Shown one piece after another: positions 1 through 43,900 of a stretch of DNA of 43,900 nt. A model generated the notes under the pieces. The model worked only from the letters and a program-made list of their open reading frames with translations, was not told the DNA's origin and searched no databases. Numbering within the stretch: the stretch's first letter is position 1; every line of letters begins with the position of its first letter. Origin of the DNA: Alphaproteobacteria bacterium (GTDB taxonomy: Bacteria > Pseudomonadota > Alphaproteobacteria > UBA6615); the NCBI GenBank assembly GCA_027297685.1, contig JAPUHN010000228.1, positions 1-43,900 on the forward strand, given 5' to 3'. The translations under genes were made by a program, and so were the position numbers.

Positions 1-35
1 AAGTTGCCTTCCGTCTTGCTGCCTTTGAGCGCCAT
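1..35 (-). CDS. 5' end of a rubrerythrin / erythrin-domain protein (the gene continues past the left edge)
   Basis: The reverse strand reads AAGGAG (47..42), 6 nt, then ATG (35..33) GCG CTC AAA GGC AGC AAG ACG GAA GGC AAC = MALKGSKTEGN. This fits the conserved M-x-LKG(S/T)KTE-x-N start of rubrerythrins and MbfA-type erythrin domains. Only 11 codons are visible. Confidence 0.45.
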   Translation of the reverse strand, partial: MALKGSKTEGN

Positions 36-76
36 TGCACTCTCCTTTCCCTGGTCTGGTACCTCTGAACTGATGC

Positions 77-102
77 CTGCGGTGGCAAAGATCGCACCGC
101 AG
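77..102 (-). other. 8-bp stem hairpin in the spacer between irr and the rubrerythrin-type gene (5'UTR structure or weak irr terminator)
   Basis: CTGCGGTG (77..84) and CACCGCAG (95..102) are perfect reverse complements around a 10-nt loop. No U-tract follows on the minus strand, so it is not a classical intrinsic terminator. Confidence 0.35.
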
Positions 103-153
103 TTTCCCTTGTTACGGATCCAATATGGCGCAGCCGAAAGCCCCTGTCAACAG

Positions 154-170
154 TTTAGATACATTCTAAA
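154..170. promoter_or_regulatory. Iron control element (ICE)-like Irr operator
   Basis: TTTAGATACATTCTAAA compared with the ICE consensus TTTAGAA-N3-TTCTAAA: the right half is perfect and the left half has one mismatch. It lies about 120 nt upstream of the rubrerythrin-type ATG and 46 nt downstream of the irr stop. Confidence 0.45.
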
Positions 171-215
171 CCGCTTTCTAGGGGATTTATTTTACGATTT
201 TAATTTTAGTAGAAG

Positions 216-665
216 TTAGTTGGATACTGGCTCGTGACGCCGCAGACGTACCACCACGTCAATGCGTTGCACCTGCGTGCCGGCCGGCGGCTCAGGCAAT
301 GTAGCGAGCGTGATCGCATCGCCGGGAATGTCTTCCAACGCACCATCGTCCTCATAGAAGAAGTGATGGTGGTCGGTAATGTTGGTATCGAAATACGAGC
401 GTCCCGACGCAACGACAACTTCGCGCAATAGTCCGACAGCGGTAAACTGATTGAGAGTATTGTAGACGGTCGCCAAAGACACCCGAATGCCTTGACGCAT
501 CGCTTCGTCGTGTAAGTGCTCGGCAGTGACATGCCGGTCACCGCCGTCGAACAATAATTTGCCGAGCGCCAGCCGTTGCCGTGTGGGCCGCAGTTCGGCT
601 TTTTTAAGTCGCCGTAACGCGTCGGCGAAGGGCCGCTCGGGCCGTCCTGGAGCAATCTCAATCAT
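216..665 (-). CDS. irr: Fur-family iron response regulator Irr
   Basis: 149 aa with a Fur-family winged helix (LRPTRQRLALGKLLF...VSLATVYNTLNQF). It has the Irr-typical DHHHFF triple-His motif, no CxxC pairs and no Cys at all. It sits next to fabA, as in many Rhizobiales. Confidence 0.85.
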   Translation of the reverse strand: MIEIAPGRPERPFADALRRLKKAELRPTRQRLALGKLLFDGGDRHVTAEHLHDEAMRQGIRVSLATVYNTLNQFTAVGLLREVVVASGRSYFDTNITDHHHFFYEDDGALEDIPGDAITLATLPEPPAGTQVQRIDVVVRLRRHEPVSN

Positions 666-913
666 CGATAAACATATGTATCATCGCCAAACGATGTAAA
701 GAGGAATTTTTCGAAACAGTTGGTTAACTCCATAATAATCAGTGTGTTTTTCCCGATCAGTATCTCGTTCGCGGGGTCTGGCGGCGGACTGATCTCAAAC
801 CATGTTCGGCGCTGCGGTCGAAGGAGTGAAAGTCTGGTTTTGACAACCGGCTTTCTGCGTTACAGTGCGCCGCAACACCGACGCATGGCACCCTGTGATA
901 CCCAAATGTCGAG

Positions 914-1452
914 TTGACGAGTATGGATGAGCTTCTTTCAAAATCCAGTTTCACCTATGAGGACCTGTTGCAGTGCGCCCATGGTGAACTGTTCGGACCG
1001 GGCAACGCCCGATTGCCGCTGCCGCCGATGCTGATGCTCGACCGCATCGTTGTGATAAGCGACGATGGCGGCGAACACGGCAACGGCGAAATCATCGCCG
1101 AATTGGACGTCACCGACGACTTGTGGTTTTACCAGTGCCATTTCGAGGGCGACCCGGTGATGCCCGGCTGCCTTGGGCTCGATGCCTTTTGGCAAATGCT
1201 CGGCTTTTTCCTCGGTTGGCTGAAACGCCCGGGGCCGGGCCGCGCGCTGTCGGTCGGCGAGGTGAAGTTTTCCGGCGAAGTAAAACCGGGCGGTAAGCTG
1301 CTGCGCTACCACATCAATGTGCGCAAAGTGATCAAACGCGCATTCACGCTAGCAGTCGCCGACGGCTATGCCGAGCTGGACGGCGAACGCGTCTACGAAG
1401 CAACCAATTTGCGGGTGGGTTTGTTCCCCGAAGGCGAAAAGGCCGGTGCGTA

Positions 1453-1453
<1 letters not shown>
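914..1453 (+). CDS. fabA: 3-hydroxydecanoyl-ACP dehydratase/isomerase FabA
   Basis: Collinear with E. coli FabA ([62 protein letters not shown]). The TTG at 914 is the longest start; the ATG at 923 is an equally plausible start. Confidence 0.93.
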
Positions 1454-2682
<1,229 letters not shown>

Positions 2683-2767
2683 CGCGCTCGCCCCGACACC
2701 ACCGGTGGTGCCGGCGTCCAAACCCGAGACCGTGAGTGCCACCCGACTGCCGGCCTCCGGTACCCTG

Positions 2768-3571
2768 ATGGCCGGCAAGCGCGGCCTGATCATGGGGGTC
2801 GCCAACGATCATTCGATCGCCTGGGGTATCGCGCGGGCCGCCGCCGCCCAGGGCGCCGAGCTGGCCTTCACCTATCAATCGGACTCGTTTGCCAAGCGAG
2901 TCGCACCGCTTGCCGAATCGGTCGGTGCGGCAGTCCTCGTCGAGTGCGACGTCGCCGACACCGACAGCCTCGACCGCACCTTTGCCGCGGTCGCCGACGC
3001 TTGGGGCGAGCTCGATTTCGTCGTCCACGCCATCGCCTATTCCGATAGGGAGGAGTTGAAGGGTCGTTACGTCGACACCAGCCAGGACAACTTCCTCAAT
3101 ACCATGAACATCTCCTGCTATTCGTTTACCGCGGTCGCCCAGCGCGCGGCGCAACTAATGAAAGACGGCGGCGCCATAGTCACCCTGACCTATCACGGCG
3201 CCCAGCAGGTGATGCCCAACTACAACGTCATGGGGGTCGCCAAGGCCGCGTTGGAAGCCTCTGTGCGCTACCTCGCCGCCGACCTGGGCCCCGACGGCAT
3301 TCGCGTCAACGCCATTTCCGCCGGACCGATGCGCACATTGGCGGGTTCGGCCGTCGGCTCGGCGCGCCAAGTCTACAACTACAACCGCGACGTCGCGCCG
3401 CTGCGCCGCAACGTGGTGCTCGACGATGTCGGCGGCGCCGGTTTGTACCTGTTGTCCGACCTCTCGGGCGCCGTCACCGGCGAGGTGCACTACGTCGATT
3501 GCGGCTTCAACGCCATCGGCATGCCGACCCCGCCGGAAAACGGCGACACTAGCGGCGGCGCGGGTAAGTAG
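2768..3571 (+). CDS. fabI: enoyl-ACP reductase (NADH) FabI
   Basis: MAGKRGLIMGVANDHSIAWGIA is the canonical FabI N-terminus, and SDR catalytic-region motifs are present (YNVMGVAKAALE). The ORF stays open upstream. An alternative ATG at 2675 overlaps the fabB stop (ATGGCTGA) and would add 31 Pro/Ala-rich residues. Confidence 0.88.
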   Translation: MAGKRGLIMGVANDHSIAWGIARAAAAQGAELAFTYQSDSFAKRVAPLAESVGAAVLVECDVADTDSLDRTFAAVADAWGELDFVVHAIAYSDREELKGRYVDTSQDNFLNTMNISCYSFTAVAQRAAQLMKDGGAIVTLTYHGAQQVMPNYNVMGVAKAALEASVRYLAADLGPDGIRVNAISAGPMRTLAGSAVGSARQVYNYNRDVAPLRRNVVLDDVGGAGLYLLSDLSGAVTGEVHYVDCGFNAIGMPTPPENGDTSGGAGK

Positions 3572-3594
3572 CGCACCCCTAGCACCGGCAAACA

Positions 3595-3626
3595 AAGACG
3601 GCCCCGAATTTCTGCGGGGCCGTCTT
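3595..3626. terminator. Bidirectional intrinsic terminator between convergent fabI and pnp
   Basis: Perfect 12-bp stem AAGACGGCCCCG / CGGGGCCGTCTT with an 8-nt loop. It is flanked by CAAACAAA on the left and CGTTTC on the right. Confidence 0.7.
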
Positions 3627-3649
3627 CGTTTCAGTACTGCGGCGTGCGC

Positions 3650-5830
3650 CTACTCGGCAGCGTCACGCGGCCGGCGGGAACGGCGCGGGCGGCGTTCGCC
3701 ATCGCCTTCGCGGGGCTCGCGCGGCGGTCTGGTGTCCTCCAGCTCCTCGCCGGATTCCTGGTCGACGACGCGCATCGACAATTTCACCTTGCCGCGGTCG
3801 TCGAGGCCAATCACCTTGACCTTGACCTCGTCGCCCTCGTTGACCACGTCGGTCACCTGGCCAACCCGCTCGTTCTTGAGCTCGGAAATATGCACCAAGC
3901 CATCCTTGGCGCCGAGGAAATTTACGAAGGCGCCGAAGTCCATCACCTTGACCACCTTACCCGAGTAGATAACACCGACCTCCGGTACGGCGACAATGCC
4001 CTTGATCCACTCCATCGCGCGGATCGCGGCATCGCCGTCGGTCGATGCGATCTTGATCAACCCTTCGTCGTCGATATCGATCTTGCAGCCGGTTTCCTCG
4101 CAAATTTCGCGAATAACCTTGCCGCCGGTGCCGATCACTTCGCGGATCTTGTCGGTCGGCACGTTCATCGTGGTGATACGCGGGGCATGCTGCGACAGCT
4201 CCGCGCGCGACTGGGTCAAGGCTTTCGCCATTTCGCCCAGGATGTGCAGCCGGCCGTCGCGTGCCTGGCCGAGGGCGATCTGCATGATCTCCTCGGTGAT
4301 CGACGTGATCTTGATGTCCATTTGCAACGACGTGATGCCGGCCTCGGTGCCCGCCACCTTGAAGTCCATGTCGCCCAGATGGTCCTCGTCGCCGAGGATG
4401 TCGGAGAGAACGGCGTAGCCGTCATCTTCCTTGATCAGGCCCATGGCGATGCCGGCAACCGGCGCCTTCAGTGGCACCCCGGCATCCATCATCGACAGCG
4501 AGCTGCCGCAAACGGTGGCCATCGAAGAGGAACCGTTCGATTCGGTGACTTCGGAGACCACCCGGATGGTGTAGGGAAAATCCTCCTTAGACGGCAGCAA
4601 GGGGCGAAGGGCCCGCCAGGCCAATTTGCCGTGGCCTATCTCACGCCGGCCAGGACCGAACATGCGGCCGGCCTCACCCACCGAATAGGGCGGGAAATTA
4701 TAGTGCAGCATGAAGTGTTCGCGGTACTCGCCGGCCAACGCGTCGACAATCTGCTCATCCTGGCCGGTGCCCAACGTGGTCACCACTAGGGCCTGGGTTT
4801 CGCCGCGGGTAAAAACGGCCGAGCCGTGGCTCCGCGGCAACATCGATACCAGACAATCGATCGGGCGGACGGTCTTGGTGTCGCGGCCGTCGATGCGCTG
4901 GCCGGTATCGAGGATGTCGCGGCGCACGATGTCTTTTTCCAAACTCTTGAGGGGGCCGCCCACGAGCGCCTGCTCGTCCTCCGAGAGTTGCTCGATCACC
5001 GCTTGCTTAGCCGCCGATATTTTCTCTTGGCGGGTCTGTTTTACGGTCTCCTTATAGGCCACGCGCAAACCGGCCTCGCCCAGTTCACGCACTTTTTCGG
5101 CCAGATCGAGCACCTCTTGCGGCGTATCTTCGATCGGCCGCGGCTCTTTCGCTGCTTGCTCGGCCATTTCGATAATGGCGTCGATCACCGGCTGGTAGCC
5201 CTTGTGCCCGAACATTACCGCGCCGAGCATGATCTCCTCGGACAGCTCATGGGCCTCCGATTCGACCATCAGAACTCCCTCGCGGGTTCCGGCGACGATC
5301 AGGTCGAGCTGCGACTGGGCCAATTCGTCGGCCAACGGATTGAGCACATATTGTCCGTCGATATAGCCAACTCGCGCACCGGCGATCGGCCCCATGAACG
5401 GCAGGCCCGAAATCGTCAATGCCGCCGACGCGCCAACCAGGGCAACAATGTCAGGATCGTTTTCCAGATCGTGGGAGACCACGGTGGTGATGACCTGCGT
5501 CTCACAGCGAAAACTCGGGTGGAACAATGGCCGGATTGGCCGGTCAATCAACCGCGAGGTCAGCGTTTCCTTTTCGGTCGGCCTGCCTTCACGCTTGAAA
5601 AAACCGCCGGGAATCTTGCCGGCGGCGAACGTCTTTTCTTGGTAATTTACGGTGAGCGGGAAGAAGTCCAACCCAACTCTAGGCGTTTTCGCACCAACGG
5701 CGGTGCATAACGCGGCGGTTTCGCCATAGGTCACCAATACGGCACCATCGGCTTGCCGGGCAAGCCGGCCTGTTTCCAAAACGAGCGGCCTTCCGCCCCA
5801 TTCTATTTCCTTACGGACTACTTCGAACAT
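3650..5830 (-). CDS. pnp: polynucleotide phosphorylase
   Basis: [31 protein letters not shown] is the typical PNPase start. Two RNase PH domains, a KH domain and an S1 domain follow, then an Arg/Glu-rich C-terminal tail. The ATG at 5830 has GGGAAAG upstream; the track start at 5845 is a TTG five codons earlier. Confidence 0.95.
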
Positions 5831-6030
5831 AGATATCTTTCCCAACGTACGTCAGTCGCCCGGGCCATTCCCAAACGACCGCCCCGCGCCCAAGCGGAGT
5901 ATCAAACACCACCGGTTAAATTTTCCAGATGTGGCGTGTGCGCGGTGGATCCGCGCGGGTACGACCGGCAACGCCGAATTGCGCAACCGGATCGGTATAT
6001 CGTGACTATTGTCACTGTGAACAAGCCCCG

Positions 6031-6300
6031 CTAGCGGCGGAGGCCGAGGCGCTCGATCAAGGTTTTATAGCGGTCTTCACTTTTGCGCCGCGTGTAATCG
6101 AGCAACCGCCGCCGCTGGCCAACCATAAGGAGCAAGCCGCGGCGTGAATGATGATCTTTAGCGTGAATCTTAAGATGTTCGGTTAAGTTTACAATGCGCT
6201 CGGTCAAGACAGCGACTTGAACTTCCGGTGAACCGGTGTCGCTTTCATTGGTTTGGAACTCCTTAATAAGTTCCGCCTTGCGCTCAGACGTAATCGACAT
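6031..6300 (-). CDS. rpsO: 30S ribosomal protein S15
   Basis: 89 aa, [15 protein letters not shown]...[29 protein letters not shown] upstream. Confidence 0.97.
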
Positions 6301-6320
6301 GAGCTTCTTCTCCCGGCATC

Positions 6321-7265
6321 TTAAAGATTTAATACGCGAACCGGGCGGATTTGAATCCCGTCGACTCGAGCAAGCGCTACCGGCGTTGCCGCTTCGACTG
6401 CTAGGACGATTCCTTCATCGCCCACCGCCTCGATTTGCTCCCGGTCGTGCGGACGCATGATCGGAACTGCCTGCCCGTTGCGCAATTGCGCCGCTTCTTT
6501 CACCGATATGGCCAACGCCGGGATGCCGTCCAGCGCGGTCTCGATCGGTAGCAGGGTTGGGAAGACGGCGGCACTATGGCCAAGTTCTTCAAGTTTTTCC
6601 AGTGAAATTGCAGTCGCCTCGGTAAACGGCCCTACTGCGCTGCGGCGCAGACCCGACAAATGGCCGCAAGTTCCCAGCGCACTGGCCAGATCGCGGGCTA
6701 GTGCGCGCATATAAGCCCCTTTGCCGCTTTTCACGGCAAAGCGAGCGCAATCGCGATCGACCATATCCAACAGCTCAAACGACAGGATCGATATCTGGCG
6801 CGCCGCTAACACAACCTCCTCTCCCGCACGCGCCAATGTATAGGCGCGTACGCCATCGACCTTGATGGCCGAGAAGGCTGGTGGAACCTGGATGATTTCG
6901 CCAGTAAAGTTGGGTAAAGCCGCCCTGATATCAGCTTCGCTCGGCCGCCGGTCAGCGGTCTCGACAACCCGGCCCTGGTCGTCGTCGGTATCGCGGCGCT
7001 CGCCCCAATTAACAGTGAAAACATATTGTTTATGGGTATCCACGACGAAAGGCATGGTTTTGGTCGCCTCGCCCAGCGCGATCGGCAAAACGCCACTGGC
7101 CGCCGGATCGAGGGTTCCCGCATGCCCCAGTTTGGCGGCATCGATTGCGCGGCGCACCCTGTTCACGCATGCGGCTGAAGTCATGCCGACCGGCTTGTCG
7201 ACATTTATCCAGCCATTTATGGGCCGTCCGCCGCGCCGCCTACGCCCCACTGCCATCTCCGTCAT
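6321..7265 (-). CDS. truB: tRNA pseudouridine-55 synthase TruB
   Basis: [27 protein letters not shown] and [23 protein letters not shown] motifs. The start is set at the ATG at 7265, with 7256 also possible. The longer track ORF would run deep into rbfA. Confidence 0.88.
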
Positions 7266-7659
7266 CGGCAAGGTCGCGCTCGACATCGGCTTGATGCAAA
7301 ATCGAGCCGATGCGTTCGGCTTGGTCGAAACTGCCGTCGTGCTCAAATGTCAGGATCGGTGTGTGGCGCAATTTTACGGCCTTCGCCAATTGGCCGCGTA
7401 GATAGCTGGACGCGCGCTGTAGTGCCGGCACTATTGCCTCGGCCTCGCCAACCAGGGGTGTGACAAAAACGGTGGCGTTGCTCAGATCCGGGCTCACCCT
7501 TACTTCGGTCACGGTAATCGATTGGCCGGCGAGATCAGGATCTCGAAAATCAGTCCGTGAAACCATTTGGGCCAACGCATGGCGTATTTCTTCGCCGACG
7601 CGAAGCTGACGCTGGCTCGGCACCCTGCCACTGCGCGCACTATTCGCGCGTTTTCTCAT
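7240..7659 (-). CDS. rbfA: ribosome-binding factor A
   Basis: 139 aa, SQRQLRVGEEIRHALAQMV...VTEVRVSPDLSNATVF. It occupies the conserved infB-rbfA-truB position. Confidence 0.9.
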   Translation of the reverse strand: MRKRANSARSGRVPSQRQLRVGEEIRHALAQMVSRTDFRDPDLAGQSITVTEVRVSPDLSNATVFVTPLVGEAEAIVPALQRASSYLRGQLAKAVKLRHTPILTFEHDGSFDQAERIGSILHQADVERDLADDGDGSGA

Positions 7660-7798
7660 CGATTTTCTGCCCTAACTCGCTTACCAGCCCGCCAGGTTCT
7701 TCAATTCAACCCCGGCGACGCGCAATCGCAATCAATATCGCAATCGGGGCGCGTCCGTTCAAAAGTGCTGTTTCAACCTCGTTTACATCGACAATTCG

Positions 7799-10417
7799 TC
7801 AAGCCGTGTCGAGCTGACGGGCGATTTCCTCAATCTCGTAACACTCGATGATGTCGCCGGTTTGAATGTCGTTGTAGTTTTCTAGCGCCATGCCGCACTC
7901 GTAGCCGTTTTGTACCTCGCGGACATCGTCTTTGAAGCGTTTCAACTGCGCCAAATCGCCCTCGTACACAACAACGCTGTCACGGAGCAGGCGCACTTTC
8001 GCGCCACGCCGAACGACTCCCGAGGTGATCATGCAGCCAGCCACTTTGCCAACTTTTGAGACGCTGAACACTTCGCGAATCTCGGCATTGCCCAAATGAT
8101 TTTCCTGCAATGTCGGCGCCAATTCACCTTCGAGCAGCGCTTTGACATCGTCGACAACGTTGTAAATGATGTTGTAGTAGCGGATATCGACGCCATCGCG
8201 TTTGGCTTGGTCCCGCGCCTGGGGAATCGCGCGAACATTGAAGCCGATGATTAGTCCGCCGGACGCGGCGGCCAACGAGACATCGGACTCGTTAACGCCG
8301 CCCACTCCTGAGTGCAGTACTTGAACCTTGACCTCGTCGTTCGACATTTTTTCCAGCGCGCCGACGATTGCCTCGACCGAACCCTGTACGTCGGCCTTGA
8401 TGACAATCGGCACCAACGACGCTTCACCATCCGAAATCTTCTGGAACATTTCGTCCAATGTACTGCGCGCTCCCGCTGCGGCGCGCTGATCTTTCAACAC
8501 ATCCATCCGGTACTCAGCGATTTCGCGCGCCCGCGCTTCGTTTTCAACGACGGCGAAATCGTCGCCGGCCTGCGGGGTCGCATTAAAGCCCATGACCTCA
8601 ACCGGCATTGACGGGCCAGCGGTCTCGATATTTTTGCCGTTGTCGTCGACGATCGCCCGGACACGGCCCCATTCGGCGCCGGCCACGAAGATATCGCCGA
8701 TTTTGAGCGTGCCGCCCTGCACCAAAACTGTCGCCACCGGACCGCGGCCCTTCTCGAGTTTGGCCTCAACGATTGAGCCAAATGCCATGCGCTCGGTATT
8801 GGCCTTGAGTTCGAGAATTTCGGCCTGCAGCACAATCGCTTCGGTCAGGTTGTCGAGACCCGTCTTTTCGGTAGCGGACACTTCGATGCACTGCACCTCG
8901 CCGCCCATCTCCTCCGGCACAATCTCGTGGTTCAGCAATTCGTTCTTGATCCGCGTCGGATCGGCATCAGGCCGGTCAACTTTATTGATGGCCACAATCA
9001 TCGGCACTTCGGCGGCGCGGGCGTGGTTAATCGCTTCGACTGTCTGTGGCTGAACGCCGTCGTCGGCTGCAACGACGAGGACAACAATATCTGTGACGTG
9101 AGCGCCCCGCTGGCGCATCGACGTAAAGGCGGCGTGGCCTGGGGTGTCCAGGAAAGTTATCTTACCGCCCGACGAAATTTCTACCTGGTAGGCGCCGATA
9201 TGCTGGGTGATTCCACCCGCTTCGCCGCTTACCACATCGGTTTCGCGCAGCGCGTCCAGCAGCGAGGTTTTACCATGGTCGACATGGCCCATAATGGTGA
9301 CCACTGGAGAGCGCGGCAATCCCACGCCCTCATCGTCTTGAACAGCCGCGCCCAAGCCGATCTCGACATCGGCAGCCGATACGAGTTTTACAGCATGACC
9401 AAATTCCTCAACCACCAACTGTGCTGTTTCCTGATCAATCGGCTGGTTGATCGTCGCCATAATATCCATCTTCATCAGCGACTTAATCACCTCGTTGCCC
9501 CGAACTGCCATACGGCTCGCCAGTTCGCCGACCGTGATGGTGTCGGGGATCTGGACCTCGCGCACTATCTTTTGTTGCGGTTGCACCCCGCCAGCTTCGC
9601 GTTGCACGCGCTGACGCTCGCGCTCCTGCCGGCGGCGAAACGCCGCCACTGACCGCTGGCGCGCACCGCCGTCTTCGTCGAGGGCTTCGGAAATCGTGAG
9701 CTTGCCGCTGCGTCGGCGCCGTTCGGCGCTTGGCTTCGCCCCCGTGGGGCGTGCGTCGGAGCGTCCCGCGGCGCCACCGCGACCCCGGCCGCGGCTTGGC
9801 GCCTCTTCAGTTGTTTCTGTTTCGACTTCGGCGCGACGGCGTGCCGATACGGTGGCGCGCTGCACCGCCTCTTCGGCTGAGCGCGCGGCCTCTTCCTCGA
9901 CCGCCCGGCGCGCTTCCTCTTCTTCGCGCCGCAGTTCCTCGATCGATTTGGCGGCTGGCTGTTCTTCCACCGCCTCCGACTCCTTCGCGGGGCCGGGCTC
10001 CGGTTGCGATGCGGCCCGCTCGGCTTCCTCGAGCGCGCGCCTCTCGGCTTCCTCGCGCGCCTCCTCCGCTGCCTTGCGGGCGTCCTCCAGCGCGCGAATC
10101 CGCGTGGCTTGCTCCGTTTCGGTGAGAGTCCGCGCCGGCGTCGTTTCGCGTAGCGGCTCCTCCGCCTGCGGTTCAGCCGGCGCCTCCGGTTCCACGGTCA
10201 GTTCCGGCTGCGATATGACTTCCGTCATTTCGCCGCCCTCGTCTTGGCGGAAAGTACGCTTCTTCTTGATCTCGACCGTAACCGTTTTCGACCGGCCGTG
10301 GCTGAAACTCTGCTTAACTTGGCCGCTCTCGACGGTCTTCTTAATCTCCAGCCGGCCGGGGCGCGACAGAGTCAGCGGCTTTTTCTTGTCGGGTTCTTTT
10401 TCAGTCGTCGTCGCCAT
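7799..10417 (-). CDS. infB: translation initiation factor IF-2
   Basis: The ATG at 10417 lies 4 nt after the upstream stop. The N-terminus ([13 protein letters not shown]...[16 protein letters not shown]) is typical of alphaproteobacterial IF-2. A long Glu/Ala/Arg low-complexity linker precedes the GTPase domain ([21 protein letters not shown]). Confidence 0.95.
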
Positions 10418-10421
10418 AGCC

Positions 10422-11162
10422 TTAATCCATATCAACCACATCTGAGGGCGCATTTTCAGCGCGCCCAACTTCCACCAACGGTGTTACACCGCGATAAATC
10501 GCCAACCGCCGCATCGCAGCGTGCAGGTGATTGCGAGCCCCCTCGGATTCCAACAGTGCGTGGACAATTTGCTCGCGTCCAATAGCACGGCCCAACGTTT
10601 TAGCATCGAACAGCGCAAATTGCGTAATCGCCGCGCCGCTCTCCGCTACTCGATCGGCCAGCGCCGCGAGTTTATTGCGTCCATCGGCGGCGGCGTCCTG
10701 GGCAGTCAACAGAATAGCTGTTTTTCCAACATGGCTGGTGGTACCCGCTAAGCCTTTAAGCGCCCCACGCACCTGTTCGAACCCAATTACTAGCAGGCCT
10801 GCCCGGCGCGCCAGACCCAACGCGTCAAGGCACCGTTGAGCCAATTGAGAATCGACCAGCGTAGCCAAATCTTCGTCGTTTGGGCCAACGAGCGGCGTGA
10901 CCGCACGACGCGCCGCGCGCCGAAAAGCACCGCTGGCGCAAGCTTGCACGACCATATCTTGGCGCCCGGTCAGCCATAAACCACGTCCGGGCAGGCGCCC
11001 CGAAAGATCCGGCACAACAATATCGTCGGGACCAACGGCGAAACGGATCAAACTCTCGCGGGGCAACGTGTCTCCGGACACGATGCAGCGGCGCAGCGGC
11101 GCGTCACTACGTTGTGGGCGGAATCGTTCGGCCCTGTCTTTGGCTACCGGCATCTCGTACAT
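10422..11162 (-). CDS. YlxR (DUF448)-like RNA-binding protein fused to an L7Ae/YlxQ-like domain
   Basis: The N-terminal half has [19 protein letters not shown]...GRGLWL (YlxR signature). The C-terminal half has [17 protein letters not shown] (L7Ae-like). It sits between nusA and infB. Confidence 0.8.
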
Positions 11163-11177
11163 GCGCGTTACCGTCGC

Positions 11178-12875
11178 TCACTCGCCGCCGCCGGCAGGCG
11201 TACCAAATAGCGCATCCGCCTCGCTTCTCGCTGGATCGGGTCCGGCTTCCGCTTCCGCATCTGTATCTTCAACTTCTTCGGGCTCCGGCTCCGGCGTGAG
11301 CACGTCGTCGCCATAGATCACCTGCCGGGCCGCCATGATGACAATATTTGCCTCTTCGGCAAATAGTGGGCTGTGCCGCACCAACCGGCTCACATCGCTG
11401 TCCGACATCTCCCACAAATCGTCGACGCTTACCTCGGTTTCGATTTCCATCAACAAAAACCGCAACTCGTCTGGGGTAAGCCCGGCAATATCATCGACCG
11501 TTCGGATTCCCTTCCGGCCGAGCAATACGACCTGGGACAATGTAAGGCCTGGAATATCGATTACCGCGTCTTCAACGCTAAGTTTCTTGCGCTCGACATC
11601 GAGGGCGGCGTCACGCTCTTCCAGCCAGGTACGGGCGCGCGCTTGAAGCTCTTCCGATATCTCGTCGTCGAAACCTTCGATTGTCGACAAATCGTTCAGC
11701 GGCACGAAGGCTACTTCCTCGACGGTCGCAAAGCCCTCGGTTACCAGTAAGTGGGCAATCACGTCCTCGACGTCGAGAGCTTCGATGAACATTTGGCTAC
11801 GCGTATTGAATTCTTCCTGTCGGCGGCGAGATTCTTCTTCTTCGGTTAAAATATCAATATCCCACCCGCTCAACATCGATGCCAGCCGGACGTTCTGACC
11901 GCGCCGGCCAATCGCTAACGACAACTGTTCGTCGGGCACGACAACTTCTATTTTGTGGGCATCCTCATCGAGTACCACTTTGGTCACCTCGGCGGGCGCC
12001 AACGCATTGACCACGAATGTCGCTGTGTCCGGCGACCAGGGAATGATATCGATTTTTTCACCCTGCAATTCACCTACGACCGCTTGAACACGACTGCCGC
12101 GCATTCCCACGCAGGCGCCCACCGGATCAATCGAGGTGTCCTTCGAGATCACAGCGATTTTGGCGCGGCTACCCGGATCGCGGGCCGCCGACCGTATTTC
12201 AATTATCCCGTCATAAATTTCAGGCACTTCTTGAGCAAATAAGGACTTCATAAATTCCGGCCGAGTGCGGGTCAGAAATATCTGTGGTCCGCGCGGCTCG
12301 CGCCGAACATCGTAGATATAAGCGCGCACCCGGTCACCGGTTCGGAAATTTTCCCGGGGCAAGCTTTCGTCGCGCCGCAAAATGGCTTCACCGCGACCCA
12401 AATCGACCGTCACGTTGCCATATTCGACACGCTTCACCAGACCGTTGACAATTTCCCCGGCCCGGTCTTTGTACTCTTCGTATTGGCGCTCGCGCTCGGC
12501 GTCGCGAACCCGCTGGACGATCACCTGTTTCGCAGTTTGTGCCGCAATGCGGCCAAAATCGATCGGCGGAAGATCATCGATTAGAAATTCACCGATCGCG
12601 GCGTCTGTTTTTTCGAGTTGGGCCTGATCGAGGGTCAGTTGCGTGTGTTCGTCCTCGACCGTTTCGACAACCTCGCGATAGCGCGCCAATGAGATATGGC
12701 CGGTGTCGCGGGCGATCGTCACGCGAATGTCGTGTTCGGGTCCATATTTCGACCGGCCGGCTTTCTGAATGGCCTGCTCCATCGCCTCCAGCACTTCTTC
12801 GCGCTCGATGCCTTTGTCACGCGCCACCGCATCGGCGACGGCCAACATTTCGATCCTGCTGGGACCTCCGTCCAT
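11178..12875 (-). CDS. nusA: transcription termination/antitermination factor NusA
   Basis: 565 aa with N-terminal, S1 and KH1/KH2 domains and C-terminal repeats, ending in an acidic tail. It starts 6 nt after the rimP stop. Confidence 0.95.
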   Translation of the reverse strand: MDGGPSRIEMLAVADAVARDKGIEREEVLEAMEQAIQKAGRSKYGPEHDIRVTIARDTGHISLARYREVVETVEDEHTQLTLDQAQLEKTDAAIGEFLIDDLPPIDFGRIAAQTAKQVIVQRVRDAERERQYEEYKDRAGEIVNGLVKRVEYGNVTVDLGRGEAILRRDESLPRENFRTGDRVRAYIYDVRREPRGPQIFLTRTRPEFMKSLFAQEVPEIYDGIIEIRSAARDPGSRAKIAVISKDTSIDPVGACVGMRGSRVQAVVGELQGEKIDIIPWSPDTATFVVNALAPAEVTKVVLDEDAHKIEVVVPDEQLSLAIGRRGQNVRLASMLSGWDIDILTEEEESRRRQEEFNTRSQMFIEALDVEDVIAHLLVTEGFATVEEVAFVPLNDLSTIEGFDDEISEELQARARTWLEERDAALDVERKKLSVEDAVIDIPGLTLSQVVLLGRKGIRTVDDIAGLTPDELRFLLMEIETEVSVDDLWEMSDSDVSRLVRHSPLFAEEANIVIMAARQVIYGDDVLTPEPEPEEVEDTDAEAEAGPDPARSEADALFGTPAGGGE

Positions 12876-12881
12876 AGCCTT

Positions 12882-13409
12882 TTACCCTTGGTTGGTTCTT
12901 CCCCGCTGCGCGGCAGCAAGGAGTTCATCGGTCAACACAATCTTTGCTTTCTCAATCGCCTCTAGCGGCAATGCAAATTCAGTTTCAACCGCATCAAGCG
13001 GCACCACCATGCGGACCACATCGCCGTCCAATCCCAGTAGGCGTCCGCGAAAGCGGCGCCGGCCGTCAACCGCGGTCTTTAGTTCTACTCTGGCCTCGCT
13101 TCCGCTGAAGCTTTGAAAGTCCTTAGCCCGCGTGAGCGGCCGATCCAGACCGGGCGAACTCACCTCGAGCTCGTAGGCCTCGGCAATCGGGTCGGCGACA
13201 TCGAGCAATACCGAAACCGTTCGGCTCACCAATGTACAATCTTCAACAGCCAGATCGGCGCCGTCAGCGCGATCGATCATAATCTGCAAGATCGGCCGGC
13301 CCGCGCCGTGAAGCCGGATCCGCACGACCTCGTAACCGAGATCGGTCAAGGACGGCTCGATCAACTCAAAGACGGTGCTGGTTTGCGCCGTATCACTGAT
13401 TAGGCTCAT
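12882..13409 (-). CDS. rimP: ribosome maturation factor RimP
   Basis: 175 aa, GYEVVRIRL...LEVSSPGLDRPL motif. First gene of the rimP-nusA-infB operon. Confidence 0.9.
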   Translation of the reverse strand: MSLISDTAQTSTVFELIEPSLTDLGYEVVRIRLHGAGRPILQIMIDRADGADLAVEDCTLVSRTVSVLLDVADPIAEAYELEVSSPGLDRPLTRAKDFQSFSGSEARVELKTAVDGRRRFRGRLLGLDGDVVRMVVPLDAVETEFALPLEAIEKAKIVLTDELLAAAQRGRTNQG

Positions 13410-13467
13410 TCGGTCGTTGTCTCGTATTCTTCAGCCAATCCCCACCTTGGGGGCGGGAATTTGCAAT

Positions 13468-13499
13468 AAAAAAGGCGGCGCCGGTTCTGCCGGGCCACC
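13468..13499 (-). terminator. Intrinsic terminator downstream of trmB
   Basis: The minus strand reads GGTGGCCCGG-CAGAA-CCGGCGCCGCC followed by TTTTTT. This is about a 10-bp GC-rich stem with one bulged C, about 90 nt after the trmB stop. Confidence 0.6.
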
Positions 13500-13588
13500 C
13501 CTTGTTCGCCTGTTTCCAGGCATCCGGGATTTGTTGGCCTAAATATAGGCAAGAACGTTAAAAACGCAAGCTTACTGACGAATTTCGC

Positions 13589-14314
13589 CTAATTGCGTGA
13601 ACGACGGCAAAAACGCAGGAAAACCGGCCCCTGACCGCCACTACGGTTCTTTTGTTCATAACGCGTAGACGGCCAATCGTCGGGGCGGCTGCGCCAATCA
13701 TCGGGACGGCGCGCCAGCCAATCGAATGCGGAATGCGCCAGCCCAATGCGCAGCATCCACGCCGCATAGTCCGCGTCGTCGGTCGCCATGCGCAGCTCTG
13801 CCCCTTCGGCCATCACATTTGCTAATTGATCCAAGGTTTCCTCGTTGACCAACCGCCGCTTGTGGTGGCGCACCTTCTGCCACGGATCCGGAAACAAAAT
13901 AAATACCCGACCAAGCGAGGCGGTGGGCAACTGGTCTAGGGTTGGGCGCACGTCGTCGGGCACGATGCGTACATTGCCGACGTTGCCATCGGCGATATAG
14001 GAAAGTAAACGGGCGACCCCGTTGAGGAAGGGCTCGGCGCCGATAATCCCGACATCGGAATGGTGTTGCGCCTGCCAAATCAAATGCTCGCCGCTGCCGA
14101 ACCCAATCTCGAGCCAGATATCGCGCACCGGCCGGCCGAACAGCGCCGCCGTGTCGAGCGGACTGCCGTCCGCTGGCAGCGATAGTTCGAGTGACGGGAG
14201 CAGGGTGGCCAGCAACCCTTCGCGGTGCTGACGCAATCGCCGACCGCGGCGGCGGCCATAAAATTGAGGGCCGGATGAGGGTATCTGCGCGCCCATAATC
14301 GTGCCGGCCCTCAC
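13589..14314 (-). CDS. trmB: tRNA (guanine46-N7)-methyltransferase
   Basis: EIGFGSGEHL, FPDPWQKVRHHKRR and TDDADY motifs. The GTG at 14314 has AAGGGG 8 nt upstream; the ATG at 14296 is an alternative. Confidence 0.88.
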   Translation of the reverse strand: MRAGTIMGAQIPSSGPQFYGRRRGRRLRQHREGLLATLLPSLELSLPADGSPLDTAALFGRPVRDIWLEIGFGSGEHLIWQAQHHSDVGIIGAEPFLNGVARLLSYIADGNVGNVRIVPDDVRPTLDQLPTASLGRVFILFPDPWQKVRHHKRRLVNEETLDQLANVMAEGAELRMATDDADYAAWMLRIGLAHSAFDWLARRPDDWRSRPDDWPSTRYEQKNRSGGQGPVFLRFCRRSRN

Positions 14315-14326
14315 TGGCCACGCCCC

Positions 14327-15493
14327 TTAGAATGCGCTTCGCAACGCGTCACAGAGATCTGTCTTTTCCCAGGAAAATCCGCCATCGGCGTCCGGATCAC
14401 GGCCGAAATGCCCGTAGGCAGCCGTGCGGGCATAGATCGGCCGGCTGAGGCCAAGATGTTCGCGAATGCCGCGTGGGCTCAGATCCATGGCGTCGCGCAA
14501 TGTCTCGGCGAGCTTTTCCTCGTCGACCTTGCCGGTACCATAAGTGTCAACGTAGACCGATAGTGGATGGGAGACGCCGATCGCATAGGCAACCTGGATC
14601 GTGCACCGATCGGCAAGACCGGACGCGACGACGTTCTTGGCCAGGTACCGTGTGGCGTAGGCTGCCGACCGGTCGACCTTGGTCGGATCCTTCCCCGAGA
14701 ACGCGCCGCCACCATGGGGCGCCGCGCCGCCATAGGTGTCGACAATGATTTTGCGTCCGGTTATGCCGGCATCGCCGTCTGGGCCGCCGACAACGAAACG
14801 GCCGGTTGGATTGACATAGAAACTATCCTCTTCACACATCCAGCCTTCGGGCAACACGTTCAACACGTGCGGCCGCACAATTTCGCGCACATCATCCTGA
14901 TCGAGTTCTTCACCGTGTTGGGTCGAAACGACAATCGATGCCGCGCCAACCGGCGCGCCGTTTTCATAGCGCAGGGTAACCTGGCTTTTCGAATCCGGGC
15001 CCAGGCCAGGTTCCGCACCGGAGTGGCGCGCCTCGGCGAGCGACTTAAGAATTTCGTGCGCATAGTAGATCGGCGCCGGCATAAGAGCCGCGGTTTCGCG
15101 GCAAGCATAACCGAACATCAGCCCCTGATCGCCGGCCCCCTCATCCTTGTTGCCGGCTGCATCCACGCCCATTGCAATATCGGGCGATTGGGAATGAACG
15201 TAACAATCGACCTCCAAGTTATTCCAGTGAAAGCCCTCTTGTTCGTAGCCAATATCGCGGACCGCGGCGCGGGCAATGCTTTCCATTTGCGCGGCATCCA
15301 CAGATTGAGGACCGCGCACTTCGCCGGCCAGGACGACACGGTTGGTGGTGGTCATGGTTTCCACGGCGACGCGGCTATGGGGATCCGCTGTCAGAAAGGC
15401 ATCGACGATTGCATCTGAAATGCGGTCGCAAACCTTATCTGGATGACCCTCGGAAACCGATTCGCTGGTGAATAGATAATTGCTGCTGGACAC
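14327..15493 (-). CDS. metK: S-adenosylmethionine synthetase
   Basis: 388 aa, [32 protein letters not shown] and [22 protein letters not shown] start with a GGGAG SD 8 nt upstream. Confidence 0.97.
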
Positions 15494-15647
15494 GTCCGGT
15501 ACTCCCTATTGGATCTGCCTTGCGCGACGCGCTTAATGCTACAGAAGATTTCGCAGCAGCAGTGTTGGGGGCCCCGGAATGTCGTTGAGTGGCCCTACGC
15601 GGCGGCTGGTGTTGCATTCCGGTTTTGCAGAAACAGTAGCTAACCTG

Positions 15648-17273
15648 TCAAGGAGAATCAGTTTCCTTGCGACCACGGCGGCCTTTGCCGAATTGCAACA
15701 AAACGACCAGCAGCGCGACGATTCCAAGCAATCCGGCCGGTATCGCGTTGCCCCAGCGCGCATAGGGCGTCGGTGTCGGCAACGCGCGCGGCAGGCCGGA
15801 ATCGATGACTCCCTCGACGCCGAGGCCGAGCATCGCAATCGGGCGGCCATAGGGGTCGATAACGGCGGATATGCCCGTGTTGGCCGCGCGCACCAATGGC
15901 AGGCCTTCTTCGACGGCGCGCGTCGCGGCGATAGCGAAATGCTGTTGCGGCCCGGCGAAAGTTCCGAACCATGCATCGTTGGTCAGGTTCAACAACCAAC
16001 CGGGCCGCTCGTCCCGGTGCGCCACGGCGCCGGGGAAAATAGCTTCGTAGCAAATCAGAGGGCTGACCGGCGGCAAGCCCGGTATGGCGATCGTTTGACG
16101 ACCGGCTCCGGCAGCGAAATCACCTTGACCAGGCACTAGCTTGTCGATCGGCAAAAAACCGCGCAGCGGGACATACTCGCCGAACGGCACCAGATGGGAC
16201 TTATCGTAACTGGCGACGATCCGACCATCACTGGTAATCGCGAGCGCCGAATTCCAAAGGCGCAGATTGTCGGCGCCACCGGTGCGCCGCGGTGCGCCGG
16301 TGATCAGCGCGCCACCGTGCGGCGCGGCAACCGCCGCCGCTGCACGCACAATATCATCGTTTGCCAAAAAGAACGGTACTGCAGTCTCCGGCCAGATGAC
16401 ATGTGTCGGCGGTCGCGCTGACGGCTGCCGGCTAAGCGCAATGTATCGCTGTAGATGGCCGGCCCGCAATTCGGGCTGCCATTTCTGACGTTGCGGAATG
16501 TTCGCCTGTACGATCCGCAAACGAACCCCGGGCACCATCGCCGTGGCGTCGTCGGGACGGTACTCGGGGGCAGCGCCTAGGCGCAACGCGCCGCCGGCCC
16601 ACACCACGGCTGGCAGTGCGACCGTGAAAATTGCGACTGCAACCCCCGCACGCGCGCCACGCCCGGTCCCGAGCGCCGCCGGCATCGCGCCCGCCACGAC
16701 CGTCATCAAGCTGACGCCGAAAATTCCAACGAACGCTGCCGCTTGCATAACCGCCGGCGTCGCCGTCCATACGTATCCGGTGAGGTTCCACGGAAAGCCG
16801 GTGAACAACCAGCTGCGCACCCATTCCAAAAACACCCACACGACGGCAAATATTAACGCCCGCGAGATGCCGCCCAGCGCGAACCGGCGGGAGAACCCTA
16901 CGGTTATCAAGCCGGTGGCAGCCGGGAACAGCGCCAACCCACCGGCCATGCCGGCGAGCGCGAAGGGTATCATCCAACCATGGCGCGCGGCATTTACCAA
17001 AAATGGTTCGACGATCCAATGGACACCCACCAGAAAGTGTCCGACCCCAAACAGCCATGCCGTCACGGCCGCCGCGCGCAGCGGCCGCGGTGAATGTGCG
17101 GCAGCGTCGAGCAACCACAAGAGCCCGGCGAACGCCGGAATGATCAGCGGTACAACGTGCCAAGGCGGCAATGCGAACGCCGACAAAACACCGAGCAAAA
17201 TTGCCAGTGCGACGCGGCGTTGGCGTCCTAGGCGCTGGGTGCGGTCGTAGAGGCGAGCAAACATCGTGGCCAT
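15648..17273 (-). CDS. lnt: apolipoprotein N-acyltransferase
   Basis: 541 aa. A multi-TM N-terminal half is followed by a nitrilase/CN-hydrolase domain (WPETAVPFF, HLVPFGEYVP, LICYEAIFP). It occupies the conserved ybeY-corC-lnt position. Confidence 0.9.
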   Translation of the reverse strand: MATMFARLYDRTQRLGRQRRVALAILLGVLSAFALPPWHVVPLIIPAFAGLLWLLDAAAHSPRPLRAAAVTAWLFGVGHFLVGVHWIVEPFLVNAARHGWMIPFALAGMAGGLALFPAATGLITVGFSRRFALGGISRALIFAVVWVFLEWVRSWLFTGFPWNLTGYVWTATPAVMQAAAFVGIFGVSLMTVVAGAMPAALGTGRGARAGVAVAIFTVALPAVVWAGGALRLGAAPEYRPDDATAMVPGVRLRIVQANIPQRQKWQPELRAGHLQRYIALSRQPSARPPTHVIWPETAVPFFLANDDIVRAAAAVAAPHGGALITGAPRRTGGADNLRLWNSALAITSDGRIVASYDKSHLVPFGEYVPLRGFLPIDKLVPGQGDFAAGAGRQTIAIPGLPPVSPLICYEAIFPGAVAHRDERPGWLLNLTNDAWFGTFAGPQQHFAIAATRAVEEGLPLVRAANTGISAVIDPYGRPIAMLGLGVEGVIDSGLPRALPTPTPYARWGNAIPAGLLGIVALLVVLLQFGKGRRGRKETDSP

Positions 17274-17313
17274 TCTTTAACGTTTCTACCCGGCCACTTC
17301 GGTAAACAATCTG

Positions 17314-18222
17314 TCATTCGTCGTCGGTGCGCCGTAAATCGCGCACGCACAGTCTTTTGACCCGGCGCGGATCGGCATCGACGATCTCGAATTCCAGTCC
17401 CGATGGATGGGCGATGACTTCGTGCCGCCGCGGCACCCGGTCGATCAATTTGAACACGATGCCCCCCAGGGTATCGATTTCTTCACGCTCCTCATCGGTG
17501 GCAAATTTACCGATCAGCTTTTCCAATTCTTCGATCTCGGTCCGGGCCTCGGCAAGAATGCTGCCGTCCGGCCGGCGCACAATGCTCGGCCCGTCGGTGT
17601 CGTGCTCGTCTTCGATCTCGCCGACAATTTCCTCGACCAAATCTTCGATCGTCACCAAACCGTCAACCCCGCCAAATTCGTCGACGACGATTGCCATGTG
17701 GGTGCGGCGTGCCCGCATTTCGAGCAGCAGGTCGAGCACGCGGATCGAAGGAGCGGTGAACAGGATATCGCGCACGATATCCTTCACCGCCACAGCGGAC
17801 GAACGGCGCACCGCAACCAACACATCTTTAATGTGAACAAACCCCTCCACATTATCGAGTTGTGTTCTGTAGACCGGCAGGCGCGAATGCGCTTCCTGCG
17901 CCATAACATCTACCAATTCGTCGAGACCGCTATCGATATCAGCGGCAACGATAGCGGCACGTGGCACCATGACGTCTTCGGCGGTGAGTTCATGCAGCTT
18001 GAGAATGTTGACGATCAGCGCCCCTTGGTCGGCGCCGATCTGCATCGCGTCGTCATCGACTTCCTCGATCAGCTCTTCGATAACCTCGCGAACCGACCCT
18101 TCGCCATTGCGGCCGGAAAAAAGCGCAAGCAGCCAACCGCCGATGGACTTCGTCGCCGGGCCATCGCCCGGCATTTCGCCACGGTTACTCAATTTTCCAT
18201 TGCGCGGAAGGTCCGCCATCAA
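17314..18222 (-). CDS. corC: CBS-pair / CorC_HlyC domain protein (YbeX/CorC family)
   Basis: 302 aa with a tandem CBS region (VMVPRAAIVAADI...SRLPVY) and a C-terminal transporter-associated domain. Synteny matches E. coli ybeZ-ybeY-ybeX-lnt. Confidence 0.85.
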   Translation of the reverse strand: MMADLPRNGKLSNRGEMPGDGPATKSIGGWLLALFSGRNGEGSVREVIEELIEEVDDDAMQIGADQGALIVNILKLHELTAEDVMVPRAAIVAADIDSGLDELVDVMAQEAHSRLPVYRTQLDNVEGFVHIKDVLVAVRRSSAVAVKDIVRDILFTAPSIRVLDLLLEMRARRTHMAIVVDEFGGVDGLVTIEDLVEEIVGEIEDEHDTDGPSIVRRPDGSILAEARTEIEELEKLIGKFATDEEREEIDTLGGIVFKLIDRVPRRHEVIAHPSGLEFEIVDADPRRVKRLCVRDLRRTDDE

Positions 18223-18234
18223 ACCGTCCTCTTG

Positions 18235-18771
18235 TTATGCAGCGGCGCGGGCGTAGGGGTCGGGTACGCCCAAACTTGCCAATATTTTGCGCTCCAGCGC
18301 TTCCATTTGCACCGCCTCGTCATCGGTTTCGTGATCGTAACCAAGCAAATGCAGGACACCGTGCACCACCATGTGGCGCAGGTGGTCGGCCAACGGTTTG
18401 GCCTGATCCTTGGCTTCGCTGGCGCACGTTTCATACGCAGCGACAACATCGCCCAATAACTTCGGCGCGCTCTCGAACGACGGCAAACCAAACTCCAGTG
18501 AGGCGTCCTCTTCAGCCAACGCAAACGATAGTACATTGGTAACCGTATCGCGCCCGCGGTAGTTATTATTGAGTGCGCGCATTTCGTCATCGCCGGTAAG
18601 ACGAACACCGATCTCGACCGGACACGACGGCCCAGCGCTCGCCAACGCCGCTGTGGCTGCTGCTACCGCGATCGCTTGCGCCGCCGCATCGCCGCCGAGC
18701 GCGGTGCGCCAGCCGTTGGCATTGACGTCGACGGCGATAGTATCGTTGGAGCGGGTGGTTGGTTGGGTCAA
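18235..18771 (-). CDS. ybeY: rRNA maturation endoribonuclease YbeY
   Basis: HMVVHGVLHLLGYDHETD zinc-binding motif. The TTG start overlaps the phoH TGA (TTGA). Confidence 0.9.
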   Translation of the reverse strand: MTQPTTRSNDTIAVDVNANGWRTALGGDAAAQAIAVAAATAALASAGPSCPVEIGVRLTGDDEMRALNNNYRGRDTVTNVLSFALAEEDASLEFGLPSFESAPKLLGDVVAAYETCASEAKDQAKPLADHLRHMVVHGVLHLLGYDHETDDEAVQMEALERKILASLGVPDPYARAAA

Positions 18772-19751
18772 CGGTCTGTATCGGTTGCCTTTTTCCGGAC
18801 GTCACGCGCCTCGTAGGCGCGCACAACGCGCGCCACCAATGAATGGCGCACCACATCGGCATCGGTGAAATTCACCGTGCTGATCCCGGTGACGCCATCG
18901 AGCACATCCAGCGCGTCGCCCAGGCCCGAGCGCGTTCCGGACGGCAGGTCGATCTGGCTCATATCGCCGGTGACCGCCATTCGCGAACCTTCGCCGAGCC
19001 GGGTCAAAAACATTTTCATCTGCATGGCAGAGGTATTTTGCGCTTCGTCGAGTATCGCAAACGCATGGTTCAATGTGCGGCCACGCATGAACGCCAGAGG
19101 GGCGACTTCGATCTCGCCATTGGCCATACGGCGGGATACCTGGTCGCCCGGCAACATGTCATGCAATGCATCGTAGAGCGGCCGAAGGTATGGATCGATT
19201 TTGTCCTGCAGATCGCCGGGCAGGTATCCGAGGCGCTCGCCCGCCTCGACGGCAGGCCGCGACAATATGATGCGATCGACCTTGCCTTGCAGTAAATGGG
19301 TCACCGCCACAGCCACCGCGAGGTATGTCTTGCCGGTACCCGCCGGTCCCAGGCCGAAAACGAGATCGGATTTATCGAGCGCCCGCACATATTCAGCTTG
19401 CATGGGTGAACGCGGCGTGATGGTGCGCTTGCGAGTGCGTAACGAAAGATCTTCGTCCAAATCACCATTGCCCGCAGCCATGCGAACGGCTGCCTGCACA
19501 TCACCCGGCGCAACTTCGAGGCCGTTCTTCAGGCGTGCGTACAGCGATCCAATCGCCCGGTCAGCGATCTCGCGCGACGTCATAGGTCCCGAAATTTCCA
19601 AATGGTTGCCGCGATAGCGCAGCGTCACATCGAGCAACTGCTCGATTTGCAACAGATATTCGTCGTGGTGGCCAAACAACGCCGGCAATAAGGTGTTGTC
19701 GTCGAACTGTATTTGGCCTGGCGTCACGCTGATCGCCTCAGAGGAACTCAA
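18768..19751 (-). CDS. phoH: PhoH-like ATPase (YbeZ)
   Basis: Walker [13 protein letters not shown] and Walker B ILDEAQN. The TTG start overlaps the miaB TGA; the GTG at 19727 is an alternative. Confidence 0.9.
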
Positions 19752-21181
19752 ACGCCTGCCCCTTCCGCTACCTCAACCGCAGGTCTACCGAACGCAGACC
19801 CGACGCTGTCAGTAAGCACGCCGCCTAGACTATGGGCCAAACATGAATCAATTCTAACCATCGCGAGGGCGCCCAATAACTTGCCTGGGGCCGTAACATG
19901 GACCGCCTGGTTATAGGGGCTACGGCCGACCAACTGATCGGCATGCCGCCCCGCACGCTCGAACAACACCGGAACCGTCTGCCCGACGGTGGACGCGTTA
20001 AAGGCATTCTGTTGTTGCTGCAGAATTTCCTGCAAGGCCGCCAGTCGTTCATTCTTAACCGGATCGGGAATCTGGTCTTCCATGGTACCGGCTGGCGTTC
20101 CTGGCCTGACGCTGTATTTGAACGAGTAGGCTTGCGCGAACCTGACGTCGCGCACCAATGCAAGCGTTGCCTCGAAGTCGGCGTCGGATTCACCGGGAAA
20201 GCCGACAATGAAATCGGAGCTTAGAGCGATGTCGGGCCGTGCCCGCCGCAACGCCGCGATCGTATCGTGGTAGACGGCCGCCGTGTGACGCCGGTTCATC
20301 GCCGCCAGCACTCGATCGCTGCCCGACTGAACCGGCAGATGAAGGTAGGGCATTAATTTATCCAGCTCTCCGTGAGCGTCGATCAGCTCCTCATCCATGT
20401 CGCGGGGATGGCTTGTCGTATAGCGGATGCGCGCCAAGCCCTCGATTTCCGACAGGCGCCACATCAACTGGGCCAGTCCCGCCTCGCACCCGCCCTCGTC
20501 CAAACCATGATACGCGTTGACGTTTTGGCCGAGCAGTGTGATCTCGCGCGTGCCCTGGTCAACCAGGCGTTTAGCCTCTTCCAGGATCTGCGCTACCGGG
20601 CGTGAAAATTCGGCGCCACGCGTGTATGGCACAACACAAAACGTACAAAACTTGTCGCAACCCTCCTGCACCGATAAGAACGCTGAGACGCCCTGCGGTG
20701 CGCTTTCTCCGGGTAAATGATCGAACTTATTCGACACCGGGAATTCGGTATCGAGCACACCCCGCCCGCGGCCGTTTCGCCTGTCGGAAGCACGGGTCGC
20801 GAGGGCCACCATTTCCGGCAACCGATGGTAAGTTTGTGGACCCAGTACAATGTCTACATAGGGCGCACGCCGAAGGATTTCTTCACCTTCGGCTTGTGCA
20901 ACACAGCCGGCAACCGCGATCACCATGGGGTCGGCCGACGTCGGCCGGGCTTCCTTTAGGCGGCGCAACCGGCCGAGCTCCGAATACACTTTCTCGCTCG
21001 CCTTCTCACGGATATGGCATGTATTCAAGATCACCATATCCGCGTCATCGGGCGTTCCGCTCGAAACATAACCGAGGGGCGCCAGGACGTCCGCCATGCG
21101 GGCGGAGTCGTAGATATTCATCTGGCAACCATATGTCTTGATGAAGAGTTTCTTGGCCACGCGCGTTATGCCGATCGCCAA
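19748..21181 (-). CDS. miaB: tRNA-i6A37 methylthiotransferase
   Basis: [18 protein letters not shown]-terminus, radical-SAM [11 protein letters not shown] motif and a TRAM-like C-terminus. The start is ambiguous (TTG at 21181 or GTG at 21160). Confidence 0.92.
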
Positions 21182-21256
21182 GTCACAGTGTCATATCGAA
21201 TAGGAATTTTTTCCAAGTTCGCAGCCAAGGGCCTGTAAATCATATCAAATTCACAC

Positions 21257-22216
21257 CTAAGCTTTCGACCGGCGGGAGTCAAGACGGCGGCGCCGGAGTT
21301 TGGGCCGTACCTTGATCCCCGGCGCTCGGCGGCGGCCCCGCAAATCGCGCAGCCGCGGATGGCGACGCCAGCGAATCCAGTCCCAGCGTCCTGCCGCGCC
21401 AACCTGCGGCTGCAATCGCCCCGCCAAAGCATCGGCGTGTCCACGGGCGACCGTCGCATAACAATGCGCCGCCAGGTCCTTGCGTGATTGGAACTCCTCA
21501 ATGGTGACGGGATCGTGAAAACTGACCGTCACCGTCAGACGGCCCAGGCCAATGAGCCTGCGCGCGTGGGAGATCAGTTCCATATCGCCGTACCAAGCAA
21601 AGAAGGGGCGCAGGTGGCGCCCGATCGGGATGCCGTCGAGCCTTGAATATGTTAGCGAAACCGGCTGTACGACAAGTGGTTGGTCTTGCGGTCTCATTTC
21701 CGCCACCGCGAATAATGCACTTTTAAACGGCAGCACTTTGTTGCCGTCGCCGCTGGTGCCTTCGGGAAACAAAATGATGCTGTCACGGGCCTCCAATCGG
21801 CGGCCGATATCGCTGGCTTGCAGATGCGACGTGCGTACCCGGCGATCGACGAAAACCGAGTTTTGCAGCTTTGCCAGCAGACCGAACAACGGCCACTTCG
21901 CCACTTCCGATTTGGCGACAAATGAGCCCGGTATCAGCGCGCCGTAAATTGCGATGTCCAAGTAAGAAGCATGATTCGCCACAAATAGCGTCGGGCGCGC
22001 GCGCGACCGGCGGCCAAAAACTTCGAGTCGAATGCCGAGAAGACGACAGCACAGCCTGTGGTACCACATCGGTAAGCGTCTTGAGAGCGGTAGGCGCAGC
22101 AACAGCGCCACCGCCTGCACCGGAATCAGAACCAGCGTCAGCGAGATGTACAAAAAGGCCCTGAAAAGTGCGGTGATCTTCGAACTTTTCGCGGTTGCTG
22201 CTATCGTTTGCGCCAT
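21257..22216 (-). CDS. olsA: lysophospholipid/lyso-ornithine lipid O-acyltransferase (PlsC family, OlsA-like)
   Basis: NHASYLDI (HX4D acyltransferase motif) and FPEGTSGDG. The start is set at the ATG at 22216, 14 nt after the upstream stop; the longer track ORF overlaps the upstream gene by about 100 nt. Basic Arg-rich C-terminal tail. Confidence 0.7.
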   Translation of the reverse strand: MAQTIAATAKSSKITALFRAFLYISLTLVLIPVQAVALLLRLPLSRRLPMWYHRLCCRLLGIRLEVFGRRSRARPTLFVANHASYLDIAIYGALIPGSFVAKSEVAKWPLFGLLAKLQNSVFVDRRVRTSHLQASDIGRRLEARDSIILFPEGTSGDGNKVLPFKSALFAVAEMRPQDQPLVVQPVSLTYSRLDGIPIGRHLRPFFAWYGDMELISHARRLIGLGRLTVTVSFHDPVTIEEFQSRKDLAAHCYATVARGHADALAGRLQPQVGAAGRWDWIRWRRHPRLRDLRGRRRAPGIKVRPKLRRRRLDSRRSKA

Positions 22217-22230
22217 GATCGCAGCGACCT

Positions 22231-23109
22231 TCAGTCTATTTCTGACGTGGTACCCGACCCGGCCTCGGAAGAGGTTCGGTGATAGTGCCGGTAATATTTC
22301 TCGGTTATAAGATCGGTCTTCACCACTATGCATACATCTGTCGTGTTAAATTGCTTGTCGACAACTGCCCCGTCGCCGACAAATCCACCGAGGCGCAAAT
22401 AGCCTTTTACCAATGGTGGCAATGTTGCCAACGCCGCTTTCGGGTCGACTTCATCGAGCGGCAGATATTCCATATCGACATAGAGATCCGGCAGTGCCTT
22501 GGTGCGCAACGCCGGCGGCGCCAAATGATAGTGATAGAGGTAGCTCAGCGGCAGCGCTAACGCGGCAGGATCCGTACCGTGGAGGCTGCCACACCCGAAC
22601 ATGAGCGAAATGTCATGATGGAATACATAAGCGGCGATGCCGCGCCACAGCAACTGCATTGTCGGCCGATTCCGGCTTCTGGCATCGACACAAGAGCGCC
22701 CAAGCTCGAGCATTTCGCCCGGCAAATCGAGTAAATTCGAAATATCGTATTCACCCGACGTGTAGAAGCAGCCATGCGACTCGGCAACGGAGCCACGCAG
22801 AAGCCGGTACGTCGCGATCACTCCGTCGGCACCCTCGCCAAACGAATGGTCGGTCACCAAAAGGTGTTCGCAAACCTTATCAAAGGGGTCGAAGTCGCGT
22901 TTTAAGCGTGCCGCTTCGGTGGTCGGCTTGGCCTCCATTTCCTCATAAAATACTCGATAACGGAGGGCTTGTGCCGCATCTATATCGGCATCGGTCTGTG
23001 CCAAGCGCATACTCAAGTTGCCGGCTTGCAGGGCGTCGAGCGCGGCGTCAATATCTGACACCTCCGGTAAAGGGAGATCGCTCAAGATCGCCGCGCCGTC
23101 AAACGACAC
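22231..23109 (-). CDS. olsB: OlsB-family N-acyltransferase (ornithine-lipid / N-acyl amino acid synthase type)
   Basis: 292 aa, RLAQTDADIDAAQALRYRVFYEEMEAKP...KRDFDPFDKVCEHLLV resembles the OlsB/hemolysin-like GNAT family. It lies immediately upstream of a PlsC-type acyltransferase. GTG start. Confidence 0.65.
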   Translation of the reverse strand: MSFDGAAILSDLPLPEVSDIDAALDALQAGNLSMRLAQTDADIDAAQALRYRVFYEEMEAKPTTEAARLKRDFDPFDKVCEHLLVTDHSFGEGADGVIATYRLLRGSVAESHGCFYTSGEYDISNLLDLPGEMLELGRSCVDARSRNRPTMQLLWRGIAAYVFHHDISLMFGCGSLHGTDPAALALPLSYLYHYHLAPPALRTKALPDLYVDMEYLPLDEVDPKAALATLPPLVKGYLRLGGFVGDGAVVDKQFNTTDVCIVVKTDLITEKYYRHYHRTSSEAGSGTTSEID

Positions 23110-23145
23110 TGATGCAGTGGAAATTTGTGCCGCCAGCGCTGCGGC

Positions 23146-23589
23146 TCATGAAGGACCGTCCTCATCATCAGCCGGGTCGGCGTCAGTGGAGGGCGTTGCG
23201 TACAACTCCAGCCGGTGGTCGACCAGCTTATAGCCGAGTTCATTGGCAATCTTTTCCTTCAGCACCTCGATTTCACTGTTATAGAACTCGATCACTTCAC
23301 CGGTTTTTATGTTGATCAGGTGGTCGTGATGAGCGTTGGAAGCCTCTTCATAGCGCGCACGGCCATCACCAAAATCATGTTTCTCCAGAATATTCGCTTC
23401 TTCGAATAGCCGAACGGTCCGGTATACGGTCGCAATCGATATGTGCGGGTCGAGCGCGGTCGCCCGTTGGTACACCAGGTCGACATCTGGATGATCGATA
23501 CTCTCCGACAAAACCTGCGCTATCGTTCGGCGCTGGTCGGTCATTTTGAGACCTTTATCGGCGCATATCCGCTCAATTCGAGACTGCAT
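23146..23589 (-). CDS. fur: ferric/manganese uptake regulator (Fur/Mur)
   Basis: GLKMTDQRRTIAQVL, ISIATVYRTVRLFEEANIL, HHDHLI and VDHRLELY. The ATG at 23589 is preceded by GAGGAGG; the track start at 23631 adds 14 residues with no family support. Confidence 0.85.
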   Translation of the reverse strand: MQSRIERICADKGLKMTDQRRTIAQVLSESIDHPDVDLVYQRATALDPHISIATVYRTVRLFEEANILEKHDFGDGRARYEEASNAHHDHLINIKTGEVIEFYNSEIEVLKEKIANELGYKLVDHRLELYATPSTDADPADDEDGPS

Positions 23590-23735
23590 GGCCCTCCTCA
23601 CATGGCTATTCAATGTGACTGTAGTAACCACCGCTACAGCCAGCCGAACAACGCACGTCGATCCCTATTATAGTGCAATTTCTGCGATCCGGCGACTGTT
23701 CGCGGAAAATATCACGCTTTACAATACCGGATAAT

Positions 23736-24146
23736 TTATTTGCCGGCGCGCCCGCGCTTGCCAAGACCAATTTCCTTAGCCAGTGCGCTGCGACGCTTGG
23801 CGTAGTTCGGCGCAACCATGGGGTAGTCCGCCGGCAGTCCCCACCGTTCGCGATATTGCTCCGGGGTTAGGTCAAATGACGTCTTCAAATGCCGTTTAAG
23901 CATTTTCAGTTTCTTACCGTCTTCAAGGCATACGATGTAGTCCGGCGTCACAGACTTTTTCACCGTCACCGCGGGCGCCGGCCGTTCCTCGGCACTCGAT
24001 GCCTTTCCGGTGTCCGACAAACTGTTGTGCACCTGAGAAATTAATTGCGGCAGCTCAGCGGCGGATAACGTGTTGTTCGAGACGTGGGCGGCAACAATTT
24101 CCGCAGTTAGCTTCAGTATTTCAGTAGAATTATTTTGGTCGGTCAT
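23736..24146 (-). CDS. mucR: MucR/Ros-family transcriptional regulator
   Basis: 136 aa, TAEIVAAHVSNN...IVCLEDGKKLKMLKRHL...WGLPADYPMVAPNYAKRRSALAKEIGLG is collinear with Ros/MucR. Two of the four zinc ligands are substituted (see findings). Confidence 0.88.
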   Translation of the reverse strand: MTDQNNSTEILKLTAEIVAAHVSNNTLSAAELPQLISQVHNSLSDTGKASSAEERPAPAVTVKKSVTPDYIVCLEDGKKLKMLKRHLKTSFDLTPEQYRERWGLPADYPMVAPNYAKRRSALAKEIGLGKRGRAGK

Positions 24147-24248
24147 TCGATAGGCCTCGTTACGATTAGTACGCTAATTATATATGTTATCGGACACGTG
24201 TTCTCAACAGGCCATTTAATATTTTTATCAATACTCGCAATCGATCAC

Positions 24249-24761
24249 TTAATTCATATGTTTTTTAAGTAATCGGCCTGGACCATCGCTTCGGCCGCTT
24301 GCCATGACCAGGGCATCGACGGATTTCCCACCACGCCGGTAATACGCCGTCCGGCGCCCAACTTCTTGAAACCCGAGGCTTTGATAAAGATCGCGAGCTG
24401 CCCGGTTGGTGATCGCGACCTCGAGAAAAATCTGATGATGCGAAAATAGATATTCTCTCAGTTGACCTACAAGCGCGGTGGCGACGCCGTGGCGGCGGGA
24501 CGCAGGCGATACGCATAGGGTGAGCACCTCACCCTCGTCTGCGACGGCGCGGCCAATTATGAAGCCGATCGCTTCTTCCTTCGATCCCAAGGCGATCAGG
24601 CCTATGGTTCCCGGTGTATTGAGAAGCGTCGAAATTGCACAATCCGACCACGTATCCTGTGGCGAGCCAGCAAAACAGGAAACGTGCAATTTTGCGAGAA
24701 CACCGGCAACGGCAGTGGGATTTGTTACCACCTCGACCCGATATGGGACGGTAGCTGTCAC
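24249..24761 (-). CDS. rimI: GNAT acetyltransferase, RimI-type
   Basis: 170 aa with a GNAT core (RRHGVATALV...ARDLYQSLGF). It overlaps the tsaB stop by 4 nt, which is the conserved tsaB-rimI pairing. Confidence 0.78.
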   Translation of the reverse strand: MTATVPYRVEVVTNPTAVAGVLAKLHVSCFAGSPQDTWSDCAISTLLNTPGTIGLIALGSKEEAIGFIIGRAVADEGEVLTLCVSPASRRHGVATALVGQLREYLFSHHQIFLEVAITNRAARDLYQSLGFQEVGRRTAYYRRGGKSVDALVMASGRSDGPGRLLKKHMN

Positions 24762-25495
24762 CGTTGGGTTCCGCTGCGCAAACGGTGCCGGTCGGCCGTC
24801 GGCGGCGATACATCGGGCTGGCGCAGATACAGCGGCCGCGGCAGCGGTGCATCGCGCGGCAAGGGATCTGCCATCATAATTTCGGCAGCTTCAGCGGCGA
24901 CGACGGCGGCATCTGCCAAACCGTCTCCCGGCACAACTGTAACGCGGTGGCTATCGGGCAGCACGCCAATCAAACGCGACACCGCGTCACCGCCGAGAAC
25001 GACGGGTTCGGCCCCTTTCCACAACGCCGGAAACGCTTCAGCTACCGCCTCGGGCATCAAGCAAGCTGGCTCGCTCGTGGGCGCCAGTTCGGTGTCGAGA
25101 GATTGGACGTACAAATCGGCCCGCTTGGTTTCGAGAACGACCAACATCGGACCCGGCGGCGCCCCCACTTCACGCGCACCGCGCGCAACGGCTTTAAAAC
25201 TGCTCACGCCGATGACCGGCAATTGCGCCGCCAACGCCAAGCCGCGCGCCGTCGCCAGCCCGATTCGCAGGCCAGTGTAGGCACCCGGACCAACCGTCAC
25301 GGCGATCGCGTCAAGACTGCTATAGTCCCGGCCAGCCATCACCGCTGCTACCATCGGCATCAAAGATTCGGCGTGACCGCGCGACATTGCTACCCATTCG
25401 CGACGACGCACTGAACCATCGGCGAACACCGCCGCCGAACACGCGCCAGCGGCGGCATCGAGGGCCAGTAGTGTCGGCGTTGCTTGCCCGGTCAT
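24758..25495 (-). CDS. tsaB: tRNA t6A37 biosynthesis protein TsaB
   Basis: LLALDAAAGACSAAV, GHAESLMPMV and VTVGPGAYTGLRIGLATARGLA. The start is set at the ATG at 25495 (MTGQATPTLLALD). Confidence 0.85.
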   Translation of the reverse strand: MTGQATPTLLALDAAAGACSAAVFADGSVRRREWVAMSRGHAESLMPMVAAVMAGRDYSSLDAIAVTVGPGAYTGLRIGLATARGLALAAQLPVIGVSSFKAVARGAREVGAPPGPMLVVLETKRADLYVQSLDTELAPTSEPACLMPEAVAEAFPALWKGAEPVVLGGDAVSRLIGVLPDSHRVTVVPGDGLADAAVVAAEAAEIMMADPLPRDAPLPRPLYLRQPDVSPPTADRHRLRSGTQR

Positions 25496-25605
25496 TACCA
25501 ATCCTATGTAAGCGGCTGTGCGTTGGCCCATGTTCGTTGGCCGAATCACAGGCACGATCTACCATCGCCGAGCTAACACGCATAGCCGGAGCAGGGGGCA
25601 CGGTC

Positions 25606-26169
25606 GTGTCAATCGTCGAGATTACAGCTGAATCCCATGGCGTCGATATCGACTTGTTTTACGCCACTGACCGCAATTTCACTGGTCTGCCGGTCTACAC
25701 AGAAGCCCACTGTTATCTGAACGCAGACGCGGCAGCAAAACTCATAATGGCGGCAGAATTGGCGCGCCGTTTCGGATTGCGATTGCGCATATTCGATGCC
25801 TTGCGTCCCACTGAGGCCCAATGGGTCTTGTGGAGCCACACACCCGATCCCGAGTTTCTCGCCAATCCACGCACCGGCTCGCCCCACAGTAGAGGCGCTG
25901 CCGTGGATGTGAGCCTGTCCGATGACAACGGCCAGCTTCTCGAAATGGGTACCCGCTTCGACGCCTTCACGCCATTGTCCCACCACGCGGCGACCGGCAT
26001 ACCGATATCGGCGCAACGCAACCGCTTGCTTCTATTGGGGCTGATGACGGCGGCAGGTTGGGATTTTTACAGCAAGGAATGGTGGCACTATCAATTGTTC
26101 GATAGCCGCCGCTATCCGCTTATCGCCGATAGTGCCTTGCCGAAACCAATGATGAAGCCGCGCCGATAG
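25606..26169 (+). CDS. D-alanyl-D-alanine dipeptidase (VanX/DdpX family)
   Basis: DLFYATDRNFTG, SPHSRGAAVDVSL and EWWHY zinc/catalytic motifs. The GTG at 25606 is preceded by AGGGGG 7 nt upstream. The longer track ORF from 25387 overlaps the divergent tsaB and has no family-like sequence. Confidence 0.8.
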   Translation: MSIVEITAESHGVDIDLFYATDRNFTGLPVYTEAHCYLNADAAAKLIMAAELARRFGLRLRIFDALRPTEAQWVLWSHTPDPEFLANPRTGSPHSRGAAVDVSLSDDNGQLLEMGTRFDAFTPLSHHAATGIPISAQRNRLLLLGLMTAAGWDFYSKEWWHYQLFDSRRYPLIADSALPKPMMKPRR

Positions 26170-26172
26170 ACG

Positions 26173-27309
26173 ATGCGCCGGCGCTACTTGCGATACAATT
26201 CCGCTAAGGAGTACGGTGCCGGCGTGCCCACGCCCTCTTGGTTCGGCGGCGGAAACGAATTTTGGGACAATACTCTAGTGCCAAAGACCGGTGTCCATAG
26301 CTTTATTGCTGCGGCTGCATTTTACTTACTGGCCCTGTTATCGGCCCTTCCGGCAGCGCTGGCGGCCGATTCCGCGATCATCTTGATGTACCACCGGTTC
26401 GGCGAAAGCGCGCACCCGGCAACCAACATTCGTGTCGACCAGTTCGAGGCCCATCTCGAAGAACTCCAGACGGGCGGATACACCGTCCTACCGATCCCCG
26501 ATATTCTGGCCGCTATACAGTCCGGCCGACCGCTTCCCGAACGCACCGTAGGCATCACAATCGACGACGCATACTTATCGGTTTACACCGAGGCGTGGCC
26601 GCGCCTGCGCCGTGCCGGGTTCCCGTTCACGCTGTTCGTCGCGACGGATGCGATCGACCGAAAATTCGCCAGCTATATGAGCTGGGATCAAATCCGTGAC
26701 CTACGCGACAATGGCGTGACCATCGGCAGCCAAACGGCGTCTCATTTGCATATGCCGGCGAACCGCGAGGTGCGCAACAAAGAGGATCTTCGGCTGTCGA
26801 ACGCGCGCTTCAAGCGCGAACTTGGGGAAACACCACCTCTATTCGCCTACCCGTTCGGTGAAGCTAGCACACGCATCCAGGAGATCGTTAAGGAAGCAGG
26901 CTTCACCCACGCGTTCGGCCAACATTCCGGGGCGCTGCATACTTCTTCGGATCGCTATTACATGCCGCGTTTCGCCCTCAACGAAAATTTCGGCGACACG
27001 CGGAGGTTCAAGCTGGTGGCGAATGCGCTACCGGTGCCGCATACCGATCTGTCGCCGCTCAATCCGACATTGACGAAAAACCCGCCACTGTTCGGCTTCA
27101 CATTGAGCGAGGAAGCTGGACCGCTGCGGGGCCTGACGTGCTATGCCGGCGATCAGGGGAAACTGCGAATGGAGCGGCTGGGCCGGCGTGTCGAAGTGCG
27201 TCTGGCCCGTAACTTCTCCGCCGGGCGCGCGCGCATCAATTGTACTGCGCCGGGACCCGACGGCAGGTGGCGCTGGCTCGGCATGCTTTATTATGTGCCG
27301 AAATTGTGA
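26173..27309 (+). CDS. secreted/membrane-anchored polysaccharide deacetylase (NodB/PgaB-like)
   Basis: Hydrophobic signal/anchor FIAAAAFYLLALLSALPAALA, then MYHRF...ITIDDAY...TLFV...SHLHM deacetylase motifs. The ATG lies 3 nt after the upstream stop. An internal GTG (VPKTG...) would give a more classical signal peptide. Confidence 0.78.
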   Translation: MRRRYLRYNSAKEYGAGVPTPSWFGGGNEFWDNTLVPKTGVHSFIAAAAFYLLALLSALPAALAADSAIILMYHRFGESAHPATNIRVDQFEAHLEELQTGGYTVLPIPDILAAIQSGRPLPERTVGITIDDAYLSVYTEAWPRLRRAGFPFTLFVATDAIDRKFASYMSWDQIRDLRDNGVTIGSQTASHLHMPANREVRNKEDLRLSNARFKRELGETPPLFAYPFGEASTRIQEIVKEAGFTHAFGQHSGALHTSSDRYYMPRFALNENFGDTRRFKLVANALPVPHTDLSPLNPTLTKNPPLFGFTLSEEAGPLRGLTCYAGDQGKLRMERLGRRVEVRLARNFSAGRARINCTAPGPDGRWRWLGMLYYVPKL

Positions 27310-27321
27310 CCGCTAAGTGGG

Positions 27322-28350
27322 TTAGCGCTGGTTGCTCCGCGTCAGCACCTGCGTGGTCTTGATTGGCCGGCCCTCGAGCCGGGTGTTTTCCAGCTCTTCC
27401 AGATTGTCGACACGCAAAATCTTTTGGATGGTTCGAACGTATTGCTCCCGGCGTTCCGAGTACGCCGTAAGCGTTTCGGTCAATCCATACGGATCAAGAG
27501 TGGCATCGCGCGCCCGCATCTCGGCGCGACGCGCCCTAAACTCGCCATAGGCGGGATGACCATTCAAATTCCGAGCGTAACTGCGAACGCTATCGAGTAG
27601 CGAACGAAAGGCTCGCACTTCGTGCCGGCTGCCATCGTCGCGCTGTTGCGGCACGATACCCAAGCCCTTGTTCCACGTTCTTTGACCGAACAATGCATTT
27701 CCCTTTAAGGCGAAACGCGAACGGCCCCAGCCGCTTTCTTCGGCTGACTGGGCGAGGGCCAGAGCCGGCGATATTGCGTCGACCCGGCGTATCAACTCAG
27801 GCATATCGCTGGGTGTGGCCTCATAATGGGCAGCCAATTCAGCGAGCCATTCCTGCTGATCCTCAGAAAGCGCTTGGCCAGACGCAAATTTTTTCTGCAA
27901 TAGCAACAACCTATGACGGTCGGCGAGAATTTCTTCGTTTACCTTAAGGGCCAACGGCAGCACCATTTGGAAGAAGGTCTGCTTGAGTTTGCCAACCTCG
28001 GCCAGCGTCTTGAAGTCGTGCGGCAAGGCCTCGGCGAATAGCCGGGGCACCGGCTGCGTTCCCTGCCGGACCGCATCAATATCGAAGGACGCAGCACTAA
28101 ATTTGTCACGCAGTTCGGCCACCGTAGAGACGGCGGGTCGATTGGCCGCGGCAACTTCATCGAGGTCGGATGCGCCCACCTTTGGTAACGTCGCAAGCAC
28201 TATCGGTGCGACGCTCGGCAGGGCAATCCATTCGACCGCCACCGCCTGCTGCCGTTCGGCCGGTACTGCGATGGCGGCGCCATATAATGCGAGGACGCTG
28301 ACAGCGATCAGCGCCAGCGCGGCGCGTTGGTAATTTCTCAGTATGCCCAT
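27322..28350 (-). CDS. Bax-type glucosaminidase-domain protein (FlgJ-like muramidase fold)
   Basis: N-terminal TM anchor (ALALIAVSVLALYGAAIA), then LALAQSAEESGWGRSRFALKGNALFGQ (mannosyl-glycoprotein endo-beta-N-acetylglucosaminidase motif). The start is set at the ATG at 28350. Confidence 0.75.
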   Translation of the reverse strand: MGILRNYQRAALALIAVSVLALYGAAIAVPAERQQAVAVEWIALPSVAPIVLATLPKVGASDLDEVAAANRPAVSTVAELRDKFSAASFDIDAVRQGTQPVPRLFAEALPHDFKTLAEVGKLKQTFFQMVLPLALKVNEEILADRHRLLLLQKKFASGQALSEDQQEWLAELAAHYEATPSDMPELIRRVDAISPALALAQSAEESGWGRSRFALKGNALFGQRTWNKGLGIVPQQRDDGSRHEVRAFRSLLDSVRSYARNLNGHPAYGEFRARRAEMRARDATLDPYGLTETLTAYSERREQYVRTIQKILRVDNLEELENTRLEGRPIKTTQVLTRSNQR

Positions 28351-28483
28351 GTCAGCTCTTGCTAAGCTTGCCTGTTCGTCGTCAATGTGCGGGCAGGGGC
28401 GCACTAAAGTGTGACTAAATTTAGGAGATTTCGTGGCGCCGGCAGACCGGCGCCTCCGATTAACTCCCCCGATAGGCCGTCTT

Positions 28484-29038
28484 TTACGGAACGGCTTGTA
28501 CTTCCTGAACTTCCGGTACGTAGTGGCGCAATAGGTTCTCGATGCCCATCTTCAACGTTACCGTCGAACTTGGGCAGCCGGAGCACGACCCCTGCATATG
28601 CAGGTAGACGATCCCCTCTTTGAAACCGTGAAATACGATATCGCCGCCGTCCATGGCAACCGCCGGGCGAACGCGTGTGTCGAGCAACTCGACAATTTGC
28701 GACACAATCTCGTCGTTGTCGCCATCGCCGCTGGCGTGTGCGGGCCCGACCGCTTCGCGGATGACCGGGTCGCCAGAAGTGAAATGTTCCATGATCGCGC
28801 CCAGGACCGCCGGCTTCAGCACTTGCCAGTCGACTTCCGGCGACTTGGTGACAGTGACAAAATCGGCACCTAAGAAAACCGCAGCGACATCGGATATTTC
28901 GAACAGCCGCGACGCCATTGGAGAGCGTGTCGCCGCTTCGCGATTGGGAAAATCGGCGGTACCTGCGGTTATGACTTCGCGGCCCGGAAGGAATTTCAAG
29001 GTCGCTGGGTTCGGGGTCTCTTCGGTTTGAATGAACAC
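28484..29038 (-). CDS. NFU1/NfuA-type Fe-S cluster scaffold (Nfu_N + NifU C-terminal domain)
   Basis: (V)FIQTEETPNPATLKFLPG is the family N-terminus. The GTG at 29038 is downstream of GGGAG. CSGCPSS cluster-binding motif. Confidence 0.85.
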   Translation of the reverse strand: MFIQTEETPNPATLKFLPGREVITAGTADFPNREAATRSPMASRLFEISDVAAVFLGADFVTVTKSPEVDWQVLKPAVLGAIMEHFTSGDPVIREAVGPAHASGDGDNDEIVSQIVELLDTRVRPAVAMDGGDIVFHGFKEGIVYLHMQGSCSGCPSSTVTLKMGIENLLRHYVPEVQEVQAVP

Positions 29039-29274
29039 GGTTCGATTTCTCCCGCAACGTATTCGTGCATAATTATATACGGCCTTACGACGGGCGGCCA
29101 TAGTCCCGACTTCTATTAGCTCGAATGTGGACTATTTATCAAACAAATCAAGTCGGCACCACGCTATCGCACAGCCGATGAGACCGTCAAAATAATCAAT
29201 GGAACCAGAGACTTATTTATGTTTGTCCTGCAATATATCCCCCGCAGTCTAATCTCACATATTGCCCCCGAAGA

Positions 29275-30531
29275 ATGGTGGGCGTCGGCGCCGTCGAGCC
29301 TATCATGACAATTACCTCCGACGTATCCGAACAAATGCGCCCCTTGGCTGCTGGCTCCGGTGACGATTGCGAGGTCTTCGACTGGGTCGAAAACTTCGGC
29401 CGCTACGTCGATGGCATTGCCAGTTTAGTTACCGAAGTGTGCAACCGTTTCGTCGCTTGCGATATGCCGCTCGAGCGGGTCAGCATCGTAATGCGAACGT
29501 TGCATCCGCAGATCTTCGTCAGCGGCTATATTTGGCACAGCGACGAAAAAGAACTCTCCATGTTTTCAGCCGATCATCATTCGCAATCGCGCGAATCGTT
29601 TCAAAATAGCCCAGTGCGATCGATCTTCGAGGGCTCGCCGGGATTGCGGCGGCGGCTCGCCGACCCCGATTGCCCGCGCGATTTTCCCATCCTGGTCGAC
29701 CTCGATAATGAGGGCGTAACCGATTATCTGATCCTACCGCTGCCGTTCAGCGACGGCCGCTCGTACTCCTGCTCGTGGGCGACGAAAGCACCCGGCGGTT
29801 TTACCGATAGGCAGGCGGACCGCATTAAAGCGATCATGCCGACCTTTTCCCTGGTGCTCGAAATTCTTGCCACCCGCGACATTTCACGCAATTTGATGGA
29901 CACCTACCTCGGCCACAAGACCGGCGAGCGAGTCCTCAGTGGCGAAATTTACCGTGGCGTCAACGAGACCATAGAGGCGGTGCTTTGGATTTCCGATCTG
30001 CGCCGCTTCACCGCAATGTCGGACGAGCTGGCACCGCCGGTGCTGCTCGGCATTCTCAACGATCATTTCGAGCGCATTGTCGGCGCCATCGAAAAGCATG
30101 ACGGCGAAGTGCTTAAATTTATCGGCGATTCGGTGTTGGCGATCTTTCCGAACGACGATTACGATGGCGCTACCGGGGCCGCTGAAGCCGCGATCGCTTC
30201 CGCGCGTGATGCTGTTGGTCAACTTGAAGAGCGCAATAACGAACGCCGCGAGAAAAATCTCCCTTCGCTGGGATACGGTATCGCCTTGCATATGGGCGAG
30301 GTGGTGTACGGCAATATCGGCGCGCCGCACCGGCTCGATTTTACGGTGATCGGACCTGCGGTAAACCATACTGCTCGCATCGAACAACTGTGCCGTACCA
30401 TGGACCGCCCGGTTCTGGTATCCGCCACGGTCGCGGAAGCCGCCAACGAGCCTGTGACATCGCTCGGCTTTCATGCCCTGCGTGGCGTTCGCGAACCGCA
30501 TGAAATTTTCACCCTGCCGGAATACGCATAA
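29275..30531 (+). CDS. class III adenylate cyclase with a ~210-aa unassigned N-terminal domain (paralogue 1)
   Basis: Cyclase homology domain: WISDLRRFT and KFIGDSVLAIF (metal Asp residues), LDFTVIGPAVNHTARIE (substrate Asp, transition-state Asn/Arg). The ATG at 29305 is an alternative start. Confidence 0.85.
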   Translation: MVGVGAVEPIMTITSDVSEQMRPLAAGSGDDCEVFDWVENFGRYVDGIASLVTEVCNRFVACDMPLERVSIVMRTLHPQIFVSGYIWHSDEKELSMFSADHHSQSRESFQNSPVRSIFEGSPGLRRRLADPDCPRDFPILVDLDNEGVTDYLILPLPFSDGRSYSCSWATKAPGGFTDRQADRIKAIMPTFSLVLEILATRDISRNLMDTYLGHKTGERVLSGEIYRGVNETIEAVLWISDLRRFTAMSDELAPPVLLGILNDHFERIVGAIEKHDGEVLKFIGDSVLAIFPNDDYDGATGAAEAAIASARDAVGQLEERNNERREKNLPSLGYGIALHMGEVVYGNIGAPHRLDFTVIGPAVNHTARIEQLCRTMDRPVLVSATVAEAANEPVTSLGFHALRGVREPHEIFTLPEYA

Positions 30532-30535
30532 TACC

Positions 30536-31711
30536 ATGAGCAAGGCGGCGCCGGTTATCCAATGGATGCTGAAGGAAGGCCGTTTTACCGGTCACCACAT
30601 GCGCGACTTCGGTGATCAATTGTGCGTGCGAATTGTCGACGCCGGCATTCCCATCACCCGCGCTTTTTGCGGCATCCACACTCTGCACCCGCTGGTTGCC
30701 GCGACGGCTTATGTTTGGAACCGCGACGAAGGCGCTGAACGGTTCACCGCGTCGTGGGAGCAGAGAGATTCCGAGGAATTCCGCAACAGTCCCCCTTATC
30801 ACGTAGGACAAACTGGTGAGCAGATCCGCCGGCGCCTCGATGTGCCTGACGAACAACTTGATTTTGAAATTCTGAAAGACTTCAAGCGCGAAGGCATGAC
30901 CGACTACTTCGCACTTCCCCTGGTATTTTCCGACGGTACCAACAACCCCATGACTTTCCAGACCGACTCGCCGGCGGGATTTCAAGAAGCCGACATTCGC
31001 GGCCTCACCGATATCGTCGAAATGATGGCGCCGATCGTCGAAACCGAATCGGCTTACCGTATTGCGCGCCAGGTTCTCCAGACTTATATCGGCCGCCGCA
31101 CCGGCTCCCGCGTTTTGTCGGGCGCCATCACGCGCGGCGAGGGCGAGACCATCGAGGCGGTCATCTGGTACTGCGATTTACGCGGCTTCACCGGTCTTAC
31201 CGACAGCCTTCCGAGCGACCAGCTGATAGCCCTTCTCAACGACTATTTTGAGATCATGGCCGGCGCCGTTACGGAAGTCGGTGGAGAAGTATTGAAATTC
31301 GTTGGCGACGCCATGCTGGCGATCTTCGCGTTGAGCGACGAGGAGGGCAACGACGCCGAGGCCTGTTGCGCCAAAGCGTTGACCGCCGCGCGCACCGCGC
31401 GCGAGCGCCTGGCCGCCCGCAACGCCGAGCGGCAGGCCGCCGGGATGGCGGTAATCGAATGCGGGCTGGCGCTACATTTAGGAGAGGTGCATTACGGCAA
31501 CATCGGTGCGCCGGACCGCCTCGACTTCACCGTTATCGGGCCGGCCGTCAACCATGCCGCACGTTTGGAGAAACTCGGTTCGCAACTCGGCCATTCCATT
31601 GTCGCGTCGGCCAGCGTTGCCGCCGCCGCACCGGGCAGCTGGTTCACGTTGGGCGCCCACGAACTGCGCGGAGTTGCAGAACCGCAAGAGATATTCGCGC
31701 CCTTGGACTAA
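30536..31711 (+). CDS. class III adenylate cyclase with the same N-terminal domain (paralogue 2)
   Basis: The ATG lies 4 nt after the paralogue 1 stop. WYCDLRGFT, KFVGDAMLAIF and LDFTVIGPAVNHAARLE. The N-terminal domain aligns with paralogue 1 (TLHP..., F(Q/R)NSP, RRRL, (V/M)TDY..LPL.FSDG). Confidence 0.85.
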   Translation: MSKAAPVIQWMLKEGRFTGHHMRDFGDQLCVRIVDAGIPITRAFCGIHTLHPLVAATAYVWNRDEGAERFTASWEQRDSEEFRNSPPYHVGQTGEQIRRRLDVPDEQLDFEILKDFKREGMTDYFALPLVFSDGTNNPMTFQTDSPAGFQEADIRGLTDIVEMMAPIVETESAYRIARQVLQTYIGRRTGSRVLSGAITRGEGETIEAVIWYCDLRGFTGLTDSLPSDQLIALLNDYFEIMAGAVTEVGGEVLKFVGDAMLAIFALSDEEGNDAEACCAKALTAARTARERLAARNAERQAAGMAVIECGLALHLGEVHYGNIGAPDRLDFTVIGPAVNHAARLEKLGSQLGHSIVASASVAAAAPGSWFTLGAHELRGVAEPQEIFAPLD

Positions 31712-31715
31712 GTTT

Positions 31716-32747
31716 CTAAGGATTGAGAAACCCGACGATTTCGTGCGCTTCGCGCAATACGGGTTCGGCGATCGCATTCGCCCGCGCCGCGCCGTCGCGT
31801 AAGATCCCATCGACATGGTTGGGATCGGCCATCAGACGCTGCATCTCTTCGCCGATCGGCCCCAAACTGGCGACCGCCAAATCGGCCAACGCGCCTTTGA
31901 ACGCGCTGAACTGGGCGCCTTCGAACTGTGCCACCGTTGCCGCCATCGATTGTTCCGATAACGCGGCATAGATCGACAACAGATTGAACGCTTCCGGACG
32001 GGCCTTTTCGTGGGCCGGCTCGACATGGCTGCCGTCGGCAGCCAACACGCTGGGTCCCGGCAGGGCATCGGCGTCGGTGCGTGCTTTGCGGATTTTTTGC
32101 GCGATCGCGTCGGGGCCATCGGTCAGATTGATCCGCGAGTAATCCGACGCCTCCGATTTGGACATTTTCTTACTGCCGTCGCGCAGGCTCATCACGCGGG
32201 TTGCCTCGCCGAAGATAAGCGGCTCGACGACCGGCAGAAAATCGACGCCGAAATCGTTGTTGAATTTAAGCGCAATATCGCGCGTCAATTCCAAATGCTG
32301 TTTTTGGTCTTCGCCAACCGGCACGTGCGTCGCTTTGTAGGCCAAAATGTCGGCCGCCATCAGATTGGGATAGACATAGAGCCCGACCGATGCGTTCTCG
32401 CGATGCTTGCCAGCCTTTTCCTTGAACTGGGTCATCCGGTTGAGCCAGCCGACCCGGGCCACGCAGTTGAATATCCAGGCGAGCTCGGCATGCGCCGGCA
32501 CCCGGCTCTGGTTGAACATGATGCTGCGCGCCGGGTCGATACCCGCCGCCAGGAATGCCGCTGCTACTTCGCGGGTGTTCGCGGCCAGCTGCGCCGGATC
32601 TTGCCAGACAGTGATCGCGTGCAAATCGACGACGCAGTAAAGACATTCGAAATCGTCTTGCAGGCGAACGAAATTGCGGATTGCGCCGAGATAATTTCCG
32701 AGATGGAGGCCACCGGTAGGCTGGACGCCTGAAAATATGCGGTTCAT
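31716..32747 (-). CDS. trpS: tryptophan-tRNA ligase
   Basis: [23 protein letters not shown] (HIGH region) and KMSKS present. The start is set at the ATG at 32747 with a GGAGAAG SD. Confidence 0.95.
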
Positions 32748-32865
32748 CGTAAACTTCTCCAGGGGGTTTGGACGCCCGAGGCGCTTGACGCCGGCCATTC
32801 GATGGGGCGGGGCGCGCCGTTATCGCTGCGCGAAGGCGTGCCGTCAAGCCGCCGTCAAACCGCTG

Positions 32866-34413
32866 TCAGGCGCGCCGCAGCAGGGCGCGCATTTCGGTCC
32901 AGCGCATAACGCCAAACAGTTGCGCTAGCACGCCGTAGACGCCAAGACCAACCACAACCACCAGAACCAGCGCGGCAATCCCCTGCAACGAGCCGGCGAC
33001 CAGCCAGGGCGCCAGCCCGCGGACCGCCAGCCACAGAACTGCGGCCATCAATACTGAAGCCCCGACGGTGCCGGCCAACCGGGCCCGCAGGCGCCGATCG
33101 GGCGCCAGCAATCCGCGCCGGTACAGCAAGAAGGCGAGCGCGCCGGCGTTGGCCCATGCCGAAATGGCTGTCGCCAGGGCGATCCCCACATGGGCGAGGA
33201 CCGGCATCAGGCTCAGCGCGACCGCCACATTGAGGAGCAGCGCCCCAACAGCGATTTTGACCGGCGTCGCGGTATCTTCGCGGGCGAAGAAGCCCGGCGC
33301 CAACGCCTTGATCAATACATAGGCCGGCAGGCCCGAGGCAAACGCCATCAGCGCCAGTGCTGTCGCCAGCGCATCGTGGGCGCCGAACTGGCCGCGCTGA
33401 AACAGTACCGTGATGATCGGGCCGGGCAGAACCAACAACGCCGCCGCCGCCGGGATCGTCAGCAGCATGGCGAATTCGATTGCCCGGTTTTGGCTCTCGC
33501 GCGCGCCTGCATCGTCGCCCGCCCTCAATTGCCGCGACAGCAGCGGCAGCAGGGTAACGCCGACCGCCGCGCCCACCACGCCGAGCGGCAACTGGTTCAC
33601 CCGGTCGGCGAAGTACAGGAACGAAACCGAGCCCTCGGGCAGTTCCGACGCTAGCCGCACCCCGATCAGAACATTGATCTGGTACACCCCGGCGCCGATG
33701 ATGCCGGGGCCCATCAGCACAAACAGGCGGCGAACCTTCGGGCCCATCACCAGGCGCGGCACGGTAGGTAAAAGACCCGCACGGCCGCACGCGAACATCA
33801 GCCATGCCAATTGTCCGATGCCGGCAAGCAAAACGCCCCAGCTCAGCGCCAGCCCCGGGTCCGGCAACCAGCCGCGGCTCACCCCAACCAGGGCACCGAT
33901 CAGAATAATATTCAACAGGATCGGCGCCGCCGCAGCGGCAACGAATCGCTCGAGCGTATTGAGGATGCCGCTCAGCATCGCCGCCAGCGATACGAACAAC
34001 AGGTAGGGAAAGGTCAGGCGGGCGAAATCGATCGCAAGCTGAAACTTCGCCGGGTCGTCACGGAAGCCGCCGGCGATCACGCTCATGACCTCGGGCATGA
34101 ATATTTCCACCAGCACGCTGAACGCGATCAGCACGGTCAGCATTACGCCGAAGACACGCTCGGCGAACGCGCGCGCGGCAGCACGTCCCGACTGGGTCAG
34201 CTCGCCGGCGAATAACGGAACAAACGCCGCGTTGAATGCCCCCTCTGCGAACAATCTGCGGAAAACGTTAGGCAATTGCAGCGCGACGAAAAATGCATCG
34301 GTGACTTGGCCCGCACCGAGCAGACCGGCGATTAGAATATCGCGGACAAATCCCAGCACGCGGCTGCCCATGGTCCAGCCGCCGACGGTGGCGATCGATC
34401 TAAAAAGCGCCAT
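32866..34413 (-). CDS. murJ: lipid II flippase MurJ (MviN)
   Basis: 515 aa, polytopic. The N-terminus SRVLGFVRDILIAGLLGAG...DAFFVALQLPNVFRRLFAEGAFNAAFVP is the MurJ signature. Conserved glnD-murJ pairing. Confidence 0.93.
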   Translation of the reverse strand: MALFRSIATVGGWTMGSRVLGFVRDILIAGLLGAGQVTDAFFVALQLPNVFRRLFAEGAFNAAFVPLFAGELTQSGRAAARAFAERVFGVMLTVLIAFSVLVEIFMPEVMSVIAGGFRDDPAKFQLAIDFARLTFPYLLFVSLAAMLSGILNTLERFVAAAAAPILLNIILIGALVGVSRGWLPDPGLALSWGVLLAGIGQLAWLMFACGRAGLLPTVPRLVMGPKVRRLFVLMGPGIIGAGVYQINVLIGVRLASELPEGSVSFLYFADRVNQLPLGVVGAAVGVTLLPLLSRQLRAGDDAGARESQNRAIEFAMLLTIPAAAALLVLPGPIITVLFQRGQFGAHDALATALALMAFASGLPAYVLIKALAPGFFAREDTATPVKIAVGALLLNVAVALSLMPVLAHVGIALATAISAWANAGALAFLLYRRGLLAPDRRLRARLAGTVGASVLMAAVLWLAVRGLAPWLVAGSLQGIAALVLVVVVGLGVYGVLAQLFGVMRWTEMRALLRRA

Positions 34414-34473
34414 GGCGCGCTCTTAGCCGGAAATCGGGGCGAAGGAAAGGCGAAGTCCCAGCTGGTTCAGGGC

Positions 34474-37236
34474 CTACTCCGCTGCTGCCGAGCGTTGGTC
34501 GAGTGCGTCGTCAACTTCACCGATCGCATCGAGTAGGGTTTTGCGAATTTTTTCCGAACGATCTTCATGCGTCACCTTCATACCGAAACCGTCTTTGACG
34601 TAGAAGACATCTACCGCGCGTTCGCCATAGGTCGATATTTTCGACGATGAAATTTGCAATGAAAGCGAATACAGCGCGCGCGTCACCGAATAGAGAAATC
34701 CGGGACGGTCGCGCCCGTTAATTTCAATGACCGTGTGGGTCGCACTCGCCTGATTGTCGATGATGACCCGCGGCGCCACGGTGAAGACGCGGGTGCGCTC
34801 GGGCACGAATGTTCGCTCGTTATGGGCTTCGTCGCGCTTCATTTCTCCCGCCAGCGCCCGCTCAATTTGCACCGACATGCGCGCCAGGGCCGAAGTCTGG
34901 GCGAAGGCCCGCCCGTTGTGGTCTTGCAACCAGAACACGTCGAGCACCATGCCCTCCGGCGTGGTGAAGACCTTGGCGTCGACGACGTTGGCGCCGACTG
35001 CTGCGAACGCTCCGGCGATGCGCGAAAACAGACCGGGATGGTCTTGCGTGTAGATGGTCACTTCCGTCACATCGAGGTCGCCCACGACTCGAGTTTCGAC
35101 GGTTAGCGGACGAGCTTCCACTTCGGCGGCGCGCATGATGCGCGCCTGACGCTCGTGTGTTTCAGCATCGAAAGTCAGCCAGTAACCTGGATAACCCCGC
35201 CCAAACTGGGCCTCGATATCGGCTTCCGGCCAGTCGGTGAGGCGGGTCCTCAGTGCGTCCTTGGCCGCCTCGACACGCGTGCTGTGGGCTTGGGTCAACT
35301 GGCCGCCGGACAACACATCCTCGGTTGCGTAGTACAATTCGCGCAGCAGTTCTGCTTTCCAGTTGTTCCAAACGTTGGGACCGGTCGCGCGCATATCGAC
35401 CACCGTCAGGCACAGCAGCAATCGCAGCCGCTCGAGCGACTGCACCAGCTCGGCAAAATCGCTGATGGTCTTGCTATCCGACAGGTCGCGTTTTTGCGCA
35501 ACATTACTCATCGCCAGATGTTGGCGGACCAACCATTCGACGGTTTCCGTTTCCTCGTCGCTGAGCCCCAACGTCGGGCAGACCTTGCGAGCCACGTCGG
35601 CGCCCAACTCGGAATGATTGCCGCCGCGCCCCTTGGCGATATCGTGCAGCAGAACGGCAATATATAACGCCCGGCGCGAACCGATCGTCGGCAATAATTC
35701 GCTGGCCAGCGGATGTTCGCGGCGTTGCTCGCCGCGTTCGATCGACGCCAATAACCCAATCGCCTGGATGGTGTGCTCGTCGACCGTGTAGACGTGATAC
35801 ATGTCATACTGCATCTGGGCTACGACGCGCCCGAAATCGGGAATGAAGCGGCCGAGGACGCCCGCCTCGTTCAATCGTTTGAGCGCCGTCGCCGGATCGT
35901 TCTTCGAGGTCAGGATGTCGAGAAACAGTCGATTCGCTTCCTCGTCGATGCGCAGCGATTCGTCGATCTTTTTGAGGTTCTGGGTGATCTGCCGCAGCGA
36001 GGCCGGGTGGATGTCGAGCCCGTGTGTTTGGGCGACCGCAAAAAGGCGTATGAAATTGACCGGATCGTCGACGAAGGCGGTCTCCGAGGCGGCCTTGAGC
36101 CAGCCGCGTTCGGCTACGAAGCCGTCGAGGTCACGCGCCCGGCCGGTGAAAAAGGGCAAGCGAAATCGTGGCTGGCGCCGGTGGGCGATCTCCAGCGCGG
36201 CGCAGAAGATGCGGGTCAGATCGCCGACCTCCTTGGCGATTAAATAGTAGTATCTCATGAAACGCTCGACACCCATGACACCCTTGCGGTCATTGAAACC
36301 GAGCAACTTGGCGATGGTCTGCTGATGGTCGAAAGTCAGCCGTTCCTCACCGCGCCCGGCAATGTAATGGAGGTGGCAGCGTACGGCGCGCAGAAATTCG
36401 TGCGCTTTCCTGAAGCGCGCCGCCTCGGCGGGGCTGAAGACGCTTTTGTCGATCAAATCGCGGATTTCATCGACCCGGTAGAGGTACTTGGCGATCCAGT
36501 AGAGCGTATGCAGATCGCGCAATCCCCCCTTGCCCTCTTTTATATTGGGTTCGAGCACGTAGCGGGTATCGCCCATCTTGTGGTGGCGGGCATCGCGCTC
36601 GGCCAGCTTGGCATCGACGAATTCCAAGCCCGAATCGGCGCCGATGGTGGCCAGGTAACGGCGGCGGAACTCGGCGTAAATATGGTTGTCGCCCCACAGA
36701 AATCGCGATTCGAGAAGGGCGGTGCGGATGGTTAGGTCCTTGGCTGCCATGCGCAGGCATTCATCGATCGAGCGCGTGGCGTGGCCGACTTTCAGCCCCA
36801 GATCCCACAACATGTAGAGAATGTATTCGATGACCTGCTCGGAGTGGGGGCTGAGCTTGTAGTTGAGGACGAAGAGCAGGTCGACGTCGGAGAATGGCGC
36901 CAGCTCGCCGCGCCCATAGCCGCCGACCGCTACAACGGCGATCCGCTCGCCTTGTGTCGGATTGGACAGCGGGTAGGCGGTCTCGAAGGCGAAATCGTAG
37001 AGAAGCCGGATGATCTGGTCGATTAGGAAGGCGTTCGCCCGCATGCAGGCGCGGCCGTCATTGTGATCGTCGAAGCGTTTGCGAATTTCAATTCGGCCTG
37101 CAGACAGGGTTTGTTTAAGGAGCGCCAGAATCTCGCCGCGGCCGCCCTCGGCGCCATGCTCGCGCACGATGGCGTCGAGCCGGGCGACGATGGCCCGACG
37201 ATCGACGATGTCGCGTTGCTTGGCAATGACGTTCAA
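34474..37236 (-). CDS. glnD: bifunctional [protein-PII] uridylyltransferase/uridylyl-removing enzyme
   Basis: 920 aa with a nucleotidyltransferase domain (GGYGRGELAPFSDVDLLF), an HD domain (LLHDIAKG) and two C-terminal ACT domains. Confidence 0.95.
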   Translation of the reverse strand: MNVIAKQRDIVDRRAIVARLDAIVREHGAEGGRGEILALLKQTLSAGRIEIRKRFDDHNDGRACMRANAFLIDQIIRLLYDFAFETAYPLSNPTQGERIAVVAVGGYGRGELAPFSDVDLLFVLNYKLSPHSEQVIEYILYMLWDLGLKVGHATRSIDECLRMAAKDLTIRTALLESRFLWGDNHIYAEFRRRYLATIGADSGLEFVDAKLAERDARHHKMGDTRYVLEPNIKEGKGGLRDLHTLYWIAKYLYRVDEIRDLIDKSVFSPAEAARFRKAHEFLRAVRCHLHYIAGRGEERLTFDHQQTIAKLLGFNDRKGVMGVERFMRYYYLIAKEVGDLTRIFCAALEIAHRRQPRFRLPFFTGRARDLDGFVAERGWLKAASETAFVDDPVNFIRLFAVAQTHGLDIHPASLRQITQNLKKIDESLRIDEEANRLFLDILTSKNDPATALKRLNEAGVLGRFIPDFGRVVAQMQYDMYHVYTVDEHTIQAIGLLASIERGEQRREHPLASELLPTIGSRRALYIAVLLHDIAKGRGGNHSELGADVARKVCPTLGLSDEETETVEWLVRQHLAMSNVAQKRDLSDSKTISDFAELVQSLERLRLLLCLTVVDMRATGPNVWNNWKAELLRELYYATEDVLSGGQLTQAHSTRVEAAKDALRTRLTDWPEADIEAQFGRGYPGYWLTFDAETHERQARIMRAAEVEARPLTVETRVVGDLDVTEVTIYTQDHPGLFSRIAGAFAAVGANVVDAKVFTTPEGMVLDVFWLQDHNGRAFAQTSALARMSVQIERALAGEMKRDEAHNERTFVPERTRVFTVAPRVIIDNQASATHTVIEINGRDRPGFLYSVTRALYSLSLQISSSKISTYGERAVDVFYVKDGFGMKVTHEDRSEKIRKTLLDAIGEVDDALDQRSAAAE

Positions 37237-37681
37237 TGTGCTGCTCGGTGCATGGCTCGTACGTGTTAATCAGATCCCGTATACAATACCATGAGGCGAT
37301 GAATTCGACCCATAATCCCGGAGGTCGAATAAGTGGTGGTAGGCTTTATTTTTTTACAATTGAAAGTAAGGGTTCACCCAGTCTCGTTTGTCGTGTCCAC
37401 ATCGTCCTACCCGACTACAGGGTCCAACCAGCCTATAGACTTGCCGTCCGGCCACAACCAGTATTTGGGTCGACGGGATTGTGTTATAGCGCGCCTGCGG
37501 CGCGATCAACGAGCGGCGTTTGCGACGCGCAAGGGAGCCAGTTTTGCTGGTTGTTGGCACAAAACCTAGACCACACCACCAGACTGAATGAATTTCGCCT
37601 AGATGCAGTCAAAGTGGGCGCTCTCTTGGTCGATCGCGCTGGCGATGATGGGAGACGACCAATCCTAGTGAATTATATCCG

Positions 37682-39388
37682 CTAGCTGGCTTTGCGCTGC
37701 CGGACGACGCGTTCGGCGGGGAAAATCACCGACACGGTGGTCCCTGCTCCACTTTCGCTTTTGATTTCGAATGAACCGCCATGGAGCTCAACAAACGATT
37801 TAGTCAGAGGAATACCCAAACCGGTGCCCTCGTATTGGCGGGTGAGTTGATTTTCGATTTGGACGAACGGCATTAGCGCTTGGAGGATATCGTTTGGCGT
37901 CATGCCGATCCCGGTATCGGCGACCTCAACCATCATTCCCCCGCGGCCCTTGATAATCGCGCAGCGTAGCGTGACCCGGCCGCCCGGCGGCGTAAACTTG
38001 ACAGCGTTCGACATCAGGTTGAGCAAAATCTGCTTCACGCGGCGCTCATCTGCGCGCAGCAACGGTAGCGCGTCCGGAACCTCGACAAGCAGTTCGACCT
38101 CGCCCTTGTCGGCCTGCGTTTGGATGATACGGATCACCAATTCGATAACGCCTTCGACATTGCAATCGGTCTCATACAGCTCGATGTTTCCAGACTCAAG
38201 CTTGGAAACATCGAGGATATCATTGATCATGCCGAGCAGGTGGATGCCGCTTTCGTTAATGCCGCGCGCGTATTCGATGTAACGCGGGTCACCCATCGGG
38301 CCGAACATCTGTTTGCTCATCATCTCCGAGAACCCGTTGATCGCGTTGAGTGGGGTGCGGAGCTCGTGGCTCATGGTGGTGAGGAAGACGGACTTCGCCA
38401 GATTCGCTGCTTCGGCGCGCTCTTTGGCGTCCCTTGCATCTTCGAGCGCTTGGGTGAGCTGCAAATCGTGCTGGTCTTCGGTGTCCAGCATATTGTTGAG
38501 CAGATTTGCGACCTCGCCGATCTCGTCCTGACCAAGCGGTGGTGTACGGGCTTTAACCTCGCCCGCCCGACGCGCATCGATGGCGCGGCGAATTGCAGCG
38601 ATCGGCACCAGAACTTGGCGGTTCATGAGGATAAAGGCGATCACGAGAAGCACTAGGACAGCGGCAAGCAACGTCGATATGTGCTGCCAGACGGTGGTGA
38701 AGGAAGCCTGCCGCACACCTTCGTATTCGAACCGAAGCAGGATTATGCCGCGATAGTCACGCGTCGCAGTCCAGGTTGCACCCAGCTGCACTTGTTGGCG
38801 CGCTTGCTTTCCTGTTTCGGCGCTCGGGCGAGCCCCCTTGCCGGGCGTGGCCCGCATGGCCGTGCCGGATTTTTGCGTCATGCCCGGCATAGCTTTTCCG
38901 GTGGTTTCACCCGGCTTGGAGCCAGAGCCCGTTCCGTGACCCATCATCCCGCGCATGCTGGGCTCCAGGGGCAAGATCATGACCAGATCGCCGTTGACAT
39001 CCAAATGCTGGCCGAACTGTCCCGTCCGCAGGGACCTGAGCACATGCACGCGCAAGTGCTCCTCCGGCAAAATCTGGGCCCTCTGCCCGACATAGCCTTT
39101 GATGGATGACGCCAGAATCGAGGGCCGAATCCTGCTGACGACGATGATGGATTTGAGCTCGGGCCCGTCGCGGACAACTTTGTCAATCACGTGCTGCACC
39201 TGGGTAAATCCCGCGGCGACCATGGCGACGTGGTTTATGGCGCTGCCTAACAGACGACCCCGCTTCGCAAGTTGTTCCTCGAATTGACCGAGGGTGACCC
39301 TATAGGTGATCCACGAAGCAGCCGCGCCGACAAAAAGGCCGCCGAGAAGGAGCGAGACAAGCAGTTTGGTGCGGATCGACGAGCGCAT
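37682..39388 (-). CDS. membrane sensor histidine kinase (HK1): TM, periplasmic domain, TM, HAMP-like linker, HisKA, HATPase_c
   Basis: TM1 LLVSLLLGGLFVGAAASWI; TM2 LLAAVLVLLVIAFIL; H-box [15 protein letters not shown] (His ~341); N box NLMSNAVKFT; G1 DTGIGM; G2 GTGLGIPL. PleC/DivJ-like core. No receiver domain. Confidence 0.9.
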   Translation of the reverse strand: MRSSIRTKLLVSLLLGGLFVGAAASWITYRVTLGQFEEQLAKRGRLLGSAINHVAMVAAGFTQVQHVIDKVVRDGPELKSIIVVSRIRPSILASSIKGYVGQRAQILPEEHLRVHVLRSLRTGQFGQHLDVNGDLVMILPLEPSMRGMMGHGTGSGSKPGETTGKAMPGMTQKSGTAMRATPGKGARPSAETGKQARQQVQLGATWTATRDYRGIILLRFEYEGVRQASFTTVWQHISTLLAAVLVLLVIAFILMNRQVLVPIAAIRRAIDARRAGEVKARTPPLGQDEIGEVANLLNNMLDTEDQHDLQLTQALEDARDAKERAEAANLAKSVFLTTMSHELRTPLNAINGFSEMMSKQMFGPMGDPRYIEYARGINESGIHLLGMINDILDVSKLESGNIELYETDCNVEGVIELVIRIIQTQADKGEVELLVEVPDALPLLRADERRVKQILLNLMSNAVKFTPPGGRVTLRCAIIKGRGGMMVEVADTGIGMTPNDILQALMPFVQIENQLTRQYEGTGLGIPLTKSFVELHGGSFEIKSESGAGTTVSVIFPAERVVRQRKAS

Positions 39389-39691
39389 ATAGTAAACCTG
39401 GGATGGGAACTCAGAGGTCGGTGAGCGTAGATCGAATAATCTAGAACAAATTGCTTATAAAACCATAAGAACCGACTTAACCGATTCCAAACTTTCTCAT
39501 AAACAACGGGCCGCGCGCCGGCTTCAAAAAAAGCGCGTTCCCTTCAATCTGAGATCCGAGGCCTCGATCCCGTCCTCGGGCAATTACTGTGTGCTCAATC
39601 CCTCGATGGAACAGGTGTCTTTCAGGCGTCATTTGGGCCATGCCATCAATAGGATCAACGGCAAGGGCGCGCAGAGTGTCGGTCCGGCGCG

Positions 39692-39724
39692 CAAACAAAT
39701 AAACGATACTTCCCGATCGGAAGT
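39692..39724 (-). terminator. Weak terminator-like hairpin downstream of the HerA-like gene
   Basis: The minus strand reads ACTTCC-GATCG-GGAAGT followed by ATCGTTTATTTGTTTG. The stem is only 6 bp, so this is tentative. Confidence 0.3.
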
Positions 39725-39745
39725 CGAAATATTAGCAGGTAGCGC

Positions 39746-41356
39746 CTATTGTCCCTGATTTCGCCACCGTTCCACTACGGTTTCTATGAACTTCTCGTCT
39801 TTGACGTCTTCGGACCAGGCGCTCGAGAAGGCGGCGGTACCGCTTCGTGGCCTCTGATCTTCCGGAATCTCGTCGAAACAAATCCGCACCGGAACCGAAA
39901 CGCCCTCGCCAATGGCGATCGCCTCTGCATTACCAAGCGAGGGAAGCACGTCAAGCAACCGGAACGCAGAATCTGCAAGCATCGCTTGCACGAATGCTTG
40001 ATCATTCTGGTTGCTCATGCGCATCGCGAATATTGTGTTGCATTGTGAGAGAACTTCCGGTGCTAACTCGGAAGGCCGCTGGCTGACAACGCACAGGGAA
40101 ACACCGTACTTGCGGCCTTCCCTTGCAATCCGCGATAACGCCAGCTTGGCGGGCTCGAAGCCGCGGTTCACTTCCCGCGGAGCGTAACGGTGAGCTTCTT
40201 CGCAGACCAGCGTGACAGGCATAGCCCGTTCGTTCCAAAGCGAAAATTCAAAGGTCATGCGGCACAAAACAGAGATCACGATGTTAAGTATCTCTGACGG
40301 AACACCGGACAAATCGAGGATCGTTATTGGCTTGCCGGCGACCGGCACCCGGAAAAACTGCGAGAGGATCGCAACCATATTGTCGCGCACGCCGATGCCG
40401 GGGAACATGAACCCGAAGCGCGAATCAATTCGAATAGTCTCGATCAGCGCCTTGAGCCGGAGGTAGGGGGTGCTCTTGAGCGTCTTATCTAATCGGCCAA
40501 CCTCCTCGTCAATCAGACGTGTAACGTCGCTTAGCCGGTAGGGTACCGGCATATCCGGCGTAACCCGCTCGCGTAACTTCGAGTCGCTGAGCATTATCTT
40601 TTTCGCGGCAACGATCACATCCGAGAAAATAGCGGCCATCGACCCGCGGTCGTTGTTCTCGCCGCCGAGCACGATCTCCTCGAATTCCGCGAAGGTGAGC
40701 AGCCAGTATGGCAGCTTTAGGGTAGTTGTATCGAGATTTTCTGCTATGTCACTGAACGCAGACGCGTATTCGCTGTGCATGTCGAGCAGCAGAATGTGTC
40801 CGTGCGTGAAGCGGTTGAGAATGGCGCGCAGGATAGTTACCACCGCGCACGATTTGCCGCAGCCCGTAGCGCCAAGGATTGCGAAATGCTTGCCGAGCAA
40901 ATCGTCGGTCACAACACAGGCGGCCAGATTTCGATCTTGGTGGACGGAGCCCACGCGTACGCTGGTCAGTGGTGTGGTAGCGTAAACTAAACTTAGATCT
41001 GTTTGGTTAGTGGGGACGACTTCATCGCCCAACGATGGCATGACCGAGACACCCCGGCAAAAATCCGAGAGCTTTTGTTCTCCATTGATGTGGCACTCGC
41101 CGAGCAGCTCGACTTCGGCCAATCCATACTCCGAGGTGGAATTGTCGTGTGCCGGGACCGGGATACTGAGGCCGCCGACAATACCAAACACCACGAAGCC
41201 CGACACATTGACTTTGACCAGCGCGCCAATTTGCAGCTTCTGCTGAGCTTCGTTTGCCCCGGCGGATCCTCCGTGGAGAAGCACGACGACCTGCGCGCCT
41301 GAAACAGCCACGATACGGCCAATATTGACATCCTGAGTTGCTACCGAACCCTCCAT
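39746..41356 (-). CDS. HerA/FtsK-superfamily (DUF87-type) hexameric ATPase
   Basis: N-terminal barrel-like segment IGRIVAVSGAQVVVLL...GALVKVNV (HAS-barrel-like). Walker A HFAILGATGCGKS, LLLDMHSEY, Walker B VTLVCEEAHRYAP, and VVSQRPSEL. The ATG at 41356 has AGGAGG exactly 6 nt upstream; the track start at 41386 has no such support. Confidence 0.85.
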   Translation of the reverse strand: MEGSVATQDVNIGRIVAVSGAQVVVLLHGGSAGANEAQQKLQIGALVKVNVSGFVVFGIVGGLSIPVPAHDNSTSEYGLAEVELLGECHINGEQKLSDFCRGVSVMPSLGDEVVPTNQTDLSLVYATTPLTSVRVGSVHQDRNLAACVVTDDLLGKHFAILGATGCGKSCAVVTILRAILNRFTHGHILLLDMHSEYASAFSDIAENLDTTTLKLPYWLLTFAEFEEIVLGGENNDRGSMAAIFSDVIVAAKKIMLSDSKLRERVTPDMPVPYRLSDVTRLIDEEVGRLDKTLKSTPYLRLKALIETIRIDSRFGFMFPGIGVRDNMVAILSQFFRVPVAGKPITILDLSGVPSEILNIVISVLCRMTFEFSLWNERAMPVTLVCEEAHRYAPREVNRGFEPAKLALSRIAREGRKYGVSLCVVSQRPSELAPEVLSQCNTIFAMRMSNQNDQAFVQAMLADSAFRLLDVLPSLGNAEAIAIGEGVSVPVRICFDEIPEDQRPRSGTAAFSSAWSEDVKDEKFIETVVERWRNQGQ

Positions 41357-41425
41357 CACCGACCTCCTGTGGCCGCTTCGTTGCATTGCGGACGGCCCGC
41401 CACCACGCGGGTGCGGCGTTGCGAT

Positions 41426-42403
41426 CTAGCTTGCATTTGAATTGGCCGATCCTGTTGATATCGTTTTGTTCTTCGTCGGTCCTTCGCTCGTCGCGTGCAC
41501 ACTCGGCAGGTTTCTTTCCTGCTCCTTTGCGTAAACCCGCTCGCTCGGAAATCTCAACGTAACCGTTGTGCCTACGTCAATCTGGCTCTCGATTTCAAGC
41601 GTGCCGCCATGCAGTTCGACCAAACGTCTCGCAAGGGGCAAACCAAGGCCTGTCCCTTCGTACTGGCGAGCAAGACCTGTATCGATCTGGATGAATGGCG
41701 TCAGCACCTTGGAAATGTTGTCGGCGGCGATGCCAATTCCCGTATCGGACACGCGAACCACCATGTAGCCAGACTCCTCGACAACGGCTGCTATACGAAC
41801 CCTGCCGTCCGCAGGCGTAAACTTTACGGCATTGGAAAGCAGATTAATGAATATCTGCTTTAGCTTGACCGCATCGCCGCGAAGTCTGAGGGGGGCAGCC
41901 GGAATATTAACTTCGAGCGTCAATCGCGCGTTGGCTGCGCGTTCCTTGATGATCGTCAGGCAGCTCCGAATCGCTGCGCTTACATCGATCAGATCGTCGC
42001 GTAATTCGAGTTTGCCGGCTTCGATCTTGGCGAGGTCGAGTATATCGTTTATGAGGTCGAGCAAGTGTTGGCCCGAGTTCAAAACGTCTCGTGTGTATTC
42101 GGTGTACCGATCGTTGCCGATGGGTCCGTGTATTCCCGTCAACATCGCATCGGTGAAGCCGATGATTGCATTAAGCGGCGTTCGCAATTCATGACTGATG
42201 TTGGCGAGAAAATCGCTTTTGGCGCGATTTGCCGTCTCCGCCTCAATTTTTGCTGAATTCGCCGTGTCCACAAGCATTCGCTGTTGTTGCAGGGCTAACA
42301 GCGCAAAATCAGCACGCCGGTGGCCGGAAAGCTGTTTTAGCTGGCTGCTGTACTTGTCGAGAATGGAGTGTCGCCGCCCTTTGGAAGAGGATTGGCCGGC
42401 CAT
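41426..42403 (-). CDS. soluble histidine kinase without an input domain (HK2)
   Basis: 325 aa. About 70 aa of helical, coiled-coil-like sequence leads straight into the H-box [15 protein letters not shown] (His ~71), then [16 protein letters not shown] and GTGLGLPL. No TM segment and no receiver domain. Confidence 0.9.
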
Positions 42404-42662
42404 GTCGTACTACCTTATAATCTGCAGGATAAATTAAATGCTGTGTATTCGGATACTCAATACATGGTAGATTTATTGTATTAAGTTTATGTTTAGATTT
42501 ATTCTGGGAATCCCCAAATAACGCATGGTATTTGCCGACAACGGCAGCACAATTGGCATCCGGTTGCGAGCCGGCACAGTTCTGGTTCGATAGGCCGTGG
42601 TCCGCTCTACCCTAAACAGCGGATCGAGTCCGAGACAAAACCGCTGGCGCCTGGTGGCAATT

Positions 42663-42680
42663 CGAGTCAAACTTGACTCG
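42663..42680. promoter_or_regulatory. 18-bp palindrome in the divergent control region (candidate operator)
   Basis: CGAGTCAA-AC-TTGACTCG: perfect 8-bp arms with a 2-nt centre, located between HK2 and the beta-propeller gene. Confidence 0.3.
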
Positions 42681-42858
42681 GGCGCGATGTGTTGCGCGAT
42701 CCATACTTGCCAAAATATGATGGAAGCGCGATTCCGCTCGCATCGCCGGCCCCCCGTGCGCGCTAAAACCCGTGCGGCAGTTGGGCCCAGTTGTAGCTAG
42801 GCGACGTATTTCGATCACATGTTTTGCCGCATGGCTGCGGGCTCGTATGAAGGGAGAT

Positions 42859-42904
42859 GGCTTCGCCGATTGTATAAGAGGCTTGGCTGCGGTCGGGCGA
42901 AGCC
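42859..42904 (+). other. Leader stem-loop just upstream of the beta-propeller gene SD
   Basis: GGCTTCGCC (42859..42867) and GGCGAAGCC (42896..42904) form a perfect 9-bp stem around a 28-nt loop. The stem ends 11 nt before the GGAGG SD. Confidence 0.35.
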
Positions 42905-42926
42905 GCCAGAGCAATGGAGGACCAAT

Positions 42927-43900
42927 ATGCTAAACAAAGCTATCTTTTGCTTGGCCTTGGTGTTCGCCGGAACACAGTCGATAGTCCCGGCCCGGGCTGA
43001 AATCCTAGCCATGGTCAACTATTCGTCCAAGAGTGGGCAGTCGGTGCAAAAAGAAGGCATCGCCATCCTCGATGTCGATCCGAAGTCTGCGAACTACGGT
43101 AAGATCCTTACTGACATCCCACTGCCTAAGGGGCTGAAAAACCACCATATCTTCTACAACAAGGACAACAGCAAGGGGTACATGACAGTGTTTGGCGAGA
43201 ACGCCCTCTACGTTCTCGATCTGAAGACAAAACCTTTCCGCCTGAGCAAGGTGTCGATACCCGATTGCGCGGTTGGTGAGGACGTCGTGTTCTCGGACGA
43301 CAACAGCCGCTGGTACGTAACCTGCATGGGCAGCAGTGTGGTTATCGTCGGCGACGCCGTGAGCGACAAGCCGATCAAGACGATCAAGGCGTCGAAGCCG
43401 TATCCGCACGGCATCGCCATCAACGAAAGTATCAATAGGATACTGATCACAGGAACCATCAAGCACGACCTCACCGAGCCGGGCGAGACTATTACCGCCA
43501 TCGAGGCCAGTACCGGAAAGGTACTGGAGAGCTACAAGGTCTCGAAAAAGCCGTCTCCTGCGGGCGCTGCGCCGGTAGAAATACTATTCGTGCCCGGCTC
43601 CAATCCCCCGGTCGCCTACGTCACCAACATGTTCGGCGGCACCCTGTGGGCGGCGACATGGATTCCCGCGACAAAGACCTTCACCGTGCAGGAAGTTTAC
43701 GACTTCGCATCGATCAAGGCTGGCGTACCGCTCGAAATCTATTTCAACAGGAAGGTCGACCGGCTCTACGTGACCACCGCAAACCCCGGCAAGTTTCACA
43801 TCTTCGACATCAGCGCCGGGCCGCTAAAACCCAAGCTCCTGAAGACCATCGACGGGGCAGCGGGCGCGCACCACGTCGGCATCACGCCGGACGAGAAGCT
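42927..43900 (+). CDS. secreted beta-propeller protein, distantly SBP56 (selenium-binding protein / methanethiol oxidase)-like; 3' end lies outside the window
   Basis: Missing from the supplied ORF track because it runs off the right edge. GGAGG (42916..42920), 6 nt, ATG. Signal peptide MLNKAIFCLALVFAGTQSIVPARA. The frame stays open for 324 codons to the window end. Motifs ILDVDPKSANYGKI...LP...NHH and DRLYVTTANPGKFHIFDISAGPLKPKL resemble SBP56-family motifs recalled from memory. Confidence 0.7.
   Translation, partial: MLNKAIFCLALVFAGTQSIVPARAEILAMVNYSSKSGQSVQKEGIAILDVDPKSANYGKILTDIPLPKGLKNHHIFYNKDNSKGYMTVFGENALYVLDLKTKPFRLSKVSIPDCAVGEDVVFSDDNSRWYVTCMGSSVVIVGDAVSDKPIKTIKASKPYPHGIAINESINRILITGTIKHDLTEPGETITAIEASTGKVLESYKVSKKPSPAGAAPVEILFVPGSNPPVAYVTNMFGGTLWAATWIPATKTFTVQEVYDFASIKAGVPLEIYFNRKVDRLYVTTANPGKFHIFDISAGPLKPKLLKTIDGAAGAHHVGITPDEK

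Follow-up and report, generated by a model that had tools for sequence, protein, structure and literature searches.

A putative two-gene signalling unit of a sensor-less histidine kinase and a HerA-type ATPase in Alphaproteobacteria

Sensor-less histidine kinases and GGDEF-EAL enzymes are common, and their control is mostly a puzzle. In BceAB-BceS flux sensing, the sensor of an input-less histidine kinase is an ATP-driven machine from a neighbouring gene: the intramembrane kinase BceS, whose response regulator is encoded beside it, depends on the membrane ABC transporter BceAB. The kinase SasA, which works with the ATPase KaiC, docks through a KaiB-like thioredoxin-fold domain. To our knowledge, the only role described for HerA ATPases beyond DNA repair in archaea is that of a platform for suicidal anti-phage effectors. 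In the DUF4297-HerA system, the effector is encoded just upstream of HerA and binds the HAS ring, and function requires assembly (PMC11291478). Sir2 is allosterically activated on binding HerA (PMC11514289). No description of a kinase-HerA or GGDEF-HerA module was found in the literature searched; an earlier note on this DNA, made from the sequence alone, likewise knew of no described kinase-HerA module.

The window (the whole 43.9-kb stretch of DNA that was analysed) carries three co-directional minus-strand genes, for a short kinase (HK2), a HerA-type ATPase and a membrane kinase (HK1). Their features, in the order of transcription and followed by the divergent upstream neighbour, are:

41426..42403, minus strand: HK2 ORF, 325 aa, cytoplasmic HisKA-type histidine kinase without a sensor domain
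42218..42403, minus strand: HK2 N-terminal module, aa 1-62 (a basic tail and the motif, then a coiled-coil helix that continues as DHp helix 1)
42338-42367, minus strand: motif within the module, S13-L22 (10 residues of S-L-L-x-R-Y-x-x-Q-L-G)
42191..42193, minus strand: codon of His71, the phospho-acceptor in the H-box HELRTP (translation)
41357..41425, minus strand: HK2-HerA spacer, 69 nt, with the Shine-Dalgarno sequence AGGAGG at 41363-41368
39746..41356, minus strand: HerA-type ATPase (FtsK-HerA superfamily, DUF87), 536 aa
about 40982-41323, minus strand: putative HerA HAS-barrel region
40850-40873, minus strand: HerA Walker A, GATGCGKS (translation)
40190-40210, minus strand: HerA Walker B, LVCEEAH (translation)
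40070-40084, minus strand: HerA arginine-finger motif, SQRPS (translation)
39749-39844, minus strand: HerA conserved C-terminal tail
39708..39724, minus strand: weak terminator-like hairpin, 22 nt past the HerA stop codon (pattern scan)
39389-39745: HerA-HK1 spacer, 357 nt
37682..39388, minus strand: HK1, 568 aa, two-TM histidine kinase with HAMP, a neighbour outside the conserved unit
42801-43898, plus strand: beta-propeller-like ORF upstream of HK2, divergent, extending beyond the window end

The strand, sizes, spacers, AGGAGG sequence and ATPase motifs given in the earlier note were all confirmed by ORF calling, Pfam and translation. The HerA ORF as called (39746..41386, minus strand) is longer than the start-corrected gene. 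Translation truly begins at the second ATG (41356), which lies 6 nt downstream of AGGAGG and gives a protein of 536 aa, the length also found in a homologue with 95% identity (P0001). This leaves 69 nt between HK2 and HerA (41357-41425), in which the pattern scan found no terminator-like site. The hairpin at 39708..39724 could mark the end of the HK2-HerA transcript, but this is only a hint because terminator-like matches in the region are at chance level (8 found versus 7.4 expected). Likewise, promoter and terminator scans gave matches no commoner than chance. Rfam returned no RNA in the spacers or the upstream region, and no small ORFs were found there. The lone tRNA call falls within a CDS elsewhere. 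Cell-cycle control of the operon by CtrA was rejected, since its box (TTAA-N7-TTAA) is absent both from the window and from the upstream regions of the kinase genes at 53 orthologous loci. Nothing stood out among the GANTC sites.

HK2 matched HisKA (2e-20) and HATPase_c (6e-28) in Pfam and nothing else. The translation contains all the boxes of a HisKA-type kinase: the H box HELRTP with His71, the N box at 187, G1 (DTGIGI) at 220 and G2 (GTGLGL) at 250. In the AlphaFold2 model (pLDDT 82), residues 14-88 form a single unbroken helix bearing His71, followed by the second DHp helix and then the CA domain, with no globular sensor. The description of HK2 as a kinase in which a helix leads straight into the H-box thus held. 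So did the statement that a response regulator partner is lacking: jackhmmer found no receiver-domain ORF across the 43.9-kb window, so that, unlike in canonical two-component systems, no regulator is encoded beside HK2, and a receiver gene occurs within 6 kb in just 5 of 86 loci.

The ATPase matched DUF87 (PF01935, 1e-31) and, over its full length, the PADLOC HerA model PDLC04105 (391 bits). It has the RecA-like domain, the Walker A and B motifs and the arginine finger of the HerA/DUF87 family; GATGCGKS, LVCEEAH and SQRPS are invariant across 22 orthologues. PDB HerA chains (9c1m, 8wiv, 8xau, 8ziq and 8j4u) were matched with E values of 1e-64 to 1e-34. The NCBIfam HerA models match it below their cut-offs: 276 bits versus 850 for NF042944 (HerA_antiphage_2) and 153 versus 800 for NF042943, so that its scores are not those of an anti-phage HerA equivalog, and 125 versus 970 for NF040819. 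An AlphaFold2 monomer model, built on a 22-sequence alignment and poor overall (pLDDT 52), places beta-strands at residues 23-160 with a local pLDDT of about 80. A weak Pfam match to the HAS barrel was obtained for the S. meliloti orthologue only. Orthologues, which share 45-60% identity across orders, also have in common an aromatic C-terminal tail (SGTAxFSxAW...RW) that is consistent with the C-terminal hook described for HerA in PMC11291478.

At 52 of the 73 informative species-level loci, the gene just before the HerA orthologue, read in the same direction, encodes an HK2-like kinase of about 285-320 aa. Whether a short kinase is conserved at this position had been set in the earlier note as a test that could refute the pairing, and the outcome favours it. 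A short kinase was also upstream of HerA at every metagenomic place looked up and, in the reverse look-up, all three short kinases on long contigs had HerA immediately downstream. The gap between the two genes in orthologous pairs has a median of 12 nt, and many pairs overlap by 4 nt. The flanking genes are wholly different between loci (glnD; lon-hupB/nuo; F420 cof genes; MaoC and others). They are mostly housekeeping or metabolic genes, and IS copies were seen only at L005 and L006. Besides the kinase, no conserved neighbour of HerA was found at 82 orthologous loci.

The partners usually described for HerA are missing, as the earlier note had reported for the window. No Sir2, NurA or DUF4297-like gene adjoins the window genes; none of the three is fused to HerA or present among the conserved neighbours at the 82 orthologous loci, and NurA was found neither in the window nor at any orthologous locus. 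Such canonical partners were seen only with HerAs that are about 30% identical. In a neighbour-joining tree of HerA, the loci group by family and the type of partner is clade-specific, which argues for vertical inheritance. The best reading of these comparisons is that HK2 and HerA work together as a single unit of two genes that has passed vertically through several alphaproteobacterial orders; Hyphomicrobium is among the carriers. The adjacency is not obligatory, since 16 of the 73 loci have no module-bearing partner within 6 kb and the HerA orthologues of S. meliloti (a DUF87 gene between ilvIH and miaA) and Sphingomonas stand alone. Kiloniellales are another clade in which HerA lacks such a neighbour. 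A search for HerA on plasmids returned named organisms, but mostly with distant anti-phage HerAs.

HK1 does not belong to this unit. Apart from the window, L001, a 95%-identical relative, is the one locus where it follows HerA; its membership as a third component was rejected. Its Pfam domains are HAMP, HisKA and HATPase_c, and it has two hydrophobic segments (aa 9-27 and 238-256). The earlier note had called it a clear paralogue of HK2. The catalytic cores are indeed 50% identical across 247 aa, which places both proteins in the same kinase subfamily by sequence. A special tandem duplication was ruled out, since unlinked PAS-kinases in the database are nearer to the HK2 core (55-58% identity).

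The element common to the HerA partners is the N-terminal module of HK2, for which Pfam has no family. Over about 60 aa, it comprises a basic tail, the S-L-L-x-R-Y-x-x-Q-L-G motif and a continuous helix up to the phospho-His, and it is kept in all the short kinases upstream of HerA. At HerA loci without a kinase, adjoining (PAS-)GGDEF-EAL proteins bear the same module at their N-terminus (L014, L024, L081, L052 and L084). A module-only profile of 54 columns was searched against 1.84 billion proteins. About 117 N-terminal matches were obtained, nearly all kinases or proteins of the GGDEF class; according to the motif patterns, HisKA kinases or fragments made up most of these, and 9-15 were GGDEF or PAS-GGDEF proteins. 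Three GGDEF(-EAL) proteins retrieved by the module alone were looked up in their genomic context (P0335, P0341 and P0332), and all three adjoin a DUF87 gene; the arrangements include divergent, convergent and co-directional pairs. One hybrid kinase (P0267) was treated as a false positive, as it matched in the coiled-coil part only and has no HerA nearby. The partner enzymes keep the GGDEF, EAL and DDFGTG motifs.

The linkers between the module and the catalytic parts come in discrete lengths. The distance from the motif Tyr to the phospho-acceptor His is 54 residues in 120 sequences, 47 in 9 and 40 in 44; that from the same Tyr to the start of GGDEF is 66 in 9 sequences and 59 in 1. In the clade of the window it is 53 residues (Tyr18 to His71), i.e. 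one residue off the heptad series. These heptad steps argue for a register-sensitive signalling helix rather than a passive tether. We propose the module as a candidate HerA-docking and signal-input element, and its presence on c-di-GMP enzymes encoded beside HerA suggests that the ATPase may be an undescribed kind of signal input. The earlier idea that the ATPase acts as the input of the sensor-less kinase thereby gained comparative support, from a module shared by kinases and GGDEF-EAL proteins and from its quantised linkers.

On balance, HerA is probably the docking partner and the input, with the kinase or the c-di-GMP enzyme as the output. The HerA hexamer would serve as the input device. 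The HK2 dimer would dock on it via the basic tail and the S-L-L-x-R-Y-x-x-Q-L-G helix, probably at the HAS-barrel ring, where Sir2 and DUF4297 provide the analogy from the anti-phage HerA systems. Nucleotide- and substrate-dependent changes of the ring would then travel along the continuous coiled coil, in fixed register, into the DHp helix. As in other HerAs, the substrate would most likely be double-stranded DNA. The state of the ring would set how far HK2 acts as a kinase or as a phosphatase on a response regulator encoded elsewhere. Where a bifunctional GGDEF-EAL enzyme takes the place of the kinase in other lineages, it would be driven through this module and coiled coil, giving a c-di-GMP output. 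The gene linkage, the common module, the quantised linkers, the intact catalytic motifs and the lack of other partners were observed; that the proteins dock, which way the signal runs, that DNA is the signal and which regulator responds are the parts of this scheme that we infer.

Other explanations were weighed against the same data. Chance or lineage-specific adjacency of unrelated genes does describe the placement of HK1. For HK2 and HerA it is effectively refuted by the 52 of 73 loci spread over several orders, by the overlapping reading frames, by the reverse look-up from short kinases and by the module profile, with which the association with HerA was rediscovered independently. The pair could instead be an anti-phage or anti-plasmid system with the wiring proposed above and a different role: HerA would detect invading DNA, and the kinase or c-di-GMP enzyme would trigger dormancy or another response. 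The nearest characterised relatives of the ATPase are indeed anti-phage HerAs (PADLOC, 391 bits; HerA_antiphage_2, 276 bits; PDB 9c1m, 8wiv, 8xau and 8j4u), the order of partner then HerA is that of SIR2-HerA and DUF4297-HerA, and the genomic position differs between lineages. Against this, the HerA tree follows taxonomy with clade-specific partners, HerA identity remains at 45-60% across orders, and the pair is surrounded by housekeeping or metabolic genes and not by defence islands or mobile elements, save the IS copies at L005 and L006. Moreover, the NCBIfam anti-phage equivalog cut-off is missed widely (276 versus 850 bits) and canonical partners appear only at about 30% HerA identity. A role in defence was thus considered unlikely.

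The wiring could also be reversed, the kinase or GGDEF-EAL enzyme receiving its signal otherwise and controlling HerA as a translocase, e.g. by local c-di-GMP or by phosphorylation. Tight operon linkage fits this equally, and c-di-GMP regulates several ATPases. Yet HK2 has no sensor domain to receive such a signal, HerA lacks any receiver or HPt domain that could take a phosphoryl group, and a kinase and a nucleotide cyclase/diesterase are unlikely to affect one target alike. The common element is N-terminal, before a register-conserving coiled coil, which is the canonical position of an input and not of an output; we regard the reversed scheme as improbable. HerA might, finally, be a scaffold that localises or tethers the signalling enzyme (e.g. 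at the nucleoid or the division site) and passes on no allosteric signal. The N-terminal module does resemble a docking peptide, and localisation factors often govern kinases of the PleC/DivJ type. Length should not matter for a tether, whereas the heptad-quantised linkers favour register-dependent transmission, and the catalytic ATPase motifs of HerA are invariant across orthologues. Pure tethering appears quite improbable.

If HerA as input is retained, a wider and more tentative proposal can be made: Alphaproteobacteria may have turned a HerA-type ring translocase into an ATP-driven sensor in the cytoplasm, most plausibly of the state or presence of double-stranded DNA, wired by the docking/coiled-coil module of about 60 aa into a two-component phosphorelay or c-di-GMP signalling. 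It would form a new class of input, with a motor ATPase as the sensor, and would be related to the anti-phage HerA-effector systems while serving in housekeeping. A 'DUF87/ATP-binding protein' that is widely conserved in Alphaproteobacteria would gain a function, and a defence-type machine would be tied in evolution to a housekeeping signalling device. Because only two small soluble proteins and a short peptide motif are involved, the hypothesis lends itself to direct testing.

The locus was compared with five described systems. The DHp-CA cores of HK2 and HK1 resemble those of the PleC/DivJ/PdhS kinases, the DivJ and PdhS models giving 206-216 bits. For HK2, the scores are far below the equivalog cut-offs (DivJ, 210 versus 1000; PdhS, 206 versus 2000); the catalytic core alone aligns, the sensor and localisation domains of these kinases are absent, and the hybrid-kinase models HrmK and TorS score HK2 as high or higher. 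One source labels an HK2 orthologue 'PleC'. The archaeal HerA-NurA end-resection machinery likewise has an FtsK-HerA superfamily ATPase with a RecA-like core, whose HAS barrel and hexameric ring are predicted for the window ATPase too, but it is far more distant (E about 1e-20 to 4d2i), and no NurA nuclease gene lies next to HerA in the window or at orthologous loci.

The analogy with KaiC and its kinases SasA and CikA, drawn in the earlier note, stands as a concept, a hexameric ATPase setting the activity of a histidine kinase without its own ligand sensor. It does not extend to the parts: the ATPase is a DUF87 protein and not the double-domain KaiC, HK2 has a helical module of only about 60 aa, a single helix, in place of a KaiB-like domain, and there is no clock context. 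As in BceAB-BceS, an input-less kinase is encoded beside an ATP-driven machine; here HK2 and HerA are both cytoplasmic, a predicted HerA ring takes the place of the transporter, and there is no linked regulator.

SIR2-HerA and DUF4297-HerA are the nearest sequence relatives of the window HerA and have the same two-gene layout, with the partner immediately upstream. In these systems, the partner docks on the HAS ring of HerA and is activated by assembly (PMC11291478, PMC11514289). The window holds neither of their effector genes, and the HK2-HerA pair differs in being, on the present reading, vertically inherited in housekeeping contexts, with the anti-phage cut-offs unreached. Its partner is a histidine kinase or a GGDEF-EAL enzyme instead of a NADase or nuclease, and attachment is proposed to occur by a short N-terminal helix module instead of a globular domain.

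Three genes lie on the minus strand of the window:

41426-42403, minus strand: HK2, short sensor-less histidine kinase, ORF of 325 aa with Pfam HisKA and HATPase_c and no other domain
39746-41386 (ORF), minus strand: HerA, HerA-type ATPase with Pfam DUF87 (HerA central domain)
37682-39388, minus strand: HK1, two-TM sensor kinase, ORF of 568 aa with Pfam HAMP, HisKA and HATPase_c

ORF, Pfam and translation analyses agreed with the earlier note, which had correctly described three minus-strand ORFs, their motifs, the likeness of the two kinases and the lack of a receiver. Walker A, Walker B and SQRPS of HerA and all kinase boxes were verified by translation, and no receiver domain was found anywhere within the window. 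The HerA start is most likely the second ATG, at 41356, as indicated by an AGGAGG 6 nt before it and by the 536-aa length of the 95%-identical homologue in the database. Given this start, the HK2-HerA spacer is 69 nt, and a pattern scan detected no terminator-like site in it; the HerA-HK1 spacer is 357 nt. Downstream genes in the window are glnD, murJ and trpS. An open frame of at least 366 aa (42801-43898, plus strand), divergent from HK2 and running off the window end, is rich in beta-propeller-like repeats and gave a weak, sub-threshold match to SBP56 (selenium-binding/methanethiol-oxidase-like). Two tandem, slightly overlapping paralogues of ~415 aa (29275-30531 and 30473-31711, plus strand) both end in a class III adenylate/guanylate cyclase domain, and their N-terminal halves have no Pfam match. 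The tRNA-Tyr (anticodon ATA) called by ARAGORN at 26634-26711, minus strand, within a polysaccharide-deacetylase CDS (26173-27309), is probably a false positive, since Rfam reported no tRNA there.

Thousands of HerA homologues at 55-60% identity were retrieved by database search; the few with a named source came from alphaproteobacterial metagenome-assembled genomes. Three homologue contigs with wholly different surroundings (glnD; lon-hupB and nuo; F420 biosynthesis genes) were inspected, and all three had a ~300-aa HisKA/HATPase_c protein directly upstream of HerA on the same strand. A survey of one genome per species gave 80 HerA loci spanning Hyphomicrobiales, Stellaceae, Dongiaceae, Kiloniellales, Geminicoccaceae, Acetobacteraceae and others. 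The HerA ORF was recovered in 76 of them, three at a contig edge, which left 73 informative loci. An HK2-like kinase (282-383 aa) was found directly upstream of HerA on the same strand in 52 of the 73, the gap in the surveyed loci having a median of 12 nt and frequently being a 4-nt frame overlap. The reverse look-up, begun at three short kinases located on long contigs, found HerA immediately downstream each time. The proposed conservation of a short kinase immediately upstream of the ATPase orthologues was thus borne out, and chance adjacency is excluded for HK2-HerA. The kinase was the sole conserved neighbour family of HerA in the surveyed loci, and no NurA-, Sir2- or DUF4297-like neighbour recurred there, which upholds the earlier note's view of an ATPase lacking such partners.

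For HK1, chance adjacency was accepted. Outside the window, the 95%-identical relative alone has this kinase after HerA; HK1 is therefore a lineage-specific neighbour and was rejected as a member of the unit. Its proposed paralogy with HK2 stood as to likeness (50% identity between the catalytic cores) but not as to a dedicated relationship, as many unlinked PAS-kinases are closer to HK2 (55-58%). Judged by sequence, HK1 belongs to the same kinase subfamily.

Downstream of one HK-HerA pair, IS110- and IS3-family transposase genes were clustered (L005 and L006, 11955-17596), the only mobile-element context among the loci examined. HerA genes of alphaproteobacterial type were also present in records labelled Leptospira interrogans (L018, JBNOAI010000012.1), Thiohalocapsa MAG (L053) and Desulfovibrionaceae MAG (L079), the first two with the upstream kinase. 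The L018 HerA grouped with Hyphomicrobiaceae-type loci in the HerA tree, and the three records are probably contaminated or mis-binned contigs.

All pair kinases begin with ~10 mostly basic residues, followed by the motif [ST]-L-[LM]-x-x-[YF]-x-x-Q-[LF]-G-x-[IV]-[VL]-[ED]-R (in HK2, [10 protein letters not shown], residues 13-22) and a long helix into the H box. In the AlphaFold2 model of HK2 (36-sequence alignment, pLDDT 82), residues 14-88 are predicted as a single unbroken helix bearing His71, then come DHp helix 2 and the catalytic domain; the model contains no globular sensor. At HerA loci without the kinase, an HMM of this N-terminal module detected neighbouring GGDEF-EAL or PAS-GGDEF-EAL proteins sharing it. 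Relative to HerA they were placed upstream, overlapping by 4 nt, in L081, downstream in L052, convergently in L014 and L024, and divergently in L084; all retained their GGDEF, EAL and DDFGTG motifs. For a position-independent test, a 54-column profile of the module alone was compared with 1.84 billion representative proteins. It matched 126, nine as mid-protein coiled coil and 117 at the N-terminus. By motif patterns, the latter were mostly HisKA kinases or fragments, with 9-15 (PAS-)GGDEF(-EAL) proteins; Pfam results for ten of them were consistent with these classes. A DUF87 gene adjoined all three GGDEF(-EAL) matches inspected (divergent, convergent, co-directional). The one hybrid kinase inspected had no HerA nearby, and its match to the profile was confined to the coiled-coil part. 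Nitratireductor plasmids (L097:4929-8200 and L098:3818-7168) encode a diverged HerA with 39% identity and a shortened N-terminus; 3-5 nt downstream of it comes a GGDEF-EAL protein that lacks the module and whose active-site motifs are degenerate. This arrangement may represent a second form of HerA-c-di-GMP coupling, independent or decayed.

The spacing from the motif Tyr to the phospho-His was 54 residues in 120 sequences, 47 in 9, 40 in 44, and 53 in 15 (the window HK2 and its 14 closest relatives). The main classes, 54, 47 and 40, are separated by exact heptads. In the GGDEF versions, the cyclase domain, which starts with DxLTGLxNR, lay 66 (nine sequences) or 59 (one) residues from the motif Tyr. 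Heptad-quantised linkers are expected of a register-transmitting coiled coil and count against a mere tether. The window HK2 linker (residues 13-71, 42191-42367) is one residue short of the 54/47/40 series, a register shift that could alter or invert signalling polarity in its clade.

Being common to two unrelated output enzymes, N-terminal and placed before a register-conserving coiled coil, the module holds an input position; it co-occurs only with HerA, and docking on HerA is proposed as the most likely mechanism on these two grounds. The analysis demonstrates the gene linkage, the common module, the quantised linkers, intact active sites and the lack of any further partner or linked regulator. 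We infer this contact, as well as the direction of signalling, the signal and the target. Through the module, the enzyme dimer would bind the HerA hexamer, and analogy makes the HAS-domain ring the probable site. ATP and substrate (likely dsDNA) would change the conformation of the ring, and the coiled coil would pass this on to a kinase/phosphatase switch in HK2-type enzymes and to a cyclase/diesterase switch in GGDEF-EAL versions. A cell-cycle link is only a possibility, because the HK2 core resembles PleC/DivJ/PdhS and hybrid kinases equally and no CtrA boxes were found upstream of the HK2-HerA operon.

The reverse wiring, with HerA as an output controlled by the enzyme, fits poorly and is quite unlikely: HK2 lacks a sensor and HerA a receiver, and a single target would have to serve two enzymes of different chemistry. 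The heptad rule and the invariant ATPase motifs speak against HerA as a pure scaffold, which we consider very unlikely. A defence role with the wiring proposed here is unlikely. In its favour, HerA belongs to the anti-phage type and the pair shares the gene order of anti-phage HerA systems; against it, the pair is vertically inherited and its neighbours on the contigs examined are ordinary metabolic genes. The closest characterised relatives are indeed anti-phage HerAs: the PADLOC HerA model matched over its full length (391 bits), NCBIfam HerA_antiphage_2 gave 276 bits, far under its 850-bit cut-off, and the solved structures 9c1m, 8wiv, 8xau, 8ziq and 8j4u matched at E 1e-64 to 1e-34 (archaeal HerA, 1e-20). 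In defence-type contexts on plasmids, SIR2 or DUF4297 genes precede HerAs ~30% identical to the window HerA.

In the HerA tree, the kinase is the partner in Hyphomicrobiales, Stellaceae, Dongiaceae and the window's clade, and GGDEF-EAL in several Rhodospirillales-type lineages; no adjacent partner was seen in the loci of one Kiloniellales/Rhodospirillales clade. The Sphingomonas orthologue stands alone. In S. meliloti, a 678-aa DUF87 orthologue (L095, CP090106.1 2374698-2376734) lies between ilvIH and miaA with no kinase or c-di-GMP enzyme adjacent, and this tractable organism could be used to seek an unlinked partner. That 3.7 Mb record is labelled pSymB, yet core housekeeping genes (ilvIH, miaA, serB) surround the match. 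Hyphomicrobiales HerAs (L015, L019, L029, L034-L038, L044, L046, L088, others; L095:4716-6752) have a C-terminal extension of ~100-170 aa (total 640-740 aa), which in S. meliloti looks disordered and is without Pfam match; the clade with this extension also has the shortest (40-residue) kinase linker.

No description of HerA coupled to a histidine kinase or GGDEF-EAL protein was found in the full-text literature searched, the coverage of which is incomplete. If confirmed, the input role of HerA would be a new class of signal input. HK2-HerA is a HerA-plus-partner two-gene system and, on the proposed mechanism, would also be a sensor-less signalling enzyme controlled by an accessory protein, both of them known kinds of arrangement. 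In SIR2- and DUF4297-HerA systems the effector gene lies just upstream of HerA, the effector docks on the HAS-domain ring, activity requires assembly, and a C-terminal hook of HerA places bulky residues in the adjacent subunit (PMC11291478; PMC11514289). The HK2-associated HerA family has a C-terminal tail that is aromatic and invariant, and its N-terminal region is strongly conserved. Its gene order, partner upstream, is the same as in the anti-phage systems, whereas, unlike in these, its tree tracks taxonomy and the partner type is clade-specific.
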